Source: Obrimoposthia wandeli
Lineage: Eukaryota
Assembly (NCBI GenBank): GCA_977020255.1
Contig: CDROCS010000253.1
Span: forward strand, 4,340,001-4,404,000
Direction of reading: 5' to 3'
Length of the DNA: 64,000 bases
A program made the position numbers and the translations under genes. The notes below the pieces were generated by a model. It was not told the origin of the DNA, made no database searches, and saw nothing but the letters and a program-made list of their open reading frames with translations. Below are positions 1 through 64,000 of the stretch, piece after piece (within the stretch, counting starts at the first letter, position 1; each line of letters begins with the position of its first letter).

Positions 1-404
1 ATTATCTAATAGCACCATTCATGTAGCGTCATTATAAGTCGCAGCAACGATGAAGTGATGTTGCTCAAGTGCTTCTTTAATGGGTAACGGGTATATTTGA
101 GTTGGAGTGGAGTCTACAATGCAATAGCTAATTTTTCATCAAGAGTAATACGGATACTTGACCCACATTGCTAAAGTTAATGCGTCACTTTCTTTTAGTT
201 ATCGTTTGTAACGTAGGCTGTACATAAAAGAAAGACTACCTCGCAAGTTTTACTTTTTTAAATACACTACACTATAGATAAAACCAATAAATTCAATAAC
301 TAATAAATAAATTACCTTTAGCTGACTTTCAATTATTAATTAAATGCGTTATTGTACGTCCGCTCAATTATAAATATTTTACAATACAGAAATAGGAAAG
401 AAGT

Positions 405-683
405 ATGTCTCAAGCAAGCGCACGCCACCTTTTAGTGGATACAGAAGAAAAATGTTTAGCTTTAAAAGCAGAAATTGAAGCAGGTAAAGACTTTGCTGAA
501 GTGGCTAAGGAGCACTCTAACTGCCCATCAAAAGCCCAAGGTGGTGATTTAGGTAGCTTTGGTCCTGGTCAAATGGTTCCTGAATTTGATAAAGTTGTTT
601 TTTCAGCGCCTTTAAATACAGTACAAGGCCCTGTACAAACTCAGTTTGGTTATCACTTATTAGAAGTTACTGCACGTAACTAA
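405..683 (+). CDS. ppiC: Parvulin-type peptidyl-prolyl cis-trans isomerase C
   Basis: 92 aa with ASARHLLV, FAEVAKEHSNCPS, GGDLGSF, MVPEFD and TQFGYH, all parvulin motifs. Confidence 0.95.
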   Translation: MSQASARHLLVDTEEKCLALKAEIEAGKDFAEVAKEHSNCPSKAQGGDLGSFGPGQMVPEFDKVVFSAPLNTVQGPVQTQFGYHLLEVTARN

Positions 684-747
684 ATTAAGTTAGATAAAAA
701 GCTATTTAATCGAAGTACTCTAGAAGTTGTGATTAAATAAAGAAAAT

Positions 748-777
748 AAAAAAGCCGCAACACGTTGCGGCTTTTTT
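748..777. terminator. Bidirectional intrinsic terminator
   Basis: AAAAAAGCCGCAAC-AC-GTTGCGGCTTTTTT perfect inverted repeat between the convergent ppiC and pit genes. Confidence 0.9.
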
Positions 778-802
778 GACTCTGCTTTTTACAAAGTATC
801 GA

Positions 803-2098
803 CTAACTAAACGATGCTTGCATAAGCCAGAAGAAAATAATTGATAAACCAGCACCTACCGGTAAGGTAATAACCCAAGAAACAACGATGTTACGTACAA
901 CACCTAAGTTTATTGCAGCAATACCACGTGCCATACCTACACCTAACACAGCACCAACGAGGGTTTGTGTTGTTGAGATAGGTAAACCGGCACCAGAAGC
1001 AATAACAACAGTACTGGCTGCAGCTAATTCAGCAGCAAAACCACGACTTGGCGTTAAATGGGTAATACCTTGGCCGATAGTTGCAATAACTTTATGACCA
1101 AATAAGGCTAGACCGGCAACAATACCAAAGCCACCTAATGGTAATATCCACCAAGCTATGGCTGATTTAGCAGCAATCTGACCATCATGTTCAACAATAC
1201 TTACCACGGCAGCAAGTGGCCCAATGGCATTAGCAACATCATTTGAGCCATGGGCAAACGCCATTGCACAAGCGGTAACAATCATAAGTACAGCAAATAC
1301 TTTTTCTACGTTAACGTAATGTGCTTCTTTGGCAAGATTCTCATCAAATTTTAAACGACTAATAAAGAACTTACCAATAACCGCAACGATAACAGCGACA
1401 ATAGTGGCTAAGTAAAAACCACCTGCGCCTTTAATTTCAAAATTAACAAAGCCTAAATCAATATTTTCTAAGCCAATATGCTTTAGGCCTTTTTTGATAG
1501 TAACTAATGATAATACAAAACCCGCAAGGAACATATAAGCAGGAACCCAGCGTTTAGCTTGCTGTAGAGGTTTATCAGTATCAAAAATAAGCTTTTGCGC
1601 ACTGTTAAAAATAATAAAGGCGATAACACCTGAGATTAGCGGTGTAATAATCCAGCTACCAACAATACCAACTACCTTGCCCCACTCAACAGCATCAGTA
1701 CTAACACCAACAGCAGCAAAACCAACGATAGCACCAACAATTGAATGGGTAGTCGATACCGGCCAACCTAAAGCTGAAGCGATTAATAACCAAGTAGCGG
1801 CAGCAAAAAGTGCTGAGATCATGCCGTAAACAAGTAGTTCAGGGCTGTCGATAAAGTAACTGGCATCAATAATGCCTTTACGTATAGTTGAAGTTACTTC
1901 GCCACCAGCAAGGTAAGCGCCTGCAAATTCAAAAACCATTGCAATAATAATGGCTTGTTTAATTGTTAATGCTTTAGAGCCAACAGAGGTTCCCATCGCA
2001 TTCGCCACATCATTAGCACCAATACCCCATGCCATGAAGAAGCCAACTACGGCAGCAAGGATTACAAAAGTGCCGCCTGAGTTAAGTATAATTTCCAT
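803..2098 (-). CDS. pitA: PiT-family inorganic phosphate transporter
   Basis: Duplicated PHO4 signatures GANDVANAMGT and HGSNDVANAIGP; PVSTTH and PISTTQ; many TM segments. Confidence 0.92.
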   Translation of the reverse strand: MEIILNSGGTFVILAAVVGFFMAWGIGANDVANAMGTSVGSKALTIKQAIIIAMVFEFAGAYLAGGEVTSTIRKGIIDASYFIDSPELLVYGMISALFAAATWLLIASALGWPVSTTHSIVGAIVGFAAVGVSTDAVEWGKVVGIVGSWIITPLISGVIAFIIFNSAQKLIFDTDKPLQQAKRWVPAYMFLAGFVLSLVTIKKGLKHIGLENIDLGFVNFEIKGAGGFYLATIVAVIVAVIGKFFISRLKFDENLAKEAHYVNVEKVFAVLMIVTACAMAFAHGSNDVANAIGPLAAVVSIVEHDGQIAAKSAIAWWILPLGGFGIVAGLALFGHKVIATIGQGITHLTPSRGFAAELAAASTVVIASGAGLPISTTQTLVGAVLGVGMARGIAAINLGVVRNIVVSWVITLPVGAGLSIIFFWLMQASFS

Positions 2099-2108
2099 CA
2101 GATAAGCC

Positions 2109-2789
2109 TTATTTTCTAGCGAGAAGAATTTCTAAACGTGCACCAACACATTCAGCAAGATCGGCTAAATCGCCAACCCAATCAATTATTTGATATAAGA
2201 ACATTACATCAACTGGATTCAAATCCTTTTCAATCGCTAATAAGTTTTTACGTAAAATAACTTGCAAGTCATCGGTATCATCTTCGATAGCATCTAACTG
2301 GCTGATCATTTTCTCAACCAATACCACTTCACGTCCGCGGAAGCCAGTTTCTAATAAATCATCTAATTCATTAATCGCTTCAGCTGCTTTTTCCGTAGCA
2401 TCAAGACAACGCGCTAAATAAACAGAAAACTCAGCTTGCAAGTTCACCGGTATTTCAAGCTTACGCCCTAATACACGACCAGCGATATCCTTTGCTTTGT
2501 TAGCTATTTTGTCTTGTTGGGAAACGAGCTCAAGTAAGTCAGCTCTATCAACTGGCATAAATAAGCCGCCTGGAAGCTCTAGACGTAGTTGACGTTTTAA
2601 GGCGTCAGCATCTTGTTCTAGTTTTGAGAGTTTACGACGAACTTTTGCCGCTTCACTCCAGTCTTGTGCAGTACATGCTTCAAAAAATGGAATTAATTGT
2701 TTACTACACTTAACAACTATTTGAATATGTTTCACTAACGGTTTTATCGGTGATTTTGCAAATACACCTAAGATTGAATTTTTAGCCAT
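2109..2789 (-). CDS. DUF47 / TIGR00153 PhoU-like phosphate transport regulator
   Basis: FAKSPIKPL..H, LEQDADALKRQLRLELPGGLFMPVDRADLL, DLADLAE; directly upstream of pit. Start set at MAKNS (2789), not the 2849 ORF start. Confidence 0.9.
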   Translation of the reverse strand: MAKNSILGVFAKSPIKPLVKHIQIVVKCSKQLIPFFEACTAQDWSEAAKVRRKLSKLEQDADALKRQLRLELPGGLFMPVDRADLLELVSQQDKIANKAKDIAGRVLGRKLEIPVNLQAEFSVYLARCLDATEKAAEAINELDDLLETGFRGREVVLVEKMISQLDAIEDDTDDLQVILRKNLLAIEKDLNPVDVMFLYQIIDWVGDLADLAECVGARLEILLARK

Positions 2790-3006
2790 AATTGTGTTTC
2801 CAGTCAGTCTAACTCTCGTCATTGCTATTCGCCGCGGATAGTACCCCATTTAACTTATAATGTTAAATGCTAATATCAGCTTAAATGCATGCCTTTATTA
2901 ACTAACCTCAATAGAGTAAATTATTTTTAGCTAAGTACTGGTGTGTCACTTAGTTAATTGGTTGAATTTGTTGTGATTATTTCAATACAACTTAGTTGTA
3001 AGTGAG

Positions 3007-3708
3007 TTATAAATTTTTCATATCTTCTGCTGTGGTATGACGTACAACCTTACCTTTGACAAAATAAATGATGTATTCACATATGTTTTGACAGCGGTCA
3101 CCAATACGTTCAAGTGCGCGTGCTGACCAAATAACCGTCATTACTTGTGGAATTGAACGTGGATCTTCCATCATATAAGTCATTAATTGACGCATTAGCG
3201 CTTCATATTCACGGTTAATTTTGTCATCCGTTTGATGAATTTTAATCGCTGTTTCACAATCCATACGGGTAAATGCATCAAGACTAGCCTGTAAGAACTC
3301 TAATACTCGTCGACCTAGGTTATCTAGATTAACCAGTAAATCTTGCTGCGATGAAGAAAAACTCTCTAGCGCAACTTTGGCTATTTTTTCGGCTTCATCA
3401 CCTATTCTTTCTAAGTCAGCTATGGTTTTCACAACGGCCATAATTAAACGTAAGTCGCCAGCCGCCGGTTGGCGTTTGGCAATAATACGCGTACATTCAT
3501 CATCAATGCTGACTTCATAAGCATTAACTTGATAGTCGTTAGTTAATACTTGTTTGGCCAAGGCAACATCTGCTTGTTCAACAGCAGCGAGTGCATCGGT
3601 TAGTTGTTTTTCAACTAAACCGCCCATATGCATGACATTATTAATGACGCGTTCTAAATCTTCATTGAACTGGCCAGAAATATGACGGCCAATTTGTAAG
3701 TTATCCAT
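3007..3708 (-). CDS. phoU: Phosphate signalling complex protein PhoU
   Basis: HISGQFNEDLE, IAKRQPAAGDLR, DLERIGD, ARALERIGDRCQNICEYIIYFVKG. Confidence 0.97.
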   Translation of the reverse strand: MDNLQIGRHISGQFNEDLERVINNVMHMGGLVEKQLTDALAAVEQADVALAKQVLTNDYQVNAYEVSIDDECTRIIAKRQPAAGDLRLIMAVVKTIADLERIGDEAEKIAKVALESFSSSQQDLLVNLDNLGRRVLEFLQASLDAFTRMDCETAIKIHQTDDKINREYEALMRQLMTYMMEDPRSIPQVMTVIWSARALERIGDRCQNICEYIIYFVKGKVVRHTTAEDMKNL

Positions 3709-3768
3709 GGGATGTCCTTTTAAAGGTATGTGCTTTCATCTTTTCTTAATTAACTAATAGCTATTTAG

Positions 3769-3810
3769 TAATTACTAACTACTAATTACTAATTACTAAT
3801 TACTAATTAC
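3769..3810. repeat. Tandem 7-bp repeat (TAATTAC)x6, one copy TAACTAC
   Basis: Read directly from the sequence; begins 2 nt after the pstB stop codon, in the pstB-phoU spacer. Confidence 0.9.
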
Positions 3811-3812
3811 GG

Positions 3813-4652
3813 CTAACCATAACGGCCGGTAATATAATCTTCAGTTTTCTTTTTCAGTGGTGTAGTAAATAAAGTATTGGTATCACTGTACTCTATTAAA
3901 TCACCCATATACATAAATGCTGTTTGATCGGATACCCGTGCTGCTTGTTGCATATTATGAGTAACAATTACCACAGTAAATTGTTTTTTAAGATCATTGA
4001 TTAACTCTTCAATAGTCAAGGTTGAAATAGGATCAAGTGCTGAAGTAGGCTCATCAAGTAGCAATACCTCAGGTTGGATAGCAATAGCACGGGCAATCAC
4101 TAAACGTTGTTGCTGTCCACCAGAGAGACCTAAAGCACTTTCGTGCAACCTGTCTTTTACTTCATTCCAAAGCGCAGCACTGCGTAATGATTGCTCAGCA
4201 GCTTCATCAAGTTTTCTGCGGTTATTCTCACCCATAATACGTAGACCATAAACCACATTCTCATAGATGGTTTTAGGGAAAGGGTTAGGTCGTTGAAACA
4301 CCATACCGACTTTTCGCCTTAGCTCGGCAACATCAACGTGTTTATCATAGATGTTATTGCCATGAAGGTTTATCTCGCCACTTATATGACAATCATCAAC
4401 TAAATCGTTCATACGATTAATAGAGCGTAATAACGTAGATTTACCACAACCACTTGGACCAATGAACGCTGTTACCTGCCCTTTGGGAATAGACATAGTA
4501 ATATTATTTAGCGCTTGTTTTTTACCATAGAATAAATTTAATTTATTAATATCTAAGGCAACTTGATCTGGTGTTAAATTAGTTAAGTCTAACTTTTTTG
4601 CAAAGGATGTATCTGAGCCAGGCGTTAACGCTTTTGGGCTAATAGAAATCAT
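3813..4652 (-). CDS. pstB: Phosphate ABC transporter ATP-binding protein
   Basis: Walker [49 protein letters not shown]. Confidence 0.97.
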
Positions 4653-4734
4653 AATAGGTGTTTCTCTAATTACTTTTCATTAATCATTAAGTATGAATTT
4701 AAAATTATTAATTGATAGTTACTAATTTATAACT

Positions 4735-4763
4735 GCAATGAGTAACTATTCGTTACTCATTGC
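4735..4763. other. Intra-operon perfect 12-bp stem-loop between pstA and pstB
   Basis: GCAATGAGTAAC-TATTC-GTTACTCATTGC; no U-tract on the coding strand. Confidence 0.6.
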
Positions 4764-4782
4764 TAAATGTTGAGAGAGCAAA

Positions 4783-6453
4783 CTAGTGCTCTAACATCTT
4801 ATATCTTTCACGTAATTTATTACGAATTGAAACAGCGGTCATATTTAAAGCAACGATGATAGTCACTAATAGTAAGGCTGTTGCAAAAACCAATGGACGT
4901 GCAGCTTCAACATTAGGACTTTGGAAACCAACATCATATATATGAAAGCCTAAATGCATGAACTTTCTATCTAAGTGTAAGAATGGGAAGTTACCATCCA
5001 AAGGTAGGTTAGGTGCCATTTTAACTACACCAACCAACATTAATGGCGCAACCTCACCAGCTGCTCTAGCAATAGCTAAGATTATACCTGTCATAATTGC
5101 AGGGCTCGCGATAGGTAAAATGATACGCCACAAGGTCTCAGCTTTGGTTGCACCTAATGCTAATGAACCATGACGCATCGCCGATGGAATGCGTGATAAA
5201 CCTTCCTCTGTTGAAACAATAACTACCGGTAAGGTTAATATGGCTAACGTTAACGCTGACCATAAAACACCAGGCGTACCAAAAGTAGGGCTTGGTAAAT
5301 TTTCTGAATAAAATAATTGGTCAAGTGAGCCACCCACCATATAAACAAAGAACCCTAAACCAAATACCCCGTAAACAATAGAGGGAACGCCGGCTAAGTT
5401 GATAACCGCAATGCGTAGCAGCTTAGTAAATGCATTTTTACCGGCATACTCATGTAGGTAGATAGCCGCGATAACACCAAACGGTGAAACAATGACTGTC
5501 ATTAATAACACCATAAGCACGGTACCAAAAATAGCAGGGAATACACCGCCTTCTGTATTAGCTTCGCGAGGGTCTTCGATGAGAAATGAACCAATATGGC
5601 TAAAGAATAATGCCGTTTTCTCAAAGGTATTAAGTTGATTATTAAATGTGACTTTAAGAATATATTCAAAGTTAATAGTCACAAGTTGACCGTCCATAGC
5701 ACGCATCACAATATGATCACGTGATATCTGCTTTCGATATCCCATCAGCTCTTTTTCTAGTATTTCATAGTCCTGGTTCAGTGCCGCTATTTCACTATCA
5801 ATTTCTACTTGTAACTCAGCGGTTAGCTTATCTTGCAATTGATATTTACGCGTTTTTAAGCGCAAACGTTCTAATTGATAGTTGATAGCACCAATATCTG
5901 ACTTTTGTAAATCATCGATCTGGTCTTGAAAATTATCAACACGCGTTAATAATTCATCCAATTTGTTTTTATCTACTTCAATTCCATCAACGACAACGCT
6001 TTCAATGAAACCGTAAAAGTTACCATGAGTGCGACGTTCAACGACAACTAAATCTTTTGGTGTTTGTGTCTTTTGAATGTTATGACTTAACAACCAACGA
6101 AAATCTAAACTCACCAACTCGCGGTTACCTGTTTTGATTAACAGGCGCTCTAATATTTCTTGTTCTGGATCAAGCGCCAAATTTAAATGTGCTAATTGGC
6201 TTACCGGAATTTGCTCTCTATCGTAGATTTCACCAATAACAACACTCTTAGCGCCATGTTGATCGGTAAGATCAAATTGATATAAGTCACTTGGCCAAAA
6301 ATATGACAAGCCACGTGATGCGATAAGCCATAAAAGGCCTAACACTGAAATTAAACTGATACTTACGCCACCTGCCGATAGCCATATCCACGGTGAACCC
6401 GACCTAAACCATTTATTCATAAAGTAACTCATTATTGGTGAGTGACTTTTCAT
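4783..6453 (-). CDS. pstA: Phosphate ABC transporter permease PstA (long form with periplasmic coiled-coil region)
   Basis: EGGVFPAIFGT, NLAGVPSIVYG, RHGSLALGATK, ARAAGEVAP; true start may be 6432 or 6420. Confidence 0.95.
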   Translation of the reverse strand: MKSHSPIMSYFMNKWFRSGSPWIWLSAGGVSISLISVLGLLWLIASRGLSYFWPSDLYQFDLTDQHGAKSVVIGEIYDREQIPVSQLAHLNLALDPEQEILERLLIKTGNRELVSLDFRWLLSHNIQKTQTPKDLVVVERRTHGNFYGFIESVVVDGIEVDKNKLDELLTRVDNFQDQIDDLQKSDIGAINYQLERLRLKTRKYQLQDKLTAELQVEIDSEIAALNQDYEILEKELMGYRKQISRDHIVMRAMDGQLVTINFEYILKVTFNNQLNTFEKTALFFSHIGSFLIEDPREANTEGGVFPAIFGTVLMVLLMTVIVSPFGVIAAIYLHEYAGKNAFTKLLRIAVINLAGVPSIVYGVFGLGFFVYMVGGSLDQLFYSENLPSPTFGTPGVLWSALTLAILTLPVVIVSTEEGLSRIPSAMRHGSLALGATKAETLWRIILPIASPAIMTGIILAIARAAGEVAPLMLVGVVKMAPNLPLDGNFPFLHLDRKFMHLGFHIYDVGFQSPNVEAARPLVFATALLLVTIIVALNMTAVSIRNKLRERYKMLEH

Positions 6454-6609
6454 CTTGTTGCTGTAAAGTCCAATTTATGCGTCAAATGTACTCATTGATA
6501 GTCATCAACTCCGTACATTTTCCTTAAAATTGAACTCAACAGCTTAAATCTGAATAGCCACTGACCTCTATAAAAATTATTGTTTGTTTTCTAAATTAGA
6601 TACTAACAA

Positions 6610-8943
6610 CTACATTGAACTGTATTTTTCTCGTAATCGTTGACGAACAAACTCTGCTGCTGTGTTGAAAATAAAGGTGAAGATAAAGAGCACAAAGGCG
6701 GCCAAGAATAAGATTCGGTAGTGGGAGCTACCCACTTCAGACTCGGGCATTTCTACAGCAATATTTGCTGCAAGCGTTCTCATGCCCTGGAAGATACTCC
6801 AATCTAAAATTGGTGTATTACCTGTTGCCATCAAGACAATCATAGTTTCACCAACCGCACGACCAAGGCCCATCATCACAGCAGAAAATATGCCGGGACT
6901 GGCAGTTAGCAGTACCACACCGATTAATGTTTGCCATTGTGTTGCCCCTAACGCTAATGAACCGCTGGTTAAATGACCTGGCACACTGAAAATAGCATCT
7001 TCAGCCATAGAAAAGATGGTAGGAATAACAGCAAAGCCCATGGCAATACCAACCACTAACGCGTTACGCTGATCAAAGTTGATACCTAAGTCATTCGTTA
7101 GGTATTGACGCATGTCGCCATTAAACAATGTCAATTCAAGTACACCGGACAAAGAAAAGGCGGCATAAGCAGCCAATATCATTACCGGTATTAACAACAG
7201 TGGTGCTAATGTCTCTGGCAATTTGTCTTTCCAAGTATTGGGAAGGTTATGCCATGCAAAGGCAGTGATTAGTGTCGACAGCGGTAGAAAGATAAAGAGT
7301 AGAAATATTGCTGGTAAATATTCTTCCATTATTGGCGCTAGCCATAAACCAGCTAAGAAACCTAGAATAACGGTAGGTAATGCTTCCATCATTTCAATGG
7401 TAGGTTTAACTTTTTTACGCATGCCTGGTGTCATAAAGTAGGCAGTATATATCGCAGCAGTTAAGGCGATAGGTACGGCGAATAACATCGCATATAAAGC
7501 CGCCTTAATGGTGCCAAAAGAGATAGGAACTAAAGAAAATTTACCTTCAAAATCATCAGAGCCTGATGTTGATTGCCAGATATAGTCTGGCTCTGGATAG
7601 CCTTCATACCAAACTTCCTGCCATAACGCTTGCCAAGTAACTTCTGGATGTTCATTGTGAACAGTAAAAGCTTGTAAGCTTCTCTTGTTAGCATCAAGGG
7701 GATCCTCACCAATAACAATCAAACCATTTGCTCTGGGCGCTATAGCAAACGCTTCTGGTTGGCTTGATGCAATTTTCCCTTGCCATAAATGCGCAGCACT
7801 CGTGGTATAAAAAACATTGACCATGCCACTTTGTGTCATGGTGTAAAAACTTTTTCTAAACTGCTCAGTATAAATAGCCGCTATCGCATTTGATGTTTGG
7901 CTGTTCTTATCATATTTAGCATTATCATTTGTATCAAAACTTCTAATTTGCTTAAACTGGCGACCTGCATCTGTTGCTACTTCAAACCATTGACTAACTC
8001 GACCACTACTATCACCAAGCAAAACAGAACTACTGCCTGAGAGTAGCGCCATAGAAGTGAGGTAAGTATTTTCATTATCTAGTGTCGGTGTAATTGTTGC
8101 TTTAAGGCTGACTTCTTCGTCATCGCTGAGCGAATACACATACACCGTTGAAGCACTTCGAATAAAAGCTAGACTTAAATCAGGTGTGACTTTAATTTCA
8201 TCAATGGTGTCATTAAGCAACTCAATTTGTTGAAAAATGGTTTCATATTCAACTTCATCTCCATCACTAGAAGAACTAAAGTCATCTTCGGCAATAAAGC
8301 TGGTTTTTATTAAACGTTTATCTTGGGTAAAGCCAACAAAAACGATTCTTTCATCATCCATTGCAAAGGCTAATTGAGAAAGCGGTGTTTGCTGTTCATC
8401 AATAATTAATGAACTTTGACCTAGAGGGTAATTTACTTGGGGAATAATTTCACGTGTATCATTCGCGTATTTAGCATAAAAACTCGGCTGAATTAATAAG
8501 GTATGCCCTTTGGCGGTATGCAGTAATTTATTCGCTGAAAAAGAGTTAACAACACTAACTACCTCTTCTTGATTAAAATCGTCATTTGCAAACAAAGATG
8601 TTGAAAGTGAATGATCACCAACAGCAAACTGGTTACTCGCTTCAGAGGCGCTGGCTTTTAAATGATAGAAATCAATATTACCCGCTTCAGTAATTTCATA
8701 AGCCACTTCTTGTAGCTCATCAACACCAGTACTTAACACTTTTTCGTTAGCATTTAAGTCAAGGCTAATACTAACCTTCGGCTCAATTTGAGCAGACTCA
8801 AAAATAGGCTTTACGACATAAAGTAAATACAAAAAAATCAACACAAGGGTAAACAAAACGCTAATACCACCAAGGGTTATTAACCATTTTGCCAATGAGT
8901 TTTTAATCCCACGGCTTCGATTCGAACTAATAAGAGTTGCCAC
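6610..8943 (-). CDS. pstC: Phosphate ABC transporter permease PstC (long form with large periplasmic domain)
   Basis: GTG start; LVPISFGTIKA, EMMEALPTVILG, GLGRAVGETM, RTLAANIAVEMPE. Confidence 0.93.
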   Translation of the reverse strand: MATLISSNRSRGIKNSLAKWLITLGGISVLFTLVLIFLYLLYVVKPIFESAQIEPKVSISLDLNANEKVLSTGVDELQEVAYEITEAGNIDFYHLKASASEASNQFAVGDHSLSTSLFANDDFNQEEVVSVVNSFSANKLLHTAKGHTLLIQPSFYAKYANDTREIIPQVNYPLGQSSLIIDEQQTPLSQLAFAMDDERIVFVGFTQDKRLIKTSFIAEDDFSSSSDGDEVEYETIFQQIELLNDTIDEIKVTPDLSLAFIRSASTVYVYSLSDDEEVSLKATITPTLDNENTYLTSMALLSGSSSVLLGDSSGRVSQWFEVATDAGRQFKQIRSFDTNDNAKYDKNSQTSNAIAAIYTEQFRKSFYTMTQSGMVNVFYTTSAAHLWQGKIASSQPEAFAIAPRANGLIVIGEDPLDANKRSLQAFTVHNEHPEVTWQALWQEVWYEGYPEPDYIWQSTSGSDDFEGKFSLVPISFGTIKAALYAMLFAVPIALTAAIYTAYFMTPGMRKKVKPTIEMMEALPTVILGFLAGLWLAPIMEEYLPAIFLLFIFLPLSTLITAFAWHNLPNTWKDKLPETLAPLLLIPVMILAAYAAFSLSGVLELTLFNGDMRQYLTNDLGINFDQRNALVVGIAMGFAVIPTIFSMAEDAIFSVPGHLTSGSLALGATQWQTLIGVVLLTASPGIFSAVMMGLGRAVGETMIVLMATGNTPILDWSIFQGMRTLAANIAVEMPESEVGSSHYRILFLAAFVLFIFTFIFNTAAEFVRQRLREKYSSM

Positions 8944-9017
8944 TTAATTAACCTTATTATCAATAAGCTAAATACTAGCTCGTTGATATAGAGAATATGA
9001 TGAAAATAACTGAGCGA

Positions 9018-9051
9018 AGTATAAGTCAGTTATATGACAATTTTATTACAA
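9018..9051 (-). promoter_or_regulatory. PhoB-dependent promoter of pstCAB-phoU
   Basis: Minus strand TTGTAAT-AAAA-TTGTCAT (9051-9034), 10-nt spacer, then TATACT (9023-9018); same geometry as E. coli Pho promoters. Confidence 0.85.
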
Positions 9052-9091
9052 GCCTAAAATAGCTAGAAAATTACTAGGGAATAAAGGAAAT

Positions 9092-9125
9092 AAAAAAAAA
9101 GCAGCCCTCGAATGAGTGCTGCTTT
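9092..9125 (-). terminator. Intrinsic terminator after wbpP
   Basis: AAAGCAGC..GCTGCTTT stem followed by a T9 tract on the minus strand. Confidence 0.8.
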
Positions 9126-9189
9126 CTTATATTCGTTACCTATTCTAGTAACTAAGAACGAGGAGTTACTCGTTTAGCGCTTGAACCAT

Positions 9190-10224
9190 TTAATTCAAGA
9201 ATTTAATGTACCAAGGCATCGCTTTGTCTATACCTTGTTGAATTTTAAACTCGGGCTCAAAACCAATTAAAGATTTTGCTTTAGAAATATCAGCTTGTGA
9301 ATGTCTAACATCGCCTGCTCTAAAATCTTGATAGGTTGGCGACTTTTGATAATCAACACCATTTGCTTGTAGTGCTACTTTTAAACTATCAAATAAGGTG
9401 TTTAAGCTTGTTCTATCTCCTAAGGCAACATTATACACTTGGTTCTTACCTGCATCATTAGCGGTTGCAGCTAAAATATTAGCTTGCACTGCATTTTCAA
9501 CAAAACAAAAATCACGGCTCGTTTCACCATCACCATTAATAAGTAATTCTTCATTGGCTATCATGGCTGCTGTCCACTTAGGAATTACCGCGGCATAGGC
9601 GCCATCAGGGTCTTGTCTTTTACCAAAAACATTAAAATAGCGTAAGCCAGTACAATTTAAGCCATAAGTTTTATGAAAAACATCGGCATAAAGCTCATTA
9701 ACATATTTAGTTACCGCATAAGGAGATAACGGTTTACCTATAGTGTCTTCAACTTTAGGTAATGCTGGATGGTCACCATAAGTAGAACTGGAGGCAGCAT
9801 ACACAAAGCTTTTAACTTGAGTTTCTTTGGCTGCAGTTAGCATGGTCAAAAAACCAGTTATATTTGCTGAGTTTGTTAATAAAGGATCAGCGATTGATCT
9901 AGGTACTGAGCCTAACGCCGCTTGGTGAAGGATATAATCAACACCGCTATCATAGTGACTTAATGCGGTTTGACAATCTTCTAATTGACGGATATCACCT
10001 TTAACAAAATGAAAATTCTGCCATTGCTCCAAAGAAACTTGTGTTTCAACTTCATCTAGATTGTGTTGATGGCCGGTAGCAAAGTTATCTAAACCTACAA
10101 CTTTCTGATTTAATAAAAGCAAGGTTTCTAAAAGATTTGAACCGATAAAGCCAGCACAACCTGTGATAAGCCAAGTTTTAGGTGAATTGATTAGCGCTTG
10201 TTTAATTTTTTGAAACTGAGTCAT
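9190..10224 (-). CDS. wbpP: UDP-GlcNAc/GlcNAcA C4-epimerase (WbpP/TviC family)
   Basis: [46 protein letters not shown] (YxxxK), RYFNVFG. Confidence 0.9.
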
Positions 10225-10327
10225 TTTATTAAGTAGTCCTTATTTTAAAAGACACCCTTAGCTGGAGAATCAGGTAAGGGTGACTTATGTATTATAATTT
10301 ATATGATGTGGGCATCGCTAAAATAGA

Positions 10328-11608
10328 TTACAGGCGGATATCAGCTAACTCTTTATCTAACATATATTTCAAATCATAAATCACATGATCATTTTTCATC
10401 AATGCTTTAATTTCAGCTGAAGATAATGCTTTAAATTCATCATGAGCTACTGCAAAAATAACCGCATCGTAGAAGCCCGCCTTAGGTACTGAAATTAAAT
10501 CAACATTATATTCATGTTTTGCTTCTTCAGGATTAACCCAAGGATCGTATACATCAACATTAATATCAAACTCAGCTAACTCAGACAAAATATCAACAAC
10601 TTTAGTATTGCGTACATCAGGGCAGTTCTCTTTAAACGTTAAGCCCATTACTAATACATTGGCGCCGTTAACCGGTAGTTTTCTTTTAAGCATCGTCTTA
10701 ACTAATTGAGAAACAACATATTCCCCCATAGAGTCATTAATACGACGACCTGCAAGAATAACTTCTGGGTTATAACCAATCGCTTGTGCTTTATGAGTGA
10801 GGTAATAAGGATCTACACCAATACAGTGACCGCCAACAAGGCCTGGTCTGAACGGTAAAAAGTTCCACTTAGTTCCCGCTGCTTTCAAGACTTCTTCGGT
10901 ATCAATATTAAGTTTATTAAAAATAACGGCAAGTTCATTGATCAAAGCAATGTTTAAATCTCGCTGAGTATTTTCAATAACTTTCGCCGCTTCAGCCACT
11001 TGAATACTTGATGCTTGATAAGTACCCGCAGTAATAATTGACTTATACAAGCTATCAATAAAGTCACTAATCTCTGGTGTTGAGCCCGACGTTACTTTTA
11101 AGATGTTAGTTACTCTGTGTTCTTTATCACCCGGATTAATACGTTCAGGGCTATAACCTGCATAAAAATCTTGGTTAAACACTAAGCCAGAGTGACGTTC
11201 AACTTCTGGTAAACAAACTTCTTCAGTTGCTCCCGGATAGACGGTTGACTCATAAATGACGATGTCGCCTTTATTGATCACCTTGGCAAGCATAGCGCTT
11301 GCTTTCACTAGCGGCGTTAAATCAGGTTGTTTATGTTTATCTATAGGTGTAGGTACTGTGACAATATAAATATTACAGTCTTTTAAATCCTCAACGTCAG
11401 CAGAATATGAAATAAATTCAGAATCAGCTAATTCTTCACTTGATACTTCTAAAGTGAAGTCATGGCCTTGCTTCAATTCTTTAACACGCTTGGTATTGAT
11501 ATCAAAACCCAAGGTTGGGTATTTTTTACCAAACTCTACCGCTAACGGTAAACCAACATAACCTAAACCTATAATGCCTAGCTTCACGCTTTCTAATGAG
11601 TGCAACAT
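10328..11608 (-). CDS. wbpO: UDP-N-acetylhexosamine 6-dehydrogenase (WbpO/TviB family)
   Basis: [59 protein letters not shown]. Confidence 0.9.
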
Positions 11609-11656
11609 ACTACGTCCATTTATTGTGTTTATAATTAATTGTACTGTTAATTTTTA

Positions 11657-11692
11657 TAATAGGTAATGATATAAATTGATCATTACCTATTA
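11657..11692. other. Perfect 14-bp stem-loop between the exporter gene and wbpO
   Basis: TAATAGGTAATGAT-N8-ATCATTACCTATTA. Confidence 0.6.
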
Positions 11693-11703
11693 AATTGTTA
11701 ATG

Positions 11704-14475
11704 CTAAATACCACTAATAGCAGCGATTGCCACTGCCGAATTGTAGATTATGCCCGTGACACTAGTCCACAATGCCAAGTTATTCATGTACTCAGCATCA
11801 AGTGGTACAACGATGGTATCACCTGATTTTAAATTATCACCAGCATCACTGCTAAACCAATTGCCACTCTCCATCATTTTAATACTACCATTAGCAGAAA
11901 TTATATAGATTCGGTCTTCATCGGCGCGTTTTTTACTTCCACCACTTTGGGCTAAATAGTCATCTGCCGATAAATTAACATCGTATACATGTGATGAAGT
12001 CACTTGTACTTGGCCGACAACGTTAATTGAGTTTTTCATAGTAGGAACGTACAACACATCGCCGCCTTCAAGTAAGACATCATAGTTTTTGTTATCAATT
12101 ACCCTAGGTAAATCAATAACTAAACGACCAACTGGCTGTACATTAGCCATATCAGCTAACATTTGCTGTACTTCAGCATAAGACTGAGAATAGTTTTGAT
12201 CAGTCATAGATTTAGAAGCCATTTCTATGCGTAAATCCGCAGTCAACTTTAACAAGTTCTGTTGCTCAATTTCGCGTAGTTGCACGCGCGTAAAGACGGA
12301 ACCTTCTTGATGGGCAAATTTGGTAAAACCACCGGCCTTAGTTATTAAGTCGGCCAAACTCTCACCACGACGTACCGTATACTTACCAGGGAAGACAAAT
12401 TCACCTCGAAGTTCAACAACGTTATTTTCACTCCAAGCTGGAATTTGATGGATATTCAATCTATCTTTTGAGCTTAATAAAACATTATCTTCCTCATCGC
12501 CAGCAAGCGCAGCACTTAAACTGAACATTATCGAAGTTTGTTGCGCCCTATGATTAATAATTTGATTGCGAGACACTTCCGCACGAACGACATAAGCCGA
12601 CTCAGTCAAGCCACCAGCGGCAGTAATTAAATCTGATATGCGGGCGTTTTTAGCTAACGGGTATATCCCAGGAAACTTTACTTCACCATCTGCTTCAACT
12701 AATTGGATGGGTTGACCGGACTTGCCTTGGCGCTTTAACTTTTCAATAATGGGCATCAATAGACGTTGACGAGAGAATAGTGTTAACTCTTTAGGGTCAA
12801 GCTCTTCTTCTAACTCACCACCACTAAACTGAGCAATAGATTGTTCAACCAATTTCGCCGCTGCCGCTTCTTCACTATCAAGCTGATCGATTTGCTCACT
12901 ATCACCGTATTTTAGCCAGAATTGTTTTTGCTTATACTTTTCTTTAGCTAATTGTTGTTCTTTTTTTGCGAGATTATCTTGAGTAAAAGCCAAAGAATCC
13001 AAACTAATTTTACTGTCGATTAATTTAATAATATTGGCAAAAACCAAAATTTTATCATTGCCTTGTAAGACAATATTATCCTTTGAGTTTGGCGCTGAAA
13101 TAGCTTTGGCTAAATCAAACTGTAGAATCTCAATATTACGAGCAATGTCGATTTCACGCACAACAATAGAATAATTAAGGTCAGCCGACTGTAATAAATG
13201 AGAATCAATATTAGGGAAGATATCGGTAATACGTTGGCCTGCTTGCCACTGGTATTTTCCTGGGCGAGTTACCGCACCAATAACGGTAATAGATTGCTCA
13301 AACATCTCCGCAGCCTTCATTACATAAACTGCATCACCTGCTTGTGCTTTTTTAGCTAAATCATTGATGTTAGTTAGATCGATATCAACCACAGTGCGCA
13401 AGGAATCTTGATTATAACGTTCAACACGGGTTGTTTTAGCAAAGGCTGTTGGTAAAAGCCCACCAGACATGAGTAATATATCATTAAAACTTTCGTTTTG
13501 ACTTAATTCATAAATAGCTGGGCGCCTAACTTCACCTTCAACGCTGATAGTCTTACCTTTAGGTGCAATAAAAACCACATCGCCAGATTGCAACAATACA
13601 TCACTACGTGAATCACCTTTAATTAACAGGTCATATAAATCTAAAGTAGTGACTAACTTACCAGCACGTTTAAGTTGGATATTACGCAAACTACCAATAT
13701 CACTAATGCCACCAGCAGCAAAAATAGCATGAGTAACACTAGATAATGAACTTAAGGTATAAGGCCCTGGTTTATGAGCATCACCTAAAACAAAAATTCT
13801 CATAGAACGTAAAGAAGCCATTCCTACAACGACATCAACACCGATAACTTTTTCTTTAATGCGCGCAGTTAATAAACGCTTCATTTCGTTAAATGATAAA
13901 CCTGAGACAGTAAAAGGCCCATGAGAAGGAAAGACAATTTGTCCCTCGCGGTTCACCGTTAATTCAAGCTCATCTTTTTCTTTACCGAATACTTGAATAG
14001 AAATGTTATCACCGGGACCAATGATATAGTCTGCTGGAATAGCAATATCCATCATAGGTGCAAAGGTTTGTGGTGCATTAGCAAAAACATCATAACCAAA
14101 AGACTTTAGTTCATCGCTATCTTCTAGTTTATCTAATTCTTCTAATTCTTCTTCTAATATGGGATTACCTTCAGCGTCAAATTGCGTTCCACGCGGGAAA
14201 GTTTCTGTATTCTTTTTATCGTCACTAGAACCACGTTTCGATAACTGCCCTTTTATGCTATCCAGATCAACGCCCATACTTTTAGCAAGTGCTTCTTGTT
14301 GTGACGGAGGTAGTTTTTTAAATTGCTCTAATTGCTGTTGACTTATCTGAGTATTAGCAAGTAATTTCAAGGGTAAATTGGCAAGAAAAAAAGTCAATAT
14401 CAGCAAAATACAAAGCAAAGGCTTAGCATTGTCAAGTTTACGGTTTTCAAGGGGGTTTCCGGTATCGGTTATCAT
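11704..14475 (-). CDS. Multi-SLBB outer-membrane polysaccharide export protein (OtnA/WbfF/KpsD-like)
   Basis: FGYDVF, DYIIGPGDNISIQ Poly_export domain, repeated SLBB units (VEGEVRRPAIY, GEVKFPGIYP, GEFVFPGKY), LKSGDTIVVP. Confidence 0.88.
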   Translation of the reverse strand: MITDTGNPLENRKLDNAKPLLCILLILTFFLANLPLKLLANTQISQQQLEQFKKLPPSQQEALAKSMGVDLDSIKGQLSKRGSSDDKKNTETFPRGTQFDAEGNPILEEELEELDKLEDSDELKSFGYDVFANAPQTFAPMMDIAIPADYIIGPGDNISIQVFGKEKDELELTVNREGQIVFPSHGPFTVSGLSFNEMKRLLTARIKEKVIGVDVVVGMASLRSMRIFVLGDAHKPGPYTLSSLSSVTHAIFAAGGISDIGSLRNIQLKRAGKLVTTLDLYDLLIKGDSRSDVLLQSGDVVFIAPKGKTISVEGEVRRPAIYELSQNESFNDILLMSGGLLPTAFAKTTRVERYNQDSLRTVVDIDLTNINDLAKKAQAGDAVYVMKAAEMFEQSITVIGAVTRPGKYQWQAGQRITDIFPNIDSHLLQSADLNYSIVVREIDIARNIEILQFDLAKAISAPNSKDNIVLQGNDKILVFANIIKLIDSKISLDSLAFTQDNLAKKEQQLAKEKYKQKQFWLKYGDSEQIDQLDSEEAAAAKLVEQSIAQFSGGELEEELDPKELTLFSRQRLLMPIIEKLKRQGKSGQPIQLVEADGEVKFPGIYPLAKNARISDLITAAGGLTESAYVVRAEVSRNQIINHRAQQTSIMFSLSAALAGDEEDNVLLSSKDRLNIHQIPAWSENNVVELRGEFVFPGKYTVRRGESLADLITKAGGFTKFAHQEGSVFTRVQLREIEQQNLLKLTADLRIEMASKSMTDQNYSQSYAEVQQMLADMANVQPVGRLVIDLPRVIDNKNYDVLLEGGDVLYVPTMKNSINVVGQVQVTSSHVYDVNLSADDYLAQSGGSKKRADEDRIYIISANGSIKMMESGNWFSSDAGDNLKSGDTIVVPLDAEYMNNLALWTSVTGIIYNSAVAIAAISGI

Positions 14476-14853
14476 TTTGCACTAATTCCTATATAGCCCG
14501 TAAGGTAATAAATTTAAACCAAAGGCCTGCCTATCCCTGAATAATTTCAAGAACCTAATTCCAAGAACACTAAGTTTAATCACTAAATTTAGTGACGACG
14601 AAGTTTACCAGCATACTGTTATGCAAACAATATGTTAACCCATTCTAGCCGTCCTTAATATTGCACTTTGGTTTAGTAAGCGCTAGGAAACATTTCCCTA
14701 CACCTCCCAAAGCACGGTAATCATTGATTTATACCAAAACTTGCCTTTATTTGTTAACACGGGTATAACATCCTCTTTACTGAAAAATGAAATTTTAAAT
14801 TTTACAGTACAACTAACGCTAATGATTATAAAAATAAAATCTAGGATAATAAT

Positions 14854-16293
14854 ATGACTCAACCTAATGCTGGCACGCTGTTTGGCCATCCTAAAGGACT
14901 TTACCTTTTATTTGGTACTGAAATGTGGGAACGTTTCGGTTACTACGGTATGCGCGCCTTATTGGTATTATATTTAGTAGCCTCTGTACAAGATGGCGGT
15001 TTTGGCTGGACCGCAGGTGAAGCATTAAGTCTCTACGGCACCTTTACCATGGCAGTATATTTAACACCGGTATTAGGGGGTTGGTTAGCTGATAATTATA
15101 TTGGCCAACGTAAAGCCATTATTTATGGTGGTCTCATTTTCTCTTTGGGTTACTTTACCTTAGGTATCCCTAAGTCAATGATTGTTGGCATGGAAGAAAC
15201 GGTATTTTATCTCGGTTTAGGATTAATCATTATTGGTAATGGTTTATTTAAAGCAAACGTTTCAAGCTTAGTAGGCGACTTATATGAAGAAGGCGATCAC
15301 AGACGTGATGGTGCTTTCACTATTTTCTATATGGGTATCAATTTAGGTGCTTTCTTAGCGCCAATCACCGTTGGTGTTTTAGGTGAGCAGGTTAACTGGC
15401 ACTACGGCTTTATATTAGCTGGTTGTGGTATGTTAATTGGTTTAGCACTACAACTTACTTTAGCCAATAAATACTTAGGTGATATCGGTGTAGTTCCTTC
15501 TGCTAAACGTGTTAAAGGTGACCAAAAAGCTCAAGCACCTATTACTTCACAAGATATTGACCGCATGAAAGTAATCTTAATTATGAGCATGTTCTCCGTT
15601 ATATTCTGGGCAGGCTTTGAACAAGCGGGTGGTTTATTTACTATCTATGCTTCTGACTTTACTGATCGTACAATCTTTGGCTTTGAAGTAGCTGCATCTT
15701 CTTTTCAATCGTTAAATGCTATGTTCATTATCATGTTAGCACCTGTTGTAGCTTCTGTTTGGGTTAAGATGGGTTCAAATGAACCGACTTCACCGAAAAA
15801 GTTTGCTTTAGCGATGGTATTTTTAGCCTTAGGTTTCTTCGTTATGTTATGGGCAACTATGGCGCAAGGTGGCGATGTTACTGTTAAAGTAAGTATGTTA
15901 TTCCTAGTTTTTGCTTACCTATTTCATACCTTAGGTGAATTATGTTTATCACCTATTGGTTTATCAATGGTGACTAAGTTAGCACCACTTAAATTCACCT
16001 CAGTATTAATGGGGATTTGGTTCTTATTTACCGCGTTATCAAACAAGTTAGCTGGCTTTATCGGTTCATTTGTTGGTGAAGGTCAAGAGATGGTCGACAA
16101 TGCCGCTAATATCTTTATGGGTGTTGGTCTAGCTGCATTGATTACCGGTGTTATTATTTTCTTATCTGCAGGTAAATTAGTAGAATGGATGCATGGCGCA
16201 GAAGGCGTTCAAACTTCTGACTTAGAAGAAAAAATTGAAGAAGAGATATCAGTTACCGGTACTCATGAAGGTGTAACTGAAAGTCGTAACTAA
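14854..16293 (+). CDS. POT/PTR-family proton-dependent oligopeptide transporter
   Basis: GHPKGL, EMWERFGYYGMR (ExxERFxYY), FYMGINLGAF, GELCLSPIGLS. Confidence 0.95.
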   Translation: MTQPNAGTLFGHPKGLYLLFGTEMWERFGYYGMRALLVLYLVASVQDGGFGWTAGEALSLYGTFTMAVYLTPVLGGWLADNYIGQRKAIIYGGLIFSLGYFTLGIPKSMIVGMEETVFYLGLGLIIIGNGLFKANVSSLVGDLYEEGDHRRDGAFTIFYMGINLGAFLAPITVGVLGEQVNWHYGFILAGCGMLIGLALQLTLANKYLGDIGVVPSAKRVKGDQKAQAPITSQDIDRMKVILIMSMFSVIFWAGFEQAGGLFTIYASDFTDRTIFGFEVAASSFQSLNAMFIIMLAPVVASVWVKMGSNEPTSPKKFALAMVFLALGFFVMLWATMAQGGDVTVKVSMLFLVFAYLFHTLGELCLSPIGLSMVTKLAPLKFTSVLMGIWFLFTALSNKLAGFIGSFVGEGQEMVDNAANIFMGVGLAALITGVIIFLSAGKLVEWMHGAEGVQTSDLEEKIEEEISVTGTHEGVTESRN

Positions 16294-16325
16294 ATAGTTA
16301 GCGTTACAAGCTACAAAAATAATAT

Positions 16326-16357
16326 AAAGCTGGGTGAGTAATCTCCCAGCTTTTTTT
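16326..16357 (+). terminator. Intrinsic terminator after the POT gene
   Basis: AAAGCTGGG-TGAGTAATCT-CCCAGCTTTTTTT. Confidence 0.85.
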
Positions 16358-16436
16358 ATTTTTTAAAACAGATGTTAAAGCCGATATTAATGTAGATACT
16401 AATAGTGGATAATTAATAGCCGTTAACTATTTAATA

Positions 16437-17027
16437 ATGAACCCAACAATGAATACTCGTTCACAATTGCGAAAAGAAATCAGGCAACGCCGTAACTTAC
16501 TGTCAGTAACTGAGCAGAGTAATGCAGCGATTGCGTTAACAGAAAGATTGTCTAGCCATAATCAAATTCAACAAGCTAAACGCATTGCAATTTACTTAAG
16601 TAATGATGGTGAATTATCGACAGCACACTTCATTGATTGGTGCTGGCAACAGAAAAAGGAGGTTTACTTACCGGTAGTGCATCCCTTCAGTCGTGGAAAT
16701 TTACTTTTTTTACATTACCAACAAGATACCAAACTAGTTAGTAACATTTATGGCATTTTAGAGCCCCAATTAGATGTCACTAAAGTGTGTCCGTTACAGC
16801 AGCTTGACATTATTTGTACACCTTTAGTCGCTTTTGATAATGCTGGCGCGAGATTAGGTATGGGTGGTGGGTTTTATGACAGAAGCCTCGCTCAGTGGCA
16901 ACAGACAAAAATTTACCCCGTTGGATTAGCGCATGACTGTCAACGAGTAGAAAAGGTTCCGACTGAAAGCTGGGATATTCCCTTACCCGAGATAATCACC
17001 CCAAGTAAGAACTATCACTTTCTTTAA
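16437..17027 (+). CDS. ygfA: 5-formyltetrahydrofolate cyclo-ligase
   Basis: LRKEIRQRR, DIICTPLVAFD, RLGMGGGFYDR, WDIPLPEIITP. Confidence 0.93.
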   Translation: MNPTMNTRSQLRKEIRQRRNLLSVTEQSNAAIALTERLSSHNQIQQAKRIAIYLSNDGELSTAHFIDWCWQQKKEVYLPVVHPFSRGNLLFLHYQQDTKLVSNIYGILEPQLDVTKVCPLQQLDIICTPLVAFDNAGARLGMGGGFYDRSLAQWQQTKIYPVGLAHDCQRVEKVPTESWDIPLPEIITPSKNYHFL

Positions 17028-17118
17028 TAAGTCGAATGACATGTTAGCTGGTCATTTGGAAGGAAGGTATAAGAGCTCATGATACGGCATTATAAAACCA
17101 GCACTTAGATCAAAATGA

Positions 17119-18417
17119 TTAAGTTATCGACCATTCAAACGTAGTAAAAATCTGCTGCCATTGTTCATCAAATGGCGCTGATATTTTAATTCTTTGATTA
17201 CTAATGGGATGATTAAATTCTAATGACTTGGCTATCAACATTAAGCGTTTAAAACCAAAGTGCTCGATGAAAAATGGATTTTGTTTGTTATCACCATAAT
17301 TTATATCGCCTAGAATAGGATGGCGCAAATGGGCTAAGTGGCGACGAATTTGATGACGTCTGCCCGTAATAGGGCGTACTTCAATTAAAGAATAACGCAC
17401 ACTATCAAACTTACCGACTTTGATTGGCAAACTTCCTTGCTGCTTTACTTGATAGTAACTCTGCGCAGACTGTGCTGGCTTGTCACGGCTAACATTTTTA
17501 TCCCCCAACTTATCTAATTTTTCCTTTAGTGGATGATCTATTAAGTCTGTCGGTACTGCTAAGTGACCACGTGCCAAGGCATAATAGGTTTTCACCATGG
17601 CTAAATCACTACCATCGATATTTTTATCAACAGTAAGTTCTTCGGCTTTACCTTGCTGATCCACCTGAGTATTAACCTGAACCTCAGTCCTAACCTTAAG
17701 CTCAGACTCAGACGTAAAACCAGCTTGACTACTTTTATTAGCAAAAGCTTCGCTTAACTTAGTGGCAACTTCTTTAGTTAAAGCAAAAAGAAGTACACCC
17801 GACGTCGGCCTGTCTAAGCGATGAACGGGATAAACATATTGGCCTACTTGATCACGAACTAACTGCAAAGCAAAATAAATTTCATCTTTATCCATATAGC
17901 TTCGATGAACAAACAACCCTGCAGGTTTGTTAACCGCTACCATAAACTCGTCTTGATAGAGGATATTAAGTACCGGTTTCTCCGGATCTACACCCTCATT
18001 TATGCCTAGGTTTGAGTCCTCATTCACATCCGTGGTTAATTCAATTCCAACAGTAGGCTTTTCCATATCACTCACCTGAGACTTTCCTTGTTCTGTTAAT
18101 GTTTCATCTATTTTTTGGATAACATCAAGCAAAGACTTGGTATTAACCGCTAGGTGCTTAAAAGACTCTTCAGCCATTGGCGTTAAAGAAATATTTGCCG
18201 GTAATGATTGTTGTTCAGTTATCATTATTGTTAATTTGGGAATAAATATAAACTGTAACCACTGCTCAAATGCTAACGTATCACAACAAAAAGGCGTGCT
18301 ACTAGAAAGCTCAGCTTTATTTGGCTGCTGTGTTTGCCAAAGATTAAGTGACATTAGCACACGCGTTAACTCATCAAGTAAAACAGTAGTAAGTTCAAAG
18401 TTTTTTTTCATCATCAT
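17119..18417 (-). CDS. truC: Fusion of a YqcC (DUF446) domain and tRNA pseudouridine(65) synthase TruC
   Basis: aa 1-110 LW..P...STPFCCDTLAFEQWLQFIFIP (YqcC); aa 150-432 NKPAGLFVHRS, PVHRLDRPTSG, TGRRHQIRRHLAHLRHPILGD (TruC); no stop codon between them. Confidence 0.88.
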   Translation of the reverse strand: MMMKKNFELTTVLLDELTRVLMSLNLWQTQQPNKAELSSSTPFCCDTLAFEQWLQFIFIPKLTIMITEQQSLPANISLTPMAEESFKHLAVNTKSLLDVIQKIDETLTEQGKSQVSDMEKPTVGIELTTDVNEDSNLGINEGVDPEKPVLNILYQDEFMVAVNKPAGLFVHRSYMDKDEIYFALQLVRDQVGQYVYPVHRLDRPTSGVLLFALTKEVATKLSEAFANKSSQAGFTSESELKVRTEVQVNTQVDQQGKAEELTVDKNIDGSDLAMVKTYYALARGHLAVPTDLIDHPLKEKLDKLGDKNVSRDKPAQSAQSYYQVKQQGSLPIKVGKFDSVRYSLIEVRPITGRRHQIRRHLAHLRHPILGDINYGDNKQNPFFIEHFGFKRLMLIAKSLEFNHPISNQRIKISAPFDEQWQQIFTTFEWSIT

Positions 18418-18553
18418 TTGTCGATTATTTAAGGCCGGTTCTTTAAGGTGATTAGTTAAGGTCTATTACTTAAAGTAAATAGTTTTACTATGTTAATGGC
18501 GCTATTATCCTTATAATAAAGCGCTATAACAAGCGGCAATATTTTTTGACTTT

Positions 18554-19630
18554 ATGACTAACACAGCACCAGCAGCGAACATCGCGACCTTATCAGAATT
18601 ACTTAAACTTTCAGGCTCTCAATATCGCCTTTATGATATCGGTCGACTCGTTAGTAAGTTACCTAAAGAGCAATTTGAAAAAGTTGAATTAAATCAGTTG
18701 CCCTACCCTACTCCGGCTCAAGGCTGTGCTTGTATTGCAATAGCATTTTGGCAAAAAAAATCTGCTCAGCCTTATTTATGGCTATTGAAATTACCGCTTG
18801 ATGAGCGCGGTTTATTAAATCAAGGAGCAAGAAATCATCTTATCGCTATCATTGTCGAAGCCCTAGGTGATAACTTAACTCAGGAAACGTCTAAAAAACA
18901 GGAAGAGTTACTGAGTAGTAATCCTTACCTTTTCACTCCTGCTCAATATAAATTAGCTAGCTTAAATAGCAAAATAAAAGTTGATTTAAAGCAACCACCT
19001 AGTGAGTTTTTTTTACCTTTTAAACAATATCTTAGCCATGGTTCAAATTGGCATAACTGGCAAAGTGTCGGTGTACAAGGTATTACAGATTTTATTGCTA
19101 GAATAAAGCAAGATAATCATAGCGAGCTGTTGCTCAACGCACTACCACATTTGCCTGATGAAGTGCTGTCACCGGTTTGTAGTGCTCTCGAAAATGAGCA
19201 ATACCCCATCGCTTTAATTGATGCCTTGGTAAATTTATTAACAAACACATTAGAGAGCCTAGTAACAACCCCTGAAACCACATCAAAAAACATCTCAAAA
19301 GCGACACAGTTATTGCGCTCACTGTCAGCCAACAGTCACCACATTCATGTGAAGAAAATCGTCGAACAACTGTTAAGAAAAGAGCAAGTGAGCAATGATT
19401 TACTCATTACCTTGTCTGGTCGATGCTGGCATGCATTAGCAGATGAAAAAATGCTTATGTGTTATTTTGAACACTTACTCAGTAATAACGACTTAACGCT
19501 ATTTTCCAGTATTTTTAAAGATTTAGTGACCATTCCGTTAATTAGACCCGTCGCTTTTCAATGTATACGCAGTGAAAATCGCTCACCGGCACTAGCACAA
19601 GCCATTGGGCAATTATTTAGTCAAGCTTAG
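18554..19630 (+). CDS. DUF3549 family protein
   Basis: TLSELL..SGSQYRLYDIGR, PYP.P, WLLKLPLDERGLL, NPYLFTP; the usual divergent neighbour of yqcC-truC. Confidence 0.8.
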   Translation: MTNTAPAANIATLSELLKLSGSQYRLYDIGRLVSKLPKEQFEKVELNQLPYPTPAQGCACIAIAFWQKKSAQPYLWLLKLPLDERGLLNQGARNHLIAIIVEALGDNLTQETSKKQEELLSSNPYLFTPAQYKLASLNSKIKVDLKQPPSEFFLPFKQYLSHGSNWHNWQSVGVQGITDFIARIKQDNHSELLLNALPHLPDEVLSPVCSALENEQYPIALIDALVNLLTNTLESLVTTPETTSKNISKATQLLRSLSANSHHIHVKKIVEQLLRKEQVSNDLLITLSGRCWHALADEKMLMCYFEHLLSNNDLTLFSSIFKDLVTIPLIRPVAFQCIRSENRSPALAQAIGQLFSQA

Positions 19631-19658
19631 TTATTATTAATTGTGGAAAGTATCATTT

Positions 19659-19961
19659 ATGGAAAATATTTATTATTTATTACTCTTTGGCTTATTTTGC
19701 TGGTACTTCGTTTATTTAAGACAAGTGTCTGAAGCGGCTAAACGTCATGTGCATCGTTACTGTAAAGAGGGTGGTTTGCAGTTTATTTCACTGGCTAGAC
19801 GCTCAAGCCGCGTTAAATTTACCAAAAAGCATGGCCCGTGTATCTATAGCGTTTTTGATTTTGACTTTAGCGGTGATGGTGAGTCAAACAATCAGGGTTG
19901 CCTAACGCTTTATGGCTTAAAGCTAGAAAAAATCGACTTACCCGCTTATCGAGTGAATTAA
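19659..19961 (+). CDS. DUF3301 family small membrane protein
   Basis: N-terminal TM, RQVSEAA, QFISLAR, FDFSGDGESNNQG; ATG 19659 preferred over TTG 19641. Confidence 0.75.
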   Translation: MENIYYLLLFGLFCWYFVYLRQVSEAAKRHVHRYCKEGGLQFISLARRSSRVKFTKKHGPCIYSVFDFDFSGDGESNNQGCLTLYGLKLEKIDLPAYRVN

Positions 19962-20042
19962 GTCTGACCTCTATAATCAAATAGGTATTGAACGAATAAA
20001 CCATCAATCCTTAATTTAATTTACCTTTCTATTGGAGTTTTT

Positions 20043-21188
20043 GTGCCATTTTTACAAGCAGCTTTTTGTCTAAAAGGATTTGATGATCGTAGTCGATTTT
20101 TTGCCACATCAATGATAGCTATTTTGGGTTTTACCTTTTGCTCTGCAATTTTTTCCAGCTATTTAGTAGCCAACTTTTCCATGCTATTACTTTTAACCGC
20201 TGTACTTACCTGTAGCGCCATACGCCGCTTACATGATGCTAAACTTAATAAAAATTGGCAGTTAGTACCTGGTGGCTTGCTGCTATTGACCGGTGTATTG
20301 AGTTTACTTATTGAAAATAGTAGCAGTTATTATTTATTATTTTTACCTGCATTAAGTGCAGCCCTGCTGCTTACCTACCCAAGTAAAAATGCGAAAGAAA
20401 AAAGTAATTATATCTTGGGTTATTTCGGTCCTGTTGACCTGAGTAACTATAAACAAGAGCCCGTCGTCATGAAAGCTCATAATGAACGTATTGAACCAAC
20501 GTTAGTTGCACAGGGCGCTAGTGAGCAACGTTATATGAATGAAGCTATCGCTGAGCAAAGTATTACACCTAACGAGCAGTCTGATGATGAAATGGTCCCT
20601 AAAAAAGCGGATATTGGCGAACTTATTCGCTTAAAGCTCCTTAGTAACCGTAAATTACAACTTGGGATTATTACCAGTGTATCGCTAATTTTTATAGGAG
20701 TGCTTGTTAATAGCGCAATGACCTCTATCAACCCGCAACCGAAAGATGCTAATAATGTAGAGTTGAGTGAACCACAAATATTGTCTAAAGGTATAGCGGC
20801 TAATATTCTTGCTAATAAAAATCACTTACTCGCGATGCCTGATAATTTCAATTTATACTTATCAGAGTACCAAGGCGTTATTATTCACTGGCAGGCTGAT
20901 CAAGTTGTTAATGGAGAGCTTTGGTCACAATTATCAACAAACGGTGATAAAAGTTGTCAAAGCATTAAGTTTAATAAGGGCTCTTCAATTCGTCCTTTAA
21001 CTGTATTGGTTGAAAATGGTAGTGAATATTTTGCTAATTTTTCCCCCCTTGATAGTGGCGAGTTAATACAAGCGCTGGCTTTTCGAGGGAAGTTTTCATT
21101 ATGTGGTTATAGCTTTTCTCTTAAAGGAAGCCAAGCGGTATTAGGTAAACATAATCAATACGCTCCTTTCTTAGATAAAGACGCTTAA
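20043..21188 (+). CDS. DUF805-domain membrane protein with a C-terminal extracytoplasmic domain
   Basis: RSRF and RRLHD motifs, four N-terminal TMs, a further TM near aa 205-225. Confidence 0.65.
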   Translation: MPFLQAAFCLKGFDDRSRFFATSMIAILGFTFCSAIFSSYLVANFSMLLLLTAVLTCSAIRRLHDAKLNKNWQLVPGGLLLLTGVLSLLIENSSSYYLLFLPALSAALLLTYPSKNAKEKSNYILGYFGPVDLSNYKQEPVVMKAHNERIEPTLVAQGASEQRYMNEAIAEQSITPNEQSDDEMVPKKADIGELIRLKLLSNRKLQLGIITSVSLIFIGVLVNSAMTSINPQPKDANNVELSEPQILSKGIAANILANKNHLLAMPDNFNLYLSEYQGVIIHWQADQVVNGELWSQLSTNGDKSCQSIKFNKGSSIRPLTVLVENGSEYFANFSPLDSGELIQALAFRGKFSLCGYSFSLKGSQAVLGKHNQYAPFLDKDA

Positions 21189-21220
21189 AAATCCGATTTA
21201 CTTCCCGACAAACAGGTACA

Positions 21221-21254
21221 AAAAAGCTGCTCAATGCAAATTGGCAGCTTGTTT
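21221..21254. terminator. Probable terminator between convergent genes
   Basis: AAGCTGC..GCAGCTT stem flanked by A and T runs. Confidence 0.55.
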
Positions 21255-21343
21255 AATAAGGAGTGTTTTTCTCAAGACGAGTTCACAACGCTATCTTTAT
21301 TAGCATCATTTTTAACAAGTCATTTTAGTTTCAACAATGATAA

Positions 21344-21769
21344 TTATTGAGTGAAGCCAATTCCCGCTTTTATTAAATTAGCATAAATACTTTTCATAGC
21401 AACGGTATTCTCAGTTAAAGAGTCATCCCATTTATTACGTTTCTCAAACCCTAAGTCGCTAATTTTAAAATAGTGATCTGCTTTTATACCGCTTTTATCT
21501 AAACAAGCTTTTGTACAGCCTAGCTCACAGCCATCGATGGCAATAATAGCTCGACCAGATTTTGCCATTGCCATAATAGGTGCTATTTTACCCACAACGC
21601 CTGCAATACAAGACATCTCAGCAATACCATCACCATCAAGGGTTAATGAAATATTATGCGCCATTTGCGCGAGGTTTGAACAACCAGAGCAAGAGTAAAC
21701 AATTGGTTTACTCTTTATATCGTCACTGATTGTTTTCGAAAACTTATGTACATTCGACATTAAAGTCAC
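21344..21769 (-). CDS. DGC-domain putative zinc/metal-binding protein
   Basis: VYSCSGCSN.AQ, MSCIAGV, IAIDGCELGC; conserved Cys pattern including the D-G-C motif. Confidence 0.85.
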   Translation of the reverse strand: MTLMSNVHKFSKTISDDIKSKPIVYSCSGCSNLAQMAHNISLTLDGDGIAEMSCIAGVVGKIAPIMAMAKSGRAIIAIDGCELGCTKACLDKSGIKADHYFKISDLGFEKRNKWDDSLTENTVAMKSIYANLIKAGIGFTQ

Positions 21770-21787
21770 TCCTTAGCCATTTTATTG

Positions 21788-21856
21788 GTAGGTCGGCACG
21801 AGCGTAGCGAGGCCCGACAATTAATGTGAATTTTGTCGAGGCAAGCATCGACCTAC
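21788..21856. repeat. Inverted REP doublet (REPIN-like) with GTAG ends
   Basis: GTAG-GTCGG..CCGAC on plus (21788-21818) and GTAG-GTCGA..TCGAC on minus (21856-21835); GC-rich in AT-rich surroundings. Confidence 0.65.
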
Positions 21857-21935
21857 AGGAGCATTTTAACAAGTAGACGTAACTAAGAATTGATTTAGAT
21901 CATTACAGTAAATAATACCCATGGTAAATATATGG

Positions 21936-23543
21936 TTATTTGTACCACTCTGTAACTATTTGTTTTATTTTATCCATATCCAAGTGGGCTTGACAGGCTT
22001 GGCTTATTCGCTCAATCGCCTGCTCTTCAAGTGCTTCAACACTAGGTGCTTCGCTTACATCATAACCGACCCAATTCATAAATAACTGCAATGCCTTGGG
22101 TTGATCAAATAATCCATGTAGATAACAACCGGTTATTTGCCCGTCATCACTTAATAATCCCTGGCCTTCACCTTTAATAGTAAGTAAATGAGATGTCTTC
22201 ATTTTGGTATCATTTTCTATATCAAGAAAAGTGCTCTGCCCTGCATGAATTTCATAACCTTTAATCTCAGCGCTTTGCTGGGCAAGCTGTAAAATACCAG
22301 AAACATTCATTAAAGTTTTTTCCTGCTTTAACACTGTATTCATAGCAAAGTAGCCTAGAGCTTTACTAGTGCCGGCTTGTCCTTCTAACCCTGTTGGGTC
22401 GTCAATCAATTCACCTAACATTTGATAACCACCGCAGATCCCTATTACCTTGCCTTGATAGCGCAGATGTTTAGCAATATCATCATGCCAACCTCGTTGA
22501 CGTAAAAACTTGAGATCACTACGGACATTTTTACTACCAGGTAAAATAATGAGATCACAAGCTGGAATAGCTATTTTTTCAGGATTAATTTCATCTTTCG
22601 AACCTTTGGCAAAAAGGAACTGGCAATCAATACCTTCATGATGGCGTAGGGCGTCAAAGTCAGTATGATTACTCATATGAGGGTAAACTAAGACGACAAT
22701 ACGTACTTTTGATGTAGTCGATGTGTCTTCTACTGACGCCTGCTTTGTTACTAAGGCATCTTCAGAGGAAATATCTAAGCCGTGTAAATAAGGTAAAACC
22801 CCTAGCACAGGTTTATTGGTCTTTTCTTCTAGCCATGTCAGCCCTGATTCAAGTAATTTGATATCACCGCGAAAGCGATTAATCACAAAACCAACCACTC
22901 TGTCTTGCTCTGATTGTGATAACAACATCAAGGTACCCACTAATTGTGCAAAAACGCCGCCTTTATCAATATCTGCAATAATTAACACCGGGCAATCTAC
23001 TGCTTCAGCAAAGCCCATATTAGCAATGTCACCCTCGCGTAAGTTTATCTCTGCTGGACTGCCAGCGCCCTCAACAACCACTAAGTCATATTGCTGTGTT
23101 AAGCGTTGATGGGAACTAAGTACCGCTTGCATTGCCACTTTTTTATAATCTTGATACTCACTAGCCTCCATATTCGACGATGATTTATGCATGAGTGCTT
23201 TACCGTGAACAATTACTTGCGCGCCAGTATCACTATTTGGTTTTAGTAAAATGGGATTGAAATCTACATCTAACGCTAAACGTGCCGCTTTAGCTTGCAA
23301 CGCTTGTGCTCGTCCAATTTCACCGCCACAAGGAGTAACGGCACTATTAAGCGCCATATTCTGTGGTTTAAAAGGTGCTACCTTAATATGTAAATCCGCA
23401 AACACACGACACAAACCAGCTACTAGGGTCGTTTTCCCTGCATCAGACGTTGTACCCTGTATCATCAAAGTTTTACTTTGTCTCGATTGAGTTATCTCAA
23501 CAGTATTCCCCGTTGAGTGACTGTTATTTTGCTTAGTTACCAT
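21936..23543 (-). CDS. cobQ: Cobyric acid synthase
   Basis: [65 protein letters not shown]. Confidence 0.96.
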
Positions 23544-23545
23544 CG

Positions 23546-24349
23546 TTATATTTCCTCGAGTAACGGCATAGCAATGGTCGTCACTTGTTGGTGTAATTGT
23601 TGTTTATGCTGCGTTTGGTTATGTGTTTGGTTTAGTTGTTGTTCTTGATAAGATTGACTAATAATAATGCGTGAAAGGCTACCATTACCAATCTGTAATT
23701 TTTGATGCCAACTGGCTTGCTGCCAATCTAGCTGTAATACATGGGCTAAGATCATGCGAATAACGCCACCATGAGCAAGAACTAAAACTCTTCGAGGTTT
23801 TTGGCTAAAGCTGTGCGATTCTTTTTGAGCTTGCCCTTGTGCTAGTTGAAGACTTTCTTTTTGCTTAGTGGCAATGCCTACTTGCTGCTCTATCAGCTTT
23901 TGCCAAGCTTGTATTACTCTGTGATGAAAGTCAGGCAAAGCTTCAGCTTCTGGTAATACTATTTCAGCTGGAGCCTTAAAAAAGGCTTCAAGTTGTGACC
24001 AACGCAGTTTGGTGTTTTCTTCACCGTGTTGCTCATTTTTAACAGAGCTATTATCAAAATAAATATCGTCAAAAGGAATGCCATCATAGCAACCAAAGTT
24101 CATTTCCTGTAAATCAAGAGATAACACTAATGGCAATTTACATCGACTTGAAAATTCTTTTGCTAAGCGCTGGCAACGCATTAAAGGAGAGCAAACAATA
24201 CTTTGATAAGCTTTATTTGTTTGCTGTTGGGCAACTAAACATTCAAGTAAAGCTGCGTTTTGTGAAGCGATTGGCGCAATATCAGTACAGCCATATAAAG
24301 CAGGTTTGCCGTCGACCTTAACATGTCTTATTAAGTCAATTTCAATCAT
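23546..24349 (-). CDS. cobC: Histidine phosphatase, probable alpha-ribazole/adenosylcobalamin phosphatase
   Basis: LIRH, SPLMRC, LQEMNFG, HGGVIR; position inside the cob operon. Confidence 0.8.
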
Positions 24350-24368
24350 ATTGAAAACTCATTTTTAT

Positions 24369-24920
24369 TTACTTGTCATGACCTTTTATACAAAGCGGAA
24401 TACCGGCAGTAACCAAGGTGACCTTATCGGAGATTTCGGCAACCTTCTGGTTTAACCAACCACAATAGTCAACATATAAGCGGGTAGATTTTCCCATTGG
24501 TATTACCCCTAAGCCTATCTCATTACTGACAATCATAATGTCAGTATTTACCGCGGCTAAACGAGTGGTTAACGTGTCTATTTCAGTTTGTAAATGTTGA
24601 CTTTGCTCTGTGCTACTTGCCTCATGAACAGCATAAAGTTGGTTATTCAACCATAGGGTTAAACAGTCTAATAAATAAACATTATTGTTATCGAGTTCAG
24701 TCAGTGTTTCAGCAAGAGCTAATGGGCATTCAATTAATTTCCAATTATCACCTCTATCACTTTGATGTTGGCTTATTCGATTGTCCATCTCGGCATCAAT
24801 GGCCGTAGCCGTAGCAATATAGACCGCTTGCTTACTTTTTTTTACCGACAGCTCTAAAACTTGTTGCTCCGCAAATCTCGACTTACCCGATCGAGCACCA
24901 CCTAAAATAAAATGAATCAC
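24369..24920 (-). CDS. cobU: Bifunctional adenosylcobinamide kinase / guanylyltransferase
   Basis: GGARSGKSRFAE, YIATA, LLDCLTLW, VSNEIGLGVIP, AGIPL. Confidence 0.95.
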   Translation of the reverse strand: MIHFILGGARSGKSRFAEQQVLELSVKKSKQAVYIATATAIDAEMDNRISQHQSDRGDNWKLIECPLALAETLTELDNNNVYLLDCLTLWLNNQLYAVHEASSTEQSQHLQTEIDTLTTRLAAVNTDIMIVSNEIGLGVIPMGKSTRLYVDYCGWLNQKVAEISDKVTLVTAGIPLCIKGHDK

Positions 24921-25744
24921 CCTGCAACTCCAACAAAAAAGTCATTATTGAGGTAATAAACTAGCGTTAGATAAATAAGTAGCTCAGTAATCTGTTGTGC
25001 CGCGCCTAAACAGTCACCGGTAAAACCGCCTATCTTTGCCATAAGCCACTTTTTAAATAACCCGCGAAAAAGCACTAAAACAATCAACAACGAGAAGATG
25101 ACTTCGCTTGGATAAAAAATGAGTGGCGTTACACCTATCAAGAGTAAAAGGCTGAGTTCTGATGAGGATTGTGCTTGGGCTAAGGGTTTACTCTTACTTT
25201 GTTCAATATCACTTACATATGGCATGGATGAAATTAAGCTGCCGGCAACCGCTCTAGATAAAATTTCTGCTAATACAATCGCAAAAAGTAAGTGATTACT
25301 ATCCTGCTTAGCGAGCTCTACCAACAATGAAAATTTCAATAATAAAACCATCACTAAGGTAACAGCACCATAAGTACCAATACGGCTATCTTTCATAATG
25401 GTCAGTCGTTTTTCTATGGTGAACGCGCCGCCTATGCCATCTGCCATATCAGCTAAACCGTCTTCATGAAAAGCACCTGTTAACAGTAAGCTTATTCCCA
25501 TCATTAACAATATAGAGATATTGCCGGGTAAAAATGAGCTAAAACTGAGATAACTTAACGCGAGCAGTAAACCTGTAACTAAACCCACTAGGGAAAAATA
25601 TCGATTAGCTTTATTTAACAACGCTTCTGAATAGTGCATTGTTTTGGGCACGGGTAAACGAGTAAAAAAACTTAGCGCTAAATAAAATAAATTAAGCTGC
25701 GCGATTATTTTCTCTTTTAGCTGAGCATTTACCCGTACAGTCAT
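24917..25744 (-). CDS. cobS: Adenosylcobinamide-GDP ribazoletransferase
   Basis: FFTRLP, TGAFHEDGLADMADG, IMKDSRIGTYG, GGFTGDCLGA; 4-nt overlaps with both neighbours. Confidence 0.95.
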   Translation of the reverse strand: MTVRVNAQLKEKIIAQLNLFYLALSFFTRLPVPKTMHYSEALLNKANRYFSLVGLVTGLLLALSYLSFSSFLPGNISILLMMGISLLLTGAFHEDGLADMADGIGGAFTIEKRLTIMKDSRIGTYGAVTLVMVLLLKFSLLVELAKQDSNHLLFAIVLAEILSRAVAGSLISSMPYVSDIEQSKSKPLAQAQSSSELSLLLLIGVTPLIFYPSEVIFSLLIVLVLFRGLFKKWLMAKIGGFTGDCLGAAQQITELLIYLTLVYYLNNDFFVGVAG

Positions 25745-26946
25745 ACCGTAACACCCGCACTTTCAAAGCTGGCCATATTATTATAAAAGCTTGCTGAAGC
25801 CTTTATTAATGGCAAAGCAAGTGCTGCGCCCGTGCCTTCCCCCAAACGAAGACCTAAATTCAATAACGGCTGACAGCAAGTATCGGTGAATGTTTGCGCT
25901 GCTATGAGCTCTTCAAGTAACACTTGGTGTGCTTTTTCTTGAGAAACATGAGAAAAAATAAGGTAGTTAGCCACATTTTTATCTAAACGCAGTGCTACTA
26001 ATGCAGCAACACTAACAATAAAGCCATCAATGACAACAGGTATGCTAGCAGTGGCAGCTGATAATATAGCAGAGACCATTTGCACTATTTCAAAACCACC
26101 TAACTCAGATAACAGCGATATAACCTCATCTTGAGTTAAATTTTCGGAATTGTTGTCTGATAAAGTAACGCGCTGTAGAGCGCTTTCAATTAACATGACT
26201 TTTTTCTCTAATTGCTCATCAGTAATACCAGTTCCTCGACCAACACATTCTCTAGCACTAAATGATGTTAATACTGACATTAGTGCCGCCGCAGAGCTGG
26301 TATTAGCAATACCCATTTCACCTAATAATAGTAGCTCAACGCCTTGAGCAACTTGTGCTTTAACCAGTTGTTTTGCCTTTTTAAATCCTTGTTCCACTTG
26401 ACTGATAGACATAGCAGCTACGGCTGAAAAATCACTTGTTCCTGCGCCAAGTCGCTGTTCAATAAAGTTAACGCTATTCATTGCCTCAAAGGTGCTTGGT
26501 GGAATTTCTTCAGGGTCAATAGGCTGCAATATACCGCAATCAATCACAGTTAAGGCGATATCATTACTTTGACAAAAACAATTGATCGCGGCCCCACCCT
26601 GTAAAAAATTAAGTACCATCTGTTTAGTTACTGCACTGGGCGCAATACTGACACTCTTTTCATTTATGCCGTGGTCACCAGCAAAAACTAACATAGCAGG
26701 GTTATTTAGACTGATTTGGCCTGAGTCATTAAGGTCGGAACCATTAACGTCTGAGATTTTTTGATATCTTTGTTGAGAGATCAAAGCAAGTTGTAGAGCT
26801 AAGGGTTCTAGTGCGCCTAGAGCACCTAATGGCTTAGTTTTATTATCAATTTTGGCTTGTATAAATTCTAAGGTATTTGTATTTAAAGGCAAGATGGGCA
26901 TAATGAGATTTAGTCTAAAGAGGTTAGATAGAGAAAGTAATGACAT
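25741..26946 (-). CDS. cobT: Nicotinate-nucleotide:dimethylbenzimidazole phosphoribosyltransferase
   Basis: KTKPLGALG.LE, VFAGDHG, GEMGIANT, LGGFEI, LRLGEGTGA; real start may be 26901. Confidence 0.95.
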   Translation of the reverse strand: MSLLSLSNLFRLNLIMPILPLNTNTLEFIQAKIDNKTKPLGALGALEPLALQLALISQQRYQKISDVNGSDLNDSGQISLNNPAMLVFAGDHGINEKSVSIAPSAVTKQMVLNFLQGGAAINCFCQSNDIALTVIDCGILQPIDPEEIPPSTFEAMNSVNFIEQRLGAGTSDFSAVAAMSISQVEQGFKKAKQLVKAQVAQGVELLLLGEMGIANTSSAAALMSVLTSFSARECVGRGTGITDEQLEKKVMLIESALQRVTLSDNNSENLTQDEVISLLSELGGFEIVQMVSAILSAATASIPVVIDGFIVSVAALVALRLDKNVANYLIFSHVSQEKAHQVLLEELIAAQTFTDTCCQPLLNLGLRLGEGTGAALALPLIKASASFYNNMASFESAGVTV

Positions 26947-27155
26947 TATTTTAAGCTATTTAACTAACAAAAACATAACTCTTTTACTATGTTATGCCGA
27001 TAAACTCACCTTAATAATATGTTATAACTTATGTTGTTATTGCTTTACTTGGTAAAGTTTACTCGGATGTTAACTAGGAAAAAGCGTTAAAACTCTGTAA
27101 CATCATTTATAGGAACTCTTTACCTTAAAATTTCACATCAGGCTGATATAATTTT

Positions 27156-27704
27156 ATGAATACATATGCAAAATATCCCCTTATCCTTTCTAGTCTTTTC
27201 TTGGCGAGTTGTGTAAATCAAAATACAAAAATTGCCAAAAACATCATGCCCACGACTAACCCTTGCAGTAAACTTGAGTTACTTAAAAGTGCCTATTATG
27301 ATAATTTCAGTCAATTAAAAGAAATAAAGGTTGCAGGAAGAGTGAGTAATAGTTGGAAAGCAAAATACCAACTTTTTGGTAAAAACTGTCAAGTATTTTC
27401 ATGGGGGGGAAAGCAGCATACCTATTCTTGTAGTTTAGTCGCGCCAAATGAGGAAACGGCTAAAAACTATTACCAAAGCGCTAAAAAAATCACCCAGGAG
27501 TGCCTAGGTGAACAATGGTCTTTAGAAGAAAGCAAAAGAAAACATGATGATGGTATGAAAACTATTTTTACCAACCATGATGCCAAGTCGCATGAGAAAG
27601 TTACTTTTTCAACACACTTAGTGCCGACATCCGGTTTATTTTCTACAACGTGGACAATTTATTATTATGTTGGCAATAGCTCAAAGCCAAAAAATAATAA
27701 GTGA
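27156..27704 (+). CDS. Hypothetical lipoprotein
   Basis: Signal peptide with lipobox LASC (Cys19) and four further Cys; no family recognised. Confidence 0.7.
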   Translation: MNTYAKYPLILSSLFLASCVNQNTKIAKNIMPTTNPCSKLELLKSAYYDNFSQLKEIKVAGRVSNSWKAKYQLFGKNCQVFSWGGKQHTYSCSLVAPNEETAKNYYQSAKKITQECLGEQWSLEESKRKHDDGMKTIFTNHDAKSHEKVTFSTHLVPTSGLFSTTWTIYYYVGNSSKPKNNK

Positions 27705-27812
27705 TAACAACCATTACTCTGCTTTAATATGCAGGCTAGAAATCACTTAAAGACGATGTAAAGACAACTTAAAAACGACTAGATGAAAGGAGCATACTTA
27801 CTTCACCTAGTA

Positions 27813-27846
27813 AAAGCTGATATTTATAAAAATAAATATCAGCTTT
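27813..27846. terminator. 15-bp perfect hairpin between convergent genes
   Basis: AAAGCTGATATTTAT-AAAA-ATAAATATCAGCTTT. Confidence 0.7.
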
Positions 27847-27887
27847 GGTAATTAACAATATGATAGATTTAACACTTTTTAGTTATC

Positions 27888-29006
27888 CTAAGACTCAAAA
27901 CCATCTAGCGTTACTCCTGATAGCCCACCCGTGCCACCTTGCTCATTACTACGCAATTTAATCATTAAACGTAAATCATTTGGCGAATCAGCATGATGTA
28001 AAGCATCCGCATAAGTAATCATACCATTGTGATAGTGATTGAATAATGCCTGATCGAACGTTTGCATCCCCAATTCTTTTGATTTTTCCATGACCTCTTT
28101 AATGCCACCAATGTCACCTTTTTTGATGAGTTCACTAATATAGGGAGAATTAAGTAAAACTTCGATGGCTGCGATTCGGCTATGACCATCTTTTGTCGGT
28201 ATAAGTTGTTGAGCAATAATACCGCGTAGGTTGAGCGCCAAATCAAATAATAACTTGCCATGTTGATCAGCTGGAACTAAATGCATAATACGATCAATAG
28301 CTTGGTTGGCATTGTTAGCATGTAAAGTAGCAATACATAAGTGCCCTGTTTCGGCAAAGCTAAGTGCATGTTCCATTATCTCTTGGTTTCGAATTTCTCC
28401 AATTAAGATGACATCCGGTGCCTGACGTAATGAGCTTTGCAATGCTGCATCAAAGGATACCGTATCTAAGCCAACTTCACGCTGAGTAATCATACTTTTT
28501 CCGTGCTCATGAACAAATTCTACGGGGTCTTCAATAGTGAGAATATGACCATAAGAGTTACGGTTACGATAACCTATCAAGGATGCCATTGAGGTCGATT
28601 TACCCGTACCAGTACCACCAACAAAGAGCAGTAAACCACGTTTAGACATAACAACATCTTTTAGAATTGGTGGTAAACCAAGATCATCAACATCGGGAAT
28701 TTCTGTGACGATACGACGAACAACCATACCCGCCATGTCTCGTTGCCAAAAAGCAGAAATACGAAAGCGACCAATACCATCAATTTCAATGGCAAAGTTA
28801 CACTCTTTTTCGCTTTCAAATTGCTTCTTTTGCTTATCATTCATAGCGTCATATACTAATGCTATAGATTGCTCAGCAGTCAATACCACATCATCTATAG
28901 GCTGTAATTCACCATTTATTTTAGCGCTTACGGGTAATTTAGCGGTAACAAACATATCAGAGGCGCTTTTTTTTACCATTCTTTCTAATAATTCATGAAG
29001 CTTCAT
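27888..29006 (-). CDS. pilU: Type IV pilus retraction ATPase PilU
   Basis: ASDMFVTA, GGTGTGKSTS, TIEDPVE, LRQAPDVILIGEIR, TLHANNANQAIDRI. Confidence 0.95.
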   Translation of the reverse strand: MKLHELLERMVKKSASDMFVTAKLPVSAKINGELQPIDDVVLTAEQSIALVYDAMNDKQKKQFESEKECNFAIEIDGIGRFRISAFWQRDMAGMVVRRIVTEIPDVDDLGLPPILKDVVMSKRGLLLFVGGTGTGKSTSMASLIGYRNRNSYGHILTIEDPVEFVHEHGKSMITQREVGLDTVSFDAALQSSLRQAPDVILIGEIRNQEIMEHALSFAETGHLCIATLHANNANQAIDRIMHLVPADQHGKLLFDLALNLRGIIAQQLIPTKDGHSRIAAIEVLLNSPYISELIKKGDIGGIKEVMEKSKELGMQTFDQALFNHYHNGMITYADALHHADSPNDLRLMIKLRSNEQGGTGGLSGVTLDGFES

Positions 29007-29045
29007 TTATTATCCTTTATTCCAATACACTCAAAAAATACAATT

Positions 29046-30089
29046 TTAATAGCCTGAAAATTGATTTTTATCAACCGCTTTTTCCATCGCATCTTGTTTA
29101 GTGATCATGCCTCTATTAACAAGGTTTTGTAGACATTGATCCATCGTTTGCATGCCATGTTGCATACCGGTTTGAATCGCAGAGTACATTTGAGCAATTT
29201 TATCTTCACGAATAAGGTTTCGGATAGCAGGAACACCAATCATAATTTCATGGGCAGCAACACGCCCTCCCCCCACTCTTTTAATTAACGTTTGTGAGAT
29301 TACCGCGCGAAGTGACTCTGACAGCATTGAGCGAACCATCGATTTTTCTTCGCCTGGAAATACATCAATAATACGGTCAATAGTTTTTGGTGCCGAGGTT
29401 GTATGCAAGGTACCAAAGACTAAGTGACCGGTTTCTGCTGCTGTCATAGCTAAGCGAATGGTTTCTAAATCACGCATTTCACCTACGAGGATAACATCGG
29501 GATCTTCACGTAATGCCGAACGTAGTGCCGCTTCAAAGCTTAACGTATCACGGTGCACTTCTCGCTGGTTGATTAGACACTTCTTATTTTCATGTACAAA
29601 TTCTATTGGATCTTCAATGGTTAGAATATGATCGTGTTTATGATCATTGATGTAGTCAACCATAGCTGCTAGCGTGGTTGACTTTCCTGAACCGGTAGGT
29701 CCGGTAACTAACACTAAACCACGTGGTGTATCAGATATTTCACGAAATATGTCAGGACATCCTAAATCATCTAATGAAAGTATTTTACTTGGGATGGTAC
29801 GAAATACAGCTGCTGGACCACGGTTTTGGTTAAAGGCATTCACCCTGAAACGTGCTAAGTTTGGTACTTCAAACGAGAAATCGACTTCTAAGTTTTCTTC
29901 ATACTCTTTACGCTGACGATCATTCATAATGTCATAAACTAACGCATTGACATCTTTAGCATCAAAGGCTGGAATATTCAGTTTACGTACATCACCATCA
30001 ACACGGATAGCCGGCGGTGTACCTGTTGATAAATGTAAATCTGATGCGTTATGCTGCACACTAAATGCAAGTAGTTCGGTAATATCCAT
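29046..30089 (-). CDS. pilT: Type IV pilus retraction ATPase PilT
   Basis: MDITELLAF, ASDLHLS, GPTGSGKSTT, ALREDPD, AIRNLIRE. Confidence 0.97.
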   Translation of the reverse strand: MDITELLAFSVQHNASDLHLSTGTPPAIRVDGDVRKLNIPAFDAKDVNALVYDIMNDRQRKEYEENLEVDFSFEVPNLARFRVNAFNQNRGPAAVFRTIPSKILSLDDLGCPDIFREISDTPRGLVLVTGPTGSGKSTTLAAMVDYINDHKHDHILTIEDPIEFVHENKKCLINQREVHRDTLSFEAALRSALREDPDVILVGEMRDLETIRLAMTAAETGHLVFGTLHTTSAPKTIDRIIDVFPGEEKSMVRSMLSESLRAVISQTLIKRVGGGRVAAHEIMIGVPAIRNLIREDKIAQMYSAIQTGMQHGMQTMDQCLQNLVNRGMITKQDAMEKAVDKNQFSGY

Positions 30090-30218
30090 AAAAGCCTCTT
30101 TTTATAGGATGATAAAAAATAATATTTTTATCTTTAATCGGTAATTATTTATAGGTAATAATTTAATAGGTTATACTAACCAGAAAATAAGATAAGTTAA
30201 CACAGCTCAAGATTTAAC

Positions 30219-30950
30219 ATGATAAATATAAAAAATAATCTGGATAAAATTAAAGCGCACATTCAGCAAGCTTGCCAACAAAGTGGTCGATTAATCCCTT
30301 CTACAACAGCAACTGAGCTGCAACTGCCAATTTCACTGCCCGTATCATTGCTTGCTGTAAGTAAAACTAAGCCCGCTGCACTTATTGAGCAAGCTTACTT
30401 AGCTGGTCAACATGATTTTGGTGAAAATTACCTGCAAGAAGCAGTAGAAAAAATAGCGGAACTAGCACATTTACCTGAATTAACTTGGCATTTCATTGGT
30501 CCTATTCAATCGAATAAAACCAAACAAATTGCCAGTAATTTCTCTTGGGTTCATAGTGTTGACAGAGAAAAAGTAGCACTGCGTCTTAATCAACATCTCA
30601 AGGATGATAATCGCCACAATACTCCGCTAAACATTTGTTTACAAGTGAATATTAGCAATGAAGAGTCAAAGTCAGGTATAACTCTTGAGCAGGTTTTTTC
30701 TCTTGCTAAAATTGTTGATAATTGTGATAAACTCACCTTGCGAGGCTTAATGGCTGTTCCAGAAAAAAATGCCCCTAAAGCCTGTTATGAGCAAATGCAG
30801 CAATTGTTTATCCAACTTAAAAAGCAATACCCCAGCGTTGATACTCTCTCTCTTGGCATGTCTAATGATTTAGATAACGCTATAGCCCACGGTTCAACCA
30901 TGGTAAGAATTGGCACCGCCATTTTTGGTGCAAGAGAAAATAAAATTTAA
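30219..30950 (+). CDS. yggS: PLP homeostasis protein
   Basis: LLAVSKTKP, FGENYLQE, WHFIGPIQSNK, LSLGMSND, VRIGTAIFG. Confidence 0.96.
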   Translation: MINIKNNLDKIKAHIQQACQQSGRLIPSTTATELQLPISLPVSLLAVSKTKPAALIEQAYLAGQHDFGENYLQEAVEKIAELAHLPELTWHFIGPIQSNKTKQIASNFSWVHSVDREKVALRLNQHLKDDNRHNTPLNICLQVNISNEESKSGITLEQVFSLAKIVDNCDKLTLRGLMAVPEKNAPKACYEQMQQLFIQLKKQYPSVDTLSLGMSNDLDNAIAHGSTMVRIGTAIFGARENKI

Positions 30951-30974
30951 CCATTAATCGTTTAGGAACCCCTT

Positions 30975-31799
30975 ATGAATAAAATAGCCTTTATAGGTGC
31001 CGGTAATATGGCACGCGCCATAATTATTGGTTTAGTTAATTCTGGCATGACTCCCCAAAACATTATAGTAGCAAACCCTTCTGAAGCTAAAAGACTCAAT
31101 TTAGCTAACGAGTTTGGTGTTTTACAAACAGATGATAATATCAAAGCCAGTGAATTTGCTGACGTTATAGTCCTTTGCGTAAAGCCACATTTTATCACCG
31201 ATGTTTGTTTTCAAATAAGCCAAGCCATCAATATAGCAGGAAAACTATTTATCTCTGTTGCCGCAGGAACTACCGTTGAACAAATTCAATCAGCGTTATC
31301 AAAAGACAACACAGCAAAGCTTGCTCCTGTTGTACGTGTAATGCCGAATACCCCTTCTCAACTTGGTTTAGGCATGAGTGGTTTATACGCCTCCAGTGAA
31401 GTTAATACGGCACAAAAGGCGAGTGCGGAGAAATTAATGACCGCTGTGGGTAAAATAATTTGGCTCGACGCAGAGCATAAGATTAATAGTATTATTGCGG
31501 TTGCAGGCTCTGCGCCGGCTTATTATTTCTTATTTATGGAAGCAATGGAAAAACAAGCAATAAACTTAGGTTTTACGCCAGAAGAAAGTCGTATGTTAGT
31601 ACAGCAAACAGCACTTGGATCAACACAAATGGTTGCACACAATACCGATGTCGACATCAGTACTTTACGTGCTAATGTTACCTCCAAAGGTGGTACAACA
31701 CATGCGGCAATTGAACGATTTAAAGATGACGGCATAGACGAAATAGTTAAAAATGCGATGAACGCTGCCATTGCTCGTGCTGAAGAAATGGCTAAATAA
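30975..31799 (+). CDS. proC: Pyrroline-5-carboxylate reductase
   Basis: FIGAGNMA, VRVMPNTP, AGSAPAY, VTSKGGTT. Confidence 0.96.
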   Translation: MNKIAFIGAGNMARAIIIGLVNSGMTPQNIIVANPSEAKRLNLANEFGVLQTDDNIKASEFADVIVLCVKPHFITDVCFQISQAINIAGKLFISVAAGTTVEQIQSALSKDNTAKLAPVVRVMPNTPSQLGLGMSGLYASSEVNTAQKASAEKLMTAVGKIIWLDAEHKINSIIAVAGSAPAYYFLFMEAMEKQAINLGFTPEESRMLVQQTALGSTQMVAHNTDVDISTLRANVTSKGGTTHAAIERFKDDGIDEIVKNAMNAAIARAEEMAK

Positions 31800-31859
31800 A
31801 AACACATAACACTAATTCTAACGACCCCAAAGTAACTCAAATTAAGTAGAGGAAAAAAA

Positions 31860-32405
31860 ATGGAAGCAATTATGTATTTGCTTAGATTCGCCTTCGACGC
31901 CTTGTTAATGATTTTAATCATGCGTGTATGGCTACAATGGGTTAAGGCTGACTTTTACAGCCCCTTAAGCCAGTTTATTGTCAAGGTAAGTAACCCGTTA
32001 GTGATACCACTGCGCCGAATTATTCCTGGGCTAGGAGGCTTAGATTTAGCAACAATACTCATCGCTTATGTAGTAGCGACATTAAAATTTGTTACCCTCG
32101 CAGCTTTATCAGGCGAAAGTTTAGGTGTATTGGCTTTTTACATCGGCTTATTAGTGTTATTAAAACAAGCTGGGTTTCTGCTGTTTGTTATTATGATTAT
32201 TATGGCCATTATGAGTTGGGTTGTTCAAGGTTATAACGCAACGTTAGCGGTACTTAGTCAATTGACTGAACCTTTTTTAAACCCTCTTCGCAAAATAATT
32301 CCAAATATGGGCGGTTTAGATTTATCCATGTTGTTGGCATTTTTGGCGATGAATGTTATTAATATCTTACTTTCAAACTCATTACCTTACTGGGGTGCGT
32401 TGTAA
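31860..32405 (+). CDS. yggT: YggT family membrane protein
   Basis: Two YGGT repeats (ADFYSPLSQF..PLRRIIP..GGLD; EPFLNPLRKIIPNMGGLDLS). Confidence 0.93.
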   Translation: MEAIMYLLRFAFDALLMILIMRVWLQWVKADFYSPLSQFIVKVSNPLVIPLRRIIPGLGGLDLATILIAYVVATLKFVTLAALSGESLGVLAFYIGLLVLLKQAGFLLFVIMIIMAIMSWVVQGYNATLAVLSQLTEPFLNPLRKIIPNMGGLDLSMLLAFLAMNVINILLSNSLPYWGAL

Positions 32406-32491
32406 TACAATAGTATTTTTTTTGGTCTGTTCTATACTAAAGATATGTAATAGAACAGACTTAAATTCTCTGTATTTTTTTGGAGCACAAC

Positions 32492-32932
32492 ATGAAAACT
32501 TCAATCATCAAATTACTTATTTCCTTTAGCCTTAGCTTGTTTTTGATGAGCAATGTTAGCGCTGAAAACATGAAAAAACTAGGCTCTATGAATGTACATT
32601 ATATGGCTATTGGTTCCACATTTTTTACGCCTGAAATTGCTAAGGTTTATGGCATTACCCGTAGTCGCTATAATGGTTTAATCAATATTTCAGTATTAGA
32701 TAATAGCCAAAAAGGTACCCCCTCAAAAACGGTTAGTATTACCGGTAAAGCCAAAAACAACCTAGGTCAATTTAAAGATTTAGCGTTTAAAGAAGTCAAA
32801 GAAGGTGGCGCTATTTATTACCTTGCGCAGGTTAACTATAGCAATGAAGAGACGATTCATTTTGATATCATGATTAATGATGGCAAAGAAAAGCAACAAT
32901 TAAAATTTTCACAAACCTTCTATGTAGATTAA
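32492..32932 (+). CDS. DUF4426 family exported protein
   Basis: Signal peptide, VHY....STF.TPEIA..YGITRSRY.GLINISV, F.EV.EG.AIYYLA; SD GGAG before ATG 32492. Confidence 0.85.
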   Translation: MKTSIIKLLISFSLSLFLMSNVSAENMKKLGSMNVHYMAIGSTFFTPEIAKVYGITRSRYNGLINISVLDNSQKGTPSKTVSITGKAKNNLGQFKDLAFKEVKEGGAIYYLAQVNYSNEETIHFDIMINDGKEKQQLKFSQTFYVD

Positions 32933-32970
32933 TAGCCAAATACACGTTATAAAGTAAACTGTATTCAACT

Positions 32971-33000
32971 AAAAAAGAGCTTTTCAAAGCTCTTTTTTTT
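32971..33000 (+). terminator. Intrinsic terminator
   Basis: AAAAAAGAGCTTT-TC-AAAGCTCTTTTTTTT. Confidence 0.85.
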
Positions 33001-33049
33001 GCTGTTAACTTTAGCGAAACATCCGTTTCTAGGATAGAATAGCGCGATT

Positions 33050-33318
33050 ATATACCCGTTCCACTTGAAGATGCTCGTTTCAGGAAGTCTGAGCGATTCA
33101 TAATCAAGGCGCATTTTTTTATTAAGGGTCATTCCCTTAAAAAGAAATGTAACGCAGAGTATGATTTGCTCAGCCTTCCCCAAGAGGCTGGTTTATAAGC
33201 GCTTTATACTGCGTTATTGATTTCGACAATAGAATAACTATTCTCTTCAATCAATGCCTTGCCTAAAGGCGTTTCTAATTCCAGCTGAATCATGCATATT
33301 CAAGTGGGACGGGTATAT
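33050..33318. mobile_element. MITE of about 269 bp with ERIC-like termini
   Basis: 25-bp terminal inverted repeats matching at 23/25 (ATATACCCGTTCCACTTGAAGATGC / GCATATTCAAGTGGGACGGGTATAT), TA-containing ends, internal hairpins, no transposase. Confidence 0.8.
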
Positions 33319-33354
33319 CTATCAATAAACTCAAAATAGCCACAGGTAACCATC

Positions 33355-33963
33355 ATGTCAAAAGTTGTATTAGCCACAGGAAATCAAGGTAAAGTTAAAG
33401 AGTTAGCCCATTTACTGGCTGAGCAATCGATCGAAATAGTACCGCAAAGTGAATTTGATGTGCCTGAAGTAGCTGAAACAGGTACTACCTTTGTCGAAAA
33501 TGCCATTATTAAAGCTCGCCATGCGGCAAAAATAACGGGCTTACCCGCTATTGCTGATGACTCTGGTTTGGAAGTTGATGCGTTAAATGGTGCTCCGGGT
33601 GTTTATTCAGCGAGATACGCGGCAGATATCACAGAAGGTGAAGTCACTGATGATGATAATACCAACAAGCTACTAGCGGCGTTAGCCAATACTCCCGACG
33701 AATTCCGCACTGCTCGTTTCCACTGTGTTTTAGTTTATATGAAACATGAGAATGACCCGACCCCCCTTATTTGTCACGGTGTATGGGAAGGTACTATCTC
33801 TAGAGCTAAACAAGGTGAACAAGGCTTTGGCTATGATCCTGTCTTTTGGCAAAATGATTTACAAATGTCTTCGGCACAGCTATCACGTGAAGTAAAAAAC
33901 AAACTAAGTCATCGCGGTCAGGCATTAGCTAAGCTGGTTGAAAAACTTGCTCTAGCCGTATAA
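33355..33963 (+). CDS. rdgB: dITP/XTP pyrophosphatase
   Basis: VLATGNQGKVKE, ETGTTFVENA, ADDSGL, GFGYDP, KNKLSHRGQA. Confidence 0.96.
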   Translation: MSKVVLATGNQGKVKELAHLLAEQSIEIVPQSEFDVPEVAETGTTFVENAIIKARHAAKITGLPAIADDSGLEVDALNGAPGVYSARYAADITEGEVTDDDNTNKLLAALANTPDEFRTARFHCVLVYMKHENDPTPLICHGVWEGTISRAKQGEQGFGYDPVFWQNDLQMSSAQLSREVKNKLSHRGQALAKLVEKLALAV

Positions 33964-33989
33964 TAATAAGAAACATTGAGCCCTGTATT

Positions 33990-35156
33990 ATGTTAGAACT
34001 ATTAGAAAATCAGCCCCTATCACTTTATATTCATATTCCATGGTGCGTGGAAAAGTGCCCTTATTGTGACTTTAATTCACATGCAGTTAAGAGTGCTATT
34101 CCTGAACAAGAATATGTAGCAGCCCTGATCACAGACTTAGACGCCGATATTGAACGTTTTGGCTTAACCACACGTCCCTTACATTCAATATTTATTGGTG
34201 GTGGTACTCCAAGTTTATTTTCTGCTGCATCGATTAAAAGTTTGCTAACACAAGTCCTCAGTCGTTTTGAGCACAAAGCAGATATCGAAATTACCCTCGA
34301 AGCTAATCCAGGTACAGTTGAAGCAGATAAATTTATAGGATTTTTCGATGCAGGTGTTAATCGGCTATCTATCGGCGTACAAAGTTTTGCCTCTGATAAA
34401 TTAATTAAACTTGGCCGAATTCATGATAGTAACCAAGCCAAAATAGCAGCAAAATTAGCCACTGAAAGTGGCGTGACCAGTTTCAATTTAGATCTAATGC
34501 ATGGTTTACCTAATCAATCGTTAGATAATGCGCTTGATGATCTAAAAACGGCTATCAGCCTAAACCCTAATCATATTTCTTGGTATCAATTAACCATTGA
34601 ACCTAATACTATTTTTCACTCTAAACCACCTAAATTACCTATTGATGATATTTTATGGGAGATTCAGGATCAGGGCGTTAAGTTACTCAATGAAGCGGGT
34701 TATCAGCAGTATGAGATTTCTGCATACGCTAAGCCAGGCTATCAATGTCAGCATAATTTAAATTACTGGCAATATGGTGATTACCTTGGCATTGGCTGTG
34801 GTGCCCATGGAAAAATTACTGATAGTCGAACCCAAAAAATAATGCGTACTATTAAAGTAAAACACCCTAAGGGTTATTTAGATGATAACCGTGATTTCTT
34901 AGATAAATTATCACAAGTTGATGAAAGTGAACGCCCTTTTGAGTTCATGATGAACCAGCTAAGACTGCACAGCGCTTTTAGTATTGAGCAGTTCCAAACA
35001 AGTACAGGGCTTAATATAAAGGTAGTATTACCTTTACTTAAAGAAGCTCAACAAAGAAAACTCATGAGCTGTGAAGTGATAGACAATGAAGAGTATTGGT
35101 TGGTAACTCAACTAGGACAACGGTATTTAAATGACTTGTTGGAGATATTCTTATAA
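33990..35156 (+). CDS. hemW: Radical SAM heme chaperone HemW
   Basis: LYIHIPWCVEKCPYCDFNSH (CxxxCxxC), GGGTPS, YEISAY, HNLNYW; follows rdgB. Confidence 0.93.
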   Translation: MLELLENQPLSLYIHIPWCVEKCPYCDFNSHAVKSAIPEQEYVAALITDLDADIERFGLTTRPLHSIFIGGGTPSLFSAASIKSLLTQVLSRFEHKADIEITLEANPGTVEADKFIGFFDAGVNRLSIGVQSFASDKLIKLGRIHDSNQAKIAAKLATESGVTSFNLDLMHGLPNQSLDNALDDLKTAISLNPNHISWYQLTIEPNTIFHSKPPKLPIDDILWEIQDQGVKLLNEAGYQQYEISAYAKPGYQCQHNLNYWQYGDYLGIGCGAHGKITDSRTQKIMRTIKVKHPKGYLDDNRDFLDKLSQVDESERPFEFMMNQLRLHSAFSIEQFQTSTGLNIKVVLPLLKEAQQRKLMSCEVIDNEEYWLVTQLGQRYLNDLLEIFL

Positions 35157-35701
35157 TGACACCATTCTCAGCAAGTCACGCATTGGCGTTAAGCACAGCA
35201 GAACAAGATAAAGTTGATTTAACTTTTATGCAAAGAGCCTTTGAACTAGCACAACAAGCTGAGCAACATGATGAAATTCCTGTGGGCGCCGTAGTCGTTC
35301 ATCAAGGAAAAATTATTGGTGAAGGTTTTAATCAATCAATCATGCTTAATGATCCGTCAAGTCATGCTGAGATGAATGCCATCAGACAGGCAGGGGAATT
35401 TCTTAATAACTATCGGTTACTTGACTGTACTTTATATGTAACGCTAGAGCCCTGCCCTATGTGTGCGGGTCTGTTAGTGCATAGTCGAATCAATCGCTTA
35501 GTTTACGCTTGTAGCGATCTGAAAACAGGCGCCGCTGGCAGTGCTTTTAACTTAGTAAATAGCCCACAATTAAATCATCAAGTAGCTGTGCACTCTAGTA
35601 TCATGCAAGAAGAGTGTAGCCAGCTACTTTCTTCTTTCTTTAAACGACGTAGAAAAGAAAAAAAACAAGCCAAACAAGCCGCTAAAAAAATCTTTATTTA
35701 G
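35156..35701 (+). CDS. tadA: tRNA adenosine(34) deaminase
   Basis: EIPVGAV, HAE, NYRL, TLEPCPMC, FFKRRR. Confidence 0.95.
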   Translation: MTPFSASHALALSTAEQDKVDLTFMQRAFELAQQAEQHDEIPVGAVVVHQGKIIGEGFNQSIMLNDPSSHAEMNAIRQAGEFLNNYRLLDCTLYVTLEPCPMCAGLLVHSRINRLVYACSDLKTGAAGSAFNLVNSPQLNHQVAVHSSIMQEECSQLLSSFFKRRRKEKKQAKQAAKKIFI

Positions 35702-35904
35702 CCCTCAATCCATCTTAGAAATATTCCACCCAAAAAAGTATTACCATCATAAATAGCGGCCGATTAAATAGCTAATATTAAACCCTGTGCTAACTTATAG
35801 GTATCATTCTTATTTAGTAGGATCTGTTTATAGGTAGTGATTCTTTATCACAAGAATTACCCCTGATAACTCACCACTACCTATAAAAAGTTGAACCTGC
35901 CGAC

Positions 35905-36771
35905 ATGGATAATAACAATAAACATTTCAGCCAATGCCGTTTATTACTGGTAGAAGACAATAGAATTAATCAAGAAGTTGCTCGCCATATTTTGGCTGAA
36001 TTTGACATTTTTCCTGACGTTGCCGTTAATGGATTGGAGGCATTAGCACTCTTGCAAGCTACAGAAGCTAAAGCGAGCTACGACATCATATTGATGGATT
36101 GCCAAATGCCTGGAATGGATGGTTACCAAGCCAGCAAGGCCATTAGAAATGGTAAGACTGGAGAGAAGAATAAAGCCATTACTATTATAGCAATGACTGC
36201 TAACGCCATGAAAGGTGACAGAGAAAAGTGCCTAGCCTCAGGCATGACTGATTATTTAAGTAAACCCATTGATTCTGTTAAAATTCAAGAGAAGCTATCT
36301 CAATATTTTGAACGACCAAGTGTAAATGATCTTAGCATTGTGCCGCTACAGAAACCCTTAAGGGTAAAAAGAGTGAGTAAAGTAGCAGCTATAGTTAACG
36401 ACACAAAAAGCAAATCAAACAAAGATCAACGGGTGATATGGCAAAGAGAAGAGTTTAGTAAACGTTTAAATAACAATAATGAAATTCAACAGAAACTTGT
36501 TGAACTGTTTTTAGAAGAAACGCCAAAGCAACTTAACGAATTATCTAAAAGTATAGAACAAGGAAATAATACACTACAACATGAAATCAGCCATAAAATT
36601 CAAGGTATGTCGGCAAATTTAAGCGCGGAAGCGCTACTTCAACAAACCAAAGACTTTAATCAATATGTAAAGGCTTCAGATCCCGTTCAAGGTAAAATCG
36701 AAGCTTTGTTTCAGGCAATGAAATTAAGCTATCAATTACTTGAGCAAGAGTTGAAAAAAGCACTTAATTAG
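35905..36771 (+). CDS. Stand-alone REC + HPt phosphorelay protein
   Basis: LLVEDN..N, ILMDCQMPGMDG, MTANAM, CLASGM.DYLSKP, then an HPt domain with HKIQGMSANL; no kinase or DNA-binding domain. Confidence 0.85.
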   Translation: MDNNNKHFSQCRLLLVEDNRINQEVARHILAEFDIFPDVAVNGLEALALLQATEAKASYDIILMDCQMPGMDGYQASKAIRNGKTGEKNKAITIIAMTANAMKGDREKCLASGMTDYLSKPIDSVKIQEKLSQYFERPSVNDLSIVPLQKPLRVKRVSKVAAIVNDTKSKSNKDQRVIWQREEFSKRLNNNNEIQQKLVELFLEETPKQLNELSKSIEQGNNTLQHEISHKIQGMSANLSAEALLQQTKDFNQYVKASDPVQGKIEALFQAMKLSYQLLEQELKKALN

Positions 36772-36882
36772 TGACTAACTTGTTAGCTTAAATTTGATAT
36801 AGCAAACAATTTCAGGTATTAATAGGAGTATAACAACAGCAAAAAAATAATACTAAAAAATAGCTAAAGGTTATCACTACAC

Positions 36883-39198
36883 ATGATCAAACGTATTCTG
36901 CCTATTTATCATACGGGTTGGTTTTATCTACTGCTATTATTCTGGGGGTTTTGCTATTGGTCTGTTGCCATCGGCGGCTTAAACCAGCTTAATCAATTAA
37001 ACATTCATTGGCTCAATCAGCTTAAACTGTCTCCTGATCTATCAGAAATACAACCGACATTAGCGACTACTGATATATTAACGTTACAATCCGGATTCGA
37101 TAAACAAGATATAGAGTCAGTAACTACTCTTTTGTCATATTACCCTAATAGTCAGATAACCTTTTTAGGTCAACAATCAGACTTTTTTATGAAAAAAATT
37201 GAGGGTTATTTATCCTTAACACCTCGTAATAATAAAATTGTTATCAACTCAACCAAAATCTCCTCAGAACCGCCATTAAAACCTCAAGCCACAATGGCTT
37301 TTTCACCACTGCTCAATTGGTTTCGTTTTTCCTCCAAAGCTAACGCTGATATTTTGAGAACAAGGTACTTTATCTTTTCGCCTTTATTGCAAGATGCCCG
37401 ACAAAGCTTTCCTTTGGTATGGCACCAACAAGGGAAAATACACCTCAGTTTACCCGCCGAAATATTAAAGCAATTACACTCAAATACTGAACTTTTTATC
37501 AAACAAGATTGGCAATTAAGTTTAATAAGACAAGACAATACTTTAGCCGCTAAAAAATTAGCTTTGGGATTTTTTGGTGAAATATTTATTGCAGCAAACT
37601 TACTTACTATTAATCAAGTAAGTCTAAACAATCAAGAACGCCAACAAAATTCAGCATCGACTTTATCTAGGTTAACTTCTGTTAGTCACTTTATTCAGCA
37701 ATATCCTTCAATCTCTAACACTAATTCAATACCTAACTACAAAGTTATCATCATTACCGATAATAAATTCTCGCATGATAAAGTACTCAAACCATTGCTT
37801 CAAAAGTTAGTTCAGCAAGACTATTTAATCCAAAGCTTACTGATTATTATCTTTGCTTGGTTGCTCTTTTTTCTGGGTATTACTCTCGTTTGGTTCATAC
37901 GTTCGTTATCCTTAAAACAGCAACTAATCAGTGTGCTTAGTTACATATTATCCCTTTTTATTCTGCAATATTTCTTGTTCAATCAACGACAATGGCTTGA
38001 AGTGATACCGGTAATAATGGCGATAATTGGGACATGGCTCTTACTATTAGCTTATCAAAAAGAATATAAGCACTTTGTAGCAGCGTTGAATTATCGAGTC
38101 TCTTCAAATGAGAGTCATGAATCTACAGTGTCGATTAGACCCAATAAAAAAAATATTTTAAGCAACAAAAAAGTACAGCCTCCTCAAGTAAAAAGCAGTG
38201 TCTATTTACCTGAAGAAAAAACAAATACAGCAAGCCAAAGCCAATTAAAGTCGATGAATACAGTCTTACCCGTCCCTGAGGACTATATTGAACAAACATT
38301 GCTCATACTTGATGATCCAGTACAAAATAAAACCTCTATCAATCAGCAAATAACTGTTGAAAATTTTGGCCGCTACCAAGTAGAAGGCGTTTTAGGACAA
38401 GGCGCAATGGGCATTGTTTATCAAGGTGTTGACCCTAAAATAAACCGCCATGTTGCTATAAAAACACTGCAATTGAGTAACGACATTGATTCTGCAGAAT
38501 TTGGTGAAGCTAAGGAACGCTTTTTTAGAGAGGCACAAACAGCCGGTGGCTTAAGCCACGCCAATATAGTCACCATTTATGATGTAGGTGAGGATAATAA
38601 CTTAGGTTATATCGCCATGGATTTACTTACAGGCGCGCCATTATCATTATTTACCCAACCTGGACAAACACTACCTATACCATTGCTTTATCAATTATTG
38701 ATTCAGATAACCGATGCGCTAGATTATGCCCATAAACAAAATGTTGTTCATCGTGATATCAAGCCAGCTAATATTATTTACGATGATGACTTGCTCAAAG
38801 TGACAGTAACTGATTTTGGTATCGCCTACGTCAGCGATAACAGTAAAACCCGAACAGGTATTATTATGGGGAGTCCGTATTATATGTCTCCAGAACAAAT
38901 ACTTGGCTTAAAAGTAGATGGTCGTAGCGACATTTTCAGCTTAGGCGTGACTTTCTATCAATTGCTCTGTGGCCACTTACCTTTTGAAGGCGAGTCCATT
39001 GCAACTGTCGCCTATCAAATAACAAAAGCGAAAGCCATTGCCGTCACTCAACGCAATATCAACTTACCCACTAGTGCCATGCGTATTTGTAGTAAAGCTA
39101 TGCATAAAGACATTAAAAAGCGTTACCAATCAATGGCTGAATTTAAGTTGGCATTAACAAATGCGCTCAAACGAGACTTTAAGATCACGGCTAACTAA
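36883..39198 (+). CDS. Membrane Hanks-type Ser/Thr kinase with a CHASE2-like sensor architecture
   Basis: N-terminal TM, periplasmic region, 3 TMs; kinase motifs GQGAMG, VAIK, HRDIKPAN, DFG, GSPYYMSPE and DGRSDIFSLG are intact. The CHASE2 call rests on topology only. Confidence 0.85.
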   Translation: MIKRILPIYHTGWFYLLLLFWGFCYWSVAIGGLNQLNQLNIHWLNQLKLSPDLSEIQPTLATTDILTLQSGFDKQDIESVTTLLSYYPNSQITFLGQQSDFFMKKIEGYLSLTPRNNKIVINSTKISSEPPLKPQATMAFSPLLNWFRFSSKANADILRTRYFIFSPLLQDARQSFPLVWHQQGKIHLSLPAEILKQLHSNTELFIKQDWQLSLIRQDNTLAAKKLALGFFGEIFIAANLLTINQVSLNNQERQQNSASTLSRLTSVSHFIQQYPSISNTNSIPNYKVIIITDNKFSHDKVLKPLLQKLVQQDYLIQSLLIIIFAWLLFFLGITLVWFIRSLSLKQQLISVLSYILSLFILQYFLFNQRQWLEVIPVIMAIIGTWLLLLAYQKEYKHFVAALNYRVSSNESHESTVSIRPNKKNILSNKKVQPPQVKSSVYLPEEKTNTASQSQLKSMNTVLPVPEDYIEQTLLILDDPVQNKTSINQQITVENFGRYQVEGVLGQGAMGIVYQGVDPKINRHVAIKTLQLSNDIDSAEFGEAKERFFREAQTAGGLSHANIVTIYDVGEDNNLGYIAMDLLTGAPLSLFTQPGQTLPIPLLYQLLIQITDALDYAHKQNVVHRDIKPANIIYDDDLLKVTVTDFGIAYVSDNSKTRTGIIMGSPYYMSPEQILGLKVDGRSDIFSLGVTFYQLLCGHLPFEGESIATVAYQITKAKAIAVTQRNINLPTSAMRICSKAMHKDIKKRYQSMAEFKLALTNALKRDFKITAN

Positions 39199-39249
39199 TA
39201 AGTAAATAAACGAATACAGTAAAGTGCCACGCTCCAAAATAAAATAAAG

Positions 39250-40008
39250 GTGAAAACAGTTACTCCTATGAATTATCACATTAAATCCCTGTGTCATCAG
39301 GGCGCGATTCGAGACAATAACGAAGATGCGATTAGTTACGGCACCAATAAAAAGTCAGGTGTTACATGGATGTTAGTGGCAGATGGCATGGGTGGTCATA
39401 ATGCCGGAGAAGTTGCTAGCGCCATGTTAGTTGACTGTATCCAATGCGCGTGGGATAAAATATCGGTAACTGAGCCCCCTCATTGGGAAACATGGATCAC
39501 AAACCAACTTAATGCTGCCAACATAGCCATTCTTAATCAAGCAAAGAATAGTGTTATCCAACAAGGTATGGGCACTACTGGCGTATTGATGGTGATAGAT
39601 AAAAAAGAATGCCACTTAGGCTGGGTTGGTGACTCCCGCGCATATACGTTAAGAAAGAATGATTTAGTACAAGAAACAGTCGATCACACCATGATTCAAG
39701 AATTAGTCAATAAAGGAGCGCTCAGCGCTGAAACTGCAAAGAATGCTAAGTCTAAAAATTTGCTTTCACAAGCGATTGGCGTTCGAGAAAAAATATCGGT
39801 TGATACCGTAACTATTGCGATAGATAGTGGCGATACTATTATGCTATCAACAGACGGCTTGCACGACTATTTAACTGAACAAGAAATTAATCATTACTTA
39901 GCTGAGTTTTCTATAGAAAAAGATGTCTGTGATGACATGATCAATCAAGCTATAGCTCAAAACAGTAGAGATAACCTGACGGTAGGTTTAATCCATTTGA
40001 ACAATTGA
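39250..40008 (+). CDS. PP2C-family Ser/Thr phosphatase (Stp1/PrpC-like)
   Basis: RDNNED, VADGMGGHNAGEVAS, VGDSRAY, STDGL, SRDNLT; start may be ATG 39268. Confidence 0.93.
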   Translation: MKTVTPMNYHIKSLCHQGAIRDNNEDAISYGTNKKSGVTWMLVADGMGGHNAGEVASAMLVDCIQCAWDKISVTEPPHWETWITNQLNAANIAILNQAKNSVIQQGMGTTGVLMVIDKKECHLGWVGDSRAYTLRKNDLVQETVDHTMIQELVNKGALSAETAKNAKSKNLLSQAIGVREKISVDTVTIAIDSGDTIMLSTDGLHDYLTEQEINHYLAEFSIEKDVCDDMINQAIAQNSRDNLTVGLIHLNN

Positions 40009-40247
40009 ATAAAGAAACTAAATATAAATTAACTAGGCGTTTATTTGGTTTATGTAACCTAAGTGGTGACGATGTCATCAATAAAGGTAGTTGCTCGAAG
40101 ATGTTTTACTTATAGGATGTGTAAATGGCGATGATATTCAATCTGGTGAAAAAACCAATCATGATGATTGCCCACCACAGGCTTTAGCTAATTCCATTTG
40201 ATGGAATAGCTATCAACCAATGTTGATGATGTGCTTTTTAGTTTTAT

Positions 40248-40388
40248 CTAGTTAAGTTGGCTACTGGTTGGCAATTCATATACTTCAATTATTGCTTGAT
40301 TGAAATGGGACTGTCTACGTGAAGTCATTTTATGATGCTGGCGACTTAACTGTTTTCTACGTTGATTATTTTTTAATGGTCTTTTCAT
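40248..40388 (-). CDS. Uncalled 46-aa basic small protein, predicted Pho regulon member
   Basis: Hand translation MKRPLKNNQRRKQLSRQHHKMTSRRQSHFNQAIIEVYELPTSSQLN*; GGA 9 nt before the ATG; starts about 30 nt after a PHO-box promoter. Confidence 0.6.
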   Translation of the reverse strand: MKRPLKNNQRRKQLSRQHHKMTSRRQSHFNQAIIEVYELPTSSQLN

Positions 40389-40424
40389 TTTAAGAATTCC
40401 AATTGGCTTTTAAATAGTCTAATT

Positions 40425-40458
40425 ACTATAGCCTGCTATCGTGACAGTTTTATGACAG
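40425..40458 (-). promoter_or_regulatory. Consensus PHO box with -10 element
   Basis: Minus strand CTGTCAT-AAAA-CTGTCAC (40458-40441), 10-nt spacer, then TATAGT (40430-40425). Confidence 0.88.
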
Positions 40459-40613
40459 AAAAAATTCAAAGATGTAGGAGGATAATTACCCTTAATTTTC
40501 TGGCATGAAAATCAAAAAAACGTAATATTAGTAATCAATAGCTTATTATCAAATCGTCTACTGTGATGAACTTACTATAATTAATAGCTATAAAAAATCG
40601 TTACACGGCTAAT

Positions 40614-42230
40614 TTATTGAGCCGTTTCATTTTTCACTTCACTTTCCTTTAAAATACTCTCAGTCGAGTTTTTCTCTGATGTCGATTCTTTTAATAGTTC
40701 ATTCATTAATGGCTCATCCATTAGTGATAATGCTTTAATATTCTCTTGTGCTAGCTTTAATGCAATAGCCTGCTCTTTGGCTTGATCATCTAACCAGCTT
40801 AAGGTGTCGTAATAGCGACGAATATTGTCAACGTACTCGACTGGCTCTTCACCACGGGCATAACCATATTTAGTGCTTTTGTAATATTTTTTCTGTTGTA
40901 ATAACGGCAAACGACTTTTAACTTCTACCCAACGATCAGGATCACCGCCTTGGCGCTGGGTTATAATCCTCGCATCATTTAAATGGCCAAAACCAATATT
41001 GTAAGAAGCTAACGCAAACCAAATACGATCTGGCGTCGGAATTCTATCAGGCATCTTGGCAATCATACGCTTAAAGTATTTTGCGCCGCCTCTAATGCTT
41101 TGTTCTGTGTCTAAGCGGCTTTTTATACCCATTTGTTTCGCTGTTGCTAACGTCAGCATCATCATACCGCGAACACCGGTATATGAACGCGCCCTTGGAT
41201 TCCAGTGTGACTCTTGGTAGCTAATAGCAGCCAGTAAACGCCAATCAAGTTCTTGCGCATACTTCTCAAATAACGACTGATACTTAGGTAAAGTCTTTGC
41301 TACTGCCTTAATAAACGTTCGGGTTTCAACATAATTGAATTGTTCAATATGACCATAGTATTTATCATCCAGCGCCAACAGAGTGCCATCATGATGAACA
41401 GTGCCAAAAAACTCCACCAAGCTTGCTAAGATATCATCGTCGCTATTTTTACTTACCATCCAAGCCAAGGGTTCTGGTTTATCAATACTAAAACCAATAC
41501 TTATCTCTGGGTAATAACGACGGTTAATGGCTAAATTATTACTATCAATAATGGTGTAATCTATTTCACCACTTAATACTTTTCTCAGTAGCTCTTCGCT
41601 ATCGAATTCGCTGGTTTCTTGCCAAACCAACTCGCTATTTGTTTGTTTTAACTTTTCAAGGTTTTCTACATAACTTGACCCAGAAGTAACCATTAATTTA
41701 CCTGTTAAATCAGCCACTTCCCTCGGCCTTACCTTGCCTTGCTTAAAGACTAGCTTCTGGCTGATAGTTTCATAGCTGGGGGAAAATCTAAAACGCTGCA
41801 AGCGTTTATCAGTAATTGATAATCCCGCAGCAAGCAGGTCGACTTCGCCGGTATTTAATTTAATAAAAAGTTCATCAAGGCTATACGTTGGGATAATGCG
41901 TAATTCAACATTGAGTGAGTTTGCGTATTTTTTTGCTAGCTCATATTCAAAACCAGCAAAGCCGTTTGCTGTAGAGTAATAGTTTGTTGGGCCGAAAATG
42001 GTACCTACATTGATATAACCTCTCGCTAAAATGCGAGATAAATTTGAAGAGTCATTTTCTTTATCACAAGCACTTAATAATACTGTGCTAAAAACAACCA
42101 ATAGCAACGAGGTAAACTTAGTCACTAACTTACTAGTGAGCTTAGATTTTATTGAAAAAGATAAATATTTAGTCATGGAGGTAATTGTGTCGTGTATTGT
42201 TCTATTAGCCAAGCATTTTTTACTTGACAC
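40614..42230 (-). CDS. mltF: Membrane-bound lytic murein transglycosylase F
   Basis: SBP domain ([15 protein letters not shown]) plus SLT domain ([29 protein letters not shown]); divergent from purL; start may be 42176. Confidence 0.95.
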
Positions 42231-42260
42231 TACTGTTAAGTTTTTACTTGACTTTTTCCA

Positions 42261-42296
42261 TTAACAAAAGCGTTATTTTCAACTATAATACGCGCG
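42261..42296 (+). promoter_or_regulatory. Sigma70 promoter of purL with a GC-rich discriminator
   Basis: TTAACA-17 nt-TATAAT followed by ACGCGCG. Confidence 0.6.
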
Positions 42297-42377
42297 AAAT
42301 TTTCGGTTAGCTTTTACTATGCAAATTTAGCAGTTAAAAGCCAATCAAAGCCTTACATAAAACTTGGTGATTACCCT

Positions 42378-45300
42378 ATGACGATGTTGATTAAAAACCT
42401 TCGTGGCGCTCCAGCACTTTCTGATTTTAGAGTTGAGAAGTTATTAGCTCAATGTGAGCAGTTACAACTGCCTGTTAGCGATATTTATGCTGAATTTGCC
42501 CATTTCGCTCAGCTTAATGAAGAATTAAGCGCAAGCGAAGAGAATGTTTTACAGCAATTACTTACTTACGGTCCAACAATTGAAGAACACCAACCTACAG
42601 GTTTGTTCTTATTAGTGACTCCTCGTCCGGGCACTATTTCTCCTTGGTCATCAAAATCTACTGATATAGCGCACAACTGTGGTTTAGCTAAAGTGGTTCG
42701 TTTAGAGCGCGGTATTGCCTATTACGTATCTTTGCAAAGCGATGCACAATTAAGCGCTGAACAAGAAATACAGCTAAACGCTTTATTACACGACCGTATG
42801 ATGGAAAGTATTTTTAATGACTTCGATCAGACAAGTTTATTGTTTACTAGCAGTGAGCCAGCTAAATTAACCGCGATTGATATTGAAAATGGCGGAAAAG
42901 AAGCATTAGTTAAGGCTAATATAGAATTAGGCTTAGCCTTAGCAGTCGATGAAGTTAATTACTTATTCGAGAACTTTACTAAACTAGGTCGTAATCCTCA
43001 CGATATAGAGCTTTACATGTTTGCTCAAGCAAACTCAGAACATTGTCGTCATAAAATATTCAACGCTGACTGGACGATTGACGGTGTTAAACAAGAAAAA
43101 TCATTATTTAAAATGATCCGTAATACCCACGAAATCAACCCTGATTACGTACTTAGCGCTTACAGTGATAATGCCGCGGTAATGGTTGGTAATAAAGGTG
43201 GTCGCTTCTTCCCGAACCCTGAAACGAATATTTATGGTTACAACCATGAAGATATTCAAATCTTGATGAAAGTTGAAACCCATAACCATCCTACCGCTAT
43301 TTCTCCATACCCTGGTGCTGCAACAGGCTCAGGTGGTGAGATTCGTGATGAAGGTGCAACCGGTATCGGTTCAAAACCTAAAGCAGGTTTAGTGGGTTTC
43401 TCTGTATCTAACTTACGTATTCCTGACTTTGTACAACCTTGGGAAACAGATTTTGGCAAACCAAGCCGCATCGTAACGGCTTTTGACATCATGATGGAAG
43501 GTCCATTAGGTGGCGCAGCATTTAATAATGAATTTGGTCGCCCAGCTATCTTAGGTTACTTCCGTACGTATGAAGAAGAAGTTAACTCATTTAACGGTAA
43601 AGAAGTACGTGGTTACCACAAGCCAATTATGCTTGCTGGTGGTTTAGGTAACATCCGTGATGAACATGTACAAAAACGTGAAATCATCGTTGGCGCTAAC
43701 CTTATTGCTTTAGGTGGCCCAGCAATGAACATTGGTTTAGGTGGCGGTGCTGCTTCATCAATGGCTTCTGGTCAATCAGCTGAAAGCTTAGACTTTGCTT
43801 CTGTTCAACGTGAAAACCCAGAAATGGAACGTCGTTGCCAAGAAGTTATCGATAAGTGTTGGCAGCTAGGCGAAGAAAACCCAATTGCTTTCATTCATGA
43901 TGTGGGTGCCGGTGGTTTATCTAATGCTTTCCCTGAGTTAGTTGCTGATGGCGGCCGTGGTGGTGTATTTGAACTACGTAAAGTACCAAATGACGAACGC
44001 AGCATGGCACCTCATGAGATTTGGTGTAACGAATCTCAAGAACGTTATGTTATTGCCGTATCAGACCATAACCTAGCGATTTTTGAACAAATATGTGCCC
44101 GTGAACGTGCGCCATATGCGGTTGTTGGTCGTGCGACTGAAAAATTACATTTAACCGTTACTGATGAACATTTCGCTAACGATGAAAAGCTAAATACGCC
44201 AATCGATTTACCACTTGACGTATTATTAGGTAAAACACCTAAAATTTATAAAGACGTTAAAACAGCAACGGCTGCTGGTGATTCACTCGATTTAAGTACT
44301 GTGACATTAGCTGACGCTGCTGACAGAATTTTAAGCTTACCAACCGTTGCTGAAAAAACCTTCCTAATTACCATTGGCGATCGCTCGGTAACAGGTATGG
44401 TTAATCGCGATCAAATGGTTGGTCCTTGGCAGGTTCCTGTTGCCGATTGTGGTGTTACTGCATCAGCACTAGATTCATACCACGGTGAGGCAATGTCATT
44501 AGGTGAACGTACACCGGTTGCCTTATTAAACTTTGGCGCTTCTGCTCGTTTAGCAGTAGCTGAATCACTAATGAACATTGCTGGTACTGATATTGCTGGT
44601 TCTGACGGTGAGAGGTTAAACCGTATTAAGCTTTCTGCTAACTGGATGTCGCCAGCCGGTCATCCTGGTGAAGATGCAGGTCTTTACGAAGCGGTTAAAG
44701 CCATTGGTGAAGAACTTTGTCCAGCGCTTGGTTTAACTATTCCTGTGGGCAAAGACTCTATGTCGATGAAAACCCAGTGGGAAGATGATGGTGAAACGAA
44801 ATCTGTGACCTCTCCAATGTCGTTAATTATTACCGCTTTTGGTGCTGTTGAAGATATCCGCAAAACGGTTACCCCTGAATTAAGAACAGATAAAGGTGAC
44901 ACTTGCCTTATTGCTATCGACTTATCTCAAGGTAAAAAACGTTTAGGTGGTTCATGTTTAGCACAAGTTTACAAACAACTGGGTAGTGAAACACCGGATG
45001 TTGATAGCCCTGAAGTATTGAAAGGTTTCTTCAACGCGATGCAGACACTTGTTCGCGCTGAAAAAGTTATTGCTTACCATGATATTTCAGACGGTGGTTT
45101 ATTCACTACAGTGACTGAAATGGCTTTTGCGGGTCATACCGGTGTTGATATTGACATCAGTAAACTAGTTAGTGTAAATGAAGCAAACGGTGCAAGTGAT
45201 GATTTAGCGACATTATTTAATGAAGAGTTAGGTGCTGTCATTCAAGTTTTTGCAAGCGATGTAGATGCAATTCATACTATTTTAGCTGAGCACGGCGTTC

Positions 45301-46379
45301 AAGATTACTGTACTGACATTGGTAGCCTTAATAACGAAGATACCATCCGCTTTAGCCGTGATGGTGAAGTTGTATTAGAGAACTCTCGTACTTATTACCG
45401 TACTGTTTGGGCACAAACGACTTATAGAATGCAGTCACTTCGTGATAACCCTGAATGTGCACAACAAGAACACGATGTTAAATTTGATACTGAAGATCCA
45501 GGCCTAAATACTGAGCTTACCTTTGATATCAACGAAGACATTGTTGCTGATTTAATTGTGAAAGATGCACAAAACAGTGTAGATGGAAATGCTAACGGCA
45601 TAGCTAACCCTCGCGTTGCTATTCTACGTGAGCAAGGTGTTAACTCACATGTTGAGATGGCAGCAGCGTTCGACAGAGCTGGTTTTGTTGCTATTGACGT
45701 TCATATGTCTGATATTTTATCAGGCCGTACTGATTTAGCTGATTTTAATGGCTTAGTTGCTTGTGGTGGTTTCTCTTACGGTGATGTTTTAGGTGCTGGT
45801 GAAGGTTGGGCAAAATCAATCTTATTTAATGCCAACGCACGTGAAATGTTCAAAACATTCTTTGAACGTGACACTACTTTCACGCTAGGTGTTTGTAACG
45901 GTTGTCAAATGTTGTCTAACTTAAAAGACATCATCCCTGGCTCAGAACATTGGCCTCGTTTTGTACAAAACAAATCTGAACGTTTTGAAGCACGTTTCTC
46001 ATTAGTTGAAATTCAAGAAAGCCCATCGGTATTGTTTAAAGGCATGGCTGGTTCACGTATGCCAATCGCTGTTTCACATGGTGAAGGTCACACTGAGTTT
46101 AGCTCTGATGAAGCAATCGATGCGGCGAATAACTCAGGTACGGTATCAATGCGTTACATTAATAACTACGGTGATGTGACTGAAACATATCCAGCGAACC
46201 CTAATGGCTCTGTTGATGGTATAACGGCATTAACAAGTACTGATGGTCGTGTAACGATTATGATGCCACATCCTGAGCGTGTATTTAGAACAGTTGCTAA
46301 CTCATGGCATCCAGATAGCTGGGGTGAAGATTCACCTTGGGTACGCATGTTCCGTAACGCTCGTGCATTTATCGGCTAA
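42378..46379 (+). CDS. purL: Phosphoribosylformylglycinamidine synthase (large type)
   Basis: [45 protein letters not shown]. Confidence 0.98.
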
Positions 46380-46520
46380 CCTTTTTGCTATTAAAGCTAA
46401 TTTAATTGTCAAAAGTACTCACTGACATTCGTCAGCTCCGTGCTTTTTCCGCTAACTTAGCTTAACTAGCTTCAAGGACATTGATTGGTAAACTTTGTGG
46501 TTAACTAACTTAATGAGCAT

Positions 46521-46563
46521 AAAAAAACCGACAACTTTCTATTAAGAGAGCTGTCGGTTTTTT
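46521..46563. terminator. Bidirectional terminator
   Basis: AAAAAACCGACA..TGTCGGTTTTTT between convergent genes. Confidence 0.85.
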
Positions 46564-46644
46564 ATTGTCTTTTTCCAACGTTAAAACTGTTTTGACTACA
46601 GCAAAAGAGCCACTGGCATGGCTAAAAACAATAGAGGGAATTAC

Positions 46645-46860
46645 TTAGACAAAATCCAACGAAATATCGGTGCAGCCTTTTGCGCAGCGAATCCCGGTAA
46701 GTTCACCTTGCTCTGGCGTATAAAGCGTTAACGGTTGTTTGCAAGTACTACACGGAACTGTTCTTCCTGACATAACTTGTTTAAGTAACTTCTTTTGCTC
46801 AAAGAACGACTCTTTACTCGCCTTTTGTAACGCTGCGAACTGTTTAATATCTATGTTCAT
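46645..46860 (-). CDS. Small hypothetical protein with CxxC and CxxxC motifs (possible zinc ribbon)
   Basis: 71 aa; CSTC and CAKGC; AAGG upstream of the ATG. Confidence 0.65.
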   Translation of the reverse strand: MNIDIKQFAALQKASKESFFEQKKLLKQVMSGRTVPCSTCKQPLTLYTPEQGELTGIRCAKGCTDISLDFV

Positions 46861-46926
46861 AACCTTCCAAATTCATTAATTATAAAGACAACGATGACTT
46901 GTATTTACTCTACTGTCTTTTTAACG

Positions 46927-47277
46927 CTATTCTACAAAGTAAAGACCATCAAACTGCCCTTTTAAAGGTCCTGCACTTGACTCCAACAACTCTTGATAGC
47001 TGGTAATGTTTTCATAGGTCACTGGCATTTGTGGATAAGCGGTAATTTCCCAAGGTAAATGAGGATGTGCTTCTGATGGCGTAAAAGAGAGTTTTTGATT
47101 ATTTTCTAATAATAATTGGCCAAACTTGAGCGCTAATTCTTGACTAGGAAATAACATTGAGAATTCAATTTCACGTTCATTTATTAAATCTTCACCACTT
47201 TCTTGCATCTGCCAAAGGGTATTACCAATTTCATCTTCAGGGTAAAGCGCTAAATCACGTGTCATAGTTACTCTCAT
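46927..47277 (-). CDS. RraB-domain protein (regulator of ribonuclease activity B family)
   Basis: L..M.E.G.DL...REIEF...F, terminal G.FDG pattern, acidic; start probably 47265. Confidence 0.7.
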   Translation of the reverse strand: MRVTMTRDLALYPEDEIGNTLWQMQESGEDLINEREIEFSMLFPSQELALKFGQLLLENNQKLSFTPSEAHPHLPWEITAYPQMPVTYENITSYQELLESSAGPLKGQFDGLYFVE

Positions 47278-47389
47278 TTATTTAGATTGAGTATAATTTA
47301 GGATTATTATACTGATTTCGATATTTTAGCTTTGCTAAGTAAATAAACCTAGTAAAATAACTGCAAAGCCCTCGTTACTCATTTGAAAT

Positions 47390-48415
47390 ATGCCTGTAAA
47401 TAAAACCTGTTCAAATACGCAAAGTGAAACCCCAACACAAAACCATCAAAAATTTGAATGGCATATTATTGTCACCGAGAAAAGTGTCACCGAACAAAAT
47501 CTCACTGAGAAAAGAGCCACTAAACAAGAAAGTTGTACTGCCATTTCAATATTAGTTAATTACTGTAAGACACAAGGTCATGAGAAAAATATTTCGCTAT
47601 CCACAGCCGAGTTAAAACAGGCTATCAGTAAAGGTGCATTGTGGTTAACGCCCGCTAAAAATAAAAAACAAACGCAGCGACTACGTCGGGTAAAAAAACA
47701 ATTGTTAATTGGTGATGAACTGCACTTTTATTTCAATAAAGAAGTGCTATCAGCACCTGTTCCACAAGCATTATTAATTGCCGATTTAATTGATTACAGT
47801 GTTTGGTATAAACCTTACGGTATGTTGTCTCAGGGCTCTAAATGGAGTGACCATTGCACCATCGCACGTTTCGCTCAGCAAAATTTACCAAATGAACGCC
47901 CTGCTTTTATTGTGCATCGATTAGATAGAGCGGCGACAGGCTTAATTATTGTTGCCCATAGTAAAACTGCCGCACGGGCCTTATCGACTATGTTTGAGTT
48001 TCATCTACTTGAAAAGCATTACCACATCATTGTTCATGGCGATCACAATACAAGACCTCAGCCAGAAGTCATTGAATGTGACGTTGATGGAAAAAGTGCT
48101 CGTAGTACTTTTACTTGCTTAGCCTATGATAACGTTACAGACCGTTCGCTAATAAAAGTGAAAATAGACAGTGGCAGAAAACATCAGATAAGACTACATG
48201 CAGCAAGCATTGGTATGCCAGTAGTTGGTGATAGGTTACATGGCGTAGCGGATACAAATGAAGAGTGTAATTTGCAATTATGTGCCGTTAGCTTACGTTT
48301 TGTTTGTCCGCTAACGACAGGGGTTACGCCAGTAAGTGATAAGCCATTTATTGAACAAGAGCGTTTTTTTGAGTTACCAGAAACATTAAAGCCCCAGTTA
48401 TTACTGAGACCTTAA
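47390..48415 (+). CDS. RluA-family pseudouridine synthase
   Basis: WYKPYGMLSQGSKWSDH, VHRLDRAATG, SGRKHQIRLH, VVGDRLHG. Confidence 0.9.
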   Translation: MPVNKTCSNTQSETPTQNHQKFEWHIIVTEKSVTEQNLTEKRATKQESCTAISILVNYCKTQGHEKNISLSTAELKQAISKGALWLTPAKNKKQTQRLRRVKKQLLIGDELHFYFNKEVLSAPVPQALLIADLIDYSVWYKPYGMLSQGSKWSDHCTIARFAQQNLPNERPAFIVHRLDRAATGLIIVAHSKTAARALSTMFEFHLLEKHYHIIVHGDHNTRPQPEVIECDVDGKSARSTFTCLAYDNVTDRSLIKVKIDSGRKHQIRLHAASIGMPVVGDRLHGVADTNEECNLQLCAVSLRFVCPLTTGVTPVSDKPFIEQERFFELPETLKPQLLLRP

Positions 48416-48505
48416 ATTTATAGATGAGCAACTATTTAGATAAGCTTATTTATAAACGCACTTTATAAATTCTTCATAAAGAAGGAAATCACGCTAAACA
48501 AAAGA

Positions 48506-49426
48506 CTAAATACAGTAATTAAAGTCACTATCTTCAAGTAAAGACAAACTGTCACCAACCAAGTCTTTTGTCGCTATCGCTTTTAATAACTCAAAACCAA
48601 CTTTACGTTGCTCCATAGTAAGCGCATAGTAAGGTAAGCGGAAGTTATTAGGCACCGCATCAGTCATTATCATCGCTGTGTTAATGGCAATAGGATTAGG
48701 CTCACAAAACAGCCACTTCATCAATCCCTGTAAACTATCATTCAACTTAGCTGATTCGTCTAAATTATCTTTATCCATTAATTTGCGCATAAAGCCAGGA
48801 ATGATATTAGAAGCAACAGAAATAACACCATGAGAACCATGGACATGACGACCTACATAACTTTCATCATCATTTCCTGACCAACAAGCAATACCTCTTT
48901 TTTCATAATAGGCAATGCGATCATTACCAGAACATTCTTTCATACCTATAAAGTTTTCATGTGTTGATAAAGGCTCAATGATTTCTGGTGTTAAATCTTG
49001 TCCTGTTCTACCTGGTACGTTATAGATAAAGGCAGGACCGATAGCAAGAACACGTTTAAAGTGCTCGCTAACACCTTTAACTGAAGTACGACCATAATAA
49101 GGATTAATTTGTAGCGCTGCATCCATACCCATAGCAAAACCATTTTCAGTGGCTTTTATTGCTTCGCGGGTATTATTACTGCCCGTGTTACCAATAATAA
49201 TTAATTTATCACTAAAGTTATTTACACAATGAGCAATTAGCATTAAATGCTCTTCCCAGCTAAGTAAATGTCCTTCGCCGGTAGTACCGCCAACTATGAT
49301 GGCGTCTACGCCAGCAGAAATTTGTTGTTCTATTAAGAAATCATAAGTTTTTAAACAAACCTCTCCTTTGTCAGTGTAAGGAGTTTTTATTGCGGTCATT
49401 AAACTTGCTGCTTTTAATCGTTTCAT
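48506..49426 (-). CDS. dapA: 4-hydroxy-tetrahydrodipicolinate synthase, plant-like type
   Basis: TAIKTPY, GGTTGEG, GNTGSN.TREA, INPYYG, YNVPGRTGQD, MKEC, WSGNDD, EPNPI, FRLPY. Confidence 0.9.
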   Translation of the reverse strand: MKRLKAASLMTAIKTPYTDKGEVCLKTYDFLIEQQISAGVDAIIVGGTTGEGHLLSWEEHLMLIAHCVNNFSDKLIIIGNTGSNNTREAIKATENGFAMGMDAALQINPYYGRTSVKGVSEHFKRVLAIGPAFIYNVPGRTGQDLTPEIIEPLSTHENFIGMKECSGNDRIAYYEKRGIACWSGNDDESYVGRHVHGSHGVISVASNIIPGFMRKLMDKDNLDESAKLNDSLQGLMKWLFCEPNPIAINTAMIMTDAVPNNFRLPYYALTMEQRKVGFELLKAIATKDLVGDSLSLLEDSDFNYCI

Positions 49427-49490
49427 TAACTATCTCTAATACTTTTATTTAGCTTCAATAAGGGAAATCGGTAAATTCTTGCAAATCATT

Positions 49491-49880
49491 CTAGCAATGA
49501 CCGGGGTTATCAACAACCCGTCTCATGATATATTCTTCATTCGTTAAGCTATGCCGATAGTGGAATGTCTTATGATCTAGCGCTAACACTTTATATGCAT
49601 GATAATTATCATCATTATTTAAGTCAGCGGCGTAAAGTTCTTCGTCAACAAGTTCATTTTTAGTGAGTGTAAAGTGAATATCTGCCACGAGCCCCCAATC
49701 ACCCAGCTCGGTGATTTGCTCAATAACATCGCCCTTTATATCCAGTGTTATAAAGGTAAACTCAAAACTACCATCACTACTAAGTTGAGCATATTCAACG
49801 GTTTCATTGCCGTGTTCATCAATATCATTTCGATACCAGCGTCCAAAGAGCAACGCTCGGGGGTAACTAGTTTTGCTCAC
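49491..49880 (-). CDS. Hypothetical protein (predicted beta-rich)
   Basis: 129-aa acidic ORF (LFGRWYR, ELGDWGL); no named family recognised. Confidence 0.7.
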   Translation of the reverse strand: MSKTSYPRALLFGRWYRNDIDEHGNETVEYAQLSSDGSFEFTFITLDIKGDVIEQITELGDWGLVADIHFTLTKNELVDEELYAADLNNDDNYHAYKVLALDHKTFHYRHSLTNEEYIMRRVVDNPGHC

Positions 49881-50182
49881 TATTTTTTTCCTAATATTTT
49901 GGGATGTGGAACTAAAATGTTAAGTTATGACTTAATCATAAGATAACCACAAGCCTTATTAACAAGCTTGTGGTTATCTTAATGTAAAAAGTGGGCATGT
50001 GAACAGTTATTCAGGAGAATATGCTCAAGATAATTACGACTGAAGCGCTAAGCTGCACAATAAATTAGTCCGATTGGTATTAATCCGTTTAGTATAATTG
50101 TGATATTCAAAAAAATTAGATGTAACTTTAGATGAAAAGGTTTAAGTTTATCGACCAATAAAACCATTTAGGAAAATGAACT

Positions 50183-51481
50183 ATGTCAGCGCCAAAAGTA
50201 CAGTTATTATTAACCGGTAATGAGTTGATGACCGGCGATATTGTTGACAGTAACTCAGCCATGATGGCACAAGTACTGAAAGACATTGGACTTGGGGTTC
50301 ACCGTAAAGTAACGGTAGCTGATGATTTAGCACTACTTGTTAGTGAAATAACTTACATGGCTAGTACAAGTGATATCTTAATTATCAATGGTGGCTTAGG
50401 GCCAACGGTGGATGATTTAACAGCACAAGCTTTAGCACTTGCCATTGATGCAGAGTTGAGTCAACACCCGCAGGCGCTTACTCATCTAAAAAATTGGTGT
50501 CATCGACGAGGAGCTGAGTTAAACGGCCCCAATCTAAAGCAGGCCATGTTACCTAAAGGCTGCCAAATAATAGCGAACAAGAATGGTAGCGCTGTTGGCT
50601 TTTCAGTACGTTATAACCATTGTGATATTTACTGTACGCCCGGCGTTCCCCATGAGTTAAAAACAATGCTTACAGAGCAAATAATACCGGTTATCTCTGC
50701 AGGTTTACCGAGTGATTTGCTCACTGATGTTACGCGCTTACAGACTTTTGGCCTTGGCGAGTCAAGTTTACAAAAAATAATTAATGAACAACTCCCCGAA
50801 TGGCCAGCAACGATTGAATTGGGCTTTCGCGCGGGTATGCCGCTACTTGAAGTTAAACTAACAACAAATACTAAAAAAGGCTTAGCGCTAAAACCCGTAT
50901 GGAAACAAAAACTAGCCAACGTCCTTGGAGATCATCTAATTGCTGAGATTCAAGAAAAACCCAAATCCCTTGCAGAACACCTTATTAACCAACTACAGCA
51001 GTATAATTTAAAAGTCACCACAGCAGAATCATGTACTGGCGGGTTGATTGCCAGCAAATTAACCGAAGTTAGCGGTTCATCGATGAGCTTTGAAGCGGGT
51101 TTTGTCACCTACAGTAACGCCATGAAAACAGCCATGCTTGATGTCCCCGCTGACTTGTTTGAGCAAAATGGCGCAGTAAGTGAAGCGGTGGTCATTGCCA
51201 TGGCAAAAGGTTCATTAGTAAAATCTAATGCTGATCTTGCCATTGCGGTATCTGGAATCGCTGGTCCCAATGGCGGAACTGAAGAAAAACCGGTAGGTAC
51301 CGTATGGTTTGCGTGGGGCAGTATTGATAACATCAAAACTCAATGTTTACTATTACCTTACAAAAGACATCAATTTCAACAATTTGTAGCAGCGATAGGC
51401 TTAGACTTACTCCGCCGTTATCAGCAAAATATAACGACAATACCAAACTATATAATAGAACGATCCTTTCCTACTCACTGA
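50183..51481 (+). CDS. cinA: CinA-family protein with a C-terminal NMN deamidase (PncC) domain
   Basis: GNELMTGDIVDSNS, GGLGPTVDDLT, PGVPHE, TAESCTGG, SGIAGPNGG..EKPVGTV. Confidence 0.92.
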   Translation: MSAPKVQLLLTGNELMTGDIVDSNSAMMAQVLKDIGLGVHRKVTVADDLALLVSEITYMASTSDILIINGGLGPTVDDLTAQALALAIDAELSQHPQALTHLKNWCHRRGAELNGPNLKQAMLPKGCQIIANKNGSAVGFSVRYNHCDIYCTPGVPHELKTMLTEQIIPVISAGLPSDLLTDVTRLQTFGLGESSLQKIINEQLPEWPATIELGFRAGMPLLEVKLTTNTKKGLALKPVWKQKLANVLGDHLIAEIQEKPKSLAEHLINQLQQYNLKVTTAESCTGGLIASKLTEVSGSSMSFEAGFVTYSNAMKTAMLDVPADLFEQNGAVSEAVVIAMAKGSLVKSNADLAIAVSGIAGPNGGTEEKPVGTVWFAWGSIDNIKTQCLLLPYKRHQFQQFVAAIGLDLLRRYQQNITTIPNYIIERSFPTH

Positions 51482-51637
51482 AGTGTCCATAAGAATAGAC
51501 AAAACATTAACAACTTTATGAGCTAGAATAATAATTTAGGGAGTAACAACCCGCTTAGTCATTGCTTAGTTTAGTAAAAATTTATATATTAAGACTAATA
51601 AAAAATAGAAACAATAGATTAATTTCAGGAGCCTATT

Positions 51638-51964
51638 TTGATAGAAAGAAATTTTATAACCAGTGGCCGCAATACCGTTATTCATAAAGTAAAAAAATTC
51701 GATTTACTTATAGTCAATGGTGACAAGTCCATTGTTATTATTAGCCACCGCGGTATAGGTATATATAAAGGTGAAATACCTACAAAACGCTCCATTGCCA
51801 AGAAAGCTTACCAAGATATTGTTGATATCTCGTCTGCTGAATTATTTGGCGAAGAAAAAACACTCTTGTTTGTGCAGGCACTTGATGGCATCGAATATAA
51901 AATAGATTATTCAAAAGAAGGTACAAGCAGCTTTATTAAAATTCATCAAAATCATTATATGTAA
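51638..51964 (+). CDS. Hypothetical protein
   Basis: 108-aa ORF with TTG start and AGGAG SD 6 nt upstream. Confidence 0.7.
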   Translation: MIERNFITSGRNTVIHKVKKFDLLIVNGDKSIVIISHRGIGIYKGEIPTKRSIAKKAYQDIVDISSAELFGEEKTLLFVQALDGIEYKIDYSKEGTSSFIKIHQNHYM

Positions 51965-52067
51965 CAAAGTCCTTAAACTACATACTCATAATAATAATAA
52001 AATAAAAGAACAACACCTAACCGTTACTTGGCTCAGCAGTACTTAACGGTTAGGGGGAGCCCGCGCA

Positions 52068-53756
52068 ATGACCAAAGTCAGTTTAATCTGTAATAAAAAA
52101 AATAATATAGATTTAGTATTAGAGCCTATAAAAGGTGGTGACACCATCTCTCCCTTGAGTATCAAAGAGCTAATTGACACGTCAGAATATACAAAACTTC
52201 GCATTAGTAACACTAATATTAAAAATGCTATTGCTGAGTTAAATGATGTTTTAAAACCTCTGCAAGATAATAAAATAGGCAGAACAATTCGCTATCAAAT
52301 ACTTGAACGCGTTGATGCAAAAGTTAATATAACAATAGAGCCTGATGAGATGGGCGCTATCGCTGAAATTACTAGCGCTCAAGGTGGTAAACATCTCTCT
52401 GCTAAAGCTATCTTAAGCGCAGCACAAGAGGCTGGCGTAAAAAAAGGCTTTAGTAAAGAGCATTTAATTAAGCTTGCGCAACTTGCCGCAAAACAAGTTC
52501 CCAATAGCAAGGTTAATATGCAAATTGCTTCGGGTAAAATCGCGGTTAATGGCAAAGATGCCCTAATAACACCTTTAGTAGAAAGCGCACAAACAAGAAT
52601 ATTACAACCTAAAAAGCAAGAAGATGGTAGTGTCGATATGCGAGATTTAGGCGATATTATCTGTGTAAAAATAGGCGATCCTATAGCAAAAAAAGTGCCT
52701 TTAACTCAAGGAAAGCAAGGTTATACTGTTACGGCTACCCCATTATCGCCAGAACCCGGTAATGATATTGAACTCGTCGCTGGCGAAGGAACAAATATAA
52801 GTCCGAAAAATACTAACATTCTCGTTTCTGAAAAAGTTGGCTTACCTAAACTCATTAATAATGGTATGGAAGTTGATGAGATTTATCAAATTAAAAATGT
52901 CACCGTTGCCACGGGTAATATTAATTTTACTGGCAGTGTCATTGTTGAAGGCGATGTTACTGAAGGTATGAGGGTGACTGCTTCTGGTGATATTACTGTC
53001 GGTGGTTTTGTTGAATCAGCAACCCTTGAAGCAGGTGGTGACATCACTATTTCTGGTGGTATTATTGGCCGAAAGCATGATATTGAAAAAAAGCATATTA
53101 CCAACATTACCATGAGTGTAAATATCAGTGCAAAAGGAAATATCTATGCAAAATATGGTCAATATGCCCAAATTACTTGTTGCCAAGATGTTCGTATTGA
53201 AAATCAATTAATGCACAGTATTTTAGATATAAGTGGTCGATTATGGTTAGGAAAAAGTGAGCAAGCGAACGGAAAACTGATTGGTGGCTACACCAAAGCA
53301 GGTATTTCAGTCCATGCTGGTATCATTGGTGCAACTGCAGGTAGTAATACCATTATTAATTTTGAGTATAAAATACTCAAGTTTAAAGATGAAATTCACC
53401 AATTGGAAGAGCGACTCAAAGTAGAATCTGATAAAACCAACGAATTAAAAGCAGCTATTAATAAATTAAAGAAATTACCAAAAGAAAAAGCAAAGCCAGA
53501 ATTATTAGCTAAGATAGTACCAGCCTATCAATATCATGCTAATAAAATGGGTGAAATACTCAACGAAAAAGTAACCCTAGAAGACAACCTGCAAGAATAC
53601 ATAACCAGTGTTTATGTTGAAGCAACAGAGAAAATTTATCATGGCGTAGAACTCATTATCGGAGACTTTAATGATAGATCTCGCCGTGAATATGGGCCAA
53701 GTAAAATGATATATCGAGATCGGAAAATACTGATTGACCCAATAGTGAACACCTAA
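52068..53756 (+). CDS. DUF342 / FapA family protein
   Basis: G.VDMRDLG, V.VATGNINFTGSVIVEGDV..GM.V.ASGDITV, coiled coil near the C terminus. Confidence 0.85.
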   Translation: MTKVSLICNKKNNIDLVLEPIKGGDTISPLSIKELIDTSEYTKLRISNTNIKNAIAELNDVLKPLQDNKIGRTIRYQILERVDAKVNITIEPDEMGAIAEITSAQGGKHLSAKAILSAAQEAGVKKGFSKEHLIKLAQLAAKQVPNSKVNMQIASGKIAVNGKDALITPLVESAQTRILQPKKQEDGSVDMRDLGDIICVKIGDPIAKKVPLTQGKQGYTVTATPLSPEPGNDIELVAGEGTNISPKNTNILVSEKVGLPKLINNGMEVDEIYQIKNVTVATGNINFTGSVIVEGDVTEGMRVTASGDITVGGFVESATLEAGGDITISGGIIGRKHDIEKKHITNITMSVNISAKGNIYAKYGQYAQITCCQDVRIENQLMHSILDISGRLWLGKSEQANGKLIGGYTKAGISVHAGIIGATAGSNTIINFEYKILKFKDEIHQLEERLKVESDKTNELKAAINKLKKLPKEKAKPELLAKIVPAYQYHANKMGEILNEKVTLEDNLQEYITSVYVEATEKIYHGVELIIGDFNDRSRREYGPSKMIYRDRKILIDPIVNT

Positions 53757-53761
53757 CAGTA

Positions 53762-54562
53762 ATGACTAAAAAAATAGTACTTAAATCCAGTTTATTCGCG
53801 CTAGCACTTATGCCTTTTTACCAGCAAGCATACGCTCAACAATGTTCTATCAACCTTAATTATGGGGTCATTATTGACCCTAAGCACATTAGGATTGTCG
53901 ACAAAGGTAAAACCCACATACAAATAAATAATACCAAGCAACTTTTTATTAGAGGAAGGGAAATATATTTATCTAACGAGCAACAACAATTACTGAGCAG
54001 TTTTAGTGTTGGCATTCGCAAGCAAGTCCCTGAAATTGTATCTATTGCTATTGAAGGTGTTGATATTGGATTAAAAGCAGTTAACGAAGTAGTTGCTGGT
54101 TTAACAGGTGAAAATAGCGCTTCACAACAAAAAGTACAAGCCAAGTTTGATGAACTAAAATGGCGGATACGTACTCGCTTTAATCAGAGTGCTAATAATT
54201 ATTATATCGCCCCCCAAGACTTAAATGACTTTGATGAAATGTTTACCGGGGAATTTGAACAAGAAATTGAAGCGATAATTTCAACGTCTATCGGTACAAT
54301 ATTAGAAGCAGTTGGCCAATCAATTTTAGCAAATGATACCAGCAGTGAATACGGTGGTGAAACACGTATAACCACTTTTGATAAACAATTAACAACACTC
54401 AGTAAAGGTTTAGAGTTAGAGGTAGCAGACAGAGCTAAAGCATTAGATAAAAAAGCAGGCATTTTTTGTCAGCAACTGACTCATTTAGATGAACTAGAAG
54501 CAGAACTTCATCAGGCCATACCGGCATTAAAAGATTATAACCTTATCGAAACATCAAACTAG
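53762..54562 (+). CDS. DUF2884 (YggN-like) exported protein
   Basis: Signal peptide, C.INLNYGVII, LFIRGREI.L..EQQ.LL, R..VP. Confidence 0.75.
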   Translation: MTKKIVLKSSLFALALMPFYQQAYAQQCSINLNYGVIIDPKHIRIVDKGKTHIQINNTKQLFIRGREIYLSNEQQQLLSSFSVGIRKQVPEIVSIAIEGVDIGLKAVNEVVAGLTGENSASQQKVQAKFDELKWRIRTRFNQSANNYYIAPQDLNDFDEMFTGEFEQEIEAIISTSIGTILEAVGQSILANDTSSEYGGETRITTFDKQLTTLSKGLELEVADRAKALDKKAGIFCQQLTHLDELEAELHQAIPALKDYNLIETSN

Positions 54563-54650
54563 CCATATCCCTTCATATCGGTACATTATAACTAACCTAG
54601 CGATTAATTATGAGCTATAACATATCTAATTTATAATCGTCCAATAAGTA

Positions 54651-54688
54651 AAAAACCCAAGATATTTATTAAAGTATCTTGGGTTTTT
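54651..54688. terminator. Bidirectional terminator
   Basis: AAAAACCCAAGATA..TATCTTGGGTTTTT. Confidence 0.85.
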
Positions 54689-54717
54689 ACATACGACAAT
54701 ATATTAATTAGCACATA

Positions 54718-56379
54718 TTACATATTCGGGTAGTTTGGCCCACCAGTGCCTTCAGGGGTAACCCAGGTAATATTCTGACTTGGGTCTTTAATGTCACACG
54801 TTTTGCAGTGAATACAGTTTTGCGCATTAATAACAAACTTATCGCCCTGCTCCGTTTTTTCAACCTCATACACGCCAGCAGGGCAATAAAGTCTTGCCGG
54901 CTCACCATATTTAACTAAGTTGACTTTAATTGGAATATCGGCATCTTTAAGTTTTAAATGACAAGGTTGCTCTTCTTCATGGTTGGTATTTGATAGAAAT
55001 ACTGAAGAGAGTTTATCAAAACTTAATTTATTATCAGGCTTGCTATAATTAATAACTGGCATATCAGCAGCAGGCTTTAATTGAGCATAATCTACGCTAT
55101 CATCTTTAAAGTTAAACGGTAATTTACCAGCAAAAAAGTTTTGGTCTAAGGTGTTGTAAGCGCCACCTAACATGGTGCCAAACTTATGCATAGCTGGACC
55201 AAAGTTACGGGTACTGTATAACTCTTCATATAACCAAGAGTCTTTGTAAAGTTGCGTAAATTGAGTTAAATCTTGCTTACCTTCTTCTGCGATAGCTTCA
55301 CTACCAATTAATGCTTGGGCGATAGCTTCAGCGGCGATCATACCCGATTTCATTGCAGTATGATTACCTTTAATTTTCGCAAAGTTAATGGTACCTGCAT
55401 CACAGCCTACTAATAATGCGCCTGGCATGGTCATTTTAGGTAAAGAATTAAAGCCACCTTTAGCCATAGCGCGGGCGCCATAAGAAACTCGTTTACCACC
55501 TTCAAGGTACTGGCTAATTTTAGGATGATGCTTATAACGTTGAAACTCATCAAATGGACTTAAATGCGGATTGCTATAACTTAAATCGATAATTAAACCA
55601 ACAAACACTTGGTTATTTTCCGCATGATAAAGATAACCACCACCATTAGTATTTTTATCTAATGGCCAACCTGCTGTATGTACAACAAGTCCTGGCTGAT
55701 GTTTTGCTGGATCAATATCCCAAATTTCTTTAAAACCTAATCCGTAATGTTGTGGAGAACTTTGCTCATCAAGTTTGAATTTTTCTATTAATTCTTTGCC
55801 TAAATGACCTCGACAACCTTCAGCAAAAACGGTGTATTTAGCGCGCAATTCCATACCAGGCATAAATGAATCTTTTTCTTTGCCCTCAGCATCTAAGCCC
55901 ATATCGCCGGTAATAACACCACCTACACTACCATCGTCATTATAAATAACACTTTGCGCTGGGAATCCTGGAAAAATTTCCACACCTAGCTGCTCAGCTT
56001 GTTCAGCTAACCAACGACAAACATTGCCCATACTAACAATGTAATTACCGTCATTGTGCATAGTTTTTGGTACAGAAAAATTAGGTAATTTAATGCCTGA
56101 ATTTTCATTATTCAACAGGTAAATATCGTCGCCAGTCACTTTGGTGGTCAACGGCGCATTTCGTTCTTGCCAATCAGGAAATAATTCATTCAACGATCTT
56201 GGTTCAAAAACAGCACCGGAAAGAATATGGGCGCCGACTTCAGAGCCCTTTTCAACAACACAAACCATTAATTCTTGCTGTTTTTCTTGTGCTAGTTGCA
56301 TTAATCGACAAGCAGTTGATAAACCTGCAGGGCCAGCGCCAACAATAACTACGTCAAATTCCATCGATTCGCGTTCCAT
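54718..56379 (-). CDS. Electron transfer flavoprotein-ubiquinone oxidoreductase
   Basis: MERESMEFDVVIVGAGPAGL, GAHILSGA, YCPAGVYE, CIHCKTCDIKDP; SD GGAG before ATG 56379. Confidence 0.96.
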   Translation of the reverse strand: MERESMEFDVVIVGAGPAGLSTACRLMQLAQEKQQELMVCVVEKGSEVGAHILSGAVFEPRSLNELFPDWQERNAPLTTKVTGDDIYLLNNENSGIKLPNFSVPKTMHNDGNYIVSMGNVCRWLAEQAEQLGVEIFPGFPAQSVIYNDDGSVGGVITGDMGLDAEGKEKDSFMPGMELRAKYTVFAEGCRGHLGKELIEKFKLDEQSSPQHYGLGFKEIWDIDPAKHQPGLVVHTAGWPLDKNTNGGGYLYHAENNQVFVGLIIDLSYSNPHLSPFDEFQRYKHHPKISQYLEGGKRVSYGARAMAKGGFNSLPKMTMPGALLVGCDAGTINFAKIKGNHTAMKSGMIAAEAIAQALIGSEAIAEEGKQDLTQFTQLYKDSWLYEELYSTRNFGPAMHKFGTMLGGAYNTLDQNFFAGKLPFNFKDDSVDYAQLKPAADMPVINYSKPDNKLSFDKLSSVFLSNTNHEEEQPCHLKLKDADIPIKVNLVKYGEPARLYCPAGVYEVEKTEQGDKFVINAQNCIHCKTCDIKDPSQNITWVTPEGTGGPNYPNM

Positions 56380-56421
56380 AAGATCTCCCAGTATTATTAT
56401 ACTTATATTTTTCGCTAAAAT

Positions 56422-56456
56422 TAAAACATGCGTTTGATATTCAAACAAGTGTTTGA
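56422..56456. promoter_or_regulatory. Tandem PsrA-like operator sites
   Basis: TAAAACATGCGTTTGA (56422-56437) and TCAAACAAGTGTTTGA (56441-56456) match the CAAAC-N-GTTTG palindrome. Confidence 0.65.
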
Positions 56457-56545
56457 TAGTATCTTATAACAGATGCCCAAGCAAGGCACTGTTATAAGCA
56501 TTTCGTTAGATTGTATCTTAGTTTAAAAGTTTTCACCAAGATTAC

Positions 56546-56575
56546 GTTGACGTTGACGTAAAGCAAGGGTATCTT
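56546..56575 (+). promoter_or_regulatory. etfBA promoter overlapped by a LiuR-like operator
   Basis: TTGACG-17 nt-TATCTT; GTTGACGTTGACGTAAAG (56546-56563) resembles the LiuR palindrome. Confidence 0.65.
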
Positions 56576-56623
56576 TTAACTATTATTTATTTTGTAAATT
56601 AACAAACCTTTTCAGAGGCTACG

Positions 56624-57376
56624 ATGAAAGTATTAGTTCCGATAAAACGTGTTATTGACTATAACGTCAAAGTTCGGGTAAAACCCGATCAATCAAATGT
56701 AGATCTTGCCAATACAAAAATGGCTATAAACCCCTTTTGTGAAATTGCCGTTGAAGAAGCTGTTCGTTTAAAAGAAGCAGGTATAGCAACAGAAGTCATT
56801 GCAATTTCTATCGGTGAGAAGTCTTGCCAAGAACAATTACGTACCGCATTAGCTTTAGGTGCAGATCGCGCCATACAAATTGAAACTAGTGAAAGCTTAG
56901 ACGCATTAAATATTGCTAAATTACTACAAAAAATTGTTGAAGAAGAGCAACCACAACTGGTTATTTTAGGTAAGCAGTCTATTGATAGTGATAACAACCA
57001 AACAGGTCAAATGCTTGCTGCATTAACAGGCATGCCACAAGGTACTTTCGCTTCTGTTGTAAAAATTGAAGGCGAAAAAGTTAATGTTACCCGTGAAGTA
57101 GATGGCGGCTTACAAACAGTTGCGCTTAATTTACCCGCTATTGTGACCACAGATTTACGTTTGAATGAACCTCGCTACGCCTCATTACCAAATATTATGA
57201 AAGCTAAGCGTAAGCCATTAGTCGTAAAATTAGCGGCAGATTTTGGCATTGATTTAACAGCTCGTACTAAGTTATTAAAAGTTACTCCGCCAGCACAGCG
57301 CCAAGCAGGTATTGTAGTAGCAAGTATTGATGAATTAGTTGAAAAATTAAAGAATGAAGCCAAGGTGATCTCATGA
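56624..57376 (+). CDS. etfB: Electron transfer flavoprotein beta subunit
   Basis: [42 protein letters not shown]. Confidence 0.97.
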
Positions 57377-58299
57377 GTATTTTAGTAATTGCTGAACACG
57401 ACAACAGCTCGTTAAAAGCTGAGACCCTTAAAACAGTTGGCGCAGCGCAAAAAATTGGTGGTGATATAACATTATTAGTGGCTGGCTTTAATTGTCAAAA
57501 TGTTGTTGAAGCTGCATCAAAAGTAAATGGCGTAAGCAAAGTATTAGTTTGTGATAATGCCGCTTATGAACATCAGCTTGCTGAAAACATCAGTTTATTA
57601 GTCACTGAATTAGCAAGCGATTATGAACATATCTTAGCAACGGCGCTAACTACCGGCAAAAACTTTATGCCTAGAGTTGCTGCCTTATTAGATGTGTCTC
57701 AAATTTCTGACATTATAGATGTTGAAAGTAGTGATACCTTTGTTAGACCTATCTACGCAGGTAACGCTATTGCGACCGTACAAAGCTTAGATAACAAAAA
57801 GGTCATCACCGTACGTACGACTGGCTTTGATGCCGTTGCTACAGATGGCAGCGCTGAGATAGTTAACCTTGACACAGTAACCGATGCTGGTATTTCAAGT
57901 CATGTAAGTGACGTATTGACAGTATCTGAACGACCAGACTTAGGCGCAGCAAGCGTTATTATTTCTGGTGGTCGTGGCATGCAAAATGGCGATAACTTTA
58001 AGCTACTTGACGGAATTGCCGACAAACTAGGCGCAGCAATTGGCGCTTCACGTGCTGCTGTTGATGCTGGCTTTGTTCCTAATGATATGCAAGTTGGTCA
58101 AACAGGTAAGATTGTTGCACCCGATTTATATATTGCGGTAGGTATTAGTGGCGCTATTCAGCATTTAGCTGGTATGAAAGATTCAAAAGTGATTGTGGCT
58201 ATCAACAAAGACCCTGAAGCACCAATCTTCCAAGTCGCCGATTATGGTATTGTGGCTGACTTATTTGATGCGTTACCAGAGTTAGAAAGCAAGTTATAA
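57373..58299 (+). CDS. etfA: Electron transfer flavoprotein alpha subunit
   Basis: [38 protein letters not shown]; ATGA overlap with etfB. Confidence 0.97.
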
Positions 58300-58363
58300 G
58301 TAAAATATTTGCAATAACTTCAAGCTAACAGCAGTGTTACGCTTAGTTTAATATTGCTATAAT

Positions 58364-58414
58364 AAAACCACGTGAGCGAGTAATTAAATTTATTCATTAA
58401 CGTGGTTTTTTTTT
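58364..58414 (+). terminator. Terminator after etfA
   Basis: AAAACCACGT..ACGTGGTTTT followed by further T residues. Confidence 0.7.
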
Positions 58415-58508
58415 GCATTATTTTTGTTCGTTTTATCGTGTTAACTTTTAACGATAGTAATTAACGATACTTAATTAATGGTAAGTATTTAATAGTAATA
58501 GGTGTTTT

Positions 58509-58907
58509 ATGAAAAATAGTTTGTCTAGTTTAAGTGATTTAGCCAGTGCTTTTGGTAAAGCCCCTGTCGAACTTGAGAAAACAGCACCCACAAGTGATGA
58601 CTCTCTCGTTTATTCAACTGACAGTGGTCGCATTAACCAACAAAAAGAAAAAAGTATTACACCCAGTGATGGTTTTGCCAGGGTCCGACGTGAAACCAAA
58701 GGACGAAAAGGTAAAGGTGTTGTTGTTATCAGTGGCCTAGGGCTAGATAATAAAGCACTTAAAGAGTTAGCAAAAAAACTTAAAAAAACCTGTGGCAGCG
58801 GCGGCTCTGTTGTTGATGAAACTATCGAAGTCCAAGGCGATAAACGAGAAGTTATACAACAGGTACTAGAAAAGGCTGGCTTTAAAGTTAAGTTTACCGG
58901 CGGTTAA
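58509..58907 (+). CDS. yciH: SUI1-family translation factor YciH
   Basis: LVYSTDSGRI, RETKGRKGKGV, LKKTCGSGG, IEVQGD. Confidence 0.93.
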   Translation: MKNSLSSLSDLASAFGKAPVELEKTAPTSDDSLVYSTDSGRINQQKEKSITPSDGFARVRRETKGRKGKGVVVISGLGLDNKALKELAKKLKKTCGSGGSVVDETIEVQGDKREVIQQVLEKAGFKVKFTGG

Positions 58908-58989
58908 CCCTCTACTCAAGTTAAGCCTTTTACTATATTATGGGCTATATGTGAATTAGATAGTGAACTACATACGAGCTATACCTGCA

Positions 58990-59595
58990 CTAAATATGAT
59001 AGCTTTTTCTGCCAGATAAGGCATGTGATAGCGTATTTCCATCTACATATTCTAACTCCCCACCGACAGGGACGCCATGGGCAATTCTTGAGATATTAAC
59101 TTGATGTTGCTGAGCAAGTTCGGCAATAAAATGTGCTGTAGCTTCGCCTTCTACTGTCGGATTAGTTGCCAAAATGACCTCACTAAACTGACCCGTAACA
59201 AATTGCTTAGCTAATACATCTAAGCCTAAATCATCAGGTCCTATTCCATCAATTGGCGACAAATGGCCCATTAAAACAAAATATCGACCAGAAAACTCAC
59301 CTGTTTGTTCAATAGCAATAACATCACCTGGCGTTTCTACGATACACAATGTAGTGGCTATTTTCCGTTTAGGCGATTGACATATTTCACATAAAGCTTC
59401 TTCAGTAAAATTTCTGCACTGTTGGCAATGGCCAATATCCGTCATGGCTTTTGCTAAGGTATTGGCAAGTTTACTACCACCCCGCCGGTTACGTTCAAGC
59501 AGCTGAAATGCCATACGTTGTGCTGACTTTGCGCCAACGCCGGGTAAACACTTTAATGAATCAATTAACTCTTGAACAAGGGGACTAAATTTCAT
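58990..59595 (-). CDS. recR: Recombination mediator RecR
   Basis: LPGVG.KSAQR, CQQC..C.IC zinc finger, [28 protein letters not shown]; start set at MKFSP (59595). Confidence 0.96.
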
Positions 59596-59692
59596 AAGTA
59601 ACCGCTTAATTTTATATTTTAATAAGTAAATCTGAAAATTGTTAGTGAAAATAAACAATAATTAATCCGTTTGCTATAAAACGATTATAGAA

Positions 59693-59727
59693 ACAAAAAA
59701 GCTCAAGAGTTTCTTGAGCTTTTTTGT
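59693..59727. terminator. 16-bp hairpin between ybaB and recR
   Basis: ACAAAAAAGCTCAAGA-GTT-TCTTGAGCTTTTTTGT. Confidence 0.75.
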
Positions 59728-59753
59728 TGTGACATACCGCCTTAAAAAACAGC

Positions 59754-60080
59754 TTAGAACGGCATTTTCATCCCTGGTGGTAATTGCATACCGCCAGTCA
59801 GTGCGCCCATTTTATCTTTATTTTGTTCTTCAACACGACGTACAGCATCATTTACCGCTGCAGCAAGTAAGTCTTCAATCATATCTTTATCATCGTCCAT
59901 TAAGCTTTCATCAAGCTCAACACGACGAACACTATGACTACCTGTCATAGTTACTTTCACCATACCTGCGCCTGCTTCGCCCACAACTTCCATATGCGCT
60001 AATTCTTCTTGCGCTTTAGCCATTTTTGCCTGCATTTGTTGGGCTTGTTTCATTAAGTTGCCCATTCCGCCTTTCATCAT
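59754..60080 (-). CDS. ybaB: Nucleoid-associated protein YbaB/EbfC
   Basis: [40 protein letters not shown]; SD GGAG. Confidence 0.96.
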
Positions 60081-60237
60081 GATATTCTCCAATATTTCTA
60101 AGTTGACCGTGTATAAATTATATTTAAGTTCTCAATGTAAGTATTTTACCTGAAATACAGCCAGTTTTGAACGTAAATGCAATGAATTTATTCTGATAGA
60201 GTCTGATTACCTAATACCTATACCGCCTCTGTATAAC

Positions 60238-62385
60238 TTAACGTGCTGAAATACTCTCTTCATTCAAACTTGCCTGAAAAGTATCTTGCAAGGCAATCAC
60301 CACAGCATCTTCTTTTAATAAAATTTTAGCGTACTCAAGGCGTTTGTCATTAATTTGCACCTGAATTTGGTATGGGTCGGCAACAGTTTCTTCAACAATT
60401 TCGAGTGTGACAGTGATTTGTCTAGCTAAGAACTCACAAATAGAGCTCTGTAAATGTTGATGAGCGATTTCAGTACTTAAATGTCTAGTCGCCTGATCTA
60501 ACTTAAGAATCAAATTATCATCAGTAGAGTCTTCACTGATCGTTGCATGAATTGCTAATTGCCGAATACGCGCGGTAAGCTGCATTGAATCAATCATGTG
60601 CGCCCATTTATCAACTTGATTCGCTTTTGTTATTTTAGCAGGGTCGATGTGATCTTGATGAAACGCTTCTTCAGGCTCAGCTGCTATAACCAAACCATCA
60701 GTTGCTGCCACGTGTGTTTCAACTGTTGCGTTAGCACTGTCTTTAGTTCTGCCTTGACTACTGTCTGCCCTATTAGGTTGACGCAGAGCTGCGTCACCGG
60801 ACTTTTTTGTTTGCTTCTCCAACTCTTTCTTTCGACTACGTAACATATTTCGAGTTGCTAACACCGAGCCTACCGGACTATTGATACTAAGTTGCCCTGC
60901 TTGCTCATTAGAGACAAGTGGTGGTTTTTTTTGTTGTTCTTTATGGCTTGCTACCGATGGCGCTAACTCTGAATGCATTACGTTTTGAGGAGATTTTTGC
61001 TGTGGTGGCGCTTGGTTTAACTGACTGTTCTGACTTTGCTTAAGTTCAGCCGCTTGTTGCTCAATGGCAAGCATTTGCTCATTTAAGTCAGCTTGTTGAA
61101 TATTATCCTTGGCAACAGAAGAGTCAGTAAGATCAGCTTTAGCTAGATTATCTACAACGGGTTCCACAACGGTAATTGTGGCTGTATCTGCATCATTTGA
61201 AAATATTTCAGTAGCTTTTGATAAGTTAATTTCATCAAAGCTGATTGTGGTGACTTGCCCAACATTATCTGTAGTAGATTCGTTGGTAAGTTGTGACTTT
61301 TGCATTGGCTTAAAAGCAAGTAGTCGCAATAACGTCATATCAAAAGCAGCTTGTTCATCAAAAGCGTACGGTAAATCTTTTCGGCCATTGAGACTTATTT
61401 GGTAATAAAGCTGGACGTCTTCAGCAGACATGGCTTGACTAAATTTTTTCAGTAAAACTAATAAGTCTGCAGGTAAGTCAAAATGCTGATTAACTATTTG
61501 CATCAAAGCAATCTGATGAAATAGTTGAATTAATTCGGCAAATAAACGGCTATAACTTGGCGCATAAGAGGCTATTTCTTGAGATAAAGCCATCAATGCT
61601 TGGCTATCTTGCTTTAGTAAGGCGATTAAAAGCTGATAAACCCAGTTTTGATCTATTCCACCGAGCATCTGCTGAATATTCGTTAAACTAATATTTCCTT
61701 GCCCTTGGGCAATAGCTTGATCGGTTAAACTAAGAGAATCTCTCATACTCCCACGAGCTGCTTTAGCTAACAAAGTCAGGCAACCTTGCTCATGGCTTAC
61801 TTGTTCTTGAGATAATATTTCAGCAAGTTTATCTTCAATTTGTTTTACGGTTAACGCTTTTAAATGAAATTGTAGACAACGTGATAAGACAGTAATAGGT
61901 AGCTTTTGAGGATCTGTAGTCGCTAAAATAAATTTAACATGCTCAGGTGGCTCTTCTAGCGTTTTTAGTAAGGCATTAAAGCTATGACGAGATAACATAT
62001 GTACCTCATCGATAAGATAGACTTTAAAGCGACCTCTGCTTGGTGCATATTGAACGTTATCTAGAATTTCACGCGTATCATCAACTTTCGTTTTAGAAGC
62101 AGCATCTATTTCCAAGAGATCAACAAAACGACCTTGGTCAATATCAATACAGGCGTCACATTCTCCGCAGGGTTTATCTGTAATACCACGTTCACAGTTT
62201 AGGCTCTTAGCAAAAATTCGTGCAATAGTAGTTTTACCAACACCTCGAGTTCCCGTAAAAAGGTAAGCATGGTGTAAACGCTTTTGAGATAAAGCATTTG
62301 CAAGTACATTAACGACATGCTCTTGCCCCATCAATTGTTGAAAGTTCTTTGGGCGCCATTTTCTTGCTAAAACTTGATAACTCAT
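60238..62385 (-). CDS. dnaX: DNA polymerase III subunits tau/gamma
   Basis: YQVLARKWRP, GTRGVGKTT, DEVHML, LSRC, long low-complexity linker, C-terminal tau domain. Confidence 0.97.
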   Translation of the reverse strand: MSYQVLARKWRPKNFQQLMGQEHVVNVLANALSQKRLHHAYLFTGTRGVGKTTIARIFAKSLNCERGITDKPCGECDACIDIDQGRFVDLLEIDAASKTKVDDTREILDNVQYAPSRGRFKVYLIDEVHMLSRHSFNALLKTLEEPPEHVKFILATTDPQKLPITVLSRCLQFHLKALTVKQIEDKLAEILSQEQVSHEQGCLTLLAKAARGSMRDSLSLTDQAIAQGQGNISLTNIQQMLGGIDQNWVYQLLIALLKQDSQALMALSQEIASYAPSYSRLFAELIQLFHQIALMQIVNQHFDLPADLLVLLKKFSQAMSAEDVQLYYQISLNGRKDLPYAFDEQAAFDMTLLRLLAFKPMQKSQLTNESTTDNVGQVTTISFDEINLSKATEIFSNDADTATITVVEPVVDNLAKADLTDSSVAKDNIQQADLNEQMLAIEQQAAELKQSQNSQLNQAPPQQKSPQNVMHSELAPSVASHKEQQKKPPLVSNEQAGQLSINSPVGSVLATRNMLRSRKKELEKQTKKSGDAALRQPNRADSSQGRTKDSANATVETHVAATDGLVIAAEPEEAFHQDHIDPAKITKANQVDKWAHMIDSMQLTARIRQLAIHATISEDSTDDNLILKLDQATRHLSTEIAHQHLQSSICEFLARQITVTLEIVEETVADPYQIQVQINDKRLEYAKILLKEDAVVIALQDTFQASLNEESISAR
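60779..60808 (-). other. Predicted -1 programmed frameshift cassette in dnaX
   Basis: In-frame A_AAA_AAG (60808-60802), 5-nt spacer, TGACGCAG-CT-CTGCGTCA hairpin, -1 frame TGA after two codons. Confidence 0.75.
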
Positions 62386-62414
62386 ATTAAATTACTTTTA
62401 GATTTTTGGATAAA

Positions 62415-62960
62415 CTATTCGCCTTGATATTGTATCAAAGAATAAGGGGTAATATTTATCTCCGCTAGACGTTTTTCTCCACCTAAATCAGGTAAGGAGA
62501 TAACGAAGCCAGCTTCTTGAACTTGCGCACCTAAACGGCGAATTAATTTAGTTGTCGCTTCAATTGTGCCACCCGTTGCTAATAAATCATCAATGATCAA
62601 AACATTATCTGCAGGGGTTAATGCATCTTGATGAATTTCTAAAACGTCTTCACCATACTCTAACTGATAAGCTTGAGAGTAGGTAGCACGAGGTAGTTTC
62701 CCTGGTTTTCTTACCGGAATAAAACCGATATTCAAGGCTAGTGCTAAAGGCGCACCAAAAAGGAAACCACGTGCTTCGGTACCAACGACTTTAGTAAAAC
62801 CTTTGTCTTTATATTTATTTTCTAACAATTCAATTACAAGTTTAAAAGCATCTGCATCTTCTAATAAGCTAGTAACATCACGAAACATGATGCCTTCAAC
62901 TGGGTAATTTGGAATGGTATGGATCGCATTGATAAGCTGTTGTTGCTGTTTTTTATTCAT
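62415..62960 (-). CDS. apt: Adenine phosphoribosyltransferase
   Basis: [35 protein letters not shown]. Confidence 0.97.
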
Positions 62961-63077
62961 AATAACGAGTTAAAACCATTGAATACTGGTTTCTAAAAGT
63001 AAGTTAATAGATAGATGTGCTGAGCATAAAACAATTTACCCACTTTTTATACCGATAATACGGTTAGTTAAGCAATA

Positions 63078-63473
63078 TTATGTATTAGCTTGTAATGTAT
63101 CACTCTCAAAGTGAGTACCTGCTAATTCAGATAAAATAGTTAGGAAATGAGCTTCATTAATTGGCTTATCAATTACCTTATCAAAAAGACTAAACTCAGC
63201 TAGGCTTTTAAGTGTGTGGGTTCCTTGTGTGGTCATGAGAATGACAGGAACTAACGAGGATAATTGGTTAGCCTTAAGATTTTTAGTAAGCTGTACACCA
63301 TTCATCAATGGCATTAAATGATCAATGACAAAGAGTTGATAATTTCCTTGTTGTGCTTTCCCTAATGCGTCCAAACCGTTAATGGCTAAGTCGACATTGT
63401 GTCCTTGTGAAATAATAAGTGCTGCAAGCTTTTCTTGGACAGTTTTATTATCATCAACAACTAATATATTCAT
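63078..63473 (-). CDS. Single-domain response regulator (CheY-like)
   Basis: ILVVDD, phospho-acceptor D in IDHLMPLMNG, MTT, KP. Confidence 0.88.
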   Translation of the reverse strand: MNILVVDDNKTVQEKLAALIISQGHNVDLAINGLDALGKAQQGNYQLFVIDHLMPLMNGVQLTKNLKANQLSSLVPVILMTTQGTHTLKSLAEFSLFDKVIDKPINEAHFLTILSELAGTHFESDTLQANT

Positions 63474-63626
63474 ATACTATTTTTTAATTTTCAAAGCTAA
63501 TTTGACGCGAATATTACCCTATAATTATTTGAGTATATAGGGTTATATTCGATATATTACGTAACAAAATGATCGTAATGTAACGTCAACTTAGCACTAA
63601 CGTACCGTTTACATGCCAACTAGAAC

Positions 63627-64000
63627 TTACTTTGACAGCTTAAGTTTTTGACGTTTGGAGTTAGCTGTGCTGTTGGGATTTACATAGACATTACTTGCAT
63701 TAGGTCTTGCTCCTTCAACCCATGGCGATGTAGGTGCCACTTTACTGGCTTTTTTCTTAGCGTAATCCTTTTTATCATTACTAGGTTTTGAATTACCGGC
63801 AGCAACTTCCGGGTTAGTGGTAGTGGGACTAACTATTTTACCCGTTCTTTCAACATGATAATTTTTATCAATAGCGTGCAATAAGTTTCGTAACACTTGA
63901 TCTTTGCATTCACGATAGTGCTGATGATCAACTTTACGTGAAAATGCACTCAATTCAGGCTTACTGATTCTAAAGTCCACTTCTTCTAATAATGAAATTA
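63627..64000 (-). CDS. C-terminal part of a DUF1456 (YehS-like) protein, truncated by the window edge
   Basis: The frame stays open to the window end; F.ISK.ELSAF.RK.DH.HYRECKDQVLRN.L motif. Confidence 0.75.
   Translation of the reverse strand, partial: ISLLEEVDFRISKPELSAFSRKVDHQHYRECKDQVLRNLLHAIDKNYHVERTGKIVSPTTTNPEVAAGNSKPSNDKKDYAKKKASKVAPTSPWVEGARPNASNVYVNPNSTANSKRQKLKLSK

What the first reader, a model, noticed from the sequence alone, without database searches (positions are those of the whole stretch)
40248..40458. Consensus PHO-box promoter drives an uncalled 46-aa basic microprotein
Seen: on the minus strand, CTGTCAT-AAAA-CTGTCAC, exactly 10 nt, then TATAGT. About 30 nt past the likely start site is GGA-N9-ATG and an ORF MKRPLKNNQRRKQLSRQHHKMTSRRQSHFNQAIIEVYELPTSSQLN. 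It has 10 Lys/Arg and 3 His, all within the first 28 residues, and is below the ORF-track cutoff. Known: this 7-4-7 box placed 10 bp before -10 is the classic PhoB-activated promoter, and it matches consensus better than the pstC box in this window. Inference: an undescribed phosphate-starvation small protein that might bind RNA, ribosomes or polyphosphate, or a dual-function sRNA. I do not recognise it as Rmf, Sra, ArfA or YtfK.
Basis: partly seen in the sequence, partly recalled or inferred. Interest (0 to 1): 0.75.

Follow-up and report, generated by a model that had tools for sequence, protein, structure and literature searches.

The report
Phosphate-starvation gene for tiny basic protein
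A real, widely conserved gene for a 46-residue, very basic helical protein of unknown function sits just after mltF in this Colwellia chromosome, behind a textbook phosphate-starvation (PhoB) promoter, so it is probably an undescribed member of the marine phosphate-starvation response.

Summary
On the minus strand, CTGTCATAAAACTGTCAC (40458-40441) is followed by 10 nt, TATAGT, a GGA Shine-Dalgarno and a 46-aa ORF (40388-40248). It is not chance.

- **Gene conservation:** the ORF is intact directly downstream of mltF in 73 of 80 Colwelliaceae loci. It also occurs in Pseudoalteromonas, Glaciecola/Brumicola, Agarivorans, Celerinatantimonas and Vibrio, one copy per genome.
- **Coding:** median dN/dS is 0.17, and 0.11 for residues 1-33.
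- **Promoter conservation:** a composite motif (two TGTCAT repeats, 10 nt, -10 hexamer) lies upstream of the ORF in 62 of 68 Colwelliaceae loci. Only 2 matches occur elsewhere in 1.74 Mb.
- **PhoB link:** the Colwellia chromosome has three perfect matches: phoBR, a gapdh(-arsJ) operon and this gene.

The protein has pI about 11.7, and AlphaFold2 models it as one helix. It matches no Pfam, NCBIfam or PDB entry. It is not ArfA, RMF, YtfK or L34, and canonical ArfA and RMF genes lie elsewhere in Colwellia. Public annotations call it "hypothetical protein", and I found no paper on it.

PhoB control and translation are inferred, because no RNA data were available. The molecular function is open. 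My best guess is binding of a polyanionic partner such as rRNA or the ribosome.

The parts
40614..42230 (-). mltF (membrane-bound lytic murein transglycosylase F), the conserved upstream neighbour and synteny anchor
   Evidence: 538-aa ORF. Orthologues of 61-89% identity were found in Colwelliaceae. The small ORF lies directly downstream of mltF in nearly all of about 113 species examined.
40590..40637 (-). Hairpin (core ACGGCT..AGCCGT, 40625-40605) plus a U-run (40599-40592) spanning the mltF stop codon. Possible weak mltF terminator.
   Evidence: RNA fold of -15 kcal/mol, z = -2.05; coordinates. Function is inferred only.
40441..40458 (-). PHO box: two 7-bp direct repeats, CTGTCAT and CTGTCAC, separated by AAAA. 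Predicted PhoB dimer site taking the place of a -35 element.
   Evidence: Exact match, unique in the window. One of only three perfect composite matches on the Colwellia contig C253; the other two are at phoBR and gapdh. Conserved in 62 of 68 Colwelliaceae loci and 28 of 45 more distant loci.
40425..40430 (-). -10 hexamer TATAGT, exactly 10 nt after the PHO box. The predicted transcription start is near 40418.
   Evidence: The 10-nt spacing to a nATAnT hexamer is kept across relatives while the spacer sequence varies. The start site is inferred and not measured.
40398..40400 (-). Shine-Dalgarno core GGA, 9 nt before the ATG
   Evidence: A GGA/GAG-type core lies at -18..-4 in 60 of 68 relatives.
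40248..40388 (-). Small-protein gene: 46 codons plus TAG. Basic helical N-terminal part (residues 1-33) and a variable polar/acidic tail.
   Evidence: - ORF listed.
- 17 close homologues of 46-80 aa.
- dN/dS 0.17 overall and 0.11 for residues 1-33.
- AlphaFold2 model: one helix over residues 6-38, mean pLDDT 84.
- pI 11.7.
40143..40212 (-). 3' untranslated structures: hairpin at 40212-40185, then a short palindrome followed by U6 (40170-40149). Possible terminator or stabiliser; the transcript would then be about 270 nt.
   Evidence: Fold (z = -1.5, weak). Partly conserved among the closest Colwellia, with different stem sequences. No canonical intrinsic terminator was scored. Inferred.

Best explanation
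This is a monocistronic gene for a 46-aa, highly basic, single-helix cytoplasmic protein. It belongs to an uncharacterised family of about 36-59 aa encoded just 3' of mltF in marine Alteromonadales-type bacteria and some vibrios.

**Regulation (inferred from sequence).** Transcription is driven by a class-II-like PhoB promoter. Under phosphate limitation, phosphorylated PhoB would bind the two TGTCA repeats at 40458-40441, which stand where a -35 element would be. It would recruit sigma-70 RNA polymerase to the TATAGT 10 bp downstream. The result would be a short mRNA with a roughly 30-nt leader, translated from the GGA-N9-ATG site.

**Shown here:**
- The motif and ORF are present.
- There is protein-level purifying selection.
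- Synteny with mltF is conserved.
- The promoter geometry is conserved.
- The same motif is used at phoBR, pstS and pstC in Colwellia.

**Inferred:** PhoB binding, induction by phosphate limitation, and translation.

**Molecular function (inferred, about 35% likely).** The Arg/Lys/Gln-rich helix binds a polyanionic partner during phosphate starvation, most plausibly rRNA or the ribosome. The next candidates are polyphosphate or DNA, or an acidic signalling protein.
For: **Coding**
- The ORF is intact in 73 of 80 Colwelliaceae mltF loci.
- It is also intact in more distant genomes: 142 of 401 in the GTDB family and 35 of 401 in the order. The three genomes reached through loci and every listed match show one copy per genome.
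- In the two sets of distant loci examined, 19 of 20 and 18 of 21 are directly downstream of mltF.
- Median dN/dS is 0.17, and 0.11 for residues 1-33. Third codon positions vary most.
- R10 and R24 are invariant; K20 and R25 are nearly invariant (F29 too in A1).

**Promoter**
- The composite motif (two TGTCAT repeats with at most 2 mismatches, 10 nt, -10 hexamer) occurs in 62 of 68 loci upstream of the ORF, against 2 hits elsewhere in 1.74 Mb.
- In the more distant set it occurs in 28 of 45 loci, against 4 hits elsewhere in 319 kb.
- In the alignment of the 11 closest sequences, the box, spacer and -10 are almost invariant, while sequence 5' of the box cannot be aligned.

**PhoB identity of the motif**
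- C. demingiae has three perfect genome-wide hits: one upstream of an OmpR-type regulator followed by PhoR, one upstream of a GAPDH gene, and this gene. One-mismatch hits lie upstream of a PstS-like gene and at a pstC-like box (same box sequence as the window's pstC promoter; downstream gene not annotated here).
- The window's own contig has the same three hits. phoB lies about 80 nt after the motif at C253:2077668.

**Monocistronic**
- The downstream gene differs between lineages (PP2C, hemW-like, tadA-like, others) and is mostly convergent.

**Protein**
- AlphaFold2 gives a single helix over residues 6-38, with block-mean pLDDT 97-98 over residues 11-30.
- Family pI ranges from 11.0 to 12.0, with median net charge +9.
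Against: - **No expression data.** No RNA run holds the locus, and the laid contigs say nothing about transcripts.
- **Direct tests missing.** PhoB binding, the start site and translation are untested.
- **The PHO box is not universal.** It is weak or absent in the Vibrio members, some Pseudoalteromonas or Glaciecola-like members, and a few loci where the ORF abuts mltF. The gene may therefore also be read through from mltF.
- **No canonical intrinsic terminator** was found.
- **Function rests on composition and a single-helix model only.** Conservation along the helix shows no clean one-face periodicity. There is no similarity to any characterised protein.
Confidence: 0.8

Rival explanations
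1. The gene and its PhoB promoter are real, but the protein is a feedback or connector regulator. It would bind a protein of the phosphate-signalling machinery (PhoR, PhoU, PstB, or SpoT as YtfK does) rather than nucleic acid.
For: - Known PhoB-linked small proteins act this way. YoaI is induced by PhoB and binds EnvZ (10.1101/2024.09.13.612970).
- Small DUF1127 proteins act on PhoR (PMC12501420 abstract).
- Specific residues are invariant (R10, K20, R24, R25, F29) rather than only bulk charge.
- DUF1107/YtfK was not found in the three Colwelliaceae genomes searched.
Against: - There is no homology to YtfK, DUF1127 or YoaI.
- Celerinatantimonas and Vibrio carry both YtfK and this gene, so it is not a simple replacement.
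- The extreme charge (pI about 12) is more typical of nucleic-acid binders.
Confidence: 0.2
2. The transcript is mainly a PhoB-regulated regulatory RNA. Either it is dual-function or the ORF is incidental.
For: - The transcript would be short and monocistronic.
- It has a structured, partly conserved 3' region.
- No translation data exist.
Against: - Purifying selection at the protein level (dN/dS 0.11-0.17), with synonymous changes dominant.
- The reading frame is kept open in more than 100 species at 24-80% amino-acid identity, even where the nucleotide sequence no longer aligns.
- A Shine-Dalgarno core is present in 60 of 68 relatives.
- No Rfam match.
Confidence: 0.06
3. The gene is real, but the direct repeat is bound by a regulator other than PhoB, or the gene is expressed mainly by read-through from mltF. 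It would then not be phosphate-controlled.
For: - Many OmpR-family regulators bind direct repeats.
- The box is degenerate or missing in Vibrio and some other lineages, and the ORF abuts mltF in a few.
Against: - The identical composite motif sits at phoBR, and close variants sit at pstS and pstC, in the same genomes.
- It matches the E. coli PHO-box consensus exactly, including the 10-bp distance to the -10 element (established knowledge: Makino/Wanner PHO-box definition).
Confidence: 0.08
4. Both the motif and the ORF are chance features of an AT-rich spacer.
For: Short ORFs and promoter-like hexamers are common in AT-rich DNA. The generic promoter scan finds 8 sites in this region against 5.7 expected.
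Against: All the conservation and enrichment results above.
Confidence: 0.01

Closest known systems
E. coli PhoB-activated promoters (phoA, pstS, phoB; the PHO box)
   Same: - 18-bp box of two CTGTCAT-type repeats with an A/T-rich 4-bp spacer.
- The box sits 10 bp upstream of the -10 element and there is no -35 hexamer.
- The same motif is used at phoBR, pstS and pstC in Colwellia.
   Different: The gene downstream is a 46-aa protein of an unknown family. PhoB binding and phosphate control are not demonstrated for this organism.
YtfK (DUF1107), a PhoB-regulated small cytoplasmic protein of E. coli that acts on SpoT (my own knowledge of the literature)
   Same: It is a small, soluble protein whose gene is a monocistronic Pho-regulon member.
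   Different: - No sequence relation: PF06526 is not hit.
- YtfK is 68 aa and is not an Arg-rich helix.
- Both genes coexist in Vibrio and Celerinatantimonas.
YoaI, a PhoB-induced 34-aa protein of E. coli (10.1101/2024.09.13.612970)
   Same: It is a very small protein transcribed from a PhoB-dependent promoter.
   Different: YoaI is a transmembrane protein that binds EnvZ. The protein here has no hydrophobic segment and carries about +8 net charge.
Small basic ribosome-binding proteins: RMF (PF04957), ArfA (PF03889), Sra (PF08136), bL34
   Same: Similar size (45-72 aa), strong positive charge and a link to stress. UniRef labels some family members 'ArfA' (Vibrio kanaloae) or 'L34' (Pseudoalteromonas).
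   Different: - No Pfam or NCBIfam match for 14 members scanned in Pfam (six of them also in NCBIfam), even at E up to 10.
- Canonical ArfA and RMF genes lie elsewhere in Colwellia genomes.
- The UniRef labels are therefore unsupported.
Small DUF1127 proteins of Agrobacterium that act on PhoR (PMC12501420)
   Same: They are Arg-rich proteins under 50 aa connected with phosphate regulation (abstract).
   Different: There is no DUF1127 match. They come from a different phylum, and those proteins are not described as PHO-box driven in the abstract I read.

Membership tests
Pho regulon promoter (PHO box) | Two 7-bp direct repeats close to CTGTCAT, separated by a 4-bp A/T-rich spacer | tested here: met
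   Exact match CTGTCAT-AAAA-CTGTCAC at 40458-40441. It is the only zero-mismatch hit in the window.
Pho regulon promoter (PHO box) | Box placed 10 bp upstream of a -10 hexamer, in place of a -35 element | tested here: met
   A 10-nt spacer is followed by TATAGT. The same spacing is kept in 62 of 68 and 28 of 45 relatives.
Pho regulon promoter (PHO box) | The same motif is present at core Pho genes of the same organism (phoBR, pst) | tested here: met
   Perfect composite hits on C253 lie at phoB (about 80 nt upstream), at gapdh and at this gene. In C. demingiae they lie at phoBR, with one-mismatch versions upstream of a PstS-like gene and at a pstC-like box. A pstC box is present in the window.
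Pho regulon promoter (PHO box) | PhoB~P binding, and transcription dependent on phosphate limitation and on phoB | not testable with these tools
   No RNA runs hold the locus. This needs EMSA or footprinting and expression assays.
ArfA (PF03889) | Match to the ArfA profile | tested here: not met
   No hit at E up to 10 for 14 members, including the Vibrio protein labelled ArfA in UniRef. Canonical ArfA lies elsewhere in two Colwelliaceae genomes.
RMF (PF04957) | Match to the RMF profile | tested here: not met
   No hit. All five genomes searched have canonical RMF genes elsewhere.
YtfK / DUF1107 (PF06526) | Match to the DUF1107 profile | tested here: not met
   No hit. DUF1107 genes are separate loci in Vibrio and Celerinatantimonas.
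Ribosomal protein bL34, Sra, DUF1127 | Match to the respective Pfam profile | tested here: not met
   None of these families appears in the Pfam scans of 14 members at E up to 10. The profile of the family finds nothing in PDB sequences.
New small-protein family (mltF-linked basic helix) | 36-59 aa; motif around R10, K20, R24-R25 and F/Y29; encoded directly 3' of mltF on the same strand; one copy per genome | tested here: met
   Alignments A1 and A2. Synteny. One match for each genome listed, and one in each of the three genomes reached through loci. Only 55 clusters, all 36-69 aa, among 1.84 billion representatives.

The most novel reading that the evidence does not exclude
The family is a dedicated phosphate-starvation ribosome or rRNA factor of marine gammaproteobacteria. 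A PhoB-induced Arg-rich helix would bind ribosomes, either to silence or protect them or to gate their breakdown for phosphorus salvage. That would make it a Pho-regulon counterpart of RMF or Sra with no sequence relation to them.
Probability: 0.2. Interest if true: 0.8.

Novelty: new member of a known kind. Interest (0 to 1): 0.55.

Why it matters
Phosphorus often limits marine heterotrophs, and Colwellia, Pseudoalteromonas, Glaciecola and vibrios are abundant responders.

- **Rank in the regulon.** This gene carries one of the three best PhoB promoters in the Colwellia chromosome, on a par with phoB's own promoter.
- **Age.** The gene has been kept next to mltF across several families.
- **Gap in knowledge.** It has no Pfam or NCBIfam model, no structure and no paper that I could find.

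It therefore looks like a missing, probably abundant, output of the phosphate-starvation response. It is small enough to be overlooked by proteomics and annotation.

It is directly testable in culturable strains such as Colwellia psychrerythraea, Pseudoalteromonas and Celerinatantimonas. The result would show how cells handle their largest phosphorus pool (RNA) or how they tune Pho signalling. This work also corrects misleading UniRef labels (ArfA, L34).

Tried and rejected
- **Rfam scan** of 39000-42500 at E up to 10: only noise.
- **Pfam and NCBIfam scans** of 14 family members in Pfam (six also in NCBIfam): nothing above noise.
- **Family profile against PDB sequences:** no hit.
- **ESM Atlas feature search:** only unnamed small clusters with scores below 0.8.
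- **Structure search:** not run, because a single helix gives meaningless fold matches.
- **Expression:** The look-up of sequencing runs found no RNA run. Read laying on four runs gave only low-depth contigs, with no information on starts or levels.
- **Leader peptide or operon with a downstream gene:** rejected, because the downstream gene varies and is mostly convergent.
- **Replacement of YtfK:** weakened, because both genes coexist in Celerinatantimonas and Vibrio.
- **One conserved helix face:** not supported; the periodicity of conservation is broad.
- **Literature:** searches by topic and by accession found no paper on the family.
- **Relatives search from G000:** I worked through loci of the mltF search instead.
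- **Fetching C253 DNA around phoB:** I replaced it with a protein search that placed phoB at C253:2077781.

Full report
**1. Observation**

- CTGTCAT-AAAA-CTGTCAC at 40458-40441.
- Ten bases of spacer.
- TATAGT at 40430-40425.
- A roughly 30-nt leader containing GGA at 40400-40398.
- An ATG at 40388 opening a 46-codon ORF that ends with TAG at 40250-40248.

The 18-mer is the only zero-mismatch match to CTGTCATNNNNCTGTCAY in the window; the next best has two mismatches. A generic sigma-70 scan does not pick the site, as expected for a promoter without a -35 element. It also finds no canonical terminator. Rfam has nothing here.

**2. Context**

- The window lies on contig C253 of a 1.35-Gb mixed assembly. 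C253 is a Colwellia chromosome: MltF is up to 89% identical to C. demingiae and PhoB is 97% identical.
- Upstream on the same strand is mltF (40614-42230), with purL divergent from it.
- Downstream, convergent, are a PP2C phosphatase and a Ser/Thr kinase.

**3. Is the ORF a gene?**

*Close homologues.* A word-based protein search found 17 homologues of 46-80 aa. Several are annotated 'hypothetical protein' in NCBI Colwellia genomes.

*Colwelliaceae loci.* I fetched 80 Colwelliaceae loci with MltF as the anchor.
- tblastn and ORF extraction found an intact 36-59-aa ORF directly downstream of mltF in 68 loci.
- A profile search rescued five more.
- One MAG has an open frame without an obvious start.
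- Three loci end too early to judge, and three lack the gene.

*Selection.* Median pairwise dN/dS among the closer Colwellia is 0.17, and 0.11 for residues 1-33. Third codon positions are the most variable. R10 and R24 are invariant; K20, R25 and F29 are nearly so.

*Wider distribution.*
- A profile search of 1.84 billion representative proteins found only 55 clusters, all 36-69 aa.
- Six-frame genome searches found a match in 142 of 401 genomes of the GTDB family and in 35 of 401 of the order. Every listed match is one per genome, and the three genomes reached through loci each have one copy.
- The weak hits are real. In 19 of 20 and 18 of 21 fetched loci, the hit lies just after mltF.
- Exact look-ups name them as Vibrio, Agarivorans, Celerinatantimonas, Pseudoalteromonas and Glaciecola/Brumicola proteins. 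All are 'hypothetical' at NCBI, with stray UniRef labels 'ArfA' and 'L34'.

*Not an operon leader.* The gene downstream of the small ORF differs between lineages and is mostly convergent. The ORF is therefore not a leader for another gene.

**4. Is the promoter real, and is it a PhoB promoter?**

*Conservation.*
- Anchoring the relatives on their best box shows nTGTCAT-N4-nnGTCAT, exactly 10 nt, then a -10 hexamer (TATAGT, AATAAT, GATACT or CATAAT). The spacer and leader vary.
- A composite rule (at most 2 mismatches in the two TGTCAT cores, 10 nt, a -10 hexamer with A2 and T6) is met upstream of the ORF in 62 of 68 loci. It is met only twice elsewhere in 1.74 Mb of the same loci, both strands.
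- In the more distant set, with a slightly laxer -10 rule, it is met in 28 of 45 loci, against 4 hits elsewhere in 319 kb.
- An alignment of the 11 closest sequences shows a sharp footprint. Sequence 5' of the box cannot be aligned; the box, spacer and -10 are nearly invariant; the coding region changes mostly at synonymous sites.

*Identity of the motif.*
- In C. demingiae the perfect composite pattern occurs three times in 5.2 Mb. One hit is upstream of an OmpR-type response regulator followed by a PhoR-domain kinase. One is upstream of a GAPDH gene. One is upstream of this ORF.
- One-mismatch versions lie upstream of a PstS-like binding protein and at a box that matches the window's pstC promoter box; I did not annotate the gene behind that second site.
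- The window's own contig C253 has the same three perfect hits. The one at 2077668 lies about 80 nt before phoB at 2077781.
- The hit at 113093 is the gapdh-arsJ promoter noted earlier by this scan (s1-204580).
- The window also holds an overlapping box array before its pstC-like gene.
- The motif therefore marks the core Pho genes of this organism.

*Limits.* The box is degenerate in the two Vibrio loci. They share a conserved TGTCAT-N5-AGTAAC-N10-TATAAC about 150 nt upstream. The box is weak or absent in some Pseudoalteromonas and Glaciecola-like loci and in loci where the ORF abuts mltF. PhoB control is widespread in the family but not universal, and read-through from mltF may add basal expression. 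A hairpin with a U-run spans the mltF stop.

**5. The protein**

- AlphaFold2 with the family alignment gives one helix over residues 6-38. Mean pLDDT is 84, and 97-98 as block means over residues 11-30.
- The family has pI 11.0-12.0 and a median net charge of +9. Its first 33 residues are 20% Arg, 13% Lys and 13% Gln.
- The sequence shows no hydrophobic stretch that could serve as a signal peptide or transmembrane segment.
- Conservation shows no clean single-face periodicity.
- There is no Pfam, NCBIfam, PDB or Atlas relative.
- Canonical ArfA and RMF genes exist elsewhere in Colwellia genomes. DUF1107/YtfK was not found in three Colwelliaceae genomes but coexists with this gene in Vibrio and Celerinatantimonas.

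**6. Mechanism**

*Regulation (inferred from sequence and comparison).* At low phosphate, PhoR phosphorylates PhoB. A PhoB dimer binds the two repeats and recruits sigma-70 polymerase to TATAGT. This gives a short monocistronic mRNA starting near 40418, which is translated from GGA-N9-ATG.

*Function (inference from composition and fold only).* A roughly 5.6-kDa poly-cationic helix most likely binds a polyanion. I rank the options as follows:
- rRNA or the ribosome, about 0.35.
- A signalling protein acting as a feedback connector, as for YoaI, YtfK or the DUF1127 proteins, about 0.2.
- Polyphosphate or DNA, lower.

**7. Expression data**

None could be obtained. No RNA run holds the locus, and the contigs laid on it are uninformative.

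**8. Literature**

Topic and accession searches found no description of this family.

**9. Verdict**

Its functional ideas remain untested. The regulatory logic is classical, and the protein family is uncharacterised. I file it as a new member of the Pho regulon, of moderate to high interest, because it is conserved, ranks among the strongest PHO boxes in the genome and can be tested directly.

Noticed in passing
G000 as a whole; contig C253: The 'genome' is a 1.35-Gb, 6912-contig mixed assembly. PhoB homologues of 36-70% identity sit on many other contigs (C122, C506, C1089 and others), so several bacteria are present besides the Colwellia chromosome C253.
   Followed up: partly
G000:C253:113093-113125 (-); L162 in C. 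demingiae: A perfect PHO-box plus -10 composite lies upstream of a GAPDH-family gene. This is the gapdh-arsJ operon of earlier finding s1-204580. It is one of only three perfect hits on the chromosome.
   Followed up: partly
window 9023-9051 (-), with ORFs 6610-8943, 4783-6453, 3813-4652 and 3007-3708 (-): An overlapping PHO-box array (TTGTAAT-AAAA-TTGTCAT-ATAA-CTGACTT) lies upstream of an unusually long (777-aa) PstC-like gene. ORFs the size of pstA, pstB and phoU follow it.
   Followed up: no
window 36883-39198 (+) and 39250-40008 (+): A membrane-anchored eukaryote-type Ser/Thr kinase (771 aa) and a PP2C phosphatase lie convergent to the small gene. The PP2C is conserved at this position in the closest Colwellia only.
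   Followed up: no
P0073 (Vibrio), P0085/P0086/P0088 (Pseudoalteromonas): UniRef names members of this family 'Ribosome alternative rescue factor ArfA' or '50S ribosomal protein L34'. Pfam scans do not support either name.
   Followed up: yes
G001, G002, G003 (Colwelliaceae) versus G492 (Vibrio), G651 (Celerinatantimonas): DUF1107/YtfK was not found in the three Colwelliaceae genomes searched, but it is present in the Vibrio and Celerinatantimonas genomes. Two RMF copies are present in G001 and G003.
   Followed up: no
L151 and L159 (Vibrio), about 150 nt upstream of the small ORF: The two Vibrio species share TGTCAT-ATTGC-AGTAAC-N10-TATAAC and a long leader. This could be a degenerate PHO box or another promoter.
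   Followed up: no
L053:4846-4950 (+): In one Colwellia MAG the homologous frame opens right after a stop codon without an obvious start codon. It may be a pseudogene, a non-canonical start or an assembly error.
   Followed up: no
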